Program-made: the position numbers and the translations under genes
Shown here: positions 1-64,000 of the stretch, piece after piece
How positions within the stretch are numbered: the stretch's first letter is position 1
Layout: every line of letters begins with the position of its first letter
NCBI GenBank assembly: GCA_010093605.1
Contig: MU004200.1
Coordinates: forward strand, 62,001-126,000
Direction of reading: 5' to 3'
Length of the DNA stretch: 64,000 nt
DNA from: Lophium mytilinum
Taxonomy: Eukaryota
The notes under the pieces: model-generated
What the model saw: only the letters and a program-made list of their open reading frames with translations
The model's database searches: none
Told to the model about the DNA's origin: nothing

Positions 1-789
1 GGTCGGCAATCAACTACTCGTTGGAACGGATGGCTTTCGAAATTCTAGTCCGCCGGGAATCTATACCTTAGACCCAGACACGTTGAAGTCCGGCGTATTG
101 CTCAACAATTACCGCGGACTGAGATTTAATACCATCGACGATCTTACAGTCGATCACTTTGGCAATATCTGGTTCGTTGATGCGCCGTAAGTTCATAAAG
201 ATAGTCCTTCACTTGTACGGCTCTTGCTGATATATCTGAAAGATTCGCATGGTTCGCAGAAGGCCTAAAACCCGGCCTCCACAAGGTGTTCGACAATGCC
301 CCGACCCTGCCTTCAGCCATCTACGTCTACAACATAACCTCCGGTACCATCGTGTGCGTAGACCAATCTATAGTCTGGCCGAACGGAATAGCCTTCTCTC
401 CAGACGGGAAGACCCTTTTTGTCTCAGACACCCCGTTCAACCTGCAGACCGAGTTCCGCGGCGTCTTCGCGTTTGACGTCACCTACCCTTATACTCTAAG
501 CAATAAGCGCATGGTATATCTACCAGACACAAACATCGTTGACGGTCTCAAGGTTAGCGAAGAAGGAAATCTGTTCGGTGCCGCGGGATCGACTATCGAT
601 GTCTTCACGCCACAGGGAGAGCTCCTCGGTAAGATCTCCGCGGGAGGTGAGGAGAAGAACTTGTATAATCTCGTCTTTTTGCCGAATGGGGAGATCATTC
701 TGTCGGGGATGATGGGTATTTGGCGGGTGAAGATCACGCAGCAGGGATTGATCAACTATGGCCAAGGTGCAGTACCTGCTGAGAAGTGA
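1..789 (+). CDS. SMP-30/gluconolactonase/LRE-family beta-propeller protein (5' end lies outside the window)
   Basis: Motifs FNTIDDL..D..GNIWF, WPNGIAFSPDGKTLFVSDT and DGLKVSEEGNLF. GT-AG intron at 187-242 restores the frame into ORF 286-789. Confidence 0.85.
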
Positions 790-1106
790 TGTGGCTAGCG
801 AGATTCAGCTGAAAGTTGATTAGTGAGGGTGCAGCCAGGACGGTTCAACCAGTGAAAGGGTACTAATTGTTTGAAGCCTTTCCGGCTAGCCGACAGAATG
901 CGACATGCTCTGTCCATACTTGTAGTGGAAATTTGATTGCTTAGTACATGAATACTACTTGAGTCAAACACTTAGAACTGCGCATGTAGGGTAAACCGCG
1001 ACAAGATACCGTTCGCTTTTCTAATCCTTCAATACAGTGATGCGCCACCAGCTTTCAATGAGTACAATAAAGTCAGCACTGCGCCCACACTCAAGCTAAA
1101 CCTAGT

Positions 1107-2119
1107 CTAATGGCCCGCACGACTCGGCTCAGACAACGGACCATCCTGTGGTCTAACAACGTGCACTGGCATACTCATCGGTACCCATATATATGACTGC
1201 GGCGCAGACCCGGAGTTGCTCTCTTGCATCATCGACCGAAACTGACCTGCGGGCCCTCATCAGCTGATGTAGCGCTACAGGAGAAGATGTAATACACTCA
1301 CTCGGATGCGCAAAGCAGCCCACCGGTATCATCAACATGCCCATAGCCATGGGATTGGGATACCCGTATGGACCACAAGCCTGCGAATTCGGAAACATAG
1401 ATTCCGGACGATCGTCTGGAGGAGAGCCGTTCATTTCAAGAGTATTGTATTGCCTTGAACACTCGATGGGTACAGGCATCGTGCATGAGTCCCCATGGGA
1501 CAAAGACACCGGAGCCGGTGCGACGATGCACATAGGATCAGGCACATTTGGGTCTAGGAAATCGGGTAGGGGGCTAAGAGAGTCGTGGGGGCTCCCGAAC
1601 GAACTCATAGTAGTCTGCATCTGCGGACCGCGATACCTATCGAAGGCAGTGCTATTGGCGGAGAGATCGAGAAAGTCGGCCATGATTTTGTAGGGCGCTA
1701 CATTATCTGCCATTCTTGAATACTCGGGTTGTGTTGGAGGTGTTCCAGCTCCCGGAAGTAATGGGTCGATATATGCAGGCGTGCTTGCGGATGGGTTGAT
1801 GGAATCAGATACTGCTGCTGTTGGTGGCCTGGACTGTGATTCGTCATTGGCTTTGTTGGCGTCGACCATAGCTTCCAGCTTCTCCAGTCTCGTGCGTATC
1901 TTGTTGCCTACCCTAACCATTAGGCCTATCCTTTCATAGGGGTGGTCGGGAATGAATATGCTACATACGGTAGTTCCGTTGCGAGATCCGGTTCTGGACG
2001 CGTCGTCGCTCGACCAGATTGGCCACTTCCGCCAGCTCTTCGCGGGGGTCTTGATACACTCGCCTGTCACTTCCAGCGCCGCGTCCACGCTTGAGTTGTC
2101 CTTGGAATTCCATGGCCAT
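1107..2119 (-). CDS. bZIP transcription factor, candidate pathway-specific regulator
   Basis: Read from ATG 2119: MAMEFQGQLKRGR...ERRRVQNRISQRNY, then a GTATGT..TAG intron, then RNKIRTRLEKLEAMVDANK. This gives a basic region plus zipper; the basic region is in a frame the ORF track misses. A second intron near 1275-1322 and stop 1107 are inferred. Confidence 0.8.
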
Positions 2120-3237
2120 GGTGAGTGGTCGGACGGAGAGATTATCGAGACAGGTGTGCGACTCGAATAGTGGTGGAAAACTTGTAGCTTTAACGATGGG
2201 GGGGTCTTGAGTACAAGATATATGTTTAAAAGACTGAAAGGAATATGGCAGCGGCAGGAAAAATTCTAAGGAGGCGAACTAGAACTCCACTCCTCGTTTA
2301 CAGACTGTTAAGTTCAGTTTCAAGGCTTGAATGGGACTCTATCCTCTCCCTGTTCGTGCATAGCTTTGAGCTGTAAGCCCCCTAAAGGAGCGCCTTTGCT
2401 CTGGTTTCCCGCAAGTACGTAAGCTCTCGTTCTTCGTCAAAGAAATATGGTTAGCCTTCTCTCCTTCAACGCTACACAGGCTCATGGCTAGTTCACCCCC
2501 CCTTGGCGCCCTACCCGTCGTGACTAATTCCCATCATATATCATGTAGAAGGACTGAGTGGTGGATTTAACACAGCCTTTCACCCGTGCTATTCACGGTA
2601 GTCACCAAGTTGTTTCGTTCGGTAACGATCTGTAAGATTTCGAAGGCTGAGCCTCGGAGGCGAGCCGTCATCGGAAATCAGACGTGCGGCCTGAGTATGT
2701 CATTGGCTTCTGTGAATGAATGATACGGGAAGAGCTGAGATGTAGCACATGCTAGCGTAGTAGTCTTTCACGCAGTACCATGGAAATAGTAGATCTGGAT
2801 GAACGTCATGCGAAAGAGTGGGGATACTAAGCGCGGGGATTCCGTCTCGTTGGATCGAGTCGGATTTCGCAAGCCATAGGCAATGTCGCACTTGCGCACA
2901 TCAACATCCTTTTTGAGATCGAAGTCCGGGTCGAGTCTGCCGAGGTGCTTATTGCTCGTATTTTGGCGTATGTAGGCAGTGGTGCTTTCCATTGAATATG
3001 CTAGGCGGATGTGTTCTTTGTTCAAGACGGTTACACCAACCCCTGTGATGGGAGGATTCGTTCCGCGAAAACTCAGGCTTGACCGACCGGCTTTCTAGCA
3101 TCGACGCTGTTCCTGATAGTAGTTTCTGGCGTGCAGACCGGCGGTCAAGCTGTGGTATTTCTGTGTGTCTAGATCTTTGTCTAGCATGTCGAAACCCTTT
3201 CTCTTCTGCGTAATCTGTCTCAGAACATTCGAAGGAC

Positions 3238-5191
3238 TCACTCGCAGCATTCATCGTCCTTTGTCTGCAACGATATCCCCTCCTCTCCCTCCACCATGTC
3301 CTCACCTCCCGCCTTAGCATCTGTTTGCAGTAAGAACGTCAGCACCCCCGCCACTCCAAACATGACCGCGATTCCCCAAAACACAAGCTGTGGCATACTC
3401 CCCACACTCCACGAGTATACTAGAGTGCCGACCGTCGGCGCCACTATCCTCGCCAACGCTTGCAACAGCCCCAACGCTCCGAGCAGCTCTCCAGTCAAAG
3501 ACGCGGGCAGCAATTTCGTCATCGCAGCCTCCGCAGTAGCCAGCCCAATCGCCCCGAGCGCAGCAACCGCACCGGATGCTGTGAAGAGGAAGGGGGTACG
3601 AGAAAGAGCGTAACCGAGGAAGCCGACCAGGTCGGAGAAGATGGAAGCGCGCAGGAGGGAGACGTCTAATCTATCGATTCCTACACCATTCCAAGAGTGT
3701 TGCAAGTGAGAGCCGTGGGGATCATGCATATGCATGCTGTTGTGGCTAGAGTGCTAGCCTGAGCCTGGATGAAAGTGTCGCGCGGCTTTTATGACTAGAG
3801 GGAGAACGAGTACGGTGGCGAGGGTGCGGAAGATGTTGACTGTGGACAGGAAGATGCCGCTTTCGTGGTTGCCCCACCCGAATCGAAACTCAGAGTATAG
3901 CATCATTATGTTCATAGCGCCCATCATGGCCCCGAACATGATGGTGTTGATGGATGCTAGGGCGATGAGGTTGCGTGATGTGCTTTTGGACACAAGAGGG
4001 TGGGTTGGTCTCAGAACTTGCAGCAGGCGGAGCGGATTGACACGCTTGGCCTTCTCAGTCCATGATCCACGAGACGGCCGGGCTAGATATTCTTTGAGAT
4101 GTGTCAGTGAAGACGTGGTGCCAGCTTTGGAAAGGTTAAGGCTCTCAGGGACTAAAGCGAGGAAGAGGATGGCAAATGCTCGCATGGCCTGGTAGATGGT
4201 TGCTTAGCATCGCTTGATCAAGTTTTGGGTCATAGACTTACGAGGCCAGTGTAGAAGATCACGAGTGGCCGGCTCTTGCCACCACTCATCCCGATCAGAC
4301 CCCCAAAAGCCGGCCCTACAGCCATTCCAAAAAACATACTCCCATGGAACCATCCCAGAGCGACATTACGGTCTTCCGCTTGCGTGCAGTCAGCTGCGTA
4401 AGCGGAAGCCAGCGCCATGACGAGGATGAATGAGCCACTGGAGAGGAGGTCAGCATATGCAAGCCCACTGCGGCTGTTGCTGGACTATTTACGAACCTAA
4501 GCCCTTCCAGGACGAATGTGAGATAGACCCAATTCAGTGACAAAGAATCCGGTAGCGTAGCCAGCAATACCATGACTACCTCCGACACCAGGATCAACGT
4601 GCCTGAAGCTGCCAGCGGCTTCACGCGGCCGTAGTGGTCGCTCAGTTTCCCCCAGAAAGGCAACGTGATAGCGCCCAGGACACCGGCGATCAGGTTTCCC
4701 CAGAGATTCAGCATGGCCGCTGCGGACTCGACTTCTGGGACTGAACATTGGGGGTTGTAGTCCCCGACTATGACGGCTGAGGAGGTTTGGTTGCTAGGTG
4801 CACCCCCCACGTCCATATCTGCATGGCGACGCGCACCCTGCATGGGGTCATGAGACGCAGGCGTGTTCTCAGTTACGATGTTACGGCAGATGAGCGAGAT
4901 CAGAACATTCATTCTTGGCATTGACGTTGCGCCCATGGCGATGCTGAGGAGCAGAAATGTGGGCAAGAGCCAGAAGACCTGTCAGGGTCAGGAGGCGTGA
5001 TCAGTTTCAACTCTGGGAAAACACACGGAAGGTCTTCGTAACCAATGCTTCTGTGTTAAGGGTGGACTCGAATAGGTTCTTTCTGCAGTAGAAGGGGTGA
5101 ATTCTAGGCTGCCATGTCCGTTCGCTTCCCCTGAGTCTGCCTCATCTCCGTCTGCGACTCTTTGGTAGGTGTATGGGGTAGGCATGGCCAT
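3238..5191 (-). CDS. MFS transporter (12-TM, fungal tetracycline-efflux-like type) with an in-frame TAG at 3754-3756; possibly a pseudogene
   Basis: WGKLSDHYGR motif A-like sequence, many TM segments and three canonical introns. ORFs 3754-4185 and 3238-3735 are in the same frame, separated by a single TAG. Confidence 0.8.
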
Positions 5192-6070
5192 GTAACCCGT
5201 ATCTGACGTCTCAAGAAAAGTACAGTAGAAGAAAGTTGACGTGCGAGAAAGGGTGGTGGGTAGAAATGAAGCGTGCGTAAGCTTATGTGACTGGGTGGAC
5301 CTCAGCCCTGCGCTCTGGATAAGGGCTAGCGGACCGTGCCGCATCCATTTCAGCTGTCCGTGCCCTAAAAATGCTCAATATTGCTCAGGGAGGTCGAGAT
5401 GTTATGCTGTGGGAACACACCCAAGCAGTAATAAGCATACGTACATTCAAGCTGACAAAATGTGCTATCCTTTTCACGAGTTGCGTGCCGTGAAAACGAC
5501 ATCTGCGAATATCTCAGCATGACACTTGCGCCCGATGCCTTCAAGAGGAAGGTCTTGGAGATTCGGCTTTAAGCGAAGTGTGGAGCACCGAGCCTTTCGA
5601 TCTGTGAAGGCACAAAGGCGTTGTGGCGTCAGGGGTGTCAGGGGGCGTCTTTTTTCGTCCGGCTAAAACGACGCTAGATCAGCCTAAGCGAGATCCTGCA
5701 CGTGACGTCAAGAAGGTTACAAATTTCTCGAGGTAATAAGTACGCTCTCTGACCTTCATCCGCTATTCGCAACTATTCAGGCGCACCAATGGATCTTATT
5801 CCGCACCAAAGAGCGCGAGGAGAGAAACGGTAGACTAACAATATGCGGATTGCTACTGCTGCAGTGACAGCTGCATTAAAGTAAAGCAGCTAAGAGAAAA
5901 TAATACCATCGTCGCATTTCGCGAATATCAAGAAACCCCCCGAATCCAAGTTCGATCCAGAACAAGACGCACTCGCACGCAGTTGACAGCAATCTCACAA
6001 ATCTCTATCCCATCTCCCCTTCTTTTTCTCTTTCAGCACCCTTCAAAACCTTCGACAGCCCCCCAGCCAC

Positions 6071-8422
6071 CTAATCAAAATGGATCCGCCACATCTCCCG
6101 CTTGCAGCTGTCGCCCGCATACGCCGTGCGCGTATGCAGCATTGCCGTATTATCACTGACCAGAATATCGCCCTGCTCCCACTCGAATCGCAGCGTCACG
6201 CGGCGGTCATACAGCAGCGCATTCACCACGTCGCTGATCTTTTGCGAGTCGTTCTCGATAGTTATTGCGCACGCAGAGAATTTCGTGTTACTTGCAGGCC
6301 ACGGCTCATGCCAGCGTACGCACGGCGTGCCGTGGACGGGGTGGCGGACGACGAGGGGTAGGTTTGAGAGGTTGCTGTCCCAGAAGCCGTCGGTGACCAT
6401 GCGCCAGCGGACGGCTTCGAGGCGGGCGAGGGTGTAGGGGGGCGGGAGGTGCTTGAAGAAGAGGCGTGAGGAGGCGAAGAGGGTGTGTCCGGTGCCTTTT
6501 GGGGCGGTTGCGATGCAGGTGAAGTATTGGAATCTGAAACGAATGAGCCGTCTGTGGAGTGTAGATGGGTATAGGAGTGAGAAACAGAAAGCTAGTTAAC
6601 ACTCACTTAGGTGGCTTCTGCACTTTGATTTCCTTCCCATCTGCGTCAAGCATATCGTTCCCGTTCCCGTCTTTCTGCGTCACAAACTTGAAGACACCGT
6701 CGTAATGCATGGCCAACGCCTCGGAGCTGGTAACGTTGTTTCCCAGCTTGTCCTTGCGCCCGCTGTCCTTGACCTCTTGCAGAATCCCAAACGTCCACGG
6801 CTGTACCTCCCCCAGCTCGTGGGCACGGCTTATGAAGAGCTCGCGATTCGTCGTCTCCGCAAAGCCACGCAGCACCACTAGGGCCTGCATTTCCGCCAGT
6901 CTTCTTATTTTCTTGGCGTCGACATCGCGGAATGATGGTTTTGCGCCAGAAGCGTCCGGGATCCCGTGGATGATTAGTCCGCAGGGGTAAAGATACTCGA
7001 ACTTCACGTTCGTCGTGCCGAAGTCGTATAGACGCGACTTCTCGCGGTAGTAATAAGGACGTCTGTCTCGATACATTAGTTCGTGCGTGTCGCGGACTTC
7101 GTCGGCGTGTACAGTGCGAAAAGACCCATCTAGGCCAACGGCGATGCTAGAGTGCCACGGCGTCATGATCTGACCCCCATCTGGCGGAGGGATGAGGGGA
7201 ATCGTGAGCTTGGTTTCACCGATGGAGGGATGGATGGAAAGGCGAACGTGGTTGGCGCACTTGGAGGAAATGGCAGCAGCAAAAGCCTGCGACGAGTATC
7301 AGTCGCGCATTGATGAAGGAGATGAACGAAGGGGCAATATTAGCATTTTGGGTTGGAACGAGGACTTACCTTGCCACGAAAAATCATCTTCAACGCCAAC
7401 TCCTCAATCGCTCTCTTGAACCGCTTGTTCGGGCTCTTTTCATCCACCATCAACTTCGCTAGCCTGCTGTTCGCTAGATCCTTGGTCAAGAACTTGATGT
7501 ACCCCTTGTATGTCATGCATATATCCTTATCGCTTTTCACAGCGTCTCTGCTATTAAAATCGACCGGCCCGAACTTCGCCATCAGTTCTCGACGGTAGCA
7601 ACCAGCATGCGCCAGATACTCCTCTCTCGTGAGATCCGCATTAGTATCCTCGTGTGTTCCCAGAATGTCAACCACACGAAGAGTGGTGAGGTGAGTCAGA
7701 TTCTTCGCCTTGATGATATCGCGCACCGCAGCCGAGTACTCCCAAACAACACTGTCCTCAACGCCCATGAGATCATTGTATACGAGCCCGTCGGACGTGA
7801 TGGCCACAGTCGCCCCGTGCTCATATACCTCCCGGATGCTCTCACACAGCCCGTTCAGGTGCATCAGCGCTAGCTCTTCTCCTAGATCTGGAAGCGAGCC
7901 TAGGACCTTGTCGACACGGTTCGGGCTTTTAAATGGGAATGCGGGCAGCACCATTCGTACCGGCTCGTTGTTCTTGACATACTTCTCGACGAAGGGGAGG
8001 AATTTTGCTTTGCCCGCCCATGGGATCTCGGAGGAATTACTGTTTTGGCCATACTGCTGGATGATTTCGAGAATGCGGAGCGCGAGCTTGGCGGAGGGGC
8101 TGTCGAGGTCCAAGGTAATGGTAGCCTCGGCGAGAGAAGGGGTGCCAGGCGCGCTAATGTTGGGTGTGGGGAGAAGACCTATGCTTTTGAAACTAGGCGC
8201 AGAAGGAACGTGGTCGATGGTAGCTTTGTGGATGCTCATCAGCGTCTGATTTTGGGATGAGACGAGTGGCGACGGCGGGCTAGGAGAGAAACGAGGCGAA
8301 GGGCTGAGGTGTTGGAGATGAAGGGAGAGGGCATCGACGCGCTGCTCGAGAGGAGAGAAGCGAAGCTCTTCTGTTGTTGGATATGGCTGAGAAGCGTCAA
8401 GTTGGGGGATGGTGACTGCCAT
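6071..8422 (-). CDS. Isocyanide synthase (DIT1/PvcA domain) fused to a TauD/PvcB-like Fe(II)/2-oxoglutarate dioxygenase; XanB-type architecture, about 731 aa
   Basis: PvcA motifs LPAFPFKSPN, LGSLPDLGEELAL, SDGLVYNDL, RLSIH and TPWH. TauD motifs HYD, WEQGDILVSDN..MLHTR and RIH. Introns at 7287-7369 and 6534-6606 join three exons in frame. Confidence 0.92.
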
Positions 8423-9343
8423 TGCTATGTGTGCTACGTGACGGTGGTTTCTTGATTAAGAAGGACTAGAAGTGAGAGCTGCGGTCAAATTGCAACTTTT
8501 TAAACTCTCGTTGAGGCTAGAGTAGGAAAGACTGTCGAAAAGATACGATGAAAGAGAGCCTTGCAGTGTTTAGTGTCGGAGCAGATGGGGAGGGAAAGGT
8601 AATAAATACCGTAGATTCTAGTACTAAAAGCCTTAGGTAGCGTACCTCACCTACCTCACGATCTGACCCTTGCATGACTGTACACGACACTATGCTTCTT
8701 TGCGGGCCTACTCTTTTATCTGAATTGGTTGATTACCTGACGTTACCTGACGACCTCTCTGGCCGGGCCGTGCTACTCACGGTGCACTAGCGCCTATTTG
8801 TCCATGTAGTAAGATGATCTTAGCTATGCTCTTATGACGAAATTACAAGTCGCTTCCTCTCTTCCTTTCACACCTTAGGAAAACAAGATCCCTTACAGGC
8901 GACATGAGAAGCTAAATTTGGTGAGACAAGAAAGGTAATGTGATGGTTGAGCACGCAATGGATTAGACTCCATGACAGCTTAGTGCGAAGCCTAGATGAT
9001 CACTGAGTGTAGCTCTTCCATTTACACTTCCTCTCTTACATAATTAATACTTATGTTTCATCCCTTTACGTTGTTGCGAATGACCGAGGACGACATTAAT
9101 ATCGACCAGAAAGAAGAAGGGAGCAATGAGAGATGGTAGACTAAGAATACCATTGAAGCAAAGCGCCACGCTAATAATGCGACTTTTGTTACTGATATGG
9201 ATTCTGACGAAGCGCTGAAGCAGAAATATGAACATCTGGAGATATCTGTACAGTATGAGCAACCTACATCACCTACCCATCACCCACCCCCTTTTTCACA
9301 CCACCTCACACCATCTCACCAACTTCAAGCTCAACGCTCACGC

Positions 9344-9936
9344 TCAAACAACCATCATAACCCCAGCACCGACCAACCCCGCGGCACCCCACGCCCCCAA
9401 CCTCGCCGCGGCGCCCGTATTCGTCGCAACCGCCGCAGCTGCCGTCCCCGTCGCCTTACCCGTCGTCTTCGTCGTCCCAGTCGCCGCCGCACCAGTCGCC
9501 GTCGCACCAGTCGCCGTAGCGATGCCACCCGTCAGGCTGGACAGCAGGCCGTCGAGCGAGGACTGGACCTGGTCGATGGACTTGAAGGGGAAGGCTGGTG
9601 CGGTGCCTGAAAATCACCTGTTAGCCCAGTTCCTCACATGTCTTTGATTGCTGGCTGCAGCGTGAAATGCGTACCTCCCAAGAGACTCTGGCTCGGGTCC
9701 TTGCATACGGGCACGTTTTGCAGCGTGGTGCAGGTGTCGCCCTCGGAGCAGCACCAGCCGTTGTTGCAATCGACGTAGTTTTCGCCGCAGAGGAGGGTGG
9801 GGTCGACATCGATGCGGGGGAGAAGGGCGTTGGATCGCTCCGGGGAGTGGACGCGGCGGTATTGGCGCGCGGGACGGTCGGCGAGGGCGGTGGTGGTAAT
9901 GGCGAGGAGGGTGAGGAGTGGAGTTGAGAAATGCAT
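9344..9936 (-). CDS. Small secreted Cys-rich protein with a Thr/Ala-rich stalk and a probable GPI signal
   Basis: Signal peptide MHFSTPLLTLLAITTTALA; 6-Cys module C-x6-C-x4-CC-x5-C-x8-C; one intron (about 9608-9673); TGAT-rich stalk; hydrophobic C-terminus ARLGAWGAAGLVGAGVMMVV. Confidence 0.75.
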
Positions 9937-11916
9937 GTTGTAGGTAATATGAGTTAGGAGGGTGATAGGTAAACGGATCCGGTTGGAGAGTATTGATATG
10001 TTTGTTTTAAAGAGTGTTGAGATTTGAGTGAGTGGACGAACGAATGGAAGGACCGAATGAATCAAGCAATGAATGTGTGAGTGCAGAAACGGTGAACTAT
10101 AGCCTGAAAGGCGTGTAAAGGACGGAGGGTGTATGTATATGAGAGGTGTATGAAGGGGAAATGCGTCAGACTTAGATGTCGCGCGCAAACCTCAAACATG
10201 GGCGGCCCACGACGGTATCAAATAGAGCTCGAATCCTTTCAGCCCACCGTTCCGCATCCTTCCTGCCTAAAGTAGCACTCGGTTGCACCAGCTGGGGGCG
10301 TGAGTCGTAGTATGGCCGTGTTCATGTCAGCGAACGGGAAAATCCTTCGTGAAGTCGTCCCGCGGTGTCGTCAAGTCTGACGCTCGACCGCCCTGACGGC
10401 CCTGGCAGGCACATCTCTAATTAAACTCAAGTGCTAAGCTCTTTAAGCCCCCTGTTTCAGCTTGGCGCGCTGCCTAAGATGGGATAGCGTTATGCAAGGG
10501 GCATGTTTGGGTCGTTGTGAGAGGTGGAAGCGACCCGCCATTGCATCGGGGGCTGAAGCGTGCACGGATGACGACCTGTGTCCCGGAGTGGCCGGAGAGT
10601 ACATAAGGAACGGGAAGGTCTGCTGTTGGCTGATTGTTGATGGCTGATGATGAGACGCAGCGGTTCGGCTTGCCGTGTGAGGATTCGGCTGGCGTTTCAT
10701 AGATTATGGGGATGGTAGCCGGGCGAGTTCTCTCTGCTACATCCCGCACTTTCGCCCCCAGATCATTATGTTGTGAGAACTCAGCTCATCCAAATCTGAG
10801 ACGAACACAATAAGCCCGGAAACGAAAAGGCTATCAAGCTCCCGCTCGGTATTCGCCTCTCTCCTCATCGACGGAGTGGGTCTAGAGATCATCTTTATTC
10901 AGTGTGTTCAAGCTACATGTAGAGTGATTATTTACCAGAAGATACATCCAGAGTATGAGAATGTTGTGCCTCGGGTTTTAAGTTTTCTGTGCAACTCGTA
11001 CACCCGCGGCACTACTTTAGTACTTTAGAGCCAGGGAGCCCTCTACTAAATGTCAGGATTCTTAGGCATATACGACGTAAAAGATTTTATGCCCTGGTCG
11101 ATCACCAACTAGCATGCCTTCACACATTAAGCAAACATGTAGTATCAGGTGTATAAAGATTCTTTCTTCTGGGATGAAGTATAGGGAGCACGTGTGTCAG
11201 GGAGTAGCGGTGAGGGCGGGCTACGGCAGGCACGTGTTACCTCTTGTATATAGCCTCACCTTCCTCCAGACCTCTCTCTCTCCTACACTCATCAATCATT
11301 CATCCAATACATCACGTACACGGCCTACAGCTCCTTGTTCCGTGACAACGTGGCCATATCTTTCGCCCTCCCAGCCTACTCACATTCCACCCTCAGGATT
11401 CAATTACACTGTGAGAGACGGAAATTTGACATTGTCCGCACAGCATGTGGCTAGTCCTTCTCATAGAGCTACGAAGATTTCACAGACTTTTTGAGGCAGA
11501 TCACTGCTCGGCAATCACATCAGTCCATCAATGCATTTCGTTAACTTGATTGACTTCATCTTGGAGGAAACACTGTGTATTCACCTAGGGAATATATCTA
11601 TACATGCACCTCCACGTTGTCGCCGCAAAACTTTCATAGATCTAGCCCTTCAGGCGCAACCTTGACTACCACCCCAGAAGATAGCCTTCCGCATATGGCG
11701 GTTTCCACGGATACCGATAAGAACATTCGGTCGCGAAGTGTGGCCGGCTTGACTGGTTCATCAGCAATCTGTCTGACTATCTTGTGCTAAGGGTCTTGGA
11801 GTTTGCAAAGGAGAGTGGGGTTATGGACGTTGATGCTATGACAGGGCCGTTGTGCAATGGAGTGTCAAGGAGACAGAGGAAGCAGGGAGCAGAATAGTGT
11901 TGTTGTCTCATTATTC

Positions 11917-12929
11917 TCACTCTGCCTTCTTAGCCTGGTCGCGCAGGTTGGGAGCTGTGGACTTCGACTCCTCCAGATCAGCCGCCCAGAGCGCTGCGCC
12001 GACGGTGTTTGTGAAGGCGAAGAAGATGCCGGCGAATGGAACCATCTCAAGGAGTAGGGCGACGACGCCGAAACTGGATAAATGTTAGTATTTTCTTTCT
12101 CGACCGACATCGGAGGTTTGGACTGACGCTGTATATGCCGCCTTCTTCTCCTCGATATATCTGTTACGCTCGCTTTTGCTCATTTCCTTCAGCTGGAAGT
12201 ATCGCGCGTGGGCGGCAGGGCCAGTCTTGCGTCCCTGGAGTGCGACAAAGATCACGGTTCCAACGACAGGAATGAAGTTGAGTGGGAGGTAGAGGAAGTA
12301 GCGGATGATGGCAGCCGGGGTGAAGCGTTGGAAAGGCTTTTTGGCGAGTTTGCCGAGCTTGGAGATGGGATCGGATCCATTCCCAGCGTTGATATGGCGC
12401 CCATCGGAGACTAGGACAGTCTTGTCGCGGGCGACGAGGGTCTACACATAATGTTAGAAAGGTGTCTCTACAAGAGTTGGGTTGCCCAGAGGGGCGTCCG
12501 GGACCAGGACGTACGCCATCGAAGGTGTCAATGAGTACTTCATCGATCAGGAAGTTCTTGCTCAGGATTGAGATGATGGTCGAGGACTCGCTTAGGACAA
12601 GAAGAACGGTCGTCACGGCGGCAAGGGGACCGTTGAACAGAGCGAGGACTGCAGCTTGTGGGATATAGGTGACAACAAACATGGCGATCGTAACCCCCAG
12701 TCCAAGCGTCATCGTGGGCACGAGCTTGGAAGCTAGAGGCTTCCATAGATCACGATGAGTGAGGAAGTAGAGTATGCCCTGAATAGTGTCAGCAATAATT
12801 TACCATTAAGAGTCAGGCGGAGTATACCCTCAGCGGGTAGAAGTAGGCACGAGACTGCACCGCCTCTGTTGCGAGGGTTCGGACGCGCTGGGCCTCCTCG
12901 ATGGCGGTCTGTTTGACTTTCTCCGACAT
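11917..12929 (-). CDS. EI24-domain membrane protein of the Rrt8/Lds (outer spore wall) family
   Basis: Four exons give AYFYPLRGILYF..H..LWKPL, LPLNFIPVVG, GPAAHARYFQLK and SFGVVALLLEMVPFAGIFFAFTNTVGAALWAADLE. Confidence 0.78.
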
Positions 12930-13847
12930 GATTGAATATAGCAATGGCCGTTGAGTGAGGTGTTTCGTAGGGAGGGAGGGGTTGAAGGTTTGGAGATGGT
13001 GTTTACGCGCAGTCACATTTTTCGACGTTTGCGACGGACGTCATCGAAAACGGCCAGGTCACGAGCAGCCCACCAGCCCACCTTCCACCCCTCCACACTC
13101 CAGCTGCAGAACTCGTCCAGCTCTGGACTCGTGTGCCGCCCGCCGGCAACGGGAGCATCGTCCAGGAACTCCCGATCGACCGATATCCGCGTTGATGTTG
13201 CACTGCCTGCCCGGCCAACGCATCTCGATATTGAGTCCCGCATACGTCAGGTGCCAAAGCGGCGGCTCGGCGGCGTCATGATGGAATTTGCTGATGGGAA
13301 TGCTGTCAGCTGCAACTTCCCGGTTTCATGTGGCTGGAGAATGCCCCGCTCGAAACCTGGAATGCAGGTGTGCAGGCGATGACCGCGCCACGCCATGGTC
13401 CCGATTAATTGTCTTCGGTTTGTCTCACAGGGCGTCCAAACCAGTCCCTAAGGGAAGGGATGGCCCTTGGTCACCCCGCAATGACGCAGGAACTGTGGCG
13501 CTCGCACCGCCACGGGTATATCTTTTGCCGCTTTCGGACGCGACCCCATTCTATTCCAACTTCATCTGTGGCGCGCGCCCAAACTCTTCCTTGAAACGCC
13601 TCGTGTCGTGATCCTCCCAGACAAAGGAGCAATTTAGCGTCGAGTGATTTTACGTCAATGCAACTCGTCGAGGCTCGCAATTGGTGGTATGCAGTGAGAG
13701 CGGGCGTACCGGGTGCGTACCTGCCTGCTACCAACGCTCTTTCCTGCCTCCAGGGCTTGTATCACACCATTTGCGGTCGAAATGTTCCACAGCCTGTGCA
13801 GCGGCTTCCCGAAGGCCGCTTTAGGCTCCAGGCGGCTGCTTCCAGCG

Positions 13848-13890
13848 TGACGTCAGGGCGAGTTTGAATCTTTCTTTCCTCGTCTATATA
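13848..13890 (+). promoter_or_regulatory. CRE (TGACGTCA) and TATA box upstream of the dehydrin-like gene
   Basis: Perfect TGACGTCA at 13848-13855, TATATAA ending at 13890, and a further TTACGTCA at 13650-13657. Confidence 0.5.
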
Positions 13891-14016
13891 ACACCGTCTG
13901 CTCTGCTCCTCCAATTCCTCCACACCACCCTCAAACACTTCTCTCCCACCATCCACTACCAATCCAATCCACTCAATCAACTTCTCCAATCAACCTCACC
14001 TCAATCAACCGCAGTC

Positions 14017-15240
14017 ATGCCAGTCATTGAACAGATCAAGAACAAGGTCGAGAACATCCTGCACAAGGACTCCAACACCACCGGCACGACTGGCACGACT
14101 GGCACCACAGGTACGCACACCGGCGCGACCGGCTCGCATACCAACACCGGCGTCGGCCACTCTGCCAACAATGAGCACGGCAGCCTGCTAGACCCCACTG
14201 GCCGTACCGGAGAGACGACATACGGCAACACTGGCCATGCCACCGCTGGCACTCACACCGGCACTCACGCTGGCACCCATACCGGCACTCACACCGGCGC
14301 TCACACCCACTCTGCCAACAATGGCCCGCACGACTCTGGCGTTGCGAACAAGGTCGACCCTCGCGTTGACTCGACGACCGGCACTCACTCCGGTGCGACT
14401 GGAGGCCACGTCAACCAGGGCTTGACCGGCCACTCCACCGCCACAGGAGCTCCTCACAATAGCCATGCCGCAAACACCATCGATCCCACGGTGAATACCG
14501 GCCACTCGACTACCCACTCCGGAGGCTTGACTGGAAATACCCATTCCGGCGGCCTGACTGGCAACAGCGCCGCGCACACTTCCAATACTGCGAACAACGG
14601 TCCTCACAAGATTCCTATCGCGAACAAGCTCGATCCCCGCGTTGACTCCACGACCGGAGAGTACTCGTCAAACACTCACAACACCGGCGCTACCACGGGA
14701 GGCTACGACGGCACCCACTCCGGCGGCCTGACGGGAGGCAACACTCACACTGGCACTCACACCGGCACTCACACTCATACCGCCAACAACGGCCCGCACG
14801 ATTCCGCCCTGGGCAACAAGGCCGATCCTCGCGTCGACTCGACGACTGCTGGCTACGGCAACACCCATACAGGAACGACAGGTGGTCTTACCGGCCATCA
14901 AGGCACCACTGGGGGTCTTACCGGCCACCAAGGCACCACTGGAGGTCACACCGGCCACTCAGGTACGACTGGAGGTTTGACTGGCAACTCAGGCACCACG
15001 GGCGGTCTTACCGGTCACTCCACCACCACCCACGGTGCTGCAACCCACGGCCACACCGCTGGCGCGCCGCAGTACAGCAATGAGCTCCCCGGCCCGGCAG
15101 CCAACACCGCCGGCCCGCACAAGTCGGACTTACTCAACAAGGCTGACCCTCGCGTCGACGCCGATCTTGATGGCTCCAAAACCATCGGCGGCAACAAGAC
15201 TTACGCTGCTGGTCAGTCTGGTCAGTCTGGACAGTACTAG
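14017..15240 (+). CDS. Fungal dehydrin-like DPR-repeat protein (Gly/Thr/His-rich, predicted disordered)
   Basis: Intronless ORF from ATG 14017 with four GPHxxxxxNKxDPRVD repeats, degenerate copies, and GLTGHxGTTG repeats. Confidence 0.85.
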   Translation: MPVIEQIKNKVENILHKDSNTTGTTGTTGTTGTHTGATGSHTNTGVGHSANNEHGSLLDPTGRTGETTYGNTGHATAGTHTGTHAGTHTGTHTGAHTHSANNGPHDSGVANKVDPRVDSTTGTHSGATGGHVNQGLTGHSTATGAPHNSHAANTIDPTVNTGHSTTHSGGLTGNTHSGGLTGNSAAHTSNTANNGPHKIPIANKLDPRVDSTTGEYSSNTHNTGATTGGYDGTHSGGLTGGNTHTGTHTGTHTHTANNGPHDSALGNKADPRVDSTTAGYGNTHTGTTGGLTGHQGTTGGLTGHQGTTGGHTGHSGTTGGLTGNSGTTGGLTGHSTTTHGAATHGHTAGAPQYSNELPGPAANTAGPHKSDLLNKADPRVDADLDGSKTIGGNKTYAAGQSGQSGQY

Positions 15241-18200
15241 GTTGTTGGCCAGTTCTGACTCATGATCATTTCTTTACTCTTTCTCATGACATTGATGATA
15301 TCGGGATGGGATTCTCGGATGCTTCCTGCTACGGCAGAAGATGCGGATAACGCATTGTATTAGTAGTACCAATCAGAACGATTCTGAAAACACATCTCTT
15401 GCTTCCGATTCGTGCTGTGAATAATCATGTTGAAATGTCCTTTGATCAACATCATTCGAAGATCTACTAACGAAGCTGTACATGGTCGATTCGCTAATTA
15501 TTCTTTTCCTCAATCACCTATCTCGAGTATGTACTCATACTTTGCTTGACATTCACCCAGTGGAGCAGAGTTATCAGTGAACTACGACACCAAGTAGCTA
15601 CTCTCGGCGTCAAATCTTTGACTTTTTCGTTCCCTCCCCCCTTGTTTCAACGTCGTGCTCGGTTACCATTTTCAGACAATGTCTTGACCTCTTCACGTAA
15701 AGCCAGCCGCAATAACAAACTGCCTGAGTACCAGCATGTGTGCCCTAGCAAGCATTAACCCCCCCTTTCTTACCCGCCTCTCGACTCCCAAACACGTGTC
15801 CTTCACGTGACGTATAAGACATATGCTTTTCACACCGCTTACTACAACTACGCACAAGTCAATACTTAGAAAGCAGAACTAGGCATAGAGCATATCTAGA
15901 CCGGCCCTCTCCCTATACAACACCATTCCCAACCCCCTCTCATCAGCACCTCTCATCACTACGTCTCATCACCACCTCGCCCCCCGCCGCATTCCACCCC
16001 TTTCCCAATCCCCACAATCTCACCCGCTCTCCGATACCTCCACAGCAGGAGCGTGAGCCAGTTGCACTATCCCTGACGTCGGAGTTCCGGTAACTGACGG
16101 TAACAGGATCAGGAGAACCGCTTGGGAAGCCCGTGATGCGCGGCGCCTCTGCTGCCGTTTCTGCCGCCCTGGTCCGACGTCCGAGCTCCACGGTGGAAGA
16201 GGAGGGGCCGATGATGACGGAGATTGTGGGAGGTGAGCGGGTAGGATGGGAGTAGCAGTAGGGGTAGGGGTAGGGGCGAGTTGGTCGTTTGGACTGCGTG
16301 GTTGGGAGGAGTTGAGGCAAGGAGTGTTGTGTTCAGGGGTTTGTTTAAGGGGGGTGTTTGGGTCCTGGAAAGGGGTTGTTTGAGGATGGTGTTTGGTTTC
16401 TAGAAAGGGGTTGTTTGGTGATGTGTGAGGTTGGTGAAGGAAAGGGATTTGAGAGGCGTGAGTTGGCGCATTTGGACGTTGTCTTTGCTGAGGGAAGGGG
16501 GGTAGCGAGCTGGAATGTTCGCACGGGTTGGGGAGGGTGAGGGAGGTGTGAGTTGGTGGCGCTGGAGCTGTGGAGAGTGGTGTGAAGTTAGTGAGACTGA
16601 GTTAGCCTAGAACGGTAGAGGTGTCTCTGGACATAAAAAGATTAGCACGTTTAAGTTAGTTTAACAGGGTTCGTATTGTGAAGTTAAATGGGAAGCGTCT
16701 GGTGTAACAGAAAGCATGCTTGTTAGCAGCGGAGTTTGACCCAGAGAGCGACAAAGGTCAATCCCGCGCACGACGGTATCGACACAGAAACGGCAATGCT
16801 GCTTATTAGTTGCTGTAATAGGAAAAGGATGAATTCTCACTAACCAAAAACCGTTCTAAGTACGCCAGTTTTAGTCCAAGACGGTGAGAAGCCTTCCGCG
16901 CTTTATGCTACTGTCACCCTGATCGTTGCAAGCTCATCATCACCTGCCAAGTACATAGATCCAATCCTCAAAAGTGGGATATGCATGAGGTGTTGTCCGG
17001 ATATAAACACAAGCCCTACTGCTTAAGTAAGATGACTACTCATATCCACTTCTTCATGATCGACGGCTCTCGTTAACAACACATATGACTAAAAATGCAG
17101 ATATATATATTCCAGGAAACATGGACTCTGATTGGTGGAATTGTATACCTCGAAAGTACGTACATGCGGCCGACGCGCTAGGCGGGACGAGTTGCAGCTG
17201 CATATGCGTTCTCGGCACCATTGTTGAAGCCTTGGGGGCGGAGACGTGGCAGTGGTGTGCGAGCGGGGCGTTCTTCACCGGTGTCGACTTGGTAATTTCG
17301 GATGTGCAAGCGAGCAGCAGATTGAGCAAGTAATGATGCAACTCTGCCACACGATGCTGGGTGGGCTATCCATCACATGGACACTCGACTCTACTGACGG
17401 GATAACGGTACCTAAAGTAGAACCCATGCGTAGTCTGAGTGAGATGTGGGGCAGCTTGATTCAGTTTGCGGAAAGTGTGGCGAGTTTAATATTCAAATTA
17501 TCTGCTTGGATGAGCAGTGGGCTCAGAATTGCTCTAGAGCTGAGATGAGGCTGACTCTTACGCACCGCCACATTGAAGTAGAGCAGCTTATTCCCGTCGC
17601 TCAGACCCATGGGCGATACGCGTTGCATTGCCTGGGTCAGATTGAGATCTTAGTCAGACTGCAGCCACTGTGGCCATGTAACTGCGGAAGAGCTTCCAGA
17701 AGCGTATGCATGCATCCTGGTTTGGAATGAAGTTCTAAAACAGTGGACGTGTTGTACTAATATCTTTGCAGTGGACAGTGTTAGAATAGAAGAAAGCAGT
17801 CCAGGCGCCCTATTTTTGGCTGCTCGGAAATGCGAAAGCGCCACGCAGCACTGAGAGACGCTCACAATTCCCGCATCGGCAACGGGCTGAAGCTGTTAAA
17901 TTTGGTGACCTCCTCTATTCAGGTAGTTGGGCAAAGCGAAGTCCAAATAAACTTCTCCCACAGGCTGCGGTGGTTGCGGTTGAACGATTGTAACCCGTGC
18001 TTGCTGCGGGCGTGGTCGTCGATTGGCTCTCTAAGATGGGGTCTACCTTGCCAAGACGTGATTTGGGCAGGGCTGTGCTATACATAGAAATTTATCAAGC
18101 ACCTGTTTAGGAATGGTGCGAGATGCTTCAAATGACAACGTGAAAGCTCGGCTACGATCGGCGAGCCTAGATGTGTCCTCTGCAACTTGAGGCTCGCTGT

Positions 18201-20129
18201 CCGTGGTCATGTCCAGTCCATCTGCTGAAGTGGCAGGGGTCTTTATCTGATCTGTTTAGGTATAGGATAGCTGGTTCAGGTGTGGAGTAGCCCAAATAGA
18301 GATAATTAGGATGTTGATAGCTAGCAATAGTTCTCTAGTAGGTGATCCTGGAAAAGGTGAGGGGTACTACCAGCAACAACTGCAAAGTAGTCCATATAGC
18401 TACACTTGCTCCGTGGCAAGCGTTGATAGTAGAGGATAAGTTGCTCCGATGGGATAAGTGCCCGACGACACTCGTCTGCCTAATCTCTAGCTCTAGCTGA
18501 ATGTTGAAGCCGTGCCGTTCCTGGGGTTTGCACCGAACACAACTGGCTCTCAGTGGACGGGTCTTGGTCCGGGACCTGGAAAGCTATATAGCCCTCGAAG
18601 TAGCTAGCGCTGACTAGTTCAGGCGAGGGTTCCAGAGCGGGTATCAACGTTTAGAGGCGATCTCTATATTCAGGGGCCATGGGTGACGAGAGCACAGACT
18701 TGCGGTTGCTGGTGATGACAGACGAGCTGGCCATTGGTGTTCGTGTGCTTGCAACATGAGATTGCTATTCTGAACTCCCGCCTGGCGACGTGTTTTGAGT
18801 CTTGACAAGATGAAGATGCTAAACTGACGTTTTACCTGAGTCCTTTCCGATACCTCGTCTCCACTGTTGGCCGACAGTCGTTCACCGGCTTGCCGAAGGA
18901 GAATCGCCTCGAATGTCGTTCCGAGGGTAGTATATGCCGACTTCGACCGAACCCCTTTCAGCAGCTGGCTTGTCGACGAGATATGCAGCTTGGATCGCAT
19001 CGGCTAGGAAATGCTACGTCAAGTGCGGATGTTACCAAGGTCGGCATTGGGATTGATTCCATCTTTGCCCACAACGATGGCGCATGAAGAGACCAAGGTG
19101 CACAAACTGCAGATGGCTGTTTTGAGCAGGCGTTAACCATGAAGAAGTCGGCTCATTTGTGCGTCTCTAGCCACTGTGAGGGGCGGTTGATACTAGGGAG
19201 CGGTAGTCAGCGCCGTACAGCAAACGGGGTCGGAAGCACCCAGGGAAGCACGGCAGCAGCCAGACGATGCCGATGATGGAGTTTGATGTCAACGCGGTGG
19301 AATGCCATAAGCACAAGGGCGCACCCGACAGGTGGAGATGAGGAGCATTAAGGTCCCTGCATGTTGTAGGGAGTGTATTTCGCAATACCAACGGGAGGCT
19401 GTCCAGCCAACGCCACAGACCGCAATCTCACGCTGCCAGACACGGCTGGTGTGTACCCATCGTCAGCCCTCATGTCTTGCAGAGGCCCATGGTCGCGAGG
19501 GATTGGGTGGGCTTCAGTGTAGGATGGCACGGTTGGGTTCAGGCCGGGCTGTCGGCAGCCCCCAAGCTTTCCAGCCTGATGCCACGCCGTTTCATCCCCA
19601 GACGCTGCAGCGGGACCGTCCAACGACGGCGGAGGGTGGCCGAAGGCGCCGTGTCTGCGCTCTCTCCAGCGGTCCCATGCACCAGATATGCAGCTCTAGG
19701 GCCACGCACGAAGACTCGACGGCGCCGGGCAGCACGGCCCCAGCAAGCAGACCGTCTGGGAACCTTTCGGCGACGGCGTTGAAGCCGCGCTGCTCGCAAC
19801 AGCCCTGCCAGCCGGGGGGTGGGCACGGGGGCCACGGTGGGCGGGCGCCGGGGGGCGTATGTAGGAAGAAAGCCATGCAGCCCGTGGCACGGCCTACGGT
19901 GAAGGTGCATCGATCTCGAGGGCCTCCCCCGGCCCGCTAGGATATAAGGACCCAGCGACCTCTCAGCTGTAGATGGTATACATATCTGGCAGGCCTCGTA
20001 CCTTCGTACATAATCAAATCAGCCCATCTTCTTGCCAGTCAGCATCTTGCCACTGCAAAGTGCGTACTGAACCTCAATCCTTCCTCCCAGATCGTCGTGC
20101 CCAGGAACCAGAGGTCCTGTGCCGTGCCC

Positions 20130-21305
20130 ATGGATTACGCCTATTTCAACGCCGCTCCACCGCAGCACCCCTACCAGTTCATCGGCCTGCCTCCAACTCC
20201 CACTTACTCCCAGCCCATTGACCACGACACCATCCGGAGCATCGTAAGGAAACCCCTCCAAGCTGCTAAGACCTCAAGCTAGCATCAGTGCTTTTCTCTG
20301 AGGAGCTGCGGCACTGACCCCGCTTTCTCACCACTTGGCTAATGCAAGCCAGGAACCCCTCGACACAGCTTTCCTGCCCTCTTACGATGCCTTCCAATAC
20401 TCTCACAACGGCCTCCCAACAACTTCCGGCTCGCCAGACCCAATAGCCGGCCATACTCCGATGCCTGCCGGCAGCCTGGACAGTGGACTGGGGGCGGACC
20501 TAGACGCGCGGGATAGTAGGACACGGAGCAGCAGTGAGGAGAAAGAGACGGGCTTAACGCCAGCACAAAGTCGGCGGAAGGCGCAGAATCGTGCAGCGTG
20601 AGTACCGAACCTCACATTTCAAGATCAGGAGGGAGCATGTGCACACAAACCCGTCATCATGCATCAGCCTCACCCCTCAGCACCCCTCGACCTCACACAT
20701 TATCATACAGCCGTGACACCTCGGGCTTACTGCACTTCTATACTTACAGTGCATCGCAGCTAACAATTCCCAGCCAACGCGCCTTCCGCGAGCGCAAAGA
20801 ACGCCACGTCCGCGACCTCGAAGCCAAACTCTCCGCCCTCGAATCCTCCACCCACAGCCTGCAATCCGACAACGAGCGCCTCAAGCTCGCCCTGCAGCGC
20901 GCCCGCACCGAGAACGAGATCCTGCGCGCGACCTCAGCACATTCTCCGACCTCGTCCCGCCCGGTCTCGGGGTCCTACTCCCCCAACGGCGACTCGGCCG
21001 ACGATGCAGACTACAACGTGCACTCGCTGACGCACGGCACCGTGGTCACCGACATCTCTTTCCGGGACTCGGAGAAGTCGAAGCGCTTCAGCGGTGTCTC
21101 GAGCAAAGAGCTCCCCGCACAGCAGACGTGGGACTTGATACAGAGCCACCCACTGGTGAAGCAGGGACTTGTGGACATTGCGGATGTGTGTGACCGGCTA
21201 AAGGGGCTGGCGCGGTGCGATGGGCACGGGCCGGTGTTCGAGGAGCGGGCAGTATGGAAGGTGGTTGAAGAAAGTCGGAGAGGGGGTGGGGACGAGCTGA
21301 TCTGA
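20130..21305 (+). CDS. rsmA: Yap-like bZIP transcription factor, RsmA/Fcr3 type
   Basis: RSSSEEKETGLTPAQSRRKAQNRAA, intron, QRAFRERKERHVRDLE; C-terminal TWDLIQSHP...VCDRLKGLARCDGHGPVF; two introns. Confidence 0.8.
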
Positions 21306-21854
21306 TACCCCTGTTCATTTGTCTTTATTACGATCGCTTCGATTTTGTTCAGCAAAAGAAGGTGGCGAGTAGTTCACGGCAGTCGGGCAATATCCCGTTT
21401 TGGGGCCTTGCAAACCCCGTATGAGGCGCGCAGTATGCAAGCGTTTCTGGCTGCTGGGTACTCGAACAACAGCTGGTTGTTTGTCGTGGCGTGTGACCGA
21501 CTGTTGACCACACTGTCGTACGGTCTCCAGCACGTCTCCGCGGATACGCATTCGTTTCTTGTTTATACCCTTTTCTGCAACGACGGTCTACATTCGGACG
21601 TCGAGTTAGTAGGATGCGGTGGTCTGGGTAGTGTAGTCTAGAGTTATAGCCCGCGAGGCTTACCAAGGCAAGGAATTGGCGCTTTTCGATATAGAGAGTT
21701 GACTCAACCTCAATAGACTTCACAATCACCAGAGCTCGAATGCCGATCCTGTACGTGCGATGCAGTATGACGGAGTTGCCGCCCGGGGCCCCGCACGCCA
21801 GCTCCATGCTTCGGCGGTAGTTATGGGAATAAGATTTTAGAGGAAAGATCAAAG

Positions 21855-21958
21855 TTTTGTTAGTCCAACGCCTATCACTTCAACCAGTTGACCGTTAAAC
21901 CCGTGGGGCTGGGATCAACGGTCAACTGGTTGAAGTGATAGGCATTGGACTGATAAAA
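21855..21958. repeat. Near-perfect 42-bp inverted repeat with a 20-nt spacer
   Basis: Arms 21855-21896 and 21917-21958 are reverse complements at 39 of 42 positions. Confidence 0.95.
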
Positions 21959-22530
21959 TCTTTTAGTTCTGAGTGATGAGAACTGCAGCAACTTTCGCCG
22001 GTGATGTACAGTTCCGTACGGTGTTCCAACATTAGGTCTGAGAGTCGTTCACCGACGGGGTAAGAGATACAGAGTAGAGGCATGAGAGCGTGCGACCTGA
22101 ACAGCCGACGTAGGCATAGATGATTGATTCTGCTGTAGAACGCACACGTTGGCTCCTTTACTGGCCGTACAATATTTCACTGTTCTCTCTCCCCTTCGCT
22201 CACGGAGAATAACCACGCTTTGACAGCTAAACCCAAGCTCCAGCGGACAGCGCATGTTTCCTCGCAGCCTGCTCTCGAAACCAGAGGGCAACAGTTTGCG
22301 ATGCAACCATTAACCAGGAGTGGCCAATGCACATTCGTTAGACATCTGCATTCCGACCTGGCTCACTTATTACCGAAATTCTTAGATATCATTCATCGAC
22401 ACTGAGATTTTCTCCTCGCCCTCACAACCCGGCCCCCTCCCCACGTGCTCCAACTTGCCGTCCTCAAGCCTCACACTTCCCCAGCTCTGCCCCAACGCAG
22501 TCCGGCACCGCAAAACCACCGTGGACCCTT

Positions 22531-22614
22531 GGACAGTTCCTCGGGCTTTGGCGCCTCCGACCTCATCCTCCCCTCCCCTCCACTCCCCTCCGCGGACAGT
22601 TCCTCGGGCTTTGG
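22531..22614. repeat. 21-bp exact direct repeat GGACAGTTCCTCGGGCTTTGG
   Basis: Copies at 22531-22551 and 22594-22614. Confidence 0.9.
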
Positions 22615-23839
22615 ACACTACTCCGCTCCCCTCCGCTCCGCGGAGAGAAACAAACTCGAAGGAAAGCTCTCTCCAACAACCACATCCTCCCCTCCCTATC
22701 CCTGACCCCCAAAATCCTGCTATCCACCGCCCAGCCCATGCAAGGCTAGCAACATGCAGTGTTGTATTTTCATGCACGTGAATCCTTCCAGCGCCGATCA
22801 CCCATGCCCATGCAGTCGCTCCACGCACGGGCCCCCGCAACCAACATGTCAGCGCTGCAAAGCCGCCATACAATGCGTTATGTCAGCCGGCGTGTGGGTC
22901 TGGAGCCCTGGAGCGGGGCTGATAAGTCATGCAAAGCGGGGCAGGGGCGGGTGGGGGTTGGAGTTTGTTTAGCTGCATGCGCCTGCATGGCTGCGCTGGT
23001 GGACGTATGTAAGGAGCTGTCATCATTTGAGGGGCGTGGGCGGGGGGCCGTGCAGATGGCGTGCATCGGGGGTGTTGTCGGTTTGGGAGTAGGGGGGAGT
23101 GGGCGTTTGATGGTAGAGGGAGGTGGTATGCTGGGAAGGTGGTATTCCATGTGGTTCTTTGTGGTGGTTTGGAGGGGTATGCTTGATTAGTTGTTGTTCC
23201 AGAGGAGTTTGTGGTGAAGATTGTTCTATTCTATAGGTATTCTTATGTTCTCGTATCTTGCTCGAGAGTATTGAATGGACGAAGCCTGTTGGGTTGGACT
23301 GTGCAGGTTCTTTCTTATCTGTATGTAGATGGTAAACGGTCCTGACCCGTTCACGGGTTTATGGTACGTACCCTCGCATTCGCATTGAAACGGCGCGAAG
23401 GATGTTGGGCACTGGGTTAGCGTGAGTCTCAACCCTTTGAGTAATTTGCCAGTCAAGGTTAGTGGGAGTGGTAGAAACCTGCTCGCATAGATCCGTCCTC
23501 TGCACTAAGCACCTACGTGTCACAGCAGTGAGACATGTGAAATTGTACACGATAGACTTTTGGGGCCGTTATATAGACGCGCTAAAATCGGTATGCCGAT
23601 AGATGCCATAGCAAATGTGATGACCTGATTCGGGCCCGCTCCACGCGCTTTTCGGTACCGTCGCCGGTTTAGGCACTGCATAGTGAACGACACTAAGCGA
23701 GACCCCCGCTCTATTCTCACAATCAGGGATGTGACGCCTGCATCTCTGGTATGGCCTAGCACTTAGCTGCTAGACATGCCGGTCTCAGCGGACTGACGGC
23801 TAGACAGGAGTCTTGAACGGTGCTGGATGTCTCATTCGC

Positions 23840-24836
23840 TCAATCCCAATCGCTATCGTCGTCGTCCTGCGTCCTGCTACTCTTGCCCTGCTTTATCGTC
23901 TTGTAGCTAGCTTCTGCGTCTTCGGAGCGCTCGTTCCGCTTCTGAATGCGGTGGTCGCCGTGAGTCACTGCTCCAACTTCGAGGAGGACTTTCTCGAGAT
24001 CTGCGATTCATGTGTTGTTAGCATTGCGAGGGTTACATGTGCTGATCATAAGGCTACGGGTGGGAGTACCCGCACTCCTTGGAGCTTGTGCAGGAGAGAT
24101 TTGGGACCATGTGAATACGCGAATACGCCCGGCGATAACACAGATGGAATATTGTCTCAGAAAACGGTCTAACATACCGGCTGCCTTTGTACGTGGACCC
24201 TGAAGCTCCCGCAGCGTCACAAGTTGCCGTCTGATGTCTCCATCCTTGTAGACCAACACTGTTGGCGTGTTTTTGTCAGGGTAGCCTTCTATGCACAGAT
24301 CGGCGCGAATCTGGCAGAACTTAATGTCACCAAATCTGCGTGCCAGGTCGCGCCATATTTCGATCAAGACGCGCGACTCGGTATTGGTCCCTTGGGAGGA
24401 GGTGAGGAGGACGAACACGAAGGCTTTATTGGAGGCTTCGGTGACGTCTCTGGCGTAGTCGGGCTTCTGTACATGGTAGACTTGGTTGTATACGGAGGCA
24501 GTGTTGATGGTGGAGAGTTCTGCTAATCGCTTTTTCCTGCGCAGAATTAGCACTGTCTCAGTTCAAAAATTCAGGCGCCATGTTGTAGCCAGACACTTGC
24601 CTGTACTCCTCCAGGAAATCCTCGTCCTCTTCATCTTCGAGTGCTGCCAGCTCGTCCAAGTCCTTGCCCTCTAACCTGTTCTCGTGTGCTAACTGGCGGG
24701 CTTGCTCGAGGGCTTCTTGTATCATTGGAGTGGGCGACGGTGGCTTTTCTGGTATAACGCCATGCTTCCGCAGTATGTCGTTCCATTCCGTATCTGCGTT
24801 TGGATCGTCCACCGGCACATTGACTGGCATGTCCAT
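23840..24836 (-). CDS. PLP2: Phosducin-like protein (PhLP2/Plp2, CCT co-chaperone)
   Basis: DPNADTEWNDILRKHGVIPEKP, EDEEDEDFLEEYR, CIEGYPDKNTPTVLVYKDG and an acidic C-terminus DDDDSDWD; two introns. Confidence 0.88.
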
Positions 24837-25255
24837 GGTGAGGAGTGAGGTAGCGTAATGCTACTCGGGGTGTTGTAGCAGCAATATACAAATCGGACAG
24901 TTCTCAACTTCTTGAAAATGGTCCAGGCAATAATGATTCACTTAACTGCTAGACCTCTGAAGTAGTGCAATGCGGTGTATATGGATGTCGCTGCCTTGTG
25001 AAGCTGACGACGAAGGTACAAATCTGTAAGGCGGGCGCAAAGCACTGACAGCCGCCCTTTTTGCGGGCCCCCTGCACTGACCCATGAGAAGCTCGCCGCC
25101 ACAACATCATCGAGTCCACCTCCAGCTTCATTCCTCCTGCACTGCACGACGATTCATTCACCATCCCCGCTCCACGACTTCAGTGACCATTCTGGAGTCC
25201 TTCTATACACTTCCGCTACCCAAGACCTACCGCGAAGGCCCGCAATTCACGCACG

Positions 25256-26125
25256 ATGGCTCAAACTCAACGAAGCAACCCCACCATCTCCACCAAGGTG
25301 CCGGAGGAAGTCGAGGCCTGTCTGCTGAAGACCCGATTCGTATGTGCCTCATCCATCCTTACCCTCGAATGCCTTAGTTGATGCATGAATCCCAGGTGAA
25401 TCTCGCCACAGTCAACGAGAACTTGCCGCACATTAGTCTCATGAACTACACCTACATCGACAACTCCCCCTACCATGCCGGCCCCATCGTCGCCATGACA
25501 TCCCCCCCTCAGTCGCGCAAGATCCACATCTTGCAGAAGAACCCGCACGTCGCACTATCCGCCCACGATTGGGTCAGCATGCGTCCGCTCGCTTACGGTA
25601 CTTCTCCTCCCATCCTCAGCTTTGTTCTCAACTTTTTCAGCAAGCTTTCGTCGACTTTCCGGCTTTTTCGTGCTTTACTGTTCGTATCAATCCACCCCCA
25701 CTAACATCAGCATCTCCTTTCTTTCCCTTACTTTACCCACTTCGTACACGTTACTAATGTAATTAGGACGTGAAACTGCTCCAGAACCGTCCGCTCTGAC
25801 CGCCCTCCTCCTTGGCATCAACAGCGCCTCGTTGTCCAAGATCTGTGTCACAATCAATGGCACTGCGTCCCTCGTCCCCGCCGGCTCCGAGCAAGAGAAG
25901 TGGTACAAAAAGCGCCACATGGAGAACAACGACTTCGCGGCCGAGCAGGCCAACGGACTTGCCTCAGAGGAGGCCCACGCCGCGTCCCCTGATGGTGGAA
26001 AGGAGTTCTACATCAAGGCTGAGGGAGTTCGCGTTATAGTGGTTAAAATCACGGGAGGTAGCACCGTCGACTGGCAGGGAGCCGAGCAGCGATGGGAGGT
26101 CCGCCAACTCACTAATGGTGCCTGA
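25256..26125 (+). CDS. Pyridoxamine 5'-phosphate oxidase-like (FMN-binding split barrel) protein
   Basis: VPEEVEACL..RF, LAT...PHISLMNYTY, KIHILQKNPHVALSAHDW, SKICVTINGTA and DWQG; two introns. Confidence 0.8.
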
Positions 26126-26906
26126 GGTCGACATAGGTCTAGTTCATAGGGCGGTGTTCATAGGGTAGCTTATGGGAGTTCATATTGGGACGAGGGAGCT
26201 ACGGTGATGAATTTCGGGGGTATATCCCGGGGGTGCTTCAACCCAGCGGCCAAGGGCCCAAAGAAGCAAAAAAGCGTATATAATTAATGATTAATGGAAA
26301 TGACATCTCCTTCTTCCGAATTCCCATCATGTCAGGGTTGCTTCAAGGTATTTTCAAAATGCCCCACCTATCCAGTAAGAAGTGTCTGAATCATGATGGT
26401 CTAACAACATCCGCGATCCAGACATCGCATTCTGGCTAGCTCTGATATGATACAACTGAGATCACTGCCAGAGCGCATGTCTATGCATTCTCGTTTGCCG
26501 CTGTTTGGGGTGCCCCCACGAGAATTACAAACGTGGGCGCGATGTCACGTTTCATGCGGTGAGAATTGGGCTACCTCTTAGCCGGACGACCTCCTAGATA
26601 TGGGGGCACTCCTAACAGTGGTGTTCAGCCTCCAAAGTGGTAGTCAATATAGGAAAATATAAAGGATTGAATTGTAGAGTTCGAATTTGGTGAAACTTTT
26701 GGCGGTTTTTGGAACCTGGCTCGCGGGAAAGCTTAGACCGAGCTATGACTAAATGTTTGCAAGCGTGGGGACTGAAAAGCAAAATCATCGCGCATGAACT
26801 ACATAATGTGGCCCACCCCCCTCACCTGTTCCAGGTGCTATCAACTCGGCAAACGTGACAATACAGGACCCTTTCCTGTCCTAATATTCACCCATAAGCT
26901 CACGCA

Positions 26907-29304
26907 ATGGGTGTCCCATCGACACAGGCGTCGAACGCTATCATCTACCTGACTTACGGCGCATTCTTGTTCGTATCCTATTCTACAGACACTGCACCAC
27001 TTGTAGGGCTATCTAACGGGCCCAATTGTAGGGTTACGGGTGTCTACATCGCATTCAGGCTCCGCCATCAGTCGAAAGGCGAATACTTGTCCAGCAATGG
27101 CACGCAGAAGGGTCAGGCGCATTTGCAGGCTTCTAGTCAGGAGAGCGACATCCCCAGCCGCTTCTCTTGCGAGCCTGGATAATCTATCCCCACCCAAAGA
27201 ATACCTGCTGACAGGCTTCAGGCATCCCGCTTGCTCTGAACTTTATCGCATCGGGTGAGTGCATGGGTATAACATCCTGAGCACTGGAAAGGAGCAGCGG
27301 CAGCATCGGTACATTACACGACGCACGACACGCACAATCACATCAGCAAGTACACTATGGGTGTAGACTAGATTGGGAGACTGGGAGATGTGATACCAGG
27401 TTCGTATTTGAGATCTCTCGCGGACACCTGCTCTGCAGAGAGCATCTGCGACCTCGTCCTCGGCTTCGTGCTGAGGGTGGGGTGACGTGAACTACCTGCA
27501 GAGCAGATCTGCGCGGCTACACTGCGGGCGCGGACTCAAAGCATAACCCGGATGTTTTCTCTCTTGCATTAGAGGGAGCACATCCAGTCTTGCTAAGATG
27601 AAGCTGAGAAGTACCGTAAGAACTCGATCAAGATAATACTTGCGTGAGGAACGTGCTGCCGCTCTTTTCCATACTCATTAACCCCATTCCCCTAATTTTA
27701 TTGTGGAAGCTGACCTAGGAATTTTGTTATCACAGCTCTCGGTTCTGGTATTCTCTTCTCCTACCCCGAGATCGCGACTATTTGCGGAGTACAAGGCTTG
27801 GTAGTATATGCCCTTTCGTCCTCACTTCCGCTTTTGGTCTTTGGTTGGTTGGGTCCCATTCTCCGACGGAAATGCCCCGAAGGCTTTGTGCTCACGGAGT
27901 GGACGAGGCAACGATACGGGGCGGTGACAGCCTTGTTTCTCAGTCTTTGCACGTAAGTGGCAGAGCTTGAACGCAAGAATGACGAAAACTCATTGTTGAA
28001 TCTAGTCTCATTACCCTGTTCCTCTACATGGTGGCCGAACTCTCTGCTATGCAGCAAATCGTCAATGTCTTGACTGGATTGGACGGACTGCCTGCAATCA
28101 TCGTTGAAGCCGTGGTTACAACCATCTACACCTGTACGAAAACGTACACCCCCTTCCTCTATGTTTACTAATATTCTCAGCCATTGGCGGCTTCCGTGTC
28201 TCCTTCATAACCGACAACATCCAAGGCGCCATGGTTGTGGGTCTCATCATTTTAGGCGTCATATCAGTCGGTGCTACTACCCATATCGACCGCAGTCTGA
28301 TCGCAGAATCTGGTTTCTTGAACTCCAGCCTCTTGGGCTGGCAGCTCGTCTACATTCTACCAGTTGCTGTTCTCACGAACGACTTTTTCATATCTGTGGG
28401 TCTTTCCTCTGCCCCTAAACCATTCCTGTCTTCTCTTCTAAGTTTCAAACAGGGCTTCTGGCTACGAACCTTTGCTTCCCGCACCGACAAGGATCTCTGG
28501 ATTGGCGTTATCATAGCTACGGTAGCTGTGACCATCATCCTTACTTTCGTTGGTAGTGCCGGCCTCCTCGCCGCCTGGTCTGGTGCCTGGCCCCTCGGCT
28601 CTTCAGACTCTGGATACCTGTCGCTCTTCCTCCTCCTCGGCCAGCTCCCGGCCTGGGTCGTAGGCGTAGTCCTCGTCATGGTCGTCTCCCTCTCTACCGC
28701 CGCCTTCGACTCCTTCCAGAGCGCCATGGTGAGCACAGGCTCCAACGACATTTTCCGCAATCGCCTCAACCTGTGGTTCATTCGTGGCTGTGTCGTAGTG
28801 ATCATCGTTCCAGTCGTCGTAGTCGCTTTAAAGAGCCCAGACATCCTCCAGATTTATCTGATCAGCGACCTCGTCAGCGCCGCGCTCGTTCCCGTCCTCA
28901 TTCTCGGACTCTCCGACTGGTTCTACTGGTGGCGCGGCTTTGAAGTCGTCGTCGGCGGTCTCGGCGGCATCCTCACCGTGTTCTTCTTCGGCCTAGTCTT
29001 CTACAAGGGCGATTCTCAATTGGCTGGGAATCTGCTCCTCCTCGAAGGTGGACTCTACGGCAATGACTGGAGTGCGTTTGGTGCCTTCATGGCTGCTCCC
29101 ATTGGTGGTCTCCTCTGGGGCTTCGGCGCTTGCGGACTTCGTCTCTTGACGCTGTTTGTCCTGGCTAAGGTTAAGGGACACAGGTTCGATGCTTTGGATC
29201 GGCCGGCGCCGCAGTTTCATCCTACTGATGCTGCGGCAGAGAGCGAGCAGGAGGCCGTGACTGAGCATCGGGCGGATACGAAGACGGATGGGAAGTTCTT
29301 CTAG
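26907..29304 (+). CDS. DUR31: Sodium:solute symporter of the DUR31/NCU01977 type; probable thiamine or thiamine-precursor transporter
   Basis: Spliced exons give IPLALNFIAS, LGSGILFSYPEIATI, CPEGFVLTEW..QRYG, GGFRVSFITDNIQG and FWLRTFASRTDKDLW. Intron 3 contains a TPP aptamer. Confidence 0.85.
27296..27663 (+). ncRNA. TPP riboswitch aptamer in intron 27255-27735, with a very long P3 insertion
   Basis: P1: AGCGGCAGCAT (27296-27306) pairs with GTGCTGCCGCT (27653-27663). P2: CGGTAC (27307-27312) pairs with GTACCG (27611-27616). J3/2 CTGAGA at 27604-27609. P4/P5: AACTCGATCAAGATAATACTTGCGTGAGGA. Confidence 0.92.
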
Positions 29305-30756
29305 GGTCTTTCTGAGTTGAGGGAGAAGATTGTGGGACGATCCCGTAGGTGGGTGGTAGCTGGGAGGGAAGTATATAAGCTGGGATGGGAGTGGTGGAGT
29401 GTCGTTTGACATCTGCGTGTCTCAGACGATGGTAGCGGGCTGGTAGTTAGTGTAAATTGCAATGCTTGCGAGGAGGAGAGTCGTTGTTAATTAGAAGACA
29501 CTGCTTTTAGTTATCTATCAGTATGGTATGGATGCAGTAGAGTGTGTTGATCCATATGCAAAGGCGTGAGTTTACTTCTGAACGAGTACTCCAGTAGCCC
29601 TGACGCGATGGAGTAATCTGTTCTTGTGAAGTAATATTTACTACTCTCACTTGAAATACTACCTTGGTTGGGGGATACGTTGGAAGTGCAGAATGTAAAG
29701 CAGAACGGAAATCAGGTGCCGTAGGTAGATATTCTTAGATCCTGTCTCACTGTCAACTCTATGCCATCGAGGTGAACATGATCATAAGAACGTAGCTACG
29801 AAGTTTTCCTGTCCAAAAAGCTTATGGTCTACTCTCAAGAGTCATAGAGTCATAGCATTAAACGCGAGATACCTCGATTGTAGTAGTCAAGTCTATAATT
29901 GAAGGATTGATCATTGTCTTCGGAGGAGTAGATCGGCCCGAAGTGCCAGGAGCTGCGCCGAAGCTGCTCCCAGCACCACCGAATATTTCTTTACGTTCAT
30001 TGGCTGAAACGATCCCGAAAAGCTTCGCAGCGGAGTTCCGCCTTAGATTTCCGCCGCCGCCGCCTAGCCCCTGCATCAACGCATGTAACTCGGAAAGCAT
30101 CTGACTTCGCGTCTTCAATTGTACGCCTATCTCGACTTCAGAACACAGTCACCGTGGAACTCCACCAAAGGGCCCTGTACCGCCCTTTTCACACGCCCTT
30201 CAATACTGAAGCAGCATGACTTCGTGTCATCGACGCGTGAAGGTGTTTGTACTAATGCTGCGTCCGGTGGTATGATCGCCGGGACTCGGGACAATTTCTT
30301 GCTCGAAGTGCAGCCAAGCAACCTCTTTGCATAGCCGGGCAATCTTCCTTCCCGTGGATCCCCAGTTTTCCTCGTTCCGATGACTTGGCGCCACCACTTT
30401 ATCTCACGACGCCTCGGCAGATCAGTACTCTACCTCACTTCTTCAGCGACTTGTTACCAACCAGCATAGAGAGCACTATACGCACCAAATACTGCGGACG
30501 GCATTATGAACCATTAACGGCGAAAAAGGGCGGAGCTACTGGTTTGGAAGGTAGCTCAATTGGGACTTGCATTATTAATACAGCATTATACATTAGCAAC
30601 AGAGCACTACTATATCTATACCTTTGTACCCCCCGAGTAACCACATCAACCAGCTTCCTCTCTCATCTCTCCTATCTCATTAGATCTCATTACCTAGTCT
30701 CTCTTCTCGAAGCTGCACTGCCCATCTTCTTCAACACTCTGCCGCAATTTTTCATC

Positions 30757-32139
30757 ATGGCTCCTATTCGCTTTACGTCCACCCCAACCTCAGCCGCCCC
30801 TCTGGCGCAACCTCTCGAGTTTTCTTTCTCGGGCCGCACCGCGCCCAACCGCCTCCTCAAAGCTGCCATGTCCGAGACTATGGCCTCCTACACGCCGGAG
30901 AATCACAGCACCCATGGCATTCCCTCGGACGAACTCATCAAGCTCTACGAGGCTTGGGGCGAGGGCGGGTACGGACAGATACTAACCGGCAACGTAATGC
31001 TGTTTGACAATCAGCTCGAGGGGCCGGGAAACCCGGTCATTGCGCCAGACGCCGAGTTTGAAGGGGAGAGGTTTGAGAAGTTCAAGACGTTGGCTACAGG
31101 CGCGAAGAAATATGGAAGCTTGATTGTGGCACAAGTGAGCCACCCGGGCCGGCAGGTGGACCAGAAAGTCAATCCGCATCCTATTAGCGCAAGCGATGTG
31201 GCCCTGGAAGGCAAGTTTTCCTTCACTTCCAATACCCAGGCTATGCAACCATCACGGTTCTCCGTTAGGAAGTATGTCAATATATACTCACCAAGCTAAC
31301 ACCACCCAGGTGCCAAACTGGGCCGCACCTTCGCCAAACCCCGCCCAGCCACAGAATCCGACCTCGCAGAGATCGCATCCGCCTTCGCCCACGCCGCCGA
31401 GTTCCTCGAGAAAGCCGGCTTCGACGGCATAGAACTGCACGGCGCGCACGGCTACCTCATCGCCCAGTTCCTCTCTCTGACCACCAACACCCGCACCGAC
31501 AAGTACGGCGGCTCGCTCGCAAACCGCATGCGCTTCCTGCTCGAAATCGCCGCCGCAATCAAGGCACGCGTCTCGCCCGCCTTCGTCCTCGGCATCAAGA
31601 TCAACAGCGTCGAGTTCCAAACCGGCGGCTTCACGCCCGCCGAAGCAGCCCTTCTCGTTACCGAGCTAGAGAAGGCAGAGTTTGATTACGTCGAGCTCAG
31701 CGGCGGCACCTACGAGACCATTCTACAGACGTTTAGGCACCAGCGTGAAAGCACCCGCATCCGCGAGGGCTTCTTCGTCGACTTTGCGGAGCAGATTCTG
31801 AAGCCGCTGACCAAGACGAAGGGATATGTCACCGGCGGGTTCAAGACGACGGGCGCGATGGTGAAGGCGCTCGAGACGGGGGTGGATGGGATTGGGCTGG
31901 GGCGGCCCACGTGTCATGAGATGGCATTTGGGAAGGACTTGCTCGAGGGGAGGATTAGTGGTGCGATTAAGGTGCACCTGGATGAGGGCGACTTTGCGTC
32001 GACGGCAGCAGCGGCGGGGACGAATCTGAAGAGGGTGAGTCAGGGAGAGGAGGTACTTGATTTCAGTGACGAGGAGTTCGTGAAGGGGTGGTTGGTGAAG
32101 TTTGCGGCAATGATGAAGGGGGCGGGGGTGGAAGCATGA
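30757..32139 (+). CDS. NADH:flavin oxidoreductase / Old Yellow Enzyme family
   Basis: NRLLKAAMSE, AQVSHPGRQ, AGFDGIELHGAHGYLIAQFLS...NTRTDKYGGSLANR and GIKINSVEFQ. A GC-AG intron at 31211-31309 joins the two frames. Confidence 0.9.
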
Positions 32140-32852
32140 TTGAGTGGAGCGGAAATAATTGGGAGGCATCCCGCGGTGGAAGCATGATTCGATGGGAGTG
32201 GAGATGAATTAGGGGATGCTAGGCAAGCAGCGGAAACTCCGATTCGGCAGGACTTGATTTAGACGTCGAAGTGTGGTCCGTTGGTTATGTCCAGCATTCT
32301 ATGTTTGGAATGTTCATGGGACCCAGATTCCGCGAAAATAACAGGAAGAGTAGGCTGGACCTTGGATTGATAGATGAGAAAAATGCGCATACTTTTGAGC
32401 TTTACAACATGCCCGATATTACGATGTGCGTATACCGAGTTCATATGGGTGTTTTATGAGCTGACTGTAACGAGTTCCTTGGTTGTAGAGATAACACTTT
32501 GGGGTATGGGTCTATTTTCCGCACTGACTACACAACTGTGGTACGCTTACGTCTCGACTCTGGAAACCAGAGCACCACAACTCCACACCATGGTTCACAA
32601 TTCGTATACGTGGCACAATACTACAAATGAGTATATAAGCCCACATTTTCCCCAGATTTTTCTTATCTCTACTTTACTCACATACCAACCCAAGTCACCT
32701 TCTATCGGGCACCTCTGCTGATAGAGCTTCGAGAACACATAGACACCACTCCTTACTACACTCTACTGCCAACTACTCCGGCACCCACTGCTCTGCTCCA
32801 CTACCAGCTACCAACAAGGACCGCCAACCACGACAAGCCACTTGTCATCACC

Positions 32853-34517
32853 ATGGCGTCCGAAAAGACCAGCCTGGCAGATAAAGCCTCCGCAACCGTC
32901 GAAATGCGCGAGGACACTTCTTCCACACCACCAAACACCATCCGCCCCGTCAACTCTCAAACTCTCCCCGTCACCACCGCTAACCCCTCCTCTACTCCGT
33001 CCACCGACCCCAACACCGTCAGGGCCGCTGTGCTCAGAGAAGAAGAATGCTACAACAGCCTCGCCTATGCCTACCCCACGCGCAAGAAATGGATCATCCT
33101 CACCGTCATGGGCCTCGTCCAAATCAGCATGAACTACAACGCCGCCGTCTTCTCCAACGCTGTCCAACCAATCGCCAAAGACTTCAACGTGTCTGAAGAC
33201 TACGTCCGCAAAGGCCAGATGATCTTCCTCCTCTCCTACGCCTTCGGCTGCGAGCTGTGGGCGCCGTGGAGCGAGGAACTCGGACGCAAGAACGTGCTGC
33301 AAGCCTCGCTAGGCCTCGTCAACATCTGGCAGATCTTGTGCGCGACGTCCAGAGGCGTACCGCAGATCCTCGCCGGCCGCTTCCTCGGGGGCTTGTCCAG
33401 TGCAGGCGGTAGTGTGACGCTGGGGATCGTGGCGGACATGTTCGAGCCGGATCGCCAGCAATACGCTGTTGCGTTCGTTGTGCTTACCAGTTGCGGAGGT
33501 AGTGTCGTCGGCCCTGTTGTCGGTGGCTTCATCCAGCAGCATCTCCACTGGCGCTGGAATTTCTGGATCCAGCTAATCATCGGCGCCGCTGTGCAACTTA
33601 TCCATCTCTTCTGCGTCCCTGAAACCCGTAGCAGCGTCCTTCTCGACCGCGAAGCAAAGAAGCTCCGAAAGCGTGGCATTAAAGAGGTATATGGTCCCAA
33701 CGAAGGTCGTAGCTGGCGCCAACGCTTCACTGTCCGCGAAGTCTGCAAAATCTGGGCCCGGCCGTTCGTCATGTTCTGCAGAGAGCCCATCGTCTTGTGC
33801 CTCTCGCTCCTCTCCGGTTTCAGCGACGCCCTCATCTTCACATTCCTCGAATCATACGGCTACACCTTCGAGCAATGGCACTTCTCTCCCATCCAGCTCG
33901 GTCTCGCTTTCATCCCGCTGCTCGTCGGCTATGTGATCGCATACTTCATGTTCTTCCCCTTCTTCAAGAAGCAGCAAGCCCTCATGATCCGGAGCGGCAC
34001 CGACGCCCTCGTCCCAGAACAGCGTCTCAAACTCCTCCTCTTTCTGGCGCCCCTCCTCTTCATCGGCATGTTTGGCTTCGCCTGGTCAGCTACTGGTCCG
34101 CCAATCCCCTGGGCGGTGCCATTGGCCATCTCCATCCTCATCGGCATGGCTAACCTCGCCATCTACATGGCCACCATCGACTACATGGTCGCCGCCTACG
34201 GGCCCTACGCCTCCTCCGCAACCGGCGGCAATGGATTTGCTAGGGATCTCCTCGCCGGTCTCAGTGCCTTGTATGCGAAACCACTGTACCACAACATTGG
34301 GCCCAAGGGGCTGCGTCTGCAGGCTGCGAGCACGCTGTTGGCCGGCGTGGCGATAGCCGTCGTGATACCGATTTACATCTTCTACTGGTATGGCCCCTGG
34401 ATCCGGAGCAAGAGCCACTTTGCGAAGAAGGTCGAGGCGGATCGACGTGCGAGAATGGGCGAGTCGGGATCGCTACCTGTGACGGAGACGTCAGGGGCGG
34501 AGGTGACGCAGCTCTAA
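32853..34517 (+). CDS. MFS DHA1-family multidrug transporter (intronless, 554 aa)
   Basis: WAPWSEELGRK, GRFLGGLSSAGGSV, WRWNFW, VPETR and PEQRL motifs; 12 TM segments. Confidence 0.92.
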   Translation: MASEKTSLADKASATVEMREDTSSTPPNTIRPVNSQTLPVTTANPSSTPSTDPNTVRAAVLREEECYNSLAYAYPTRKKWIILTVMGLVQISMNYNAAVFSNAVQPIAKDFNVSEDYVRKGQMIFLLSYAFGCELWAPWSEELGRKNVLQASLGLVNIWQILCATSRGVPQILAGRFLGGLSSAGGSVTLGIVADMFEPDRQQYAVAFVVLTSCGGSVVGPVVGGFIQQHLHWRWNFWIQLIIGAAVQLIHLFCVPETRSSVLLDREAKKLRKRGIKEVYGPNEGRSWRQRFTVREVCKIWARPFVMFCREPIVLCLSLLSGFSDALIFTFLESYGYTFEQWHFSPIQLGLAFIPLLVGYVIAYFMFFPFFKKQQALMIRSGTDALVPEQRLKLLLFLAPLLFIGMFGFAWSATGPPIPWAVPLAISILIGMANLAIYMATIDYMVAAYGPYASSATGGNGFARDLLAGLSALYAKPLYHNIGPKGLRLQAASTLLAGVAIAVVIPIYIFYWYGPWIRSKSHFAKKVEADRRARMGESGSLPVTETSGAEVTQL

Positions 34518-36812
34518 TGCCCATCCCCATCTTGAGCCTTGCTGGAAGCATTTTGGACTTCTAGACTTCTGGACTTCTGAGCTTCTGGAAGGACTTACCG
34601 ATCGCACTTTTTCATTATCATCACTGTCCTCTGCTTCCTCGTTCCACCGAGCGCGCCTTCAACCTCACCACGACACTCGACCGACAACAAAACCAAGCAT
34701 CAAAATACATGAATTCACACTACCGGCCGGGCGATGACGCACCCCTATCTCGAGAGAGAGGGGCCTGCTGAGCCTGGCTGGCTGCCTTGCGATTCCTGCG
34801 ATCTGTTGCGTTTTTTTCCCACATCCCCATTTCCCCCGTTCCCGTTCCACTCTCGCTTCCCTTCGAAAGGATTCTAAGCGACCCAACCCATTCCCCCCCT
34901 TACTCCACCAACCCCCCCATCCCTACCAATCCCCAATCCCTACCAATCCCGCCATCCCCACCAACAAAACCCACGCACGCCACGCACGGAAAAACGTCCC
35001 TCCAGACCCTCCCCGCTAGGCGCTCACGCGCCCGCCCCCGGGGTCGACGCCGCTAGCGGCGCGTAATCCCCGGAGGAAAGAAGCCAACCGATAGCAGTAA
35101 ACCCATACTGCAACAGACGCCTGAATCGCGTCCTTGGCATGTTTTAGCGCGGAGGCACTCTGGAGGTACCGAGTACCGTGTTCGCGACGCTTACCTTGGA
35201 ACGCGCCCTAGGGGGGGCGCCCGGCCTCGGTAGCTGAGTGAATCGTGGCGCGCGTGGGAGCTTCGCTGGATAGGTTTGAGAGGAGAGCGTGGAGATAGAG
35301 GAGGGAGAGTTGGAAGATAAGAAACCAAGAACAAAAGGAGGGCGAGAGGAGGAGTGACTGTAGGACTTACTCCAATCTCACATTTGCGATGATTTTCCTT
35401 GTGCGATTTTCGTTTATTACCTTGTTATCCTGATTACCGAGGAGGAGGGACTGTAGTACTCCTGTTCGCATTTTGCGAATTTTCGTGTGCGATGTTCCTC
35501 TGTTCCGTGTTATCCTGACCACCGACTAGGAGGCCTTGTGTGTCCAATTTCCTGAAGTTTTTTCTCTTTTCCAGGAGGGGTGCGCGGTGGTATGCTTCAA
35601 AGTTCCCCCGAACCTCAGAGACAGGCGACTCATCGCCCGCCCCCGGATCATGGTCACGGGTGCACGCACAAGCTGCTCCGTCGGATCCGGAGGAAAGAAG
35701 CCAGCAGATATTCCGCTTCCTCCCGTTTCTGGAAAGAGAGTGGTGACAGGCCTCCCACGAGGTCCTTGGCATGAGATTTTGTCTCGGAGGCACTCGGGGG
35801 AACAACACTGGCAATATAGCCTTTGTGCGTCGCAGGCGTTTTGGAAATTAGCGCATTAGCGCAGTGATCTTTCTTTTGTTGGGACGGGTCGGTTTGGTGG
35901 GGTTTCTGTCTACTCACGTTTGCGAATTATGGTTGGGGTTCGGAGAGTTTGGAAGAGTGATACTCCGTTGGTTTTGTGTTGGATCGAGGAGGGTGGTCTT
36001 TTTCTTTTCTGGCAAAGCTTGCCTTGGATGGTATCGCGGTCGTTCTTTTTTCTGAGCATGTACCTGTCTGCTGTGTTCTCGTGCTTGTGGGAATTAAAAA
36101 GAATGGTCTGTTTAGATGGGTTGGGTAGATGGAAATAGGTGCTCTGGGTTTTACGTCATTTCTGCTCGCTGAAGGCCCCAGTCTTTTGGAAGCCTGGTTT
36201 AGAAAGGGAACACACCGTCTCGGTCGCTCGGCTTTTGGTATATGTGCGTAGTGTTTTCTGTCCCACGGTTTGGAATTATAGCCGGTTTTGAATGTTGTTA
36301 TTCATACTTTAGTTCAGTCGCTTTTGCTCGTGGGGGGAAGGGGACGTGGCGAGGAAGGGGGAGAGATGGGGGCAATAGGATAAATAGATGCAATAGAGCG
36401 CTGAGTCGCACACTTGCCAGCCACTCCTTCGTTGTCATGACGCTGTGAAGGTAAAGGAATCTGCGACCCCTTATGAAGAGTAGGCTAGTAGTTGAAGGCT
36501 GGTAACATATCGCTAGACTCATGATTTCGAGGGCTTATCCTATCTCTGGAGAACTCACCGTAGAAGTTTGTCCGTTGGTAGCATTTCTGCGAATGGCAGG
36601 TCAGCTTTGGATGCTGCAAAGTGCTGATAGTTCATGCCGTAGTGTCTTAAATATCTTGATATGTTTCATTCTGTACAGACGGGTGATGTTGAAATATCTG
36701 TAAATGCGTCCAGACGTCCATGATGACAGAAATCCCATCTATGCCTACCTACCAAACCAACGCCAAGCAATGCAGTTGAAGTAATTACCCAAGAAGCAGC
36801 TCTTTAACACAA

Positions 36813-38120
36813 CTATACAGTTTTCTCTGCCCCTAGCGCACCAGCCATGTCCGCTAGCGCAGTCTCACTCTTCCTTGCCCTCTTCTTGAGTACGTTCTCA
36901 ATAAAGGCCTCGCCGGCTTTGTAGCTACTCCTAACAAGTGGGCCACTGGCACAGTACAGGAATCCAAGGTCGAGAGCGCGCTGTCGCCAGAGCTCGAAGG
37001 TGGCTGGTGTGACGTATTCCTCGACTTTCATGTGTTTTTTCGTTGGGCGCATGTACTGTCCGAAGGTTACGACGTCGACGTCAACTTTGCGGAGTTCTGC
37101 GAGTACGTTAGTTCCATCGTTTCTTCAACTCGTAACATGATATAAGTGGGCAGAGTAAGAGTGCTGACCTTTCAACGCATCCCAGATTTGATCCTCCCTC
37201 TCCCCAAAACCTAGCATGATGCTCGTTTTAGTGATCAAACCCGGCTTCTCGTCCTTCGCCGCCTTCAGCACCCTCAGGCTCTGCCTGAAGTCCGCCCGCC
37301 GGTCCCTAACCATCGGACTCAGCGCCTCCACAGTCTCCACATTGTGCGCATACACATCCAACCCACTCCGTGCCACCAGCGCCACCATCTCCAAATCCCC
37401 CGCATAATCCCCCGTCAACGCCTCCACCAGCATCGTCGGCGCCTTCTGCTTAATCTTCATGATCGTCTCCGCGAAATGCCGCGCGCCCCCATCCGCCAAA
37501 TCATCCCGATCCACGCTCGTCAGCACCACATAGCCCAGCCCCCACCGCTTCAGCGCCTCGGCCGTGTTCTCCGGCTCGTGCGGATCCAGCGGCGCGGGTG
37601 CCTTGTTCGTCTTCACGCTGCAGAAACGGCACCCGCGCGTGCACGTATCTCCCATCAGCATGATCGTGGCCGTGGCCGCCGCTTTGTCACTGCCGCCCCA
37701 GCAGTCGGAGATGTTGGGGCACCGCGCCTCTTCGCACACGGTGTGCAGCCCCAGCCCGCGCAGGTCGTGCTTTATCTTTTTGAAGTTCTCGCCGACCGGG
37801 ACCGGCGTCTTTAGCCATTCGGGTAGCCGTGTGATTTGGCGTTTCTTTCCTGCTGGCCCGACCATGGCGGTGCGCAGTTCTAGGGATTCGGATATGCCTA
37901 GCACTTCGTCTTTGCCGCCGACGAAGTCGTCGAAAGAGGGGACTTTGGAGTCTTTGAAGTAGGAGGGGCGAGAGGGTTTGGAGGTAGAGCTGTGAGGTGT
38001 AGTTGCGGATTCGTTTCTTGTGGTGGCAAAGGATCGCGAGGGGGTCGTGAGGCCGCGGGAAGAGATGAGAAGACGAGGAGAGGCAGCTAGGCGGCCGCAG
38101 CGGCAGAGGGAGGTCGCCAT
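36813..38120 (-). CDS. LIP5: Mitochondrial lipoyl synthase (radical SAM)
   Basis: [12 protein letters not shown] and CTRGCRFC cluster motifs, GQYMRPT and SGPLVRSSY; basic mitochondrial-type presequence; one intron at about 37097-37169. Confidence 0.96.
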
Positions 38121-38537
38121 TGTGAGATGGCAGGGTTAAGAAGACCGGAGGTGTGGATGGGAAACTTTTAGGATGATATTGAGATGGACTGTCATCGACT
38201 TCCGCATATTTGCGGCCCGAGCGTTCGGGTTAAGCTGCAGTCACGTGATGTATAGCTTGCGACAGCCAATGGAAATGCTGCTAAAGTAATAGGCGACGAA
38301 AATGTTAAAGGAGACGTCAGCCTGTCGAAGAGAAGTCGATGTTTCTCGCCGGCATGTCTGATATTCAAAGCACATGGTTTTACGCAGTCGAGGATCATAT
38401 TAAACAAAAGTAAAGACTGGTATCATTCCTAGATATCCTACATCTCCCCCCCCCGAGAGGCAAAACTCATATATACAATTGCCCAACATCCCCCCTACAA
38501 CCATCTCAAAACTCCTTTGCCATAAGAGCATCATCCC

Positions 38538-40561
38538 TTAGCACACAGTCTTATAAATCTTCTTCCACCTAGGCCATTGAGCTTGAATCGCCCTCTCCTC
38601 CGCCAAAATCTCCGCCAAATTCAACTCCCGTCTACCGGACGTAATATCCATATCGCTGACACGCTTGAATTTTGTCTTGAAAATGACTTTATAGATGATG
38701 TACATGAGCACCACAATCGGGAACGCAAGATAAGCCTCGAAGAAGTTCTGAACGCGCTCTCCAGCGGTCATATCAGCGTATCCGACTGGGGCAAATCCGG
38801 TCCAGAACTGCGCGATGAGAATGAGGATGTTGAAGATCAGCCCAGCCCATGAGCCCCACACGGTAGCCTGGGATTTGAATGCGAGTTCGTCGAGGGTGTG
38901 TCCGTGGTACTTCCACGCCGCGCGGAAGCGAATGTGGCACAGGCAGATCGACGCCCAGTTAAAGATGGCAGCCAGACCGGAGATGGCTAGCATCCAGTTA
39001 AAGGCTTGCGTACGGGTGTCAGTGCCCGCAGCAACGATGTAGCAGATGAAGCCAAACACTGAGGAGAACAGAATAGCCATGAGAGGACGCCCAGAGCGAT
39101 CGATGTAGCCAAGGAACTTAGGAGCTTGTCCGCGGTCCGCAAGGGCTGCGAGGGTGCGCGAGGAGCCGTATATGGAGGAGTTGCCGACGGAGAGGACGGC
39201 GATTAAAATCACTACGTTCATAATGGAGGGCACGACCTTGATGCCGGCGTTGTTGACAGCGATAACGAAAGGTGATGCATTGGCGTCAGATGATGAGGCG
39301 CCGATCAGGTGTGGGTCGTCGTAGGGGACGAGGCAGCCGACGATGGTGAGGGAGACCATGTAGAACTGGAGTTTTTTTGTTAGAAAAGGATTGCGTCAAA
39401 GTGAGTGAGAGTGCTTACGAGGCAAATACGCCAGAAGACCTGCTTCACGGCTGTGGGGAGCGTCTTGCGTGGGTTGTCGGTTTCAGCAGCACACAAACCG
39501 ACCAACTCAGTTCCGGCAAAAGAGAAGGCAGCCGTGACGAAAACGGAGCAGAGGCCCTTAAACCCGTTGTGGAACGCGCCGGGGTTGTACCAATATCCGG
39601 CTCCCATGTACGGCTGGCCAGAGACACCGCCGCAGTCGATGATGATACCGAGGATGCTATGTGAGGTCAGACATTTTCTAGTACGGTATAGAGAAGGTCT
39701 TACATGAAGCCAATCACCGCAGTAACCTTGATAATGGAGAAGACGAATTCAGCTTCTCCATATCCTCTCACTCCGAACAAATTGATGGAAATGATGACAA
39801 CAAGGAAGATGGTAACCCAAGCAGCTCCGTTGACGCTCGCGGCACCAGGCCAGTACGAGACGGTGATGGAAGCAGCTACAATTTCGAGAGGCAGGGTGAC
39901 TAGCCAGGAAAGAGCATAACTAGAAGCGAATTAGTTGCAGTTCGGTACCTCTATCCCTTTTCTCCAGCTTGACAGTATCTTTCTCATATCTCAGCTAGAC
40001 AGACAGACTTCGAATGTTGACTTACTTCCAGGCCATAGCAAACCCCCAAGCGGGGTCAATGAAGCGACTGGCGTATATGGCGAACGAACCCGCGACAGGG
40101 AAGGCCACAGCAAGTTCACCGAGCGCGTGGACAGTGCAGTACAGCATTATACCAATGAGACCATACGCAATCACCAACGAGGCTGGCCCGCCTGCCTGCA
40201 GAGCGGAGCCAGATCCAACGAACAGTCCCGTGCCTACCCCAGATCAGCATCGTGCCACGTACGGAGCGCCAAGGCGTGGTAGCAAAGAAGGGTCCGCACC
40301 AATTGAGCCACCAATAGCAATCATCTGCAAATGTCGGTCCTTCAGGGCCATCGAGAGCGCAGGCTCCGCGGGCGGCTGGTCATCGAGGGGTTTCCCCTCC
40401 TCGTCGGTGGCCTCGGTGACCATACGCGCATTGGGGTTCTTCTTGAAGCTGTCGGCGAAACGACTGAAGCGGGTGCCCGTCTTCGTCTCCTCAGTGTAGC
40501 CAGCGTCATATGCGGGGGCAGGGCTGCCGCTGCTGCTGACCTTCTCGATGTCCTTCTCCAT
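38538..40561 (-). CDS. Amino-acid permease (APC/YAT family, Gap1-like)
   Basis: LKDRHLQMIAIGGSIG, FVDPAWGFAMAW, FGVRGYGEAEF, AFSFAGTELVGL and SPFVIA; four introns. Confidence 0.92.
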
Positions 40562-41614
40562 GACGGGCAAAGGGTATAAGAGGTGGACGATTGGGGGGTA
40601 TAGGAACGAAACAGAGGGAAGTGATGGGTCACAAGTGTCCTACTCGCAGCACTACACCTGGGCTCTTGATATACATAACGGCCGGTGGTGGAGAGAGGCG
40701 CACTCGAAAGCACGCTTGGGCAGCTTCCTGCAACGTCCCCAGGTTACTGCCCGTTGTACGACCGGTGCAGGGTGGCTTCACGCTTGATAAGGAGCGAGGC
40801 CGGTGATGGGCTGGAAAAACCGTGCAGTACCCTCCCCCACACTTCACGATGCGGCTCGCAAAAGCCCTACGGGCGTGAGAACCAATCGCAGCTCCTGGCA
40901 GCGCTCGGTAGTGCCGAGATGCTTATCAGTTTTCGTTTGGATCTTCGATATGCGGCGCCACTACTGCTCAGGCGCGTCAGGCATGCATTGTGGAATCGTG
41001 CATGGCGGTAGCTACGGGACGAAGCCATGATGTCGGGCGCTCTTTCGCAATACTGGCCAAGCTCCGGCAGGCTCTGCCCTGGCAAGGCCGCGAGCACTGA
41101 TCGCTCCCGCGGGCCTCAGTGATGAAAAACGGGGGATGGAAAAATCTGCGACGAGAGCTAGAAGCTTTTGCGAAGCTCACCACCACGGTGCCCCCGGCAG
41201 CTTACGATGCGTGAATTGTACACCGACCCATAGAAATTCCCACGAAGCTCCCACGAAGCTCGCACGTCCGCTCTCGTCGGCATCTTACTCCGGGTAGGAT
41301 GCAGGACTGATCCAATGCGCCTCCGCAGTCCAAATGGCCACCTGGACTGTCACTAAACTTTGGATTCTTCTACCATTGTGCGCGCCGTGACGTCAACGGC
41401 GGAGCCGCTTTGCTTGGACGTTATGCTTTTCCTCATTCAGTGTAGTGTATGCGCGTTGGAGCCGCTGACGGGGATCGAAACGAAGATCGAGATGGCCATC
41501 GGGTCTAGCGGGCCAAGAGAGGAGGCACCACTGCAGCATGTCCTCGCGCTAAAATGACAAAACCCTTCGCGTACTGCGGCGTCGCGAACAGCCCTCTTTG
41601 CCAGGGTCCAACAT

Positions 41615-44600
41615 CCCTTCGTAAGTCACCTGCTAGCGTCGGTTCGTGCGCGTAAGCCGTAAGCCTGATACAACGTAGCACTATACAAGGGGCCTGGATT
41701 TCTTATTTATTAGCGTTTACTACTAAAGTTAATAATAGCTGCTTATAAAGTTATACTTAATATATTAAGAATCTTTAAAAAGCTATATATAGCTTAATTT
41801 TAATAGTATTAAGGCTAGAGTAGGCTTAAATTAAAGGCTACTATAGCCTTTCTATTTCTAATAGCCTTACTATCTAAACTTTATATAGTAGAGGCTTATA
41901 ATAGAGCTCTATATACTTCTTATAAAGAGAAATAAAGCACGCCTTATATTTAAATTATATTCTTAGTATTCTTCTCTATAAGGCTAGTATTATAGTAGCT
42001 TCTTTCTATCTATAATATAGGTAGGCTAGTAGTATATTTAAATTTTTATAGAACCTCTTAATTATATACCTATAGCTATATAGGCGTGTATCTAGAAGAA
42101 CTATATTCTATATAATATATAGCTAGAGGGCTATATAGATATAGGCTATATAATTTAGCTAGAATTAATCTAGTTTATATACCTTTAAGAATATTATTTA
42201 AAGGCCTATTCTATACTATAGCTTCTTACTATTCTCTAGTATTATTTAATAGCTAATTTAAATAAGATTCTATACTAATTATATATAGAATCTTCTATAT
42301 ACTATTAGTTTAGTACTTCTAGATACCTAGAATATAATTTTAGAGAGAATATAGGCGTTAATAATAGCTATATTAAGTATCTAGAAGAATAGTAGTATCT
42401 AGTTATATATATATATAATCTAGGTATTATAATAGCTATATAGCTAATTATAAATATTAATACCCTCTATCTAGTTATTATAGTTAATTAAAAGCTTTAG
42501 AAGATATAGAGATTTAAGAGAATTATTACTCTATATCTTAGTAACTATCTTTTCTAATTATGCTATATAACTATATAGGCGGCGGTAAAGAATATTATTA
42601 TAGTTAGATAGTTAAGTACTATAAGTAGTAGTTAGAAATCTTATAAGATTTTTATCTTACTATATAATTAAGAGAATCTTATTCTTAGTATCTAGCGCTT
42701 ATACTACTACTCTAGAGAATAGATTAAAAGAAAGCTATAACTTTACTTTATCTATAGCTTTATGCGCAGCTAGATAATATATAGAGTTAGACCTTATAGT
42801 ACTATAGATAGTAATTCTAATAGATTTAAGGGCGCTAAAGAGATTAATATTTATAAAATAGTTATTATAGTAGAGAATAAAGTACTATAGATAAATAGGT
42901 AGTAATATATAAAGCTTAAATATAGCCTTACTAGTAGTATTAAAAGTATAGTTAAGGGCTTAAGTATATTAAGAGAGGCTATATACTCTATTAAATCTAG
43001 AGGTAAACTAGAAGGCGTAGTAGTAGCTATATTAATAGAGAGAAAAGATCTTATAGCTCTTAAAAATAGGTTTTCTAGGTATCTTAATAGTGTAAGAGCT
43101 TTAGCTAGTAAAGCGCACTATTATCTTATTAATTAAAACTATAGATTTAGGTATAATATAGTATTAAAAGTTATTTTAGAGTATTATTATAAAGAATTAA
43201 AGCTTTTTAAATAGATAGACGCGTCTTAGCTATTTCTTAGCTATACTAGCGGCGCTAGATATAGATTAATTCTATAGTTTTAATTAGTTAGAGTATATAC
43301 TAAAAATAAGCTTAACTAGTTAAAATAATAGAAAGCTTACTTAGATACTACTACCTAGTAAGGTAATATTATAAGCTTTATACCTTAAAAACTTACTACC
43401 TAAATATAGAAATATCTTTTAATCTACTTTTATCTATAGTAGCTTATATATCTAGTAATTATATATAGTAGCTATTTATTCTTCTAATTCTATATATTCT
43501 CTATCTTTAGCGGCTAGAAGAGGCCTATATAGATAATAATTCTAATCTAAATTATTAGCTTACTAGCGCTAATATTTTTCTAGTTTCTTTTCTTTATACC
43601 TTTCTACTAGCTACTTAAATTCTTAACTCTAGTATATAGCTATATAGCTATATATATATTTATAGCCTTTAAATAATACTTAAAAAGCTTAAAAAAGAAT
43701 AGTAGGCTAAAGATATACTATAGTAACTTCTATCTAGTCTTATAACCTCTAAAAGTAACCTTATTAAAATTCTTAGCTATTTCTATTCTATCTCTTTATA
43801 AGCTTTCTTATTCTCTTACTATTTTTCTAGAGCTATAGGCGGCCTATATTATACTAGATAATATAGTAAATAGGCCTTAGAATATAGAACTTTCTTAGCT
43901 CTAATAGTAGCTATCTAGAGGCTTTTAGATAGCTTACTAGTAATAAATTTAAATAGAATCTTATTAACTTAGAGTATTAAATTCTAGCTAGTAAATATAG
44001 TAGGTAGGTTTTTAGTAAGTATATACTCTATATATAGTAACTTAGTAGTATTATTCTTCTTTTTATTAGGCCTATATAAAGAGGTAAACTTATTTAATTA
44101 ATATATCTCTATCTCTAGCTTCTTATCTTTCTTCTTAACCTTATTACTTACTAATAGCCTAGGCGGCTAGCTATTATAGAGATCTAACGCGGAAATATAA
44201 TTCTTAGAAATAATAGGCGGCTGCTAGGTAAGAGAAATAGGCGCACCTAGTATAGTATAGAGAGGGCCCTTTTTTAGTATAGTTTTTAGTACTTTTAGTA
44301 CTCTTTTAGGTGCCTTTTTTAGTACTTTTAGAGCTTTTAGTATACTAAGAGAGAATTAATAGCTAATAAGTATAATAAATAAAGAACTAGTATATAAAAT
44401 TAGCTATATAGAGTTTTCTAATAATATATAGCTATCTATAAGCCTCTAAGGCTATATACTATATTTCTAGATATTTTATATAATATATAGCTTATATGCA
44501 GCTTAATAGCTTACTTAATAGCTTTAAAAATAGAATATATTAATATTTTATTATTATAGTATATATAATTATACATTAGGCGTTAGTATTTTAGAGGTCT

Positions 44601-44703
44601 TAGTTTAGTAGGGGGCCCCTTATAAGCGCTGACTCCGGCTATAGACTAATGTAAGGCTAGGCTAGGGGCTTTAAAAGTGTATAAATTCTTGACTTTCTAA
44701 GGG
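41615..44703 (-). mobile_element. RIP-inactivated piggyBac-type DNA transposon, 3089 bp
   Basis: Very AT/TpA-rich block. TIRs CCCTTCGTAAGTCA (41615-41628) and reverse-complement CCCTTAGAAAGTCA (44690-44703). Reversing RIP transitions on the minus strand gives IDEMMVRFTGRS...KMPGKPI.EGYKIF, DNYFT...GI..CGTVR and YN..MGGVD..DQLRSYY. Confidence 0.85.
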
Positions 44704-47273
44704 ATCCTGAAACTTCTAAACACCTCGCCGCAACCCTCACTAGTGCCAGGGCATCGTGGCAGGGAAACAAGTTGGCTTTACAACTTCTCATGCCTCACCC
44801 CCACCATCTCACCACCACGAACTGCAGGGCTGCTTGAGGAGACACTAAGACCAGGTCCGTGCCTGTACTCTCCGAAGCAGAACTGTGGAACATCCTCTCG
44901 TGTGTGCGTACCAGTTCCCCGTCGTCTCCTGCCATGGGGCAACTCCGGCTCACTCCATAGGTGCCGGCCACGCCACTCCACTTGGACCCTGGGCAAGGTT
45001 TTGCTTCTTGCCTCCGGAGTCTGCGCGTTCTTTTGCGCGGCTCCTCGCGGCCTGCGTCGGGAAGGCGTCAGGCGTATAGGATAGGTTAAATTGGCTGCAT
45101 GCTGCTGGGCTGCATGGTGTTATTTTATGCCAACCTTGAGTGGAGAGTCTCTGGAATCCTTCTGGCTTGCATGCTGATGTGGCGCGTCTTTTTGGCTGCT
45201 AGTGTGTCTGGGCGTGGATAAGAGCTCTCCCAGCTGGCACACTGGCGAAAATTCCCAAAAACCCAGGCTACTGAGCTGAACTATCTGAGAAGAGCTTGCT
45301 AGTCCGGACGCAATTGAAAGGTACTGACTCGTTGGGACTAATCTAATGAGAAGATCTTGCTGTAGTAAAACTCCGATCGGAACAAGTGCTCCGAGTATGT
45401 TACCGAGGAGGCAAGTCGAACTCATCTTCATCTCAGTCAGACCGTCGTGCAACAGGCTTCCGCATGCTAGTCTAGGCCCAGTCAGTCTCAACACCTCTCG
45501 ACGTCTACAACTCGTAAACACACTTATGCTCCCCGGAATGCCAGCTGTCGATTCGACATGACGACCTACGTACGCCATTTCAACAACGCCACATAAGCCC
45601 ATCACGACATCTGGCTGCTATCTCCCTGTCCTAGCATTTAGAGGCGTTCTCGTCTTGCGGCCAGAGCAGTTCTTATCTCGGCGATCGCGGAGGGTTTGTC
45701 GGACTCAACTTTCAGATGTGTAGAAGGATAAGGAAGTGTTGCATCACCGTTGCGAGACGTGAGAAGGGGAGCTCAAGAGATGAGGTTCTAGAAGTGAGCT
45801 GCCGATGCCACGCGCTAATCTTGAACCCCGCGAATTAGTTGGGGATGCTCAAACACAACATTTGACTCCAGCGGCAAGCCTTTGTATCCTCTTCGGCTTA
45901 CTTATACCCGGCTAGCAGAATGTGAGGTACTTCAGTGCGCCACATGCTGAATTCTGCGTATGCCAATCGACCGTGCGTCAGGCCTCATCAAGGCATGAAA
46001 CGAATAACGCTGGTGAAGAGAAGTCCAATTCACGAACAACACTGCAAGGCGAAATGTATAATTCCAGTACTAAGCCATAAGTCTGGGCAGCTCAGTGCTA
46101 CTGTCTGTCTGCCACTTTTGGAAGCTAGACGACACTGCTGTCATGGATGTCGTTTAGTCAAGCATCAGCTTAGAATCACCCCAGCGAAAATTGATACCGC
46201 GCCTAGATTATGACAACCCCATGGGGAATCCTTAGCAGCGACAGAGTAGTGTGTACGGGCTTATGTCCTTTCACTAGGTGGCATGCATGTCACGTGATTG
46301 CACGTGATTTTTCATTTATTGAGTTGATATGACACTGTCTATCGAGGTTTTTGTGTTTCGCTACGCCAAGTAGATCGCGTTTCAAGTGATTTACAAAGTA
46401 CAATCGAAGGATGTCGTTAACTCTGGATTATCGAGGTTTGCGGAATTCCCTCGACACTACGCTCCTGCCTGAGATCTGAAATCTCTTCACCCTGGCGCCA
46501 ATATTTCTCCAGCCGTGCCTGAGATAGATTGAGAGCGCTTAAGGAGATTTTAGGAGTTGAGTAATGCGCCAAGCAGAAAAGTGGTGGAGATGTTTCACAC
46601 AGGGGATGTTCGCCTGATAACTCCACCTCTCATATTTCACAACCGAGTCATCGTCAGCAGCGCCCAGAACATCGAGCCGAACCTCTCATGGCACTGACTC
46701 TTATCTTACAAAATATTTACCTACTAAATCGTTGTTTATTTGGGTAGGTTGTTGACACCGTTGCTCAGAAACCTTGCATAGTCGAATTTCTCAATAGTCA
46801 TATTCCTTAGACGCCCTAGTTTCCTTGATCTCCAGCGCGATGGTATCATGAAAAATAGGCGGAAATTTGTTTGACCGCGGTCTACTGTTTCGTTTGACTT
46901 GAGTCCTAGCTGTCGATCAAACCGCCCGGCGCGACCACCGCAATTGGTCAATCCCGAGCAACTTCCTCACATCTCCGATTATAGAGGGTTTTAAGTTGAA
47001 CAGAGCGGAGTGGCGTCGTAATCATTGTTGTGCAATGCTAGAACGACAATGACTAGTGACAAGAATAGGCCTTGTATAAAGGCTGCAACTATGCTCTTTT
47101 CTCTCTCGATTACCACCTTGTTTTTGCATCTACATTCGTTCTCTCCGATTCTTCGTCTTTCATTCTTTTTTCTGTATTGACTTCATTGATTGAAGCTGGA
47201 ATACCTTCTCTTCTACCCATCCCACTGAATCCTTACGATTACATTCTTTCCCTCCAACAACCAGGCGTTCAGC

Positions 47274-48594
47274 ATGTCGCTCCTCCAAGTAGCTGCTCTC
47301 TTGAGCACCCTCGTCGCCTCCACGGCAGCCCACGGCCACGTATCCGGTATTGTCGCAGACGGTACCTACTACCAAGGCTACGACCCCAGTTTTCAGTACC
47401 AATCCACTCCTCCCGCTGTGGTCGGCTGGTCCTGCCCCGACTGCCTCGACAACGGCTTCGTTGCTCCGGATGCCTACGGCACCTCCAATATCACCTGTCA
47501 CAAAGGCGCTACCCCTGGCCAGGCTCACGCCACCGTCGCCGCCGGAGGAACTGTCGAATTGCAGTGGACAACATGGCCGGAGTCTCACCATGGCCCCGTT
47601 CTTAGCTACCTAGCGAAGTGTAGCGGGGAGTGCGAGAGCGTGGACAAGGACGACCTCTCCTTTTTCAAGATCGACGAGGCTGGCTTGATTGATGATACAA
47701 CGGTGCCGGGGAACTGGGCGACCGATGAATTGATTGCCAACAACAACAGCTGGTCGCTCAAAATCCCGTCCAGCATCGCAGCGGGAAACTACGTACTGAG
47801 ACACGAAATCATTGCCCTTCACTCTGCAGGCACCGCAGACGGGGCGCAGAACTACCCAGCTGTAAGCGCATAATCCACCTACCTGCAACACACTTGAACT
47901 AGATCTGACAGTCTTATAGTGCATCAACCTCGAGATTACAGGATCCGGCACCGACGCCCCCGCTGGCGTAGCTGGGACTAAACTCTACAAAGAAGACGAT
48001 GCGGGCATCCTCGTCAACATCTACCAGACTCTATCGTCCTACGCCATTCCTGGACCTACCCTGATAAGCGGTGCCGAGACCGTTTCGCAGACAGGCGCTG
48101 GGTCCTCTGCAACCTCTAGCGCTGTCGCCACGCCATCCACTGCTGCTAGCCCGTCGGCATCCGCATCTGCCACCGCTGCGGCTGTAAAAGCAAGCCCCAG
48201 TGCCTCCAGCTCAATCACCGTGGTTCCTACATCCGTCCTTGCGCTCTCGACCGCAGCGCCGGCCACACCAACCCCAACGCCTGCATCCACGCCAATCCCC
48301 CTATCTCCCAGCAGCCCACCCAGCACGTCCGACGCGGGCACTCCTACCACCGCAGTGCTCCCTGCGTTCACTGGCAACGGAAACTTCACGGCCTTGCCGT
48401 CCGGTCTCTTGACTAGCGTCCTGCCAACCGCTATCCCGACTGGCGCGGACAACTCCAGTGGCGAGCTTCCGTCTACTCCGCTTCCGGCGGGTATGACGCT
48501 GAAGGAGTTTTTGAGCTGGTTCAACTATATCATGCGCACCTACTTCAAGAAGGGGCAGGGCGAGAGGAAGCACCCACGCGATCTCGCGTACTAA
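47274..48594 (+). CDS. AA9 (GH61) lytic polysaccharide monooxygenase with a long Ser/Thr/Pro-rich C-terminal extension
   Basis: Signal peptide followed by His1 (HGHVSG); [29 protein letters not shown] and AQNYP; intron 47862-47919; no CBM1. Confidence 0.93.
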
Positions 48595-49252
48595 GAGTGA
48601 CTTAGCGGGCTGTGGTACGGGGGTGAGCGAAGGAAGGGAAGAGAGATGAAGGACGAGTGGGGGTTTGTGTTGGTGAGGAGAAAGTTGGAGAGGGAGATGG
48701 GTTCTTTTTGTATATACATTCTGGAGCTTTGATAAATAGGGGGATGGGGTTGTGAGTGCTTGTGTATATTGAGGCTAGAGAGAGTTGAAAGCAAAAAGCG
48801 GAATATAAGTTTTGTCCGCGTTCCTATGGCATTTCAGTTGGTCACGCACCATCGTTTGAGGACAGGACGACGGCACAGACTTCCAACTTAACTAATGCGT
48901 TGTCAGCTGAGTACTATGATGGGTTGATACTAATCGTAAGTCGGAAGAATGACGGTTAAACTCTACATTTGAGCGTTACGCCAGATCCATTCCGCCACTC
49001 TTTCTACACTGGATGAACACCCCGTCGGATCTGTTTTGCAATGCAGGAACATAAAGTTATACGAGTATAAGTAAGGGGGACGCGTGGCCCAGCTAACCGA
49101 ACCATGCTGACTTATCCCCCACGTGACCTACCATTCAGGCACCCATAAACTACATACAAACCTTGCCTCGCCAGAGAATAGCCCCTCAAGCTCCCTCCTT
49201 GCAGCCCTTCCCAAGTACCATTTCCCTCCCCCACCCTTCCCCTCCATCCACC

Positions 49253-49920
49253 ATGCCTACCCTCTCCACCCTCACCAACCTTGCCCCCTACCACTTCTTC
49301 ACCTATGCAACCCTTCTCGGCACCTCGCTCTACCAAACATTCGTCATGACTAAAGTCTGCTACAACGCCCTGCCAAGAAGGGCTTTTACGACTCTCAACA
49401 AGCACGTCTTTCCCGCTTATTTCCAGGGCCAGACCCTCCTACTCGCGCTCACCGCCGCGACCTTCCCGCCGTACGGCCTGCTGAGCTTAGGGCGGTCGGT
49501 GGCGGATCTGGCACCGCTAGCGCTGGCGGCGTCGATGGCAGCACTGAATCTGGTGAAGTATGGGCCGGCGACGCAGAGGGCGATGGTGGAGAGGGGGTGG
49601 CAGGGTAAGGGGGTGCGTTTTCTTAGAGCCTGGCTTGTGGACGTGAGCCTGGGGATGTCTGCGCGGCTTAGCATTTGTAACCCATGGATGGAGTGTTCGA
49701 AACGTGGTATGCGAAGGAAGATGGTGCGGTTTTGCTGATTTTGAGCACAGAGACACGCGATGGGAAGGAAGCGAGTGATCCGGATGTCAGTGACGAGATG
49801 CGGGTGCGGAAGAAGGCGTTTTCGCATTATCATGCGATGAGTATTCATTTGAATCTGGTGGCGATTGGCGCAACGGTATGGTATGGGGTGAGGCTGGCAG
49901 CGAAGCTGGATTTTGAGTAG
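49253..49920 (+). CDS. TMEM205/DUF4149-like small membrane protein
   Basis: PYHFFTYATLLGTSLYQTFV, ALPR..F..L...VFPAYF, and K.FSHYHAMSIHLNL after an intron at about 49604-49750. Confidence 0.8.
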
Positions 49921-52900
49921 CGGAGTGGTGGGAAAGACGACAGCGCTCCTGTAAGGGGTTTAGAAAGGAGGGATGATGAAAACCGAGGCTCGTGTATGTT
50001 CCTTGGGTCAAAACGGTGTGGCCGGAGACACTTCAGTCGATGCAACTGATATTAGATTGCCTCTTGAATGACATGCAAAACGCTAGCTGAGCTACTTCAC
50101 ACAGTTATATCGAGCGAGCATAATTATGTGCTGAGCTGTGAGAAGCTCACATGGTTGAGTCCGGATTTCTAATATAGTATCCGTTTTACATTAGCGAATC
50201 AAGAGCATATAATGCCTGGACATTTACGTTACCTGTTGAAAGCCGGAAGCCCTGAGCTCCACTAGCTTTCTGGGGCATACAAATGGATGTGGAATCTGCT
50301 CTGTTGGTTTTCCATAGATGAGCCCTTCGCTGTCGGCTTTAAGTCCTCTTCTTATGTCTGTGTACACCCGGTTTCCACTGCTGGAGGCACTCCCACGACT
50401 TGTGAAACGATGGGCGCGAGTTCGGATTCCGAACAGGGTATATCAGACTGCTCCTTGGCTCACTGACTTCTAACTTGTAGGGCCACTCCTTCCAGTGGTG
50501 GCAAGAGAGCAAGATTGGAGCTGAGCAGTGATGAATCCGTGTGCGTAAACTTGAGGCCTAATACTGTAGGTGAATGGTGGTTCGGTGCAGTGCGGATGGA
50601 GACCCTCGATTACCTCAACTCCAGGACCTTAAGCTCTCATCTATGTGTCCATATTATCACCTATCCAGTTCAAATCTGTGCCTATCTCCGAGATATTCAC
50701 CATACATCCCCATCCCCTTAGCCTTCAATTATATTCATTCTCAACTTCTGGCCATCTTCCTAATAATCACTTCGGTTCTCCCACGAAGCCTGGGTACCTG
50801 TAGCTAGCATGTGTACAATTGGATACGGGCTGACTGGGCTGCTCCTTGCAGCGATGTTGCGCAAGCAATAGGAGAACTCAGGTAGTATGATATTGGTGTG
50901 CTTGGGTTTGTGACCTCGTACTGTAATAGATCTGCTCGCATTGCTTTTTGGATTGATTTTAGTCAAGACTTATGGTCGCCGAGAGGGCGCGAATCGAAGG
51001 TGCCGACAATCGGGTATGGCAGTTTGACAGGAGGGGAAAGGACGCGTCTTTCTAGTTGTTCTACGCCCGGCAGCGTCTGTCAACTGTATAGAAATGAGCG
51101 TTCTGTTACAGGATGAGTGGATTTGCTAGCGGCGCTACTGTCAGACACCGATTGTAAACAAGCTTAAGGTAGGCAAAGAGGGTAGGCTTACAGTGATTCA
51201 TGCAAATACAAAGAGGGCAAGCCCTTGAAATGTAGCTGGTGGAAGCCCCATTCCGGAGGACTGTGTAAGGTGATAGATCTGTGAAGCACCTAAAGTCGAC
51301 GGATGTGGCCTGGCGGCTGGCACACAGTGGGCGCATCTTGCTGTCCAACCTTCAAATAGATGAAAGAATGAATTGGCTTGTCAAATGAAGTAGTGTAGCC
51401 CATTGAGTCCCCCTAATATCCCTTGCCGTGTCGTCTGTGTGTGCCTTTGCGCGGCGAGCGTGCAGTGTTGCCCGCTGCTCGACCGACCGAAAAGCGTTAG
51501 CGTCTCCCTCTGCTTGGGGAACTGATAATGAACGCCCAGCACACACGCAGCCATGCTACAACCTCTTTTACAACCCAGAACCACTCTCAATCTCTGCCCT
51601 GAGCTGTTCCAGTTGCTGTGATCTTTCTCCTGATCCCTGCCGGCCTGTGGACGTCTCTTCACCCCACGGGACAGCTGGCCTCGATCCTACTCAATGGCAG
51701 CGAAGTTCTGCCAGTTGCCCGGGCATTTCCACGCGCTTCTCTGTACGTCGGGGGATGGCTGCCAAGGCCGCCGCACAGAGCGGCCGTCAAATTTTGAAAA
51801 TGTTGTGAGTCCAGCTCTCCCACAACAACACCCCTCCATCCCTCTTCCCACACACCTTTCCCTCACTTCACCCTTTCACAGTGTCCCCCTCAAGCACGCT
51901 TCGTGTTTCCTAGTTCACGGCGAGACCTCCTGTCTGCTGCGAGCGAAGATGAGCAGCCGCTTCTCCAGATGGCTCCCCGCCAGCCTCAAACGCGAAGCGG
52001 CTCTCCGCCAGCTGCAACCCTCCTCGTCCACCTTCAGGTAAGCACTCAGCACTCTGCCACAGGCATCGTAGCTTGTCTGGGACTCCTTGCTAACATTATC
52101 GCGCACGTCAATGGCCTTCGGCTCCTTCGAGGGTGTCGTGATCTCGCCGCCCTCGCCCGTCATCAGGTAGGCAGCTTCACACTCACATTCCGTTCAGCTC
52201 GGCTTGTGTGAGGCTCCTGGCTAATGTTCCCACGTAGGTCAATTGGCGTCAGCTCCCTCGTTGATGTCGCGTCCTGGTCTTCATTTTTGAACGCGTCAAC
52301 ATCATTGTTGTTCAGTTGACATCATGTCAACCAGTGACACTGCCGCATCACTGAAAGTGGCCAATGCTGGAAGAGCCTTCCACAGCAGCAATGTCGAAGA
52401 AGTCCACGTAAGTCCCCATCGTCTTCCACCTCTTCTCTTCCGGTATGATGAAAGAAAACTCATCGTCATGCTGAAGCCACTGGCTCATGCAGAAAGAGAC
52501 TCTCTGACCTTCCTTCTCGTTTAGATTTATCTGACGCTTGGGCACGACAGCTTCTGACCTCTTCTATAGGGAGTTCCTGGACTGCGGCACCGGACGACAT
52601 CGAGCTCGACGCCGACTTCTATTCCGTGTAAGTCTTCATTGGCTCAAGTATCCTCCTTGAAGCACATAACAATTCGAAGGACCTCGGGAAGTGTTTGAAG
52701 AACACCCTCTTGCAGAAGAAGGCAGCACTCCAGCTGGCGTCCAAATGGGCGAGCACCTGCCGCCTGCCTTGAGCATCATCTTGATCCACAATTCATCCGA
52801 CTCTTTCACAATCGAAAACATGTGAGTCCTTTCCATTTCGCTTTCCTCGCATCATCGAATGCGCTTTTAAAATGACGAGACTTGGGTGTGCCGCTACACT

Positions 52901-53417
52901 TTAATCTAAGAGCACACCCCATCGAAAGGACAACCTGTGGGGAGGGTAATTCCTCCACTTGTGGTTGTTCATGAGAACAAACTTGAGAAGAAAGTCTGAA
53001 AAAACACCATCTGAGTTTGCTTCGCACGAACACTTCATTCGGTACCAACCTTGGGAACTCGAGCTAACTTGTCGCATCCAGTCTTCTAGGCCAAGTCGTC
53101 TTTCTCCCGGTCTAGACGTCGAATCGCTGACCTATCCTTGGTAAGTCTGAACCTTTCCTTGCGGAACTTGTCCCACGGTATGATGAGACACCATGATACT
53201 TGAAAAACTCTGTCTTCTCAAAGCGCGGCGTCTTAAATCCTGGCACCCGCATTTGATGAGGGCTGTAGACAAGACTGATTAGAACTCTGATCCACTCAAT
53301 CTCATCCTTCACCTTCCGGCTTCGTTCTTCGAGAACACCGCTAACTCGTCAGGCGACATAGGTGCAAGTTCGCTCCCTTTTCATGCTAGGCTTGGCCTCC
53401 TCTTCTTTGCTAAAGAC

Positions 53418-54038
53418 GTACGTTCACCGCTTTCTCTTTCTTTCCTGGGGACGATGATGATACATAAAATTACACTTATTGAGTGATCTCCGGCAACCCG
53501 TTCACCGTGGGCCTGCCCCTGGACCAGGAACTAGTGTTCGGATCGAAGCGACCATGCAAACAACAAATGAGCTCTTTCTGAGGCCCTCTCTACTGAATCG
53601 AATGACTCGCAAGCGATCAATTTGGAGATTGGGCTAATATTTTAAGCAGTTTGGTTCGGTTCGAAACGACAACATTCCAGATCCTGGGCCTGCCTGCGGT
53701 GCATATTTACTACTGAGTACCGATTGTTGCAAATGTTTCGGTCTCCGTTTCCTGTAAGTTCATTCCATTCTCCTCTTTCCCGGGAACGATGATGATACAC
53801 CTTTTTAAAACACTTGATATTGAATCCTTTTCGGCATATCGTTCACCGTGGTTCTGCCTCTGGCGGGGTTGTGTTCTCGAACACTATCTCGACAGGGCGC
53901 CAGAACCTAGTGTTCGGATGTCGGATCATGCAAACAACGTCGCTCTGAGGCTCCCTCTACAAGAACAACTGAATCGCAAGCGATCCATTTAGAGGTTGGG
54001 CTAATATCTTAAGCAGGCTCATTCCGTTCGAAACGACA
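53418..54038 (+). repeat. Diverged direct duplication of an intron plus exon start
   Basis: 53441-53671 and 53776-54038 share ACGATGATGATACA, CGTTCACCGTGG, CTAGTGTTCGGAT, CATGCAAACAAC, TCGCAAGCGATC, GGGCTAATAT.TTAAGCAG and GTTCGAAACGACA. Confidence 0.85.
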
Positions 54039-55724
54039 GAACTCCAGACCTTGAGCCGAAGTGATGTGCTGATTCCTACGACCGAACTTCGATCTTATAG
54101 CTTCGAGCTTCGCAAACAGGCAGCCTGCGCCTCTATTCGACCGTCGCTTTTCCAGATCTGCAGCTGATCTGGCATGCGGAGTCTTTGGTCCAGCATCATT
54201 CCTCGAGCTCGCCGAACGGCCGATGGTGATGCAATTCTTGTGTAAGTCAGCCTTTTTTCTTTCGCTTCTTCCCAGGTGACATGGTTACAAATATTTACTC
54301 GAAGGGGCTGTGGTGCCGTTTTTTTATGGGCTTATTATCTTCTCATCGGCGCCCATCTAAAAACAGCTGCAGTGTCGCTGTCAGAGAGTTGGGAAATGCT
54401 CCAACTCTGCTCCATACTCATACTACTCTGATTCGCCGCCTTTATTCTTGCTTCATTCCAAGACACATTTTCAGATCCGAAGCTAACGTGTCGCGTCATC
54501 TTTAGGCAGGCGGTTCCAGATTGATTGGCACGGCCATGGGCCTCTCGATTGTGCTTTTACTCAAGCCAAGCGAGAGTTGAGAGCCGCCAATACTGGAAGC
54601 ATACCCGGGTGCAGGCTGAACATTGCGTCTTCCATACGCTCTGGCGCTACTGTATCCCGGGAAGATCAATGTTCGTTTTGGGTTATTCTTCGGGAGAAAC
54701 CTGGCGACTCCGCAGTTTACGCTACTTCTTTGTGCTAGAGTACAATGGCCTGGGGGGTCTAACACATGCTGACATTTTCTTCAGAGATTCGTCACATGAT
54801 GTGAGCATCTTGCGTCAAGGAAGGTCTCAATCGGACAGGTAAGCACCCCTCTTCCTCTTCCCCTACTCCTCCTCCTCTTTTTTATGTCCGACAATCAGCC
54901 TCTACGACATTTCACCGAGGCACCCCGGCAGCAGTCCGTTTGCACTTGCCGCATCTTCCATATGCTTTAAGTCAGTAAGCAGCGGGGAGATCGATGTTCG
55001 TTATAGGTTATCCTCCGGGACAAACCTAACGGCTCAGCCGATCGACCTTTCAGATACTCATTGCCCTTTCGCTCGAGTTCAATGGCTTGGGGGTTCTACT
55101 TTCGTCTGACATTTTCTTCAGAGATTGATCGCCCAAAACTCAATCTTTCGCGCCAAGAGGGATTTTGTGGCCGACTTGAGTTGCCAGTTTCGCAGAGTCC
55201 GTGTCCAATTGCTAGTGGTGGTCATGGGGATCTAGGATGGAATGCTGTCATGCTCCGGCAAATCTAGGGTTTGGTCCGTTCCTTATCGTGTTCAGCGCTG
55301 ACTGTTGCACTTGTAGGAGTACCAGTGCTAGGCCTTTCCGAAGACAGCACCGCTATCGAAAAGAGGCCTTTGCCAGCCGCTTTCTTCACCAATCAACACT
55401 CCTCATCCTGGTGATTCACCGAGCCTACCCTCCTCCTTCACGAACGGCCATCGAACCCTCGCTATAATGGTAGCATCATAAGAACTCGGTCGAGAGGGAA
55501 TATTGGATAACTTGGAGGACGATTGCGGATACAAGCTGAGGAGTCTCTTCTTCATTAGCCTGTTGATGATTGACCAACTCTGTAGGGCAAGAAATGACGG
55601 CTCGCCTCGTCGTAGGTCATCCTTGGACGCACCGCGAGCTAAGTTTCGAGAAGCGTGGAGGTCGGAAACAAGGTAAGTCGAACACTGATCTTCGAGCTCT
55701 TTCAGCATTCTTCTCGGGCTGCGA

Positions 55725-56320
55725 GACATGCTTCGTCCGGGGTCGGATCTGCAGGACAGTCTGATCAAATGGATACGAAGAGCCCTCAGCTTTGACTGAA
55801 GGTTCGAGTCCAGGTTGATCATTCCATGACAGTTCTGTTGAGATCGGGCAGTGATTCGTCGCTCCCCCAGTACCCCAAGAGTAACAATATCGCCTAAAAA
55901 AGGATGGCATCCAAGACTCTTGAGGTCGAATCTATCTTCTCAGCGAGACATGCTATTCCAATCCATGTTTGATCTGTCGTCGCGTTTCCACTGATCACTG
56001 CTAACGTATGACAGATAGCATGGAGATAAAAAATTGGACAAATTGAACGCCAACATGGGTTTACAGACTTCCACTCTCAAAAGAGCTTTCGAAACCGCTT
56101 TCGGTTCTTCTCCGGGGCTAGATCCGCAAACAGTCTGATCAACTGGATACGAAGAGCCCTCAGCTTTGACTGAAGGTTCGAGCTCAGTTGAATCGATCCA
56201 TAGATAGATCTGCTGAGATCGGGTAGTGATTTATCGCTTGCCCTTATCCCCAAGAGTAAATTCAGCTTGTGGTTGAGATCGGGTGGCGATTTATCGCTTG
56301 CCCTTATCCCCAAGAGTGAA
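55725..56320 (+). repeat. Direct duplication of about 160 bp, plus a nested 60-bp-period tandem copy
   Basis: TGGATACGAAGAGCCCTCAGCTTTGACTGAAGGTTCGAG is exact in both copies (about 55770 and 56143). GAGATCGGG...CCCCAAGAGT occurs three times. Confidence 0.88.
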
Positions 56321-59300
56321 ATCGACTTTTTTGGGGGTGGCTACAGAGGAATGTAGGGTAATCCGTTTTCATGGTCGTACATACTGAGCAAATAGCTATG
56401 CAGTTCGTAGATAATCCGACCTTAACGATAGTCTTGTCGGAAGACCTTTTTCATGCTATTGCACCGGTGACAAAAGACGCGTCTCCCGTAATTACCGCAG
56501 AGCTGATTACGTTTGCATTCCTGAGGCAGTGTGTAGCATGAGACTGAGTCGACATTACTGGATCTGAGCGGATTTTGAGATTTCTTCGTTGCTGAGAATG
56601 TGCTGGCCTTTGTTTACGACCTCGAAGAATCTAAGAAGAAGTTCTGCGTGCGTCCTGACAGACAACGCTAGAGCTAGTTATCCAGTGGGTTCAAGATAGA
56701 GGGCCCCATGGTTCCGCGAAAATGGAACAGACATGAGGCGCAGGACAAAGACGGAGTTGCTTCCAGCGGCTGAGAGTCACAGAGGACACTCGAGCACCTC
56801 AATACTGACAACGTAATGCCCAAAGAAGGGGTTGAATACATCGAAAGCCCCCATTTCCCGATGTTCGAAGAAGCGGTGAGGGAGATGGAAGTCTTCAGCC
56901 GTGAAATCGATCAAGAGTATTTATCGGACGACCGAATGATCCAAGATCCAGGCGTGCTCCAATCTCATTTAGTCTTGCTTCTGCAGCCTTGCCGGTTTGC
57001 AGCACCATAAGAACTACAAGAACTTTCTGCGTTCGTTAAGGGCCGTCCTCATTCGAATCTTGATGAAGGGTCTTGCGGAGGATTCCAATCCTGGAAGGAG
57101 CATTGTCTTTAAGCCTGAATTGATTTGAAAAGCGATATCAGTCACAGTTTGCTCTTCTTCCATTTCCACGATGAAACAAAAAAAGAATACCGATGGCTTT
57201 CCCTTTCGTCTCCAACTGAGGCACGAGAACAAGGGCGTATGGAGCAGCATAGAGGTCTAGAAAAGGCGTCAAACCGCAGCAAAGGTCGTTTGCAAGCATT
57301 TCGATGCCTCAAAGCGCCGATAGTTGCGATTCTGGTTCTGTAATTGATGTAGTGGTAGTGATGTTGATGGGTGCTTCAAAGCTGGGATGAAAGGACGTTG
57401 GGATGCTCCCACTGGCGAGATTTCCAGCCATCCCGTCTTGGTTCAGCCCCACTTTCGCTAATGATTTGACCCAGCAGAACTGGTCTATTCTATATTGACT
57501 TCACGCCATCGTCGTGGTTTCTACTATGCACTTTGTAGACGTGAAAGTCATCGAAATATCTTTCTGTGATGGCTGACTATCTTTGATGGATTCCTGAAGC
57601 ATCATCTGCGCGGGGTCTTCATTGCAGTGGCCCAAAACGAATTGTACATGCCTTTAGGGCGGTCCTCCTTCGCATCGGAGGAATGACCTTCAAAACTAGA
57701 GAAGAAGGGCTCAGGGGCCAGGCTACGAGCATGTAGCGCCTCCAACGCAAGCCGCGCACTGTCTGGCAGTTTGCTTCCCTCCTTATCCTCGCCGTGTAGA
57801 GAATGCCTTCACTTCAGCAAAGAACTCACTGTCCGGATAAGTACATGGGGTTTCTGCGTGGCATTAAGGCCCTCCGAATATACCCTTTCGTTGCTCTTTG
57901 TGACATATCTGGTAGATCAGCCCACAAGCTATGAGCGTACACCCCGCGATTCTTTTTCGAGCCTTTAGGGCCACTAGAATGCTCTGCTAGCAGCCTATAC
58001 ACCTATATAGACCCTTTGTGGGACTTGAGAGCCTAGATACCAGGGGCTTTTGCGCTGTTGAGGAGGGGGAGCGATCTCGCGAGATATCTCGTTTTGGTGG
58101 TCTTCACCCTTTGCCAACTCTTCTTCCACTACACCACCATCACGAGCGCATCTTTCTGGTTGCTTTGTATGCTCTTAACGCTCTGATAGTGCTCATACAC
58201 CGTGTTCAGGAATTGCGATGCCGCAGCAAGGGCCTGAGAATCTTTGGTGAGATGACGTCTCTTCCGCTTCGCTCCTCCGCCTTCGTCCCCACCACGGCCA
58301 GCATCTCATGGACGGGACGCTTTCGCTCTTGGATACCGACATGGCCTCAAGCACGAGAGAAATCTGCTTCTTTGATATCGAGCGCACGCCACTCCTGCCA
58401 TGATCTTGGTCGCCACTGCCAGAATCCGTCGACAGTGAGCGCACCTCCGCGGCATCGACTTCCACAGCGCGAATAACCTTTCGCCTCCACTCGTGTCGAG
58501 AACCAGATCGAGCGCAATCATTAGACAACGACAGCATACACGGGTCGGCAATGTGATCCTCGTTGCTAGTCGCGCCCGTTCGCGATGTCGACCATGTTCA
58601 GACCGCATAAGGCTTCCAAAGACATGCCTACACGGATGCGCGGTAATACAATGGGTAGCTTCATCATGCGTAGCTGCCAGCGAGGGACGTACGTTATCGT
58701 AAGTTACTCGTTGACGACGCTCTGAGAGGATTCTTTAATCGCTGACACCACAGCGCCGCCATCATCGATAGCCTCATCCGTCCCCTCCGTCCCCTCCGTC
58801 CCGCTCATCTGCGACTTGGTAAAATTTACACCGTTTGCTCCAGCCATAACCGCCACAATCCCCCGCTGGACTTCACAAGGTTTCGCTCGAACCTTTCCGT
58901 TTCGGATACCATATTCGGACCCTCACGGCGACACGGTTCTGAAAGGGAGAGCCACTGTCACCGATCCTGCGCGGGAAATGGAACTGATTACACCGAGTTT
59001 TAGAAGATGGGAACCGTCTGGTACAGATTGGTGCGCCTTCATATATTGGAGGAGCCGACAACTCGGCTCTATGGGAAGACCTCCGCGATGCGCTATTTAC
59101 TCTGTCCGGCCACATGGGCCCGAGACATCGCGACAACAGGACTATCGGAAGAGCGGCAGTGTTATCAAGCCCATCTCAGGCTGATATTCTCTCCCGTCGT
59201 GGACCATCTACCCCCTCCGTAGCCATCACATCCCGGACATACGGAGAAAGACTGAATACCCTGGTGAAGTTGACAATCTGAACGTGGCTCGAAGCTATAC

Positions 59301-62300
59301 GGACGCTTTCTTGTAGATCTGTAAGTGTGGAAACCTGGGGAGTCCGAGCAACCGAACCGCGAAGGCGGCATATGCACCTCATTCCGTGTGTCTGCTCCTC
59401 CCAAGAATTGCAACGGCCTTGCTCGTTATAAATGCACACAGACGACATCGGTCTGGGGGACCGGTGGGTGATTTCGTAGCTTGAACGCACACTGACTCCG
59501 TTCCAGAGTACTTAGGGTTGGCTCGGAGTATCAAGCCGGCACAGCTTGGACCTCAAACACGCGCCCATCAAGATATTGATGCTGTAGAAGTTTTGTATCC
59601 TCGACCGGTGCGTCATTTGCGGAAACACCACAGCCTTCAAACTGCCGAGATGACCGTTCCAACGAGGGCTAGCGGCGCGTACCGCAACCTGGATCTACTC
59701 TGAGCCCCCGGTACTGCGCATCTCGCGCCATCTTGAGAGGCCAGACTAGAGGTCCGACCTCCGAGAGGCACCTCTACGCAGTACACGTGTAGCAATGTAG
59801 CACCCGGGCTTCTCTTTGCGTCCCAGCGTCTCAATTTTCTTCATGTATGTTTCTACGTCTCGTTTTTGTGGCGGAAGTCTCCGCGTACATTGCTCTTTTT
59901 GAGATTTACTCATACTCCGATAGATTAGCCCTTGATAGACCGAACATTCGTTGGGCTGAATAGCAACAATACCCCGGACTAGGCTGAGCAAAGTTCGGGG
60001 CGTAGTGCCAAGGAAACCCCCGGATGGTAGCACAGAAGGCTTAAGGAGTAGCATCAACAGGAAGAGGAAGCGATAGCTGATTTGAAGAACTGAAGAACCG
60101 ACTTAGATTGACTCGCTCACGTCCGGAGAGAAGCATGACAGCAAAGAGATCGAGGCAAGCAAGGGCCATGATTCGAGATCAAAGGCTAGACAAGGAGAAT
60201 TGAAGGGCAAGAAGTAAAGGACACAACTAAAGAGCAAGAAATAGACAGCATGGACTGGAAAGAGAGATACTGTGTCAGCGATAGCTAATTCGAAAGTAAG
60301 AAATGGGTTCCGCAACCTCATCGACCTACAGCCGTAGAATGGAACGGACGAAACACGTATGACTTGAGAAAGAGCTAAGCTTGAAGTTCAAGGACTGGAA
60401 AACGAAAATTGAGGCCACTTATTGGAATGGAGTTCCTTAAAGCTTATGGTTTAAAATACAAAGAAAGAATTCGAGAGCAAGGACTGAAGAGCAAGGACTG
60501 GGGAGCAAGGAATCGTTTGAAAGGGAAGGAAACAACGATTGAAATAAAAGGCCGGAAAAGAATGTCTAAAGTTCCAGGGCAAGGACAAGAAGAAAGGACC
60601 AAATGAGATCGAAAGCATCAACCCAGAAGACGAGGAATACGCTTCGATCAAGCAATCTGAAAACCGGGGCTATCAATGAGTCTCGCTGAGAAGGATTCAT
60701 GTCTCAAGAAAGATTTACCTACCTTGGCCTTGGTATCATGGCGAACTGAGAATGTGTCTGCCTACCATGATCGACCTAGGACTTACCCTCCGAATGATTC
60801 CCACCGATCCAATATGGCTACATCTTCGTAACATGAGCAGATTCTCATCTAGACCTCCTCCGTTCAATGATGGGCAGAACGATCAATGGTATGATGTTTG
60901 CGAGAAGCTGCACGCCCGAGATATCTGGTATGGCGGAAGCTCTCCCCCATCATATCCTGTGGAAACCAAGACTCTCCGGTGTACTCCTAGTATGCCGGTC
61001 ATGCTATTTCACGACCCTCTTCAGACAACACCGATGCCCATAGGACGAAACTCGGCTGCTAGCTCGCAGATAACGCTTGGCCGAAGCGTAAACTGTATGG
61101 GAAGCGATCCATCCATGTCCCCGAGAAACACTTTGCCGAGGCTCCAGAGTCAAGGCTATCGCCATAGGTGCCTCGCAGCTAGAAGAGTCGGGCATCGTGT
61201 TGGGAATAGCTTCATGAAGGATATTCACATTCGATGCCAAGGAGTTTCGGAGGTATGTCCTTGGACAAAGATGCCTCTGTTCCTTATCCAAAACCATCAC
61301 CTGGTCTTCGCCTATTTCCAATACCAACGTTATCCGGAGTTGCGTCGTTGTCGAGTCGCCGCGAGCCGGCCAATCTCCTCGAGACCTGGAGGTGCAGCAG
61401 AGATTGAACATCGTCCGACTGGTCCAGGGTGTCGTTAAAGCGTTCTCATAACACTCCGGTATTGCCATTTAGCAGAGAATCGAGAGGATGACGATATGGC
61501 TGTCCGGTGCGTTAGGAGTGGATGCAAAAGTACTCCGCCAGTCGCCATGTGCCTACAGCAGTAGTATCCCATCCCACAGCCAACTCAGCCCACCTCCCAA
61601 AACTCCGAACGCGGTTTCATGTTCTCCTTTTGATCGTAGATGGAGAGATATACGTAGGCCTAAGAGACTTCCGGCGAGTGTGTTGGCGTGTTGATGCTGA
61701 GTCCTAACCGTATGCTCCGCTCATCCCTGTGCCGACAGGCAGTGGAGAAGCCGCTTGTAGGACCCTCATCAGTCTGGCGGTTTGATGTGTCTCCGTGCAT
61801 CTTGCTCCTCAGTTTGTGTGCAATTTCCGGGGTGGTGGTGTAATTGGAGGAGCGGAGGAGAAAGCCTTACCGCCTGACATGGGGTCGTTGCTTTGGCAGA
61901 AGCTGGCCATCTCCCCCCCTGGGGATAGTTTGTAGGCCTCCGAGTTCTCGGTCAAGGTTGCTGTATCATCTCACTCGCAGTCTCACCTCCTTGAGTGCGT
62001 ATAGTGAAAGGAGTCGTTGGTGGAAGTTGATGGTGTTCGGGGTCAGGGAGGGATAGCTCGCCGAAGGGTTTCCAAACAAACGCGAAGGGAGTCAACACGA
62101 AATGGGACCTTAGTCTGTAGCCCCGACGCAGCTTGGATGCCGGCAGTTCAATGCCTGGGCAGGTCACATCACTTAACGGGAGCCTACGGCATTTGGTGCC
62201 CTGACCCAGCCATGCAAGCCAGAGTCAGAGCCATTTCGAGGGAGGAACTGCAAGATGTCGCCCTATGTACCGCAAGGCAAGCTCACCCCAAGCTATGGCA

Positions 62301-63277
62301 TGCCATCTTGCTTCTAAGGCCACCCCAAGTCTCGACTATCATTGGCCTGCTATCGAGGAGACTCGCTCTCCTTTTCGCCATCTCTACTCAACCGCCCTGT
62401 GGAGGGCTTCCAAACCCCCAAACTTCCAAGGCCAAAGGATCTGGGAAGTAGCCAACCCCAACGCTCTACATCTTGTATACCAATGTAGAAGTACAATTAC
62501 AAACCAATGTATTCCTTGGTTTTATTGAGACTGCAATGCATTCACCGGCTTCATTGTGAAGTATGAATACATCAATAAACAGAGACCGGATGGGAAGGGC
62601 GGGTTTGATGCCATGAGAGCGATCTCGAAGTTATATGCGGGTAGTGTTGAGCTAGCATCGGACGTTGCAACGCAGAGTCCTATCCTAGAGACTCAGAGCC
62701 CTTCCATCGTCAAACCTGGCTCCATTGCGCTCCACCGAGCGACCTCCGGATGTCTATAGCCATCATGGGGAGGTCGTTCCTGCCTAAGCATTGCCGAGAG
62801 CTTTCCCACCGTGATTCTGCTTCACGTAGCCGGCTTGGAATACGCAAAATACAGCTATAGACTCAAAAGAAGACTTCAAAAGTCGCCCAAAAGCACTAGT
62901 GGAATCAGGCCCTCCATGAGGATTGAAACGCTGCTCTGGGAACTTCGGAATGGGCTGCCTGTCCCGCAAGAGTTTCGCCCACTCCTCGAATTCTTACAAA
63001 AGCCAGACAGCGCCCTAACAGCCCTACAATCCAATGCCATCAAGCCCGCCCGCTCCTCCTACTCCCCCAACTGCGCCGGTGCGCCATGGTGGCATCCACT
63101 ACCTTCACCCTAGCCCCACCATCCCCAGCCGCCACGAAAAGTTTTAGCTCAACATCTTCACTTCACCCAGAGCCAAAGACCTAGCCTACATAAGGATTTA
63201 TTTTCCAGTCCTCTCTCACCCTTAGGGATCTAGCACCTAGGCGGGCTATGTTGTAGACCAGTGTACGTGTTATTGTA

Positions 63278-63367
63278 CAGTCAGTGGACAAAAGTCTGCT
63301 CCGAGCACCCGACGATTTTTGGTGGGCAACGCACGGTTCATCGGATCAGACTTTTGTCCTAGTACTG
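63278..63367. mobile_element. 90-bp MITE of Tc1/mariner type
   Basis: TA|CAGT...ACTG|TA termini; 27-bp TIRs identical at 22 of 27 positions (core GGACAAAAGTCTG.TCCGA). Confidence 0.7.
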
Positions 63368-64000
63368 TATCATGGTACGAGTCATTCTTTGCATATTTGC
63401 CCTGTGATACCGCTGATAGGGGCGAACTTTTGCAGGTTCGACTCGCGGTGAGAACGAGGTCCTTTTCGTCTTTGGGGCGACAGATTTGAGGTTTGGAGAA
63501 GGGAGGATATAGAGAGGGTCAGGAGATACGCTTTTCTCATGCTTTCAAAGTTTCCATCTGCGTCAGTGGTTTTTTCCAGCACGGAACTCCTGCTGCTCCT
63601 GCCACAAGTCCGCCTTTTAAGTTTGCTCTTGTTAGTGTTCGTAGAAGTGTTTAAAGTCCGGACCATCCAACTCCCTCGCCTAACGTAGGTCACAAGAGTT
63701 CCTTTGCAGATGCTACTATCCGATTCTTTTCACTTGTGCTAATGCTTCAAAGCAATACTATATGGAATAAACTTTCTCGGGGACCGTGACCAGGGCAAGC
63801 CTACGTGGATAGGCCCGCCGATCGGGCCGAACCGCCCGATAGCATGAGGTTGATTCGATGCTGAAAGAGGTGTTGGGGTAACTTGTCAGGGCGTAGAAGC
63901 AGTTGGGCCTAGCTTGTTCGAAATCTACGTGTAGGTTCCGGGAGACTTGTGTTATAGACAAGCGGTCGTCACGTGTTCTACGCGTATACTGCTAGCGAGC

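Follow-up and report, generated by a model that had tools for sequence, protein, structure and literature searches.

Splicing control by TPP riboswitches in fungi and plants

The closest described system is the riboswitch of the NCU01977 gene in Neurospora crassa. In the part of Li & Breaker 2013 used here (PMC3597705), the NCU01977 intron contains an element called alpha, with the consensus RGCGGYRRY, that lies <60 nt after the 5' splice site S1 and pairs with the P1 3' shoulder of the aptamer over at least 11 bp. A second related system is found in Candida. The portions of Donovan et al. 2018 drawn on here (PMC5997356) report that Dur31 (clade V) of Candida parapsilosis and C. albicans transports thiamine, and that the DUR31 riboswitch lies in a coding-sequence intron whose splicing depends on thiamine. 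The same portions judge long-range pairing of the N. crassa type unlikely in the 351-bp Candida intron. Fungal NMT1 and THI4 and plant THIC riboswitches share the aptamer class and also choose between alternative 5' splice sites, but they lie in untranslated regions and mask the proximal donor with P4/P5 nucleotides.

We analyzed a 64,000-nt stretch of Lophium mytilinum DNA (the window) in which a transporter gene appears to carry a riboswitch of the NCU01977 type. As in N. crassa, the intron interrupts an SSF transporter gene, here an orthologue of NCU01977, at the matching codon position (compared by eye with the gene sequence in the Li & Breaker supplement), and the aptamer is compact and close to the 3' splice site. 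An alpha element rich in G and C follows S1 by <60 nt and can form at least 11 bp with the P1 3' strand, and a downstream GTTCGT donor, corresponding to S3 of N. crassa, yields alternative products with stop codons. The window intron is shorter (481 nt), with 346 nt from alpha to alpha' compared with ~530 nt in N. crassa, and one alternative donor is seen where N. crassa has three. In the window, the 6 nt directly after alpha are also perfectly complementary to the P2 3' strand, a feature that N. crassa lacks when inspected by eye and that the published model does not require. The N. crassa system is known from functional experiments, whereas the window system is known from sequence and contigs. 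Like Candida DUR31, the window has a riboswitch in a coding-sequence intron of an orthologous gene; unlike in Candida, alpha-alpha' pairing is clearly present. In contrast to NMT1, THI4 and THIC, the competitor in the window would pair with the P1 3' strand from ~350 nt away.

Host gene and splice sites

The gene model joins seven exons into a 528-aa SSF transporter. The exon 4 product matches, with 100% identity, a 528-aa protein of Lophium mytilinum that carries PF00474 and is named 'urea transporter' in UniRef. The family assignment is the precomputed PF00474 annotation of that identical protein; a Pfam scan of two raw reading-frame pieces of the window returned no domain match. We assign the gene as the NCU01977/DUR31 orthologue. 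Relatives of the transporter in metagenome contigs, 149 of them, were confirmed by tblastn, and a TPP core was present just 5' of the same exon in 73 of 80 kept relative loci. Four loci (L051, L054, L055 and L020) gave no TPP match at E up to 0.1. Conservation was counted over 43 unique orthologous introns, with some measures taken on 42. The exons, splice sites and a hairpin downstream of the alternative donor are listed below, with a slash marking splice joints and exon-intron boundaries.

27222..27254, + strand: exon 3, coding for ..IPLALNFIAS (gene model; joints 27111/27222 and 27254/27736 in contigs)
27255..27735, + strand: intron 3, 481 nt, within the coding sequence; houses the predicted TPP riboswitch
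27255..27260, + strand: S1, the productive 5' splice site GTGAGT (joint 27254/27736 in run X4)
27400..27405, + strand: S2, the alternative 5' splice site CAG/GTTCGT (joint 27399/27736 in runs X1 and X4)
27428..27506, + strand: long hairpin CUGCUCUGCAG / CUGCAGAGCAG between S2 and the aptamer (folds), with an interior that varies among relatives
27710-27714, + strand: likely branch site CTGAC (motif only)
27733-27735, + strand: 3' splice site CAG (joints in contigs)
27736..27952, + strand: exon 4, beginning ALGSGILFSYPEIAT (gene model, protein identity and contig joints)

Two sequencing runs contain contigs that cover these sites, and both are presumably cDNA, judging from joints that skip introns. 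The contigs of run X1, which resemble the window at 99-100%, leave out five other introns at GT..AG borders. In one X1 contig, exons 1-3 are joined and the sequence continues past S1 as far as 27399. The same run contains the 27399/27736 joint and an unspliced contig spanning 27370-27762. Run X4, from a relative, contains both 27254/27736 and 27399/27736. Both spliced forms and an unspliced form therefore exist, although the shorter side of each riboswitch joint is only 27-29 letters long. The contig depths of 609 for the 27399/27736 joint and 275 for the unspliced contig are no measure of isoform level. The 27254/27736 joint was not found in the X1 contigs, which drop rare variants and show presence, not absence.

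Only the 27254/27736 joint keeps the 528-aa frame open. Use of S2 leaves the in-frame TGA at 27278-27280 in the mRNA, and the gene model agrees with an earlier note on this DNA that this codon is met on reading into the intron. The 27399/27736 joint likewise supports the note's proposal of CAG/GTTCGT at 27400 as an alternative donor. A second donor that it proposed, GTAAGA at 27616, exists as a motif, but no joint at this site occurs among the contig joints listed, and contigs show presence rather than absence. In 37 of the 43 unique introns S1 reads GTGAGT, and G1, T2 and G5 are invariant in the alignment. An AG/GTTCGT donor is kept in 42 of 43, and every one of the 43 has an in-frame stop between S1 and the downstream GTNNGT donor(s). 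By sequence, S2 corresponds to N. crassa S3 (by eye). No fungal TPP paper among the literature matches listed joined a GTTCGT/GUUCGU donor to a riboswitch. Pairing of S2 with J2-4/P4 (GGUUCGUA with UAAGAACU) was also considered; by eye, S2 is constant among relatives but the aptamer side is not, and the pairing was rejected for this reason.

A compact TPP aptamer near the 3' end of the intron

Judged from its sequence, intron 3 holds an ordinary compact TPP aptamer that is local (27513-27662) and close to the 3' end of the intron. Rfam at the gathering score found no match anywhere in the window. In E-value mode, RF00059 matched 27562-27667 with 44.6 bits (E 2.3e-7), short of the gathering score of 54.3, which is a curated cut-off and not a structural feature; no other TPP match came up in this mode across the 64-kb window. 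Together with the orthologous host gene, this match upholds the earlier assignment of an intronic TPP riboswitch in an NCU01977/DUR31-type transporter, and the score agrees with the accompanying prediction that default covariance searches may score it only partially. All 17 orthologous loci that match RF00059 also score below the cut-off (31.2-53.0 bits), indicating that the sub-threshold score is a property of the riboswitch class. Because P3 is long, Infernal misplaces the 5' half of the window's aptamer. In L009, a relative with a short P3, Infernal aligns the local motif as P1/P2/P3 at 53.0 bits. The parts of the aptamer are as follows.

27513..27531, + strand: 5' half of the local aptamer; conserved, aligned by Infernal as the same motif in L009 and present in N. 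crassa
27513-27517 and 27520-27522, + strand: P1 5' strand, within the local 5' half
27524-27527, + strand: P2 5' strand, within the local 5' half
27528-27531, + strand: unpaired G27528, C27529 and the P3 base G27530-C27531, within the local 5' half
27530..27604, + strand: P3, ~74 nt, with the inner hairpin GGAUGU ... ACAUCC at 27550-27585 (folds)
27604..27652, + strand: conserved 3' core (Rfam alignment with high posterior probabilities; pair counts)
27604-27609, + strand: CUGAGA, the pyrimidine-sensor junction (aligned to the RF00059 consensus with high posterior probability)
27611-27617, + strand: P2 3' strand, part of the 3' core
27623-27648, + strand: P4/P5, the pyrophosphate-sensor helix (RF00059 consensus alignment with high posterior probability)

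The local 5' strand GCGGCUACACUGCGGGCGC (27513-27531), which closes P1/P2 and contributes the unpaired G as well as the G-C base of P3, is present in 43 of 43 unique orthologous introns. By eye, the N. crassa gene sequence in the Li & Breaker supplement shows the same motif. The 23 local aptamer pairs hold in 99.0% of 983 cells in the alignment of orthologous introns, and sliding the partners by 1-3 columns reduces this to 20-46%. Broken down by helix, the figure is 96-100% of cells for the P1, P2 and P3-base pairs and 99.7% for the P4/P5 pairs. Just one local pair changed on both sides, and shuffles matched the observed covariation values in ~200 of 500 trials. The local pairs are almost invariant, so their support is conservation and not covariation. 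The earlier note had described an aptamer split by a ~290-nt P3 insertion. Our results argue against this description, since the aptamer has a P3 of ~74 nt and its own P1/P2 5' strand at 27513-27529, a strand kept in all 43 introns. We also considered GCUUCGU (27462-27468) as the P3 5' strand, pairing with AUGAAGC before UGAGA. This candidate was rejected on two grounds: its position is the apical loop of a 14-bp hairpin, and P3 is accounted for by the local strand.

A conserved long-range helix predicted to compete for the P1 3' strand

A coordinate check located every complementarity and motif listed in the earlier note where it had placed them, and the stem it described within the proposed insertion is real: CTGCTCTGCAG (27428-27438) pairs with CTGCAGAGCAG (27496-27506) in the minimum-energy fold. 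Its assignment of the distal strand at 27296-27306 as the P1 5' strand did not hold. By sequence, this strand matches the published alpha element and not the aptamer's own P1: AGCGGCAGC conforms to RGCGGYRRY, starts 41 nt after S1 (<60 nt) and makes 11 pairs with alpha'.

27286..27306, + strand: alpha element; the core AGCGGCAGCAU at 27296-27306 fits RGCGGYRRY and is preceded by the 5' extension GGAAAGGAG(C)
27653..27671, + strand: alpha', made up of the P1 3' strand GUGCUGCCGCU and the tail CUUUUCCA; its partner is either local P1 or alpha
27258..27285, + strand: small hairpin AGUGC ... GCACU, overlapping S1 positions +4 to +8 and including the TGA at 27278-27280 (minimum-energy folds)

AGCGGCAGCAU (27296-27306) and GUGCUGCCGCU (27653-27663) form 10 Watson-Crick pairs and one G-U pair, and GGAAAGGAG (27286-27294) is able to pair with CUCUUUUCC (27662-27670) if G-U pairs are included. 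Among 2000 dinucleotide shuffles, 12 produced a Watson-Crick helix of at least 10 bp between the 23-nt P1-3' region and the 349 nt that precede the core. This frequency is unusual, not overwhelming, and it is the conservation of the helix in the introns of relatives that makes alpha-alpha' real. At least 10 contiguous alpha-alpha' pairs are possible in 39 of 43 introns, compared with 1 of 31 for a control segment of equal length. This conservation favors the earlier suggestion that splice-site choice may operate through long-range pairing, by analogy with N. crassa. The alpha element has a 3-nt periodicity, and for this reason a shift of 3 columns in the MAFFT alignment still leaves alpha-alpha' pairing at 66-67%. 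Covariation tests on alpha-alpha' were uninformative, as these pairs hardly vary. The end of alpha' lies 64-72 nt from the 3' splice site, depending on the choice of end. This is slightly more than the published distance, 'commonly under 60 nt', which is a tendency and not a limit.

The predicted energies favor alpha as the partner of alpha'. The calculated duplex energy of alpha with alpha' is -30.8 kcal/mol, whereas pairing of alpha' with the local P1 5' strand gives -14.1 to -15.2 kcal/mol; the medians over 42 introns are -23.7 and -14.05 kcal/mol. The unconstrained minimum-energy fold of the intron contains alpha-alpha', and a fold with the local aptamer costs ~11-12 kcal/mol more. When the segment from S1 to alpha is folded, 40 of 42 introns have at least part of positions +3 to +9 paired, a count made without a control. 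A different long-range pairing in the earlier note, between 27273-27287 and 27584-27600, is not conserved (median z +0.2, with none of 42 introns below -2; L064 was left out of this count as its 5' segment is <12 nt).

Proposed mechanism

We propose that this intron is an orthologue of the NCU01977/DUR31 riboswitch that very probably works as described by Li & Breaker 2013. The elements, their conservation and their energetics are as given above; which state goes with which ligand level is inferred from experiments in N. crassa. Alpha' (27653-27671) would pair either with the local P1 5' strand, which is weak and interrupted, or with the much stronger alpha (27286-27306), which sits 30-41 nt after S1. 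Without TPP, alpha would pair with alpha', and in this intron the adjoining CGGUAC would also pair with the P2 3' strand. The long-range pairing would loop out ~300 nt, including the donor at 27400, and bring S1 near the 3' splice site, so that the whole intron is removed and the transporter is made. With TPP, the local aptamer would fold and release alpha. The donor at 27400 would then be used, or splicing would fail, and the mRNA would carry the TGA at 27278. Ligand dependence and the direction of the switch are taken from the experiments in N. crassa and Candida.

The sequence after alpha can also pair with P2

The window's only unusual feature is the sequence that directly follows alpha.

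27307..27312, + strand: CGGUAC, the alpha extension, perfectly complementary to GUACCG (27611-27616) in the P2 3' strand; present in only a few lineages

A complement of at least 6 bp to the P2 3' strand occurs within 3 nt of the alpha end in 4 of 43 introns, those of the window, L004, L002 and L076. The background rate was 1.55% of 6,996 control positions, which corresponds to ~0.7 introns expected. L076 belongs to an intron sequence group distinct from the other three carriers. Three of the four cases look related, and the four perhaps represent two independent events. A partial complement follows alpha in 12 further introns (CGG in nine, ACG in two and GCGG in one), and the rest keep less. 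The CGGUAC duplex with the P2 3' strand is calculated at -9.4 kcal/mol, compared with -7.0 kcal/mol for local P2. In a fold constrained to contain alpha-alpha', the distal P2 and P4/P5 appear unforced, at -171.9 kcal/mol, only 0.6 kcal/mol above the unconstrained minimum. Because CGGUAC pairs with the P2 3' strand, the 'split aptamer' of the earlier note corresponds to the predicted ligand-free conformer and not to the sensor.

These observations allow an extension of the proposed mechanism in which alpha and CGGUAC together are a selected mimic of the whole aptamer 5' half. The ligand-free state would capture both the P1 and P2 3' strands, giving a deeper off-state than alpha alone. The excess of carriers over expectation, the separate sequence group of L076, the stronger duplex and the spontaneous distal P2 in the constrained fold all speak for such selection. 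The apparent relatedness of three carriers and the partial complement in 12 more introns speak against it, as does N. crassa, where the feature is absent and, in the part of the published work used here, alpha alone suffices. We regard this extension as possible but doubtful. A broader version, in which alpha has grown into a full 5'-half mimic (11-bp P1 and 6-bp P2) and one 3' half toggles between two 5' halves ~210 nt apart, seems to us unlikely. The distal assembly would then either dismantle the sensor more thoroughly than in Neurospora or itself bind TPP, and if it binds TPP, the switch logic would change.

It is very improbable that the distal strand (P1 27296-27306, P2 27307-27312) and the 3' core form the ligand-binding aptamer, with ~290 nt in P3 and no role for the local strand. 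The distal strand does offer two unbroken runs of 11 and 6 pairs whose register would suit a three-way junction, and its P2 forms with P4/P5 unforced once alpha-alpha' is in place. However, the local strand, which all 43 introns keep, fits the TPP consensus, with the unpaired G and the P3 G-C base beside CUGAGA in place, while the distal strand continues into AUUACA without an unpaired G and without GC. The P2 complement is absent after alpha in 39 of 43 introns and, by eye, in N. crassa. The sections of the N. crassa study considered here (PMC3597705) report that deleting the G abolishes the thiamine response, that in-line probing detects TPP binding by aptamer RNAs and that alpha mutants support a competitor role. 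Least probable of all is a decayed, constitutive element that no longer senses TPP and uses two donors at fixed ratios, which would fit the Rfam score below the gathering score and the productive joint missing from the X1 contigs listed (itself not evidence of absence), but not the intact consensus positions of the 3' core and local 5' strand, identical to many relatives, or the equally sub-threshold scores of all 17 RF00059-matching relatives.

Implications for the DUR31/NCU01977 family

The window contains a riboswitch of the long-range alpha-alpha' type that is already described, and not a sensor split by a huge insertion. The main value of our analysis is this correction: where a fungal DUR31/NCU01977 intron contains a long-range complement of P1, this complement is best read as the published alpha competitor and not as part of a split aptamer. 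In the window and in the 17 relatives tested, this riboswitch class scores below the gathering cut-off and is therefore missed by default annotation. Mutating the GTTCGT donor alone had little effect in N. crassa. AG/GUUCGU is nearly invariant in 43 diverse introns, which makes this donor well suited to studies of the decoy site's contribution. The extension of alpha that complements P2 provides a handle on the portion of the sensor that has to be sequestered when no ligand is bound.

Host gene and relatives of the intron

The window carries eukaryotic DNA, and a seven-exon gene model on the forward strand yields a 528-aa protein.

Exons of the gene model
26907-26968, + strand, exon 1
27032-27111, + strand, exon 2
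27222-27254, + strand, exon 3
27736-27952, + strand, exon 4
28006-28133, + strand, exon 5
28181-28395, + strand, exon 6
28453-29304, + strand, exon 7

An annotated 528-aa Lophium mytilinum protein (PF00474; UniRef name 'urea transporter') matches the exon-4 peptide at 100% identity and has hundreds of relatives in Pezizomycotina. In Candida, Dur31 was demonstrated to be a thiamine transporter (PMC5997356). The element proposed in the earlier note coincides exactly with intron 3 (481 nt, from GTGAGT at 27255 to CAG at 27735), and each complementarity listed there was located at its coordinates. As that note claimed, in-frame read-through of the retained intron reaches a TGA at 27278-27280.

Orthologous loci were drawn from metagenome contigs with the help of an exon-4 peptide alignment. 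Of 196 stretches that matched a pattern, tblastn confirmed 149, from which we took the 80 best. In 73 of these 80 loci, a TPP core precedes the exon by about 125-140 nt. The window and 57 loci carry all three landmarks and provide 43 unique intron sequences.

Detection by Rfam

Rfam returned zero matches across the 64-kb window at the gathering score. In E-value mode, the TPP model RF00059 matched 27562-27667 with 44.6 bits (E 2.3e-7), compared to a gathering score of 54.3. This alignment is confident in the 3' core (CUGAGA, the P2 3' strand, P4/P5, and GGA) and places the 5' half inside a hairpin stretch, where P1 and P2 are largely mismatched. Default searches thus score the element only partially, as had been predicted. 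RF00059 also matched 17 of 21 distinct relatives at E up to 0.1 (31.2-53.0 bits), and every score from the window and these 17 relatives falls below 54.3. Standard Rfam-based annotation therefore misses this NCU01977/DUR31-type class. The TPP match was absent at E up to 0.1 from L051, L054, L055, and L020, which may be transporter copies without a riboswitch. The first three have ~81% exon identity, and three of the four match-less loci have 1.5 kb of upstream sequence.

The distal strand is the published alpha element

Li and Breaker (2013; PMC3597705) studied the NCU01977 riboswitch of Neurospora crassa. In their account, an element called alpha pairs over at least 11 bp with alpha', the 3' shoulder of aptamer P1. 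Without TPP, alpha pairs with alpha', and splicing from the 5' splice site S1 preserves the reading frame; in the presence of TPP, local P1 is formed and downstream donors S2-S4 are used, giving mRNAs with stop codons. Mukherjee et al. (2018; PMC5882874) class this mechanism as Type II and describe P3 stem length as variable in fungi.

The distal strand that had been read as the 5' strand of P1 is instead this alpha element, as its position, sequence, and partner indicate. AGCGGCAGC (27296-27304) matches the published alpha consensus RGCGGYRRY at 9/9 positions, begins 41 nt past S1 (27255), and pairs with alpha' (27653-27671, the P1 3' strand plus tail). A helix of at least 10 contiguous pairs (G-U allowed) between intron nucleotides 10-130 and alpha' was found in 39 of 43 introns; the other four, L003, L009, L062, and L064, have 6-8 pairs. 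A control segment (nucleotides 130-250) gave at least 10 pairs in 1 of 31 sufficiently long introns. When the window was considered by itself, 12 of 2000 shuffles gave a Watson-Crick helix of at least 10 bp. Median duplex energies across 42 introns were -23.7 kcal/mol for alpha:alpha' versus -14.05 for local P1:alpha' (window, -30.8 versus -14.1). L003, whose intron is otherwise nearly identical to that of L002, has (CAG)n-like repeats (GAGCAGCAGCAGCAGCAG) in place of alpha at 1011-1100, leaving 7 contiguous pairs with alpha'.

A local strand completes the aptamer

By eye, window positions 27513-27531 (GCGGCUACAC U GCGG G C GC) repeat the aptamer-start motif of N. crassa nearly unchanged. This local 5' half leaves a P3 of ~74 nt, in place of the ~290-nt insertion suggested earlier.

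Local aptamer pairing
G27513-C27517 with G27658-C27662, + strand, P1
C27520-C27522 with G27653-G27655, + strand, P1, with a 2x2 internal loop between the two P1 parts
G27524-G27527 with C27614-U27617, + strand, P2
G27528, + strand, unpaired G of the local 5' strand
C27529 with G27611, + strand, local pair
G27530 with C27604 and C27531 with G27603, + strand, P3 base

The local strand was found in 43/43 unique introns, and in 42/43 with a stricter motif (L024 has UAC instead of CAC). In MAFFT alignment A2, the 23 local pairs are kept in 99.0% of 983 cells; sliding the 3' partners by 1-3 columns reduced pairing to 19.9-46.3%. The pairs are near-invariant, with both-sided change in one pair, and shuffles match the real data. 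Support for the local pairs is therefore conservation, not covariation. In L009, where P3 is only ~33 nt, Infernal aligns the local motif as P1/P2/P3 (53.0 bits). Immediately before the TPP core, L022 and L030 each have two copies of GCGGGCGCGG ~16 nt apart, which look like a short duplication of the aptamer's P2/P3 5' strand; the Infernal alignment took the second copy.

An alpha extension complementary to P2

CGGUAC (27307-27312) adjoins the 3' end of alpha and is a perfect complement of the P2 3' strand, GUACCG (27611-27616), which is why a complete 'P1/P2' had been seen there. Four of the 43 introns (those of the window, L004, L002, and L076) have a P2 complement of at least 6 bp within 3 nt of the alpha end, and three of these four appear related; the background is 1.55% of 6,996 control positions. 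NCU01977, by eye, lacks such a complement after alpha.

Constrained folds of the intron
No constraint, -172.5 kcal/mol
Alpha-alpha' enforced, -171.9 kcal/mol
Local aptamer enforced, -160.7 kcal/mol

When alpha-alpha' was enforced, distal P2 and P4/P5 arose unforced, so the 'split aptamer' of the earlier note is a real predicted conformer. It represents the predicted ligand-free competitor state, however, and not the sensor. Neither the unpaired G nor the G-C base of P3 found in the local strand is present in the distal strand; deleting the unpaired G in N. crassa caused loss of the thiamine response (PMC3597705).

Other predicted stems

The fold contains the proposed stem between 27428-27438 and 27496-27506; the interior of this stem differs from one relative to another. 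The suggested long-range pairing of 27273-27287 with 27584-27600 was somewhat better than shuffles in the window (z -1.99), yet conservation is lacking: across the introns the median z was +0.2, with 0/42 below -2. Positions 27258-27285 fold as a small hairpin (AGUGC with GCACU) overlapping S1 positions +4 to +8. In 40/42 introns, some of positions +3 to +9 are paired in the folded S1-to-alpha segment, which may be trivial. Elsewhere in the window, 21860-21955 is a near-perfect inverted repeat (arms ~37 bp, TTAGTCCAACGCC...GGCATTGGACTGA). Both of its strands match a microRNA precursor model with 46-50 bits, far short of the gathering score of 90, and the sequence probably represents a palindromic repeat or a small foldback element rather than a microRNA.

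Alternative splicing of the riboswitch intron

Five public sequencing runs were found, none on record as RNA, and four were compared over 26700-28500. Run X1 gave four contigs 99-100% like the window. These skip introns 1, 2, 4, 5, and 6 at GT..AG, and on that basis we take them to be cDNA-derived. One contig connects exons 1, 2, and 3 and continues past S1 to 27399, one joins 27399 to 27736 (donor CAG/GTTCGT), and one is unspliced across 27370-27762. Run X4, with 24 contigs of mostly 90-99% similarity, represents a relative and contains both the 27254/27736 and 27399/27736 joints. The shorter side of the riboswitch joints is only 27-29 letters, as short unitigs would give. These joints indicate that both a productive and an alternative mRNA exist, and the 27399/27736 joint in both runs bears out the proposal of CAG/GTTCGT at 27400 as an alternative donor. 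The alternative mRNA keeps 27255-27399, including the TGA.

AG/GTTCGT is present in 42 of 43 introns, 108-225 nt past S1 (L076 has GTAAGT), and 43/43 have an in-frame stop codon after S1 and before the downstream GTNNGT donor(s). The donor looks weak, and AG/GTTCGTA (27400-27408 in the window) is almost invariant in very diverse introns (e.g., L008, L023, and L077); GAGATCTCTC(A/G)C after the donor is likewise conserved in the introns most similar to the window. By sequence, the alternative donor corresponds to S3 of N. crassa, where mutating S3 alone left regulation unaffected.

We conclude that the riboswitch is orthologous to that of NCU01977/DUR31 and that it goes past the published model in a single feature, the P2-complementary extension of alpha. 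By analogy with N. crassa, splicing in Lophium mytilinum would be thiamine-dependent and would switch in the same direction.
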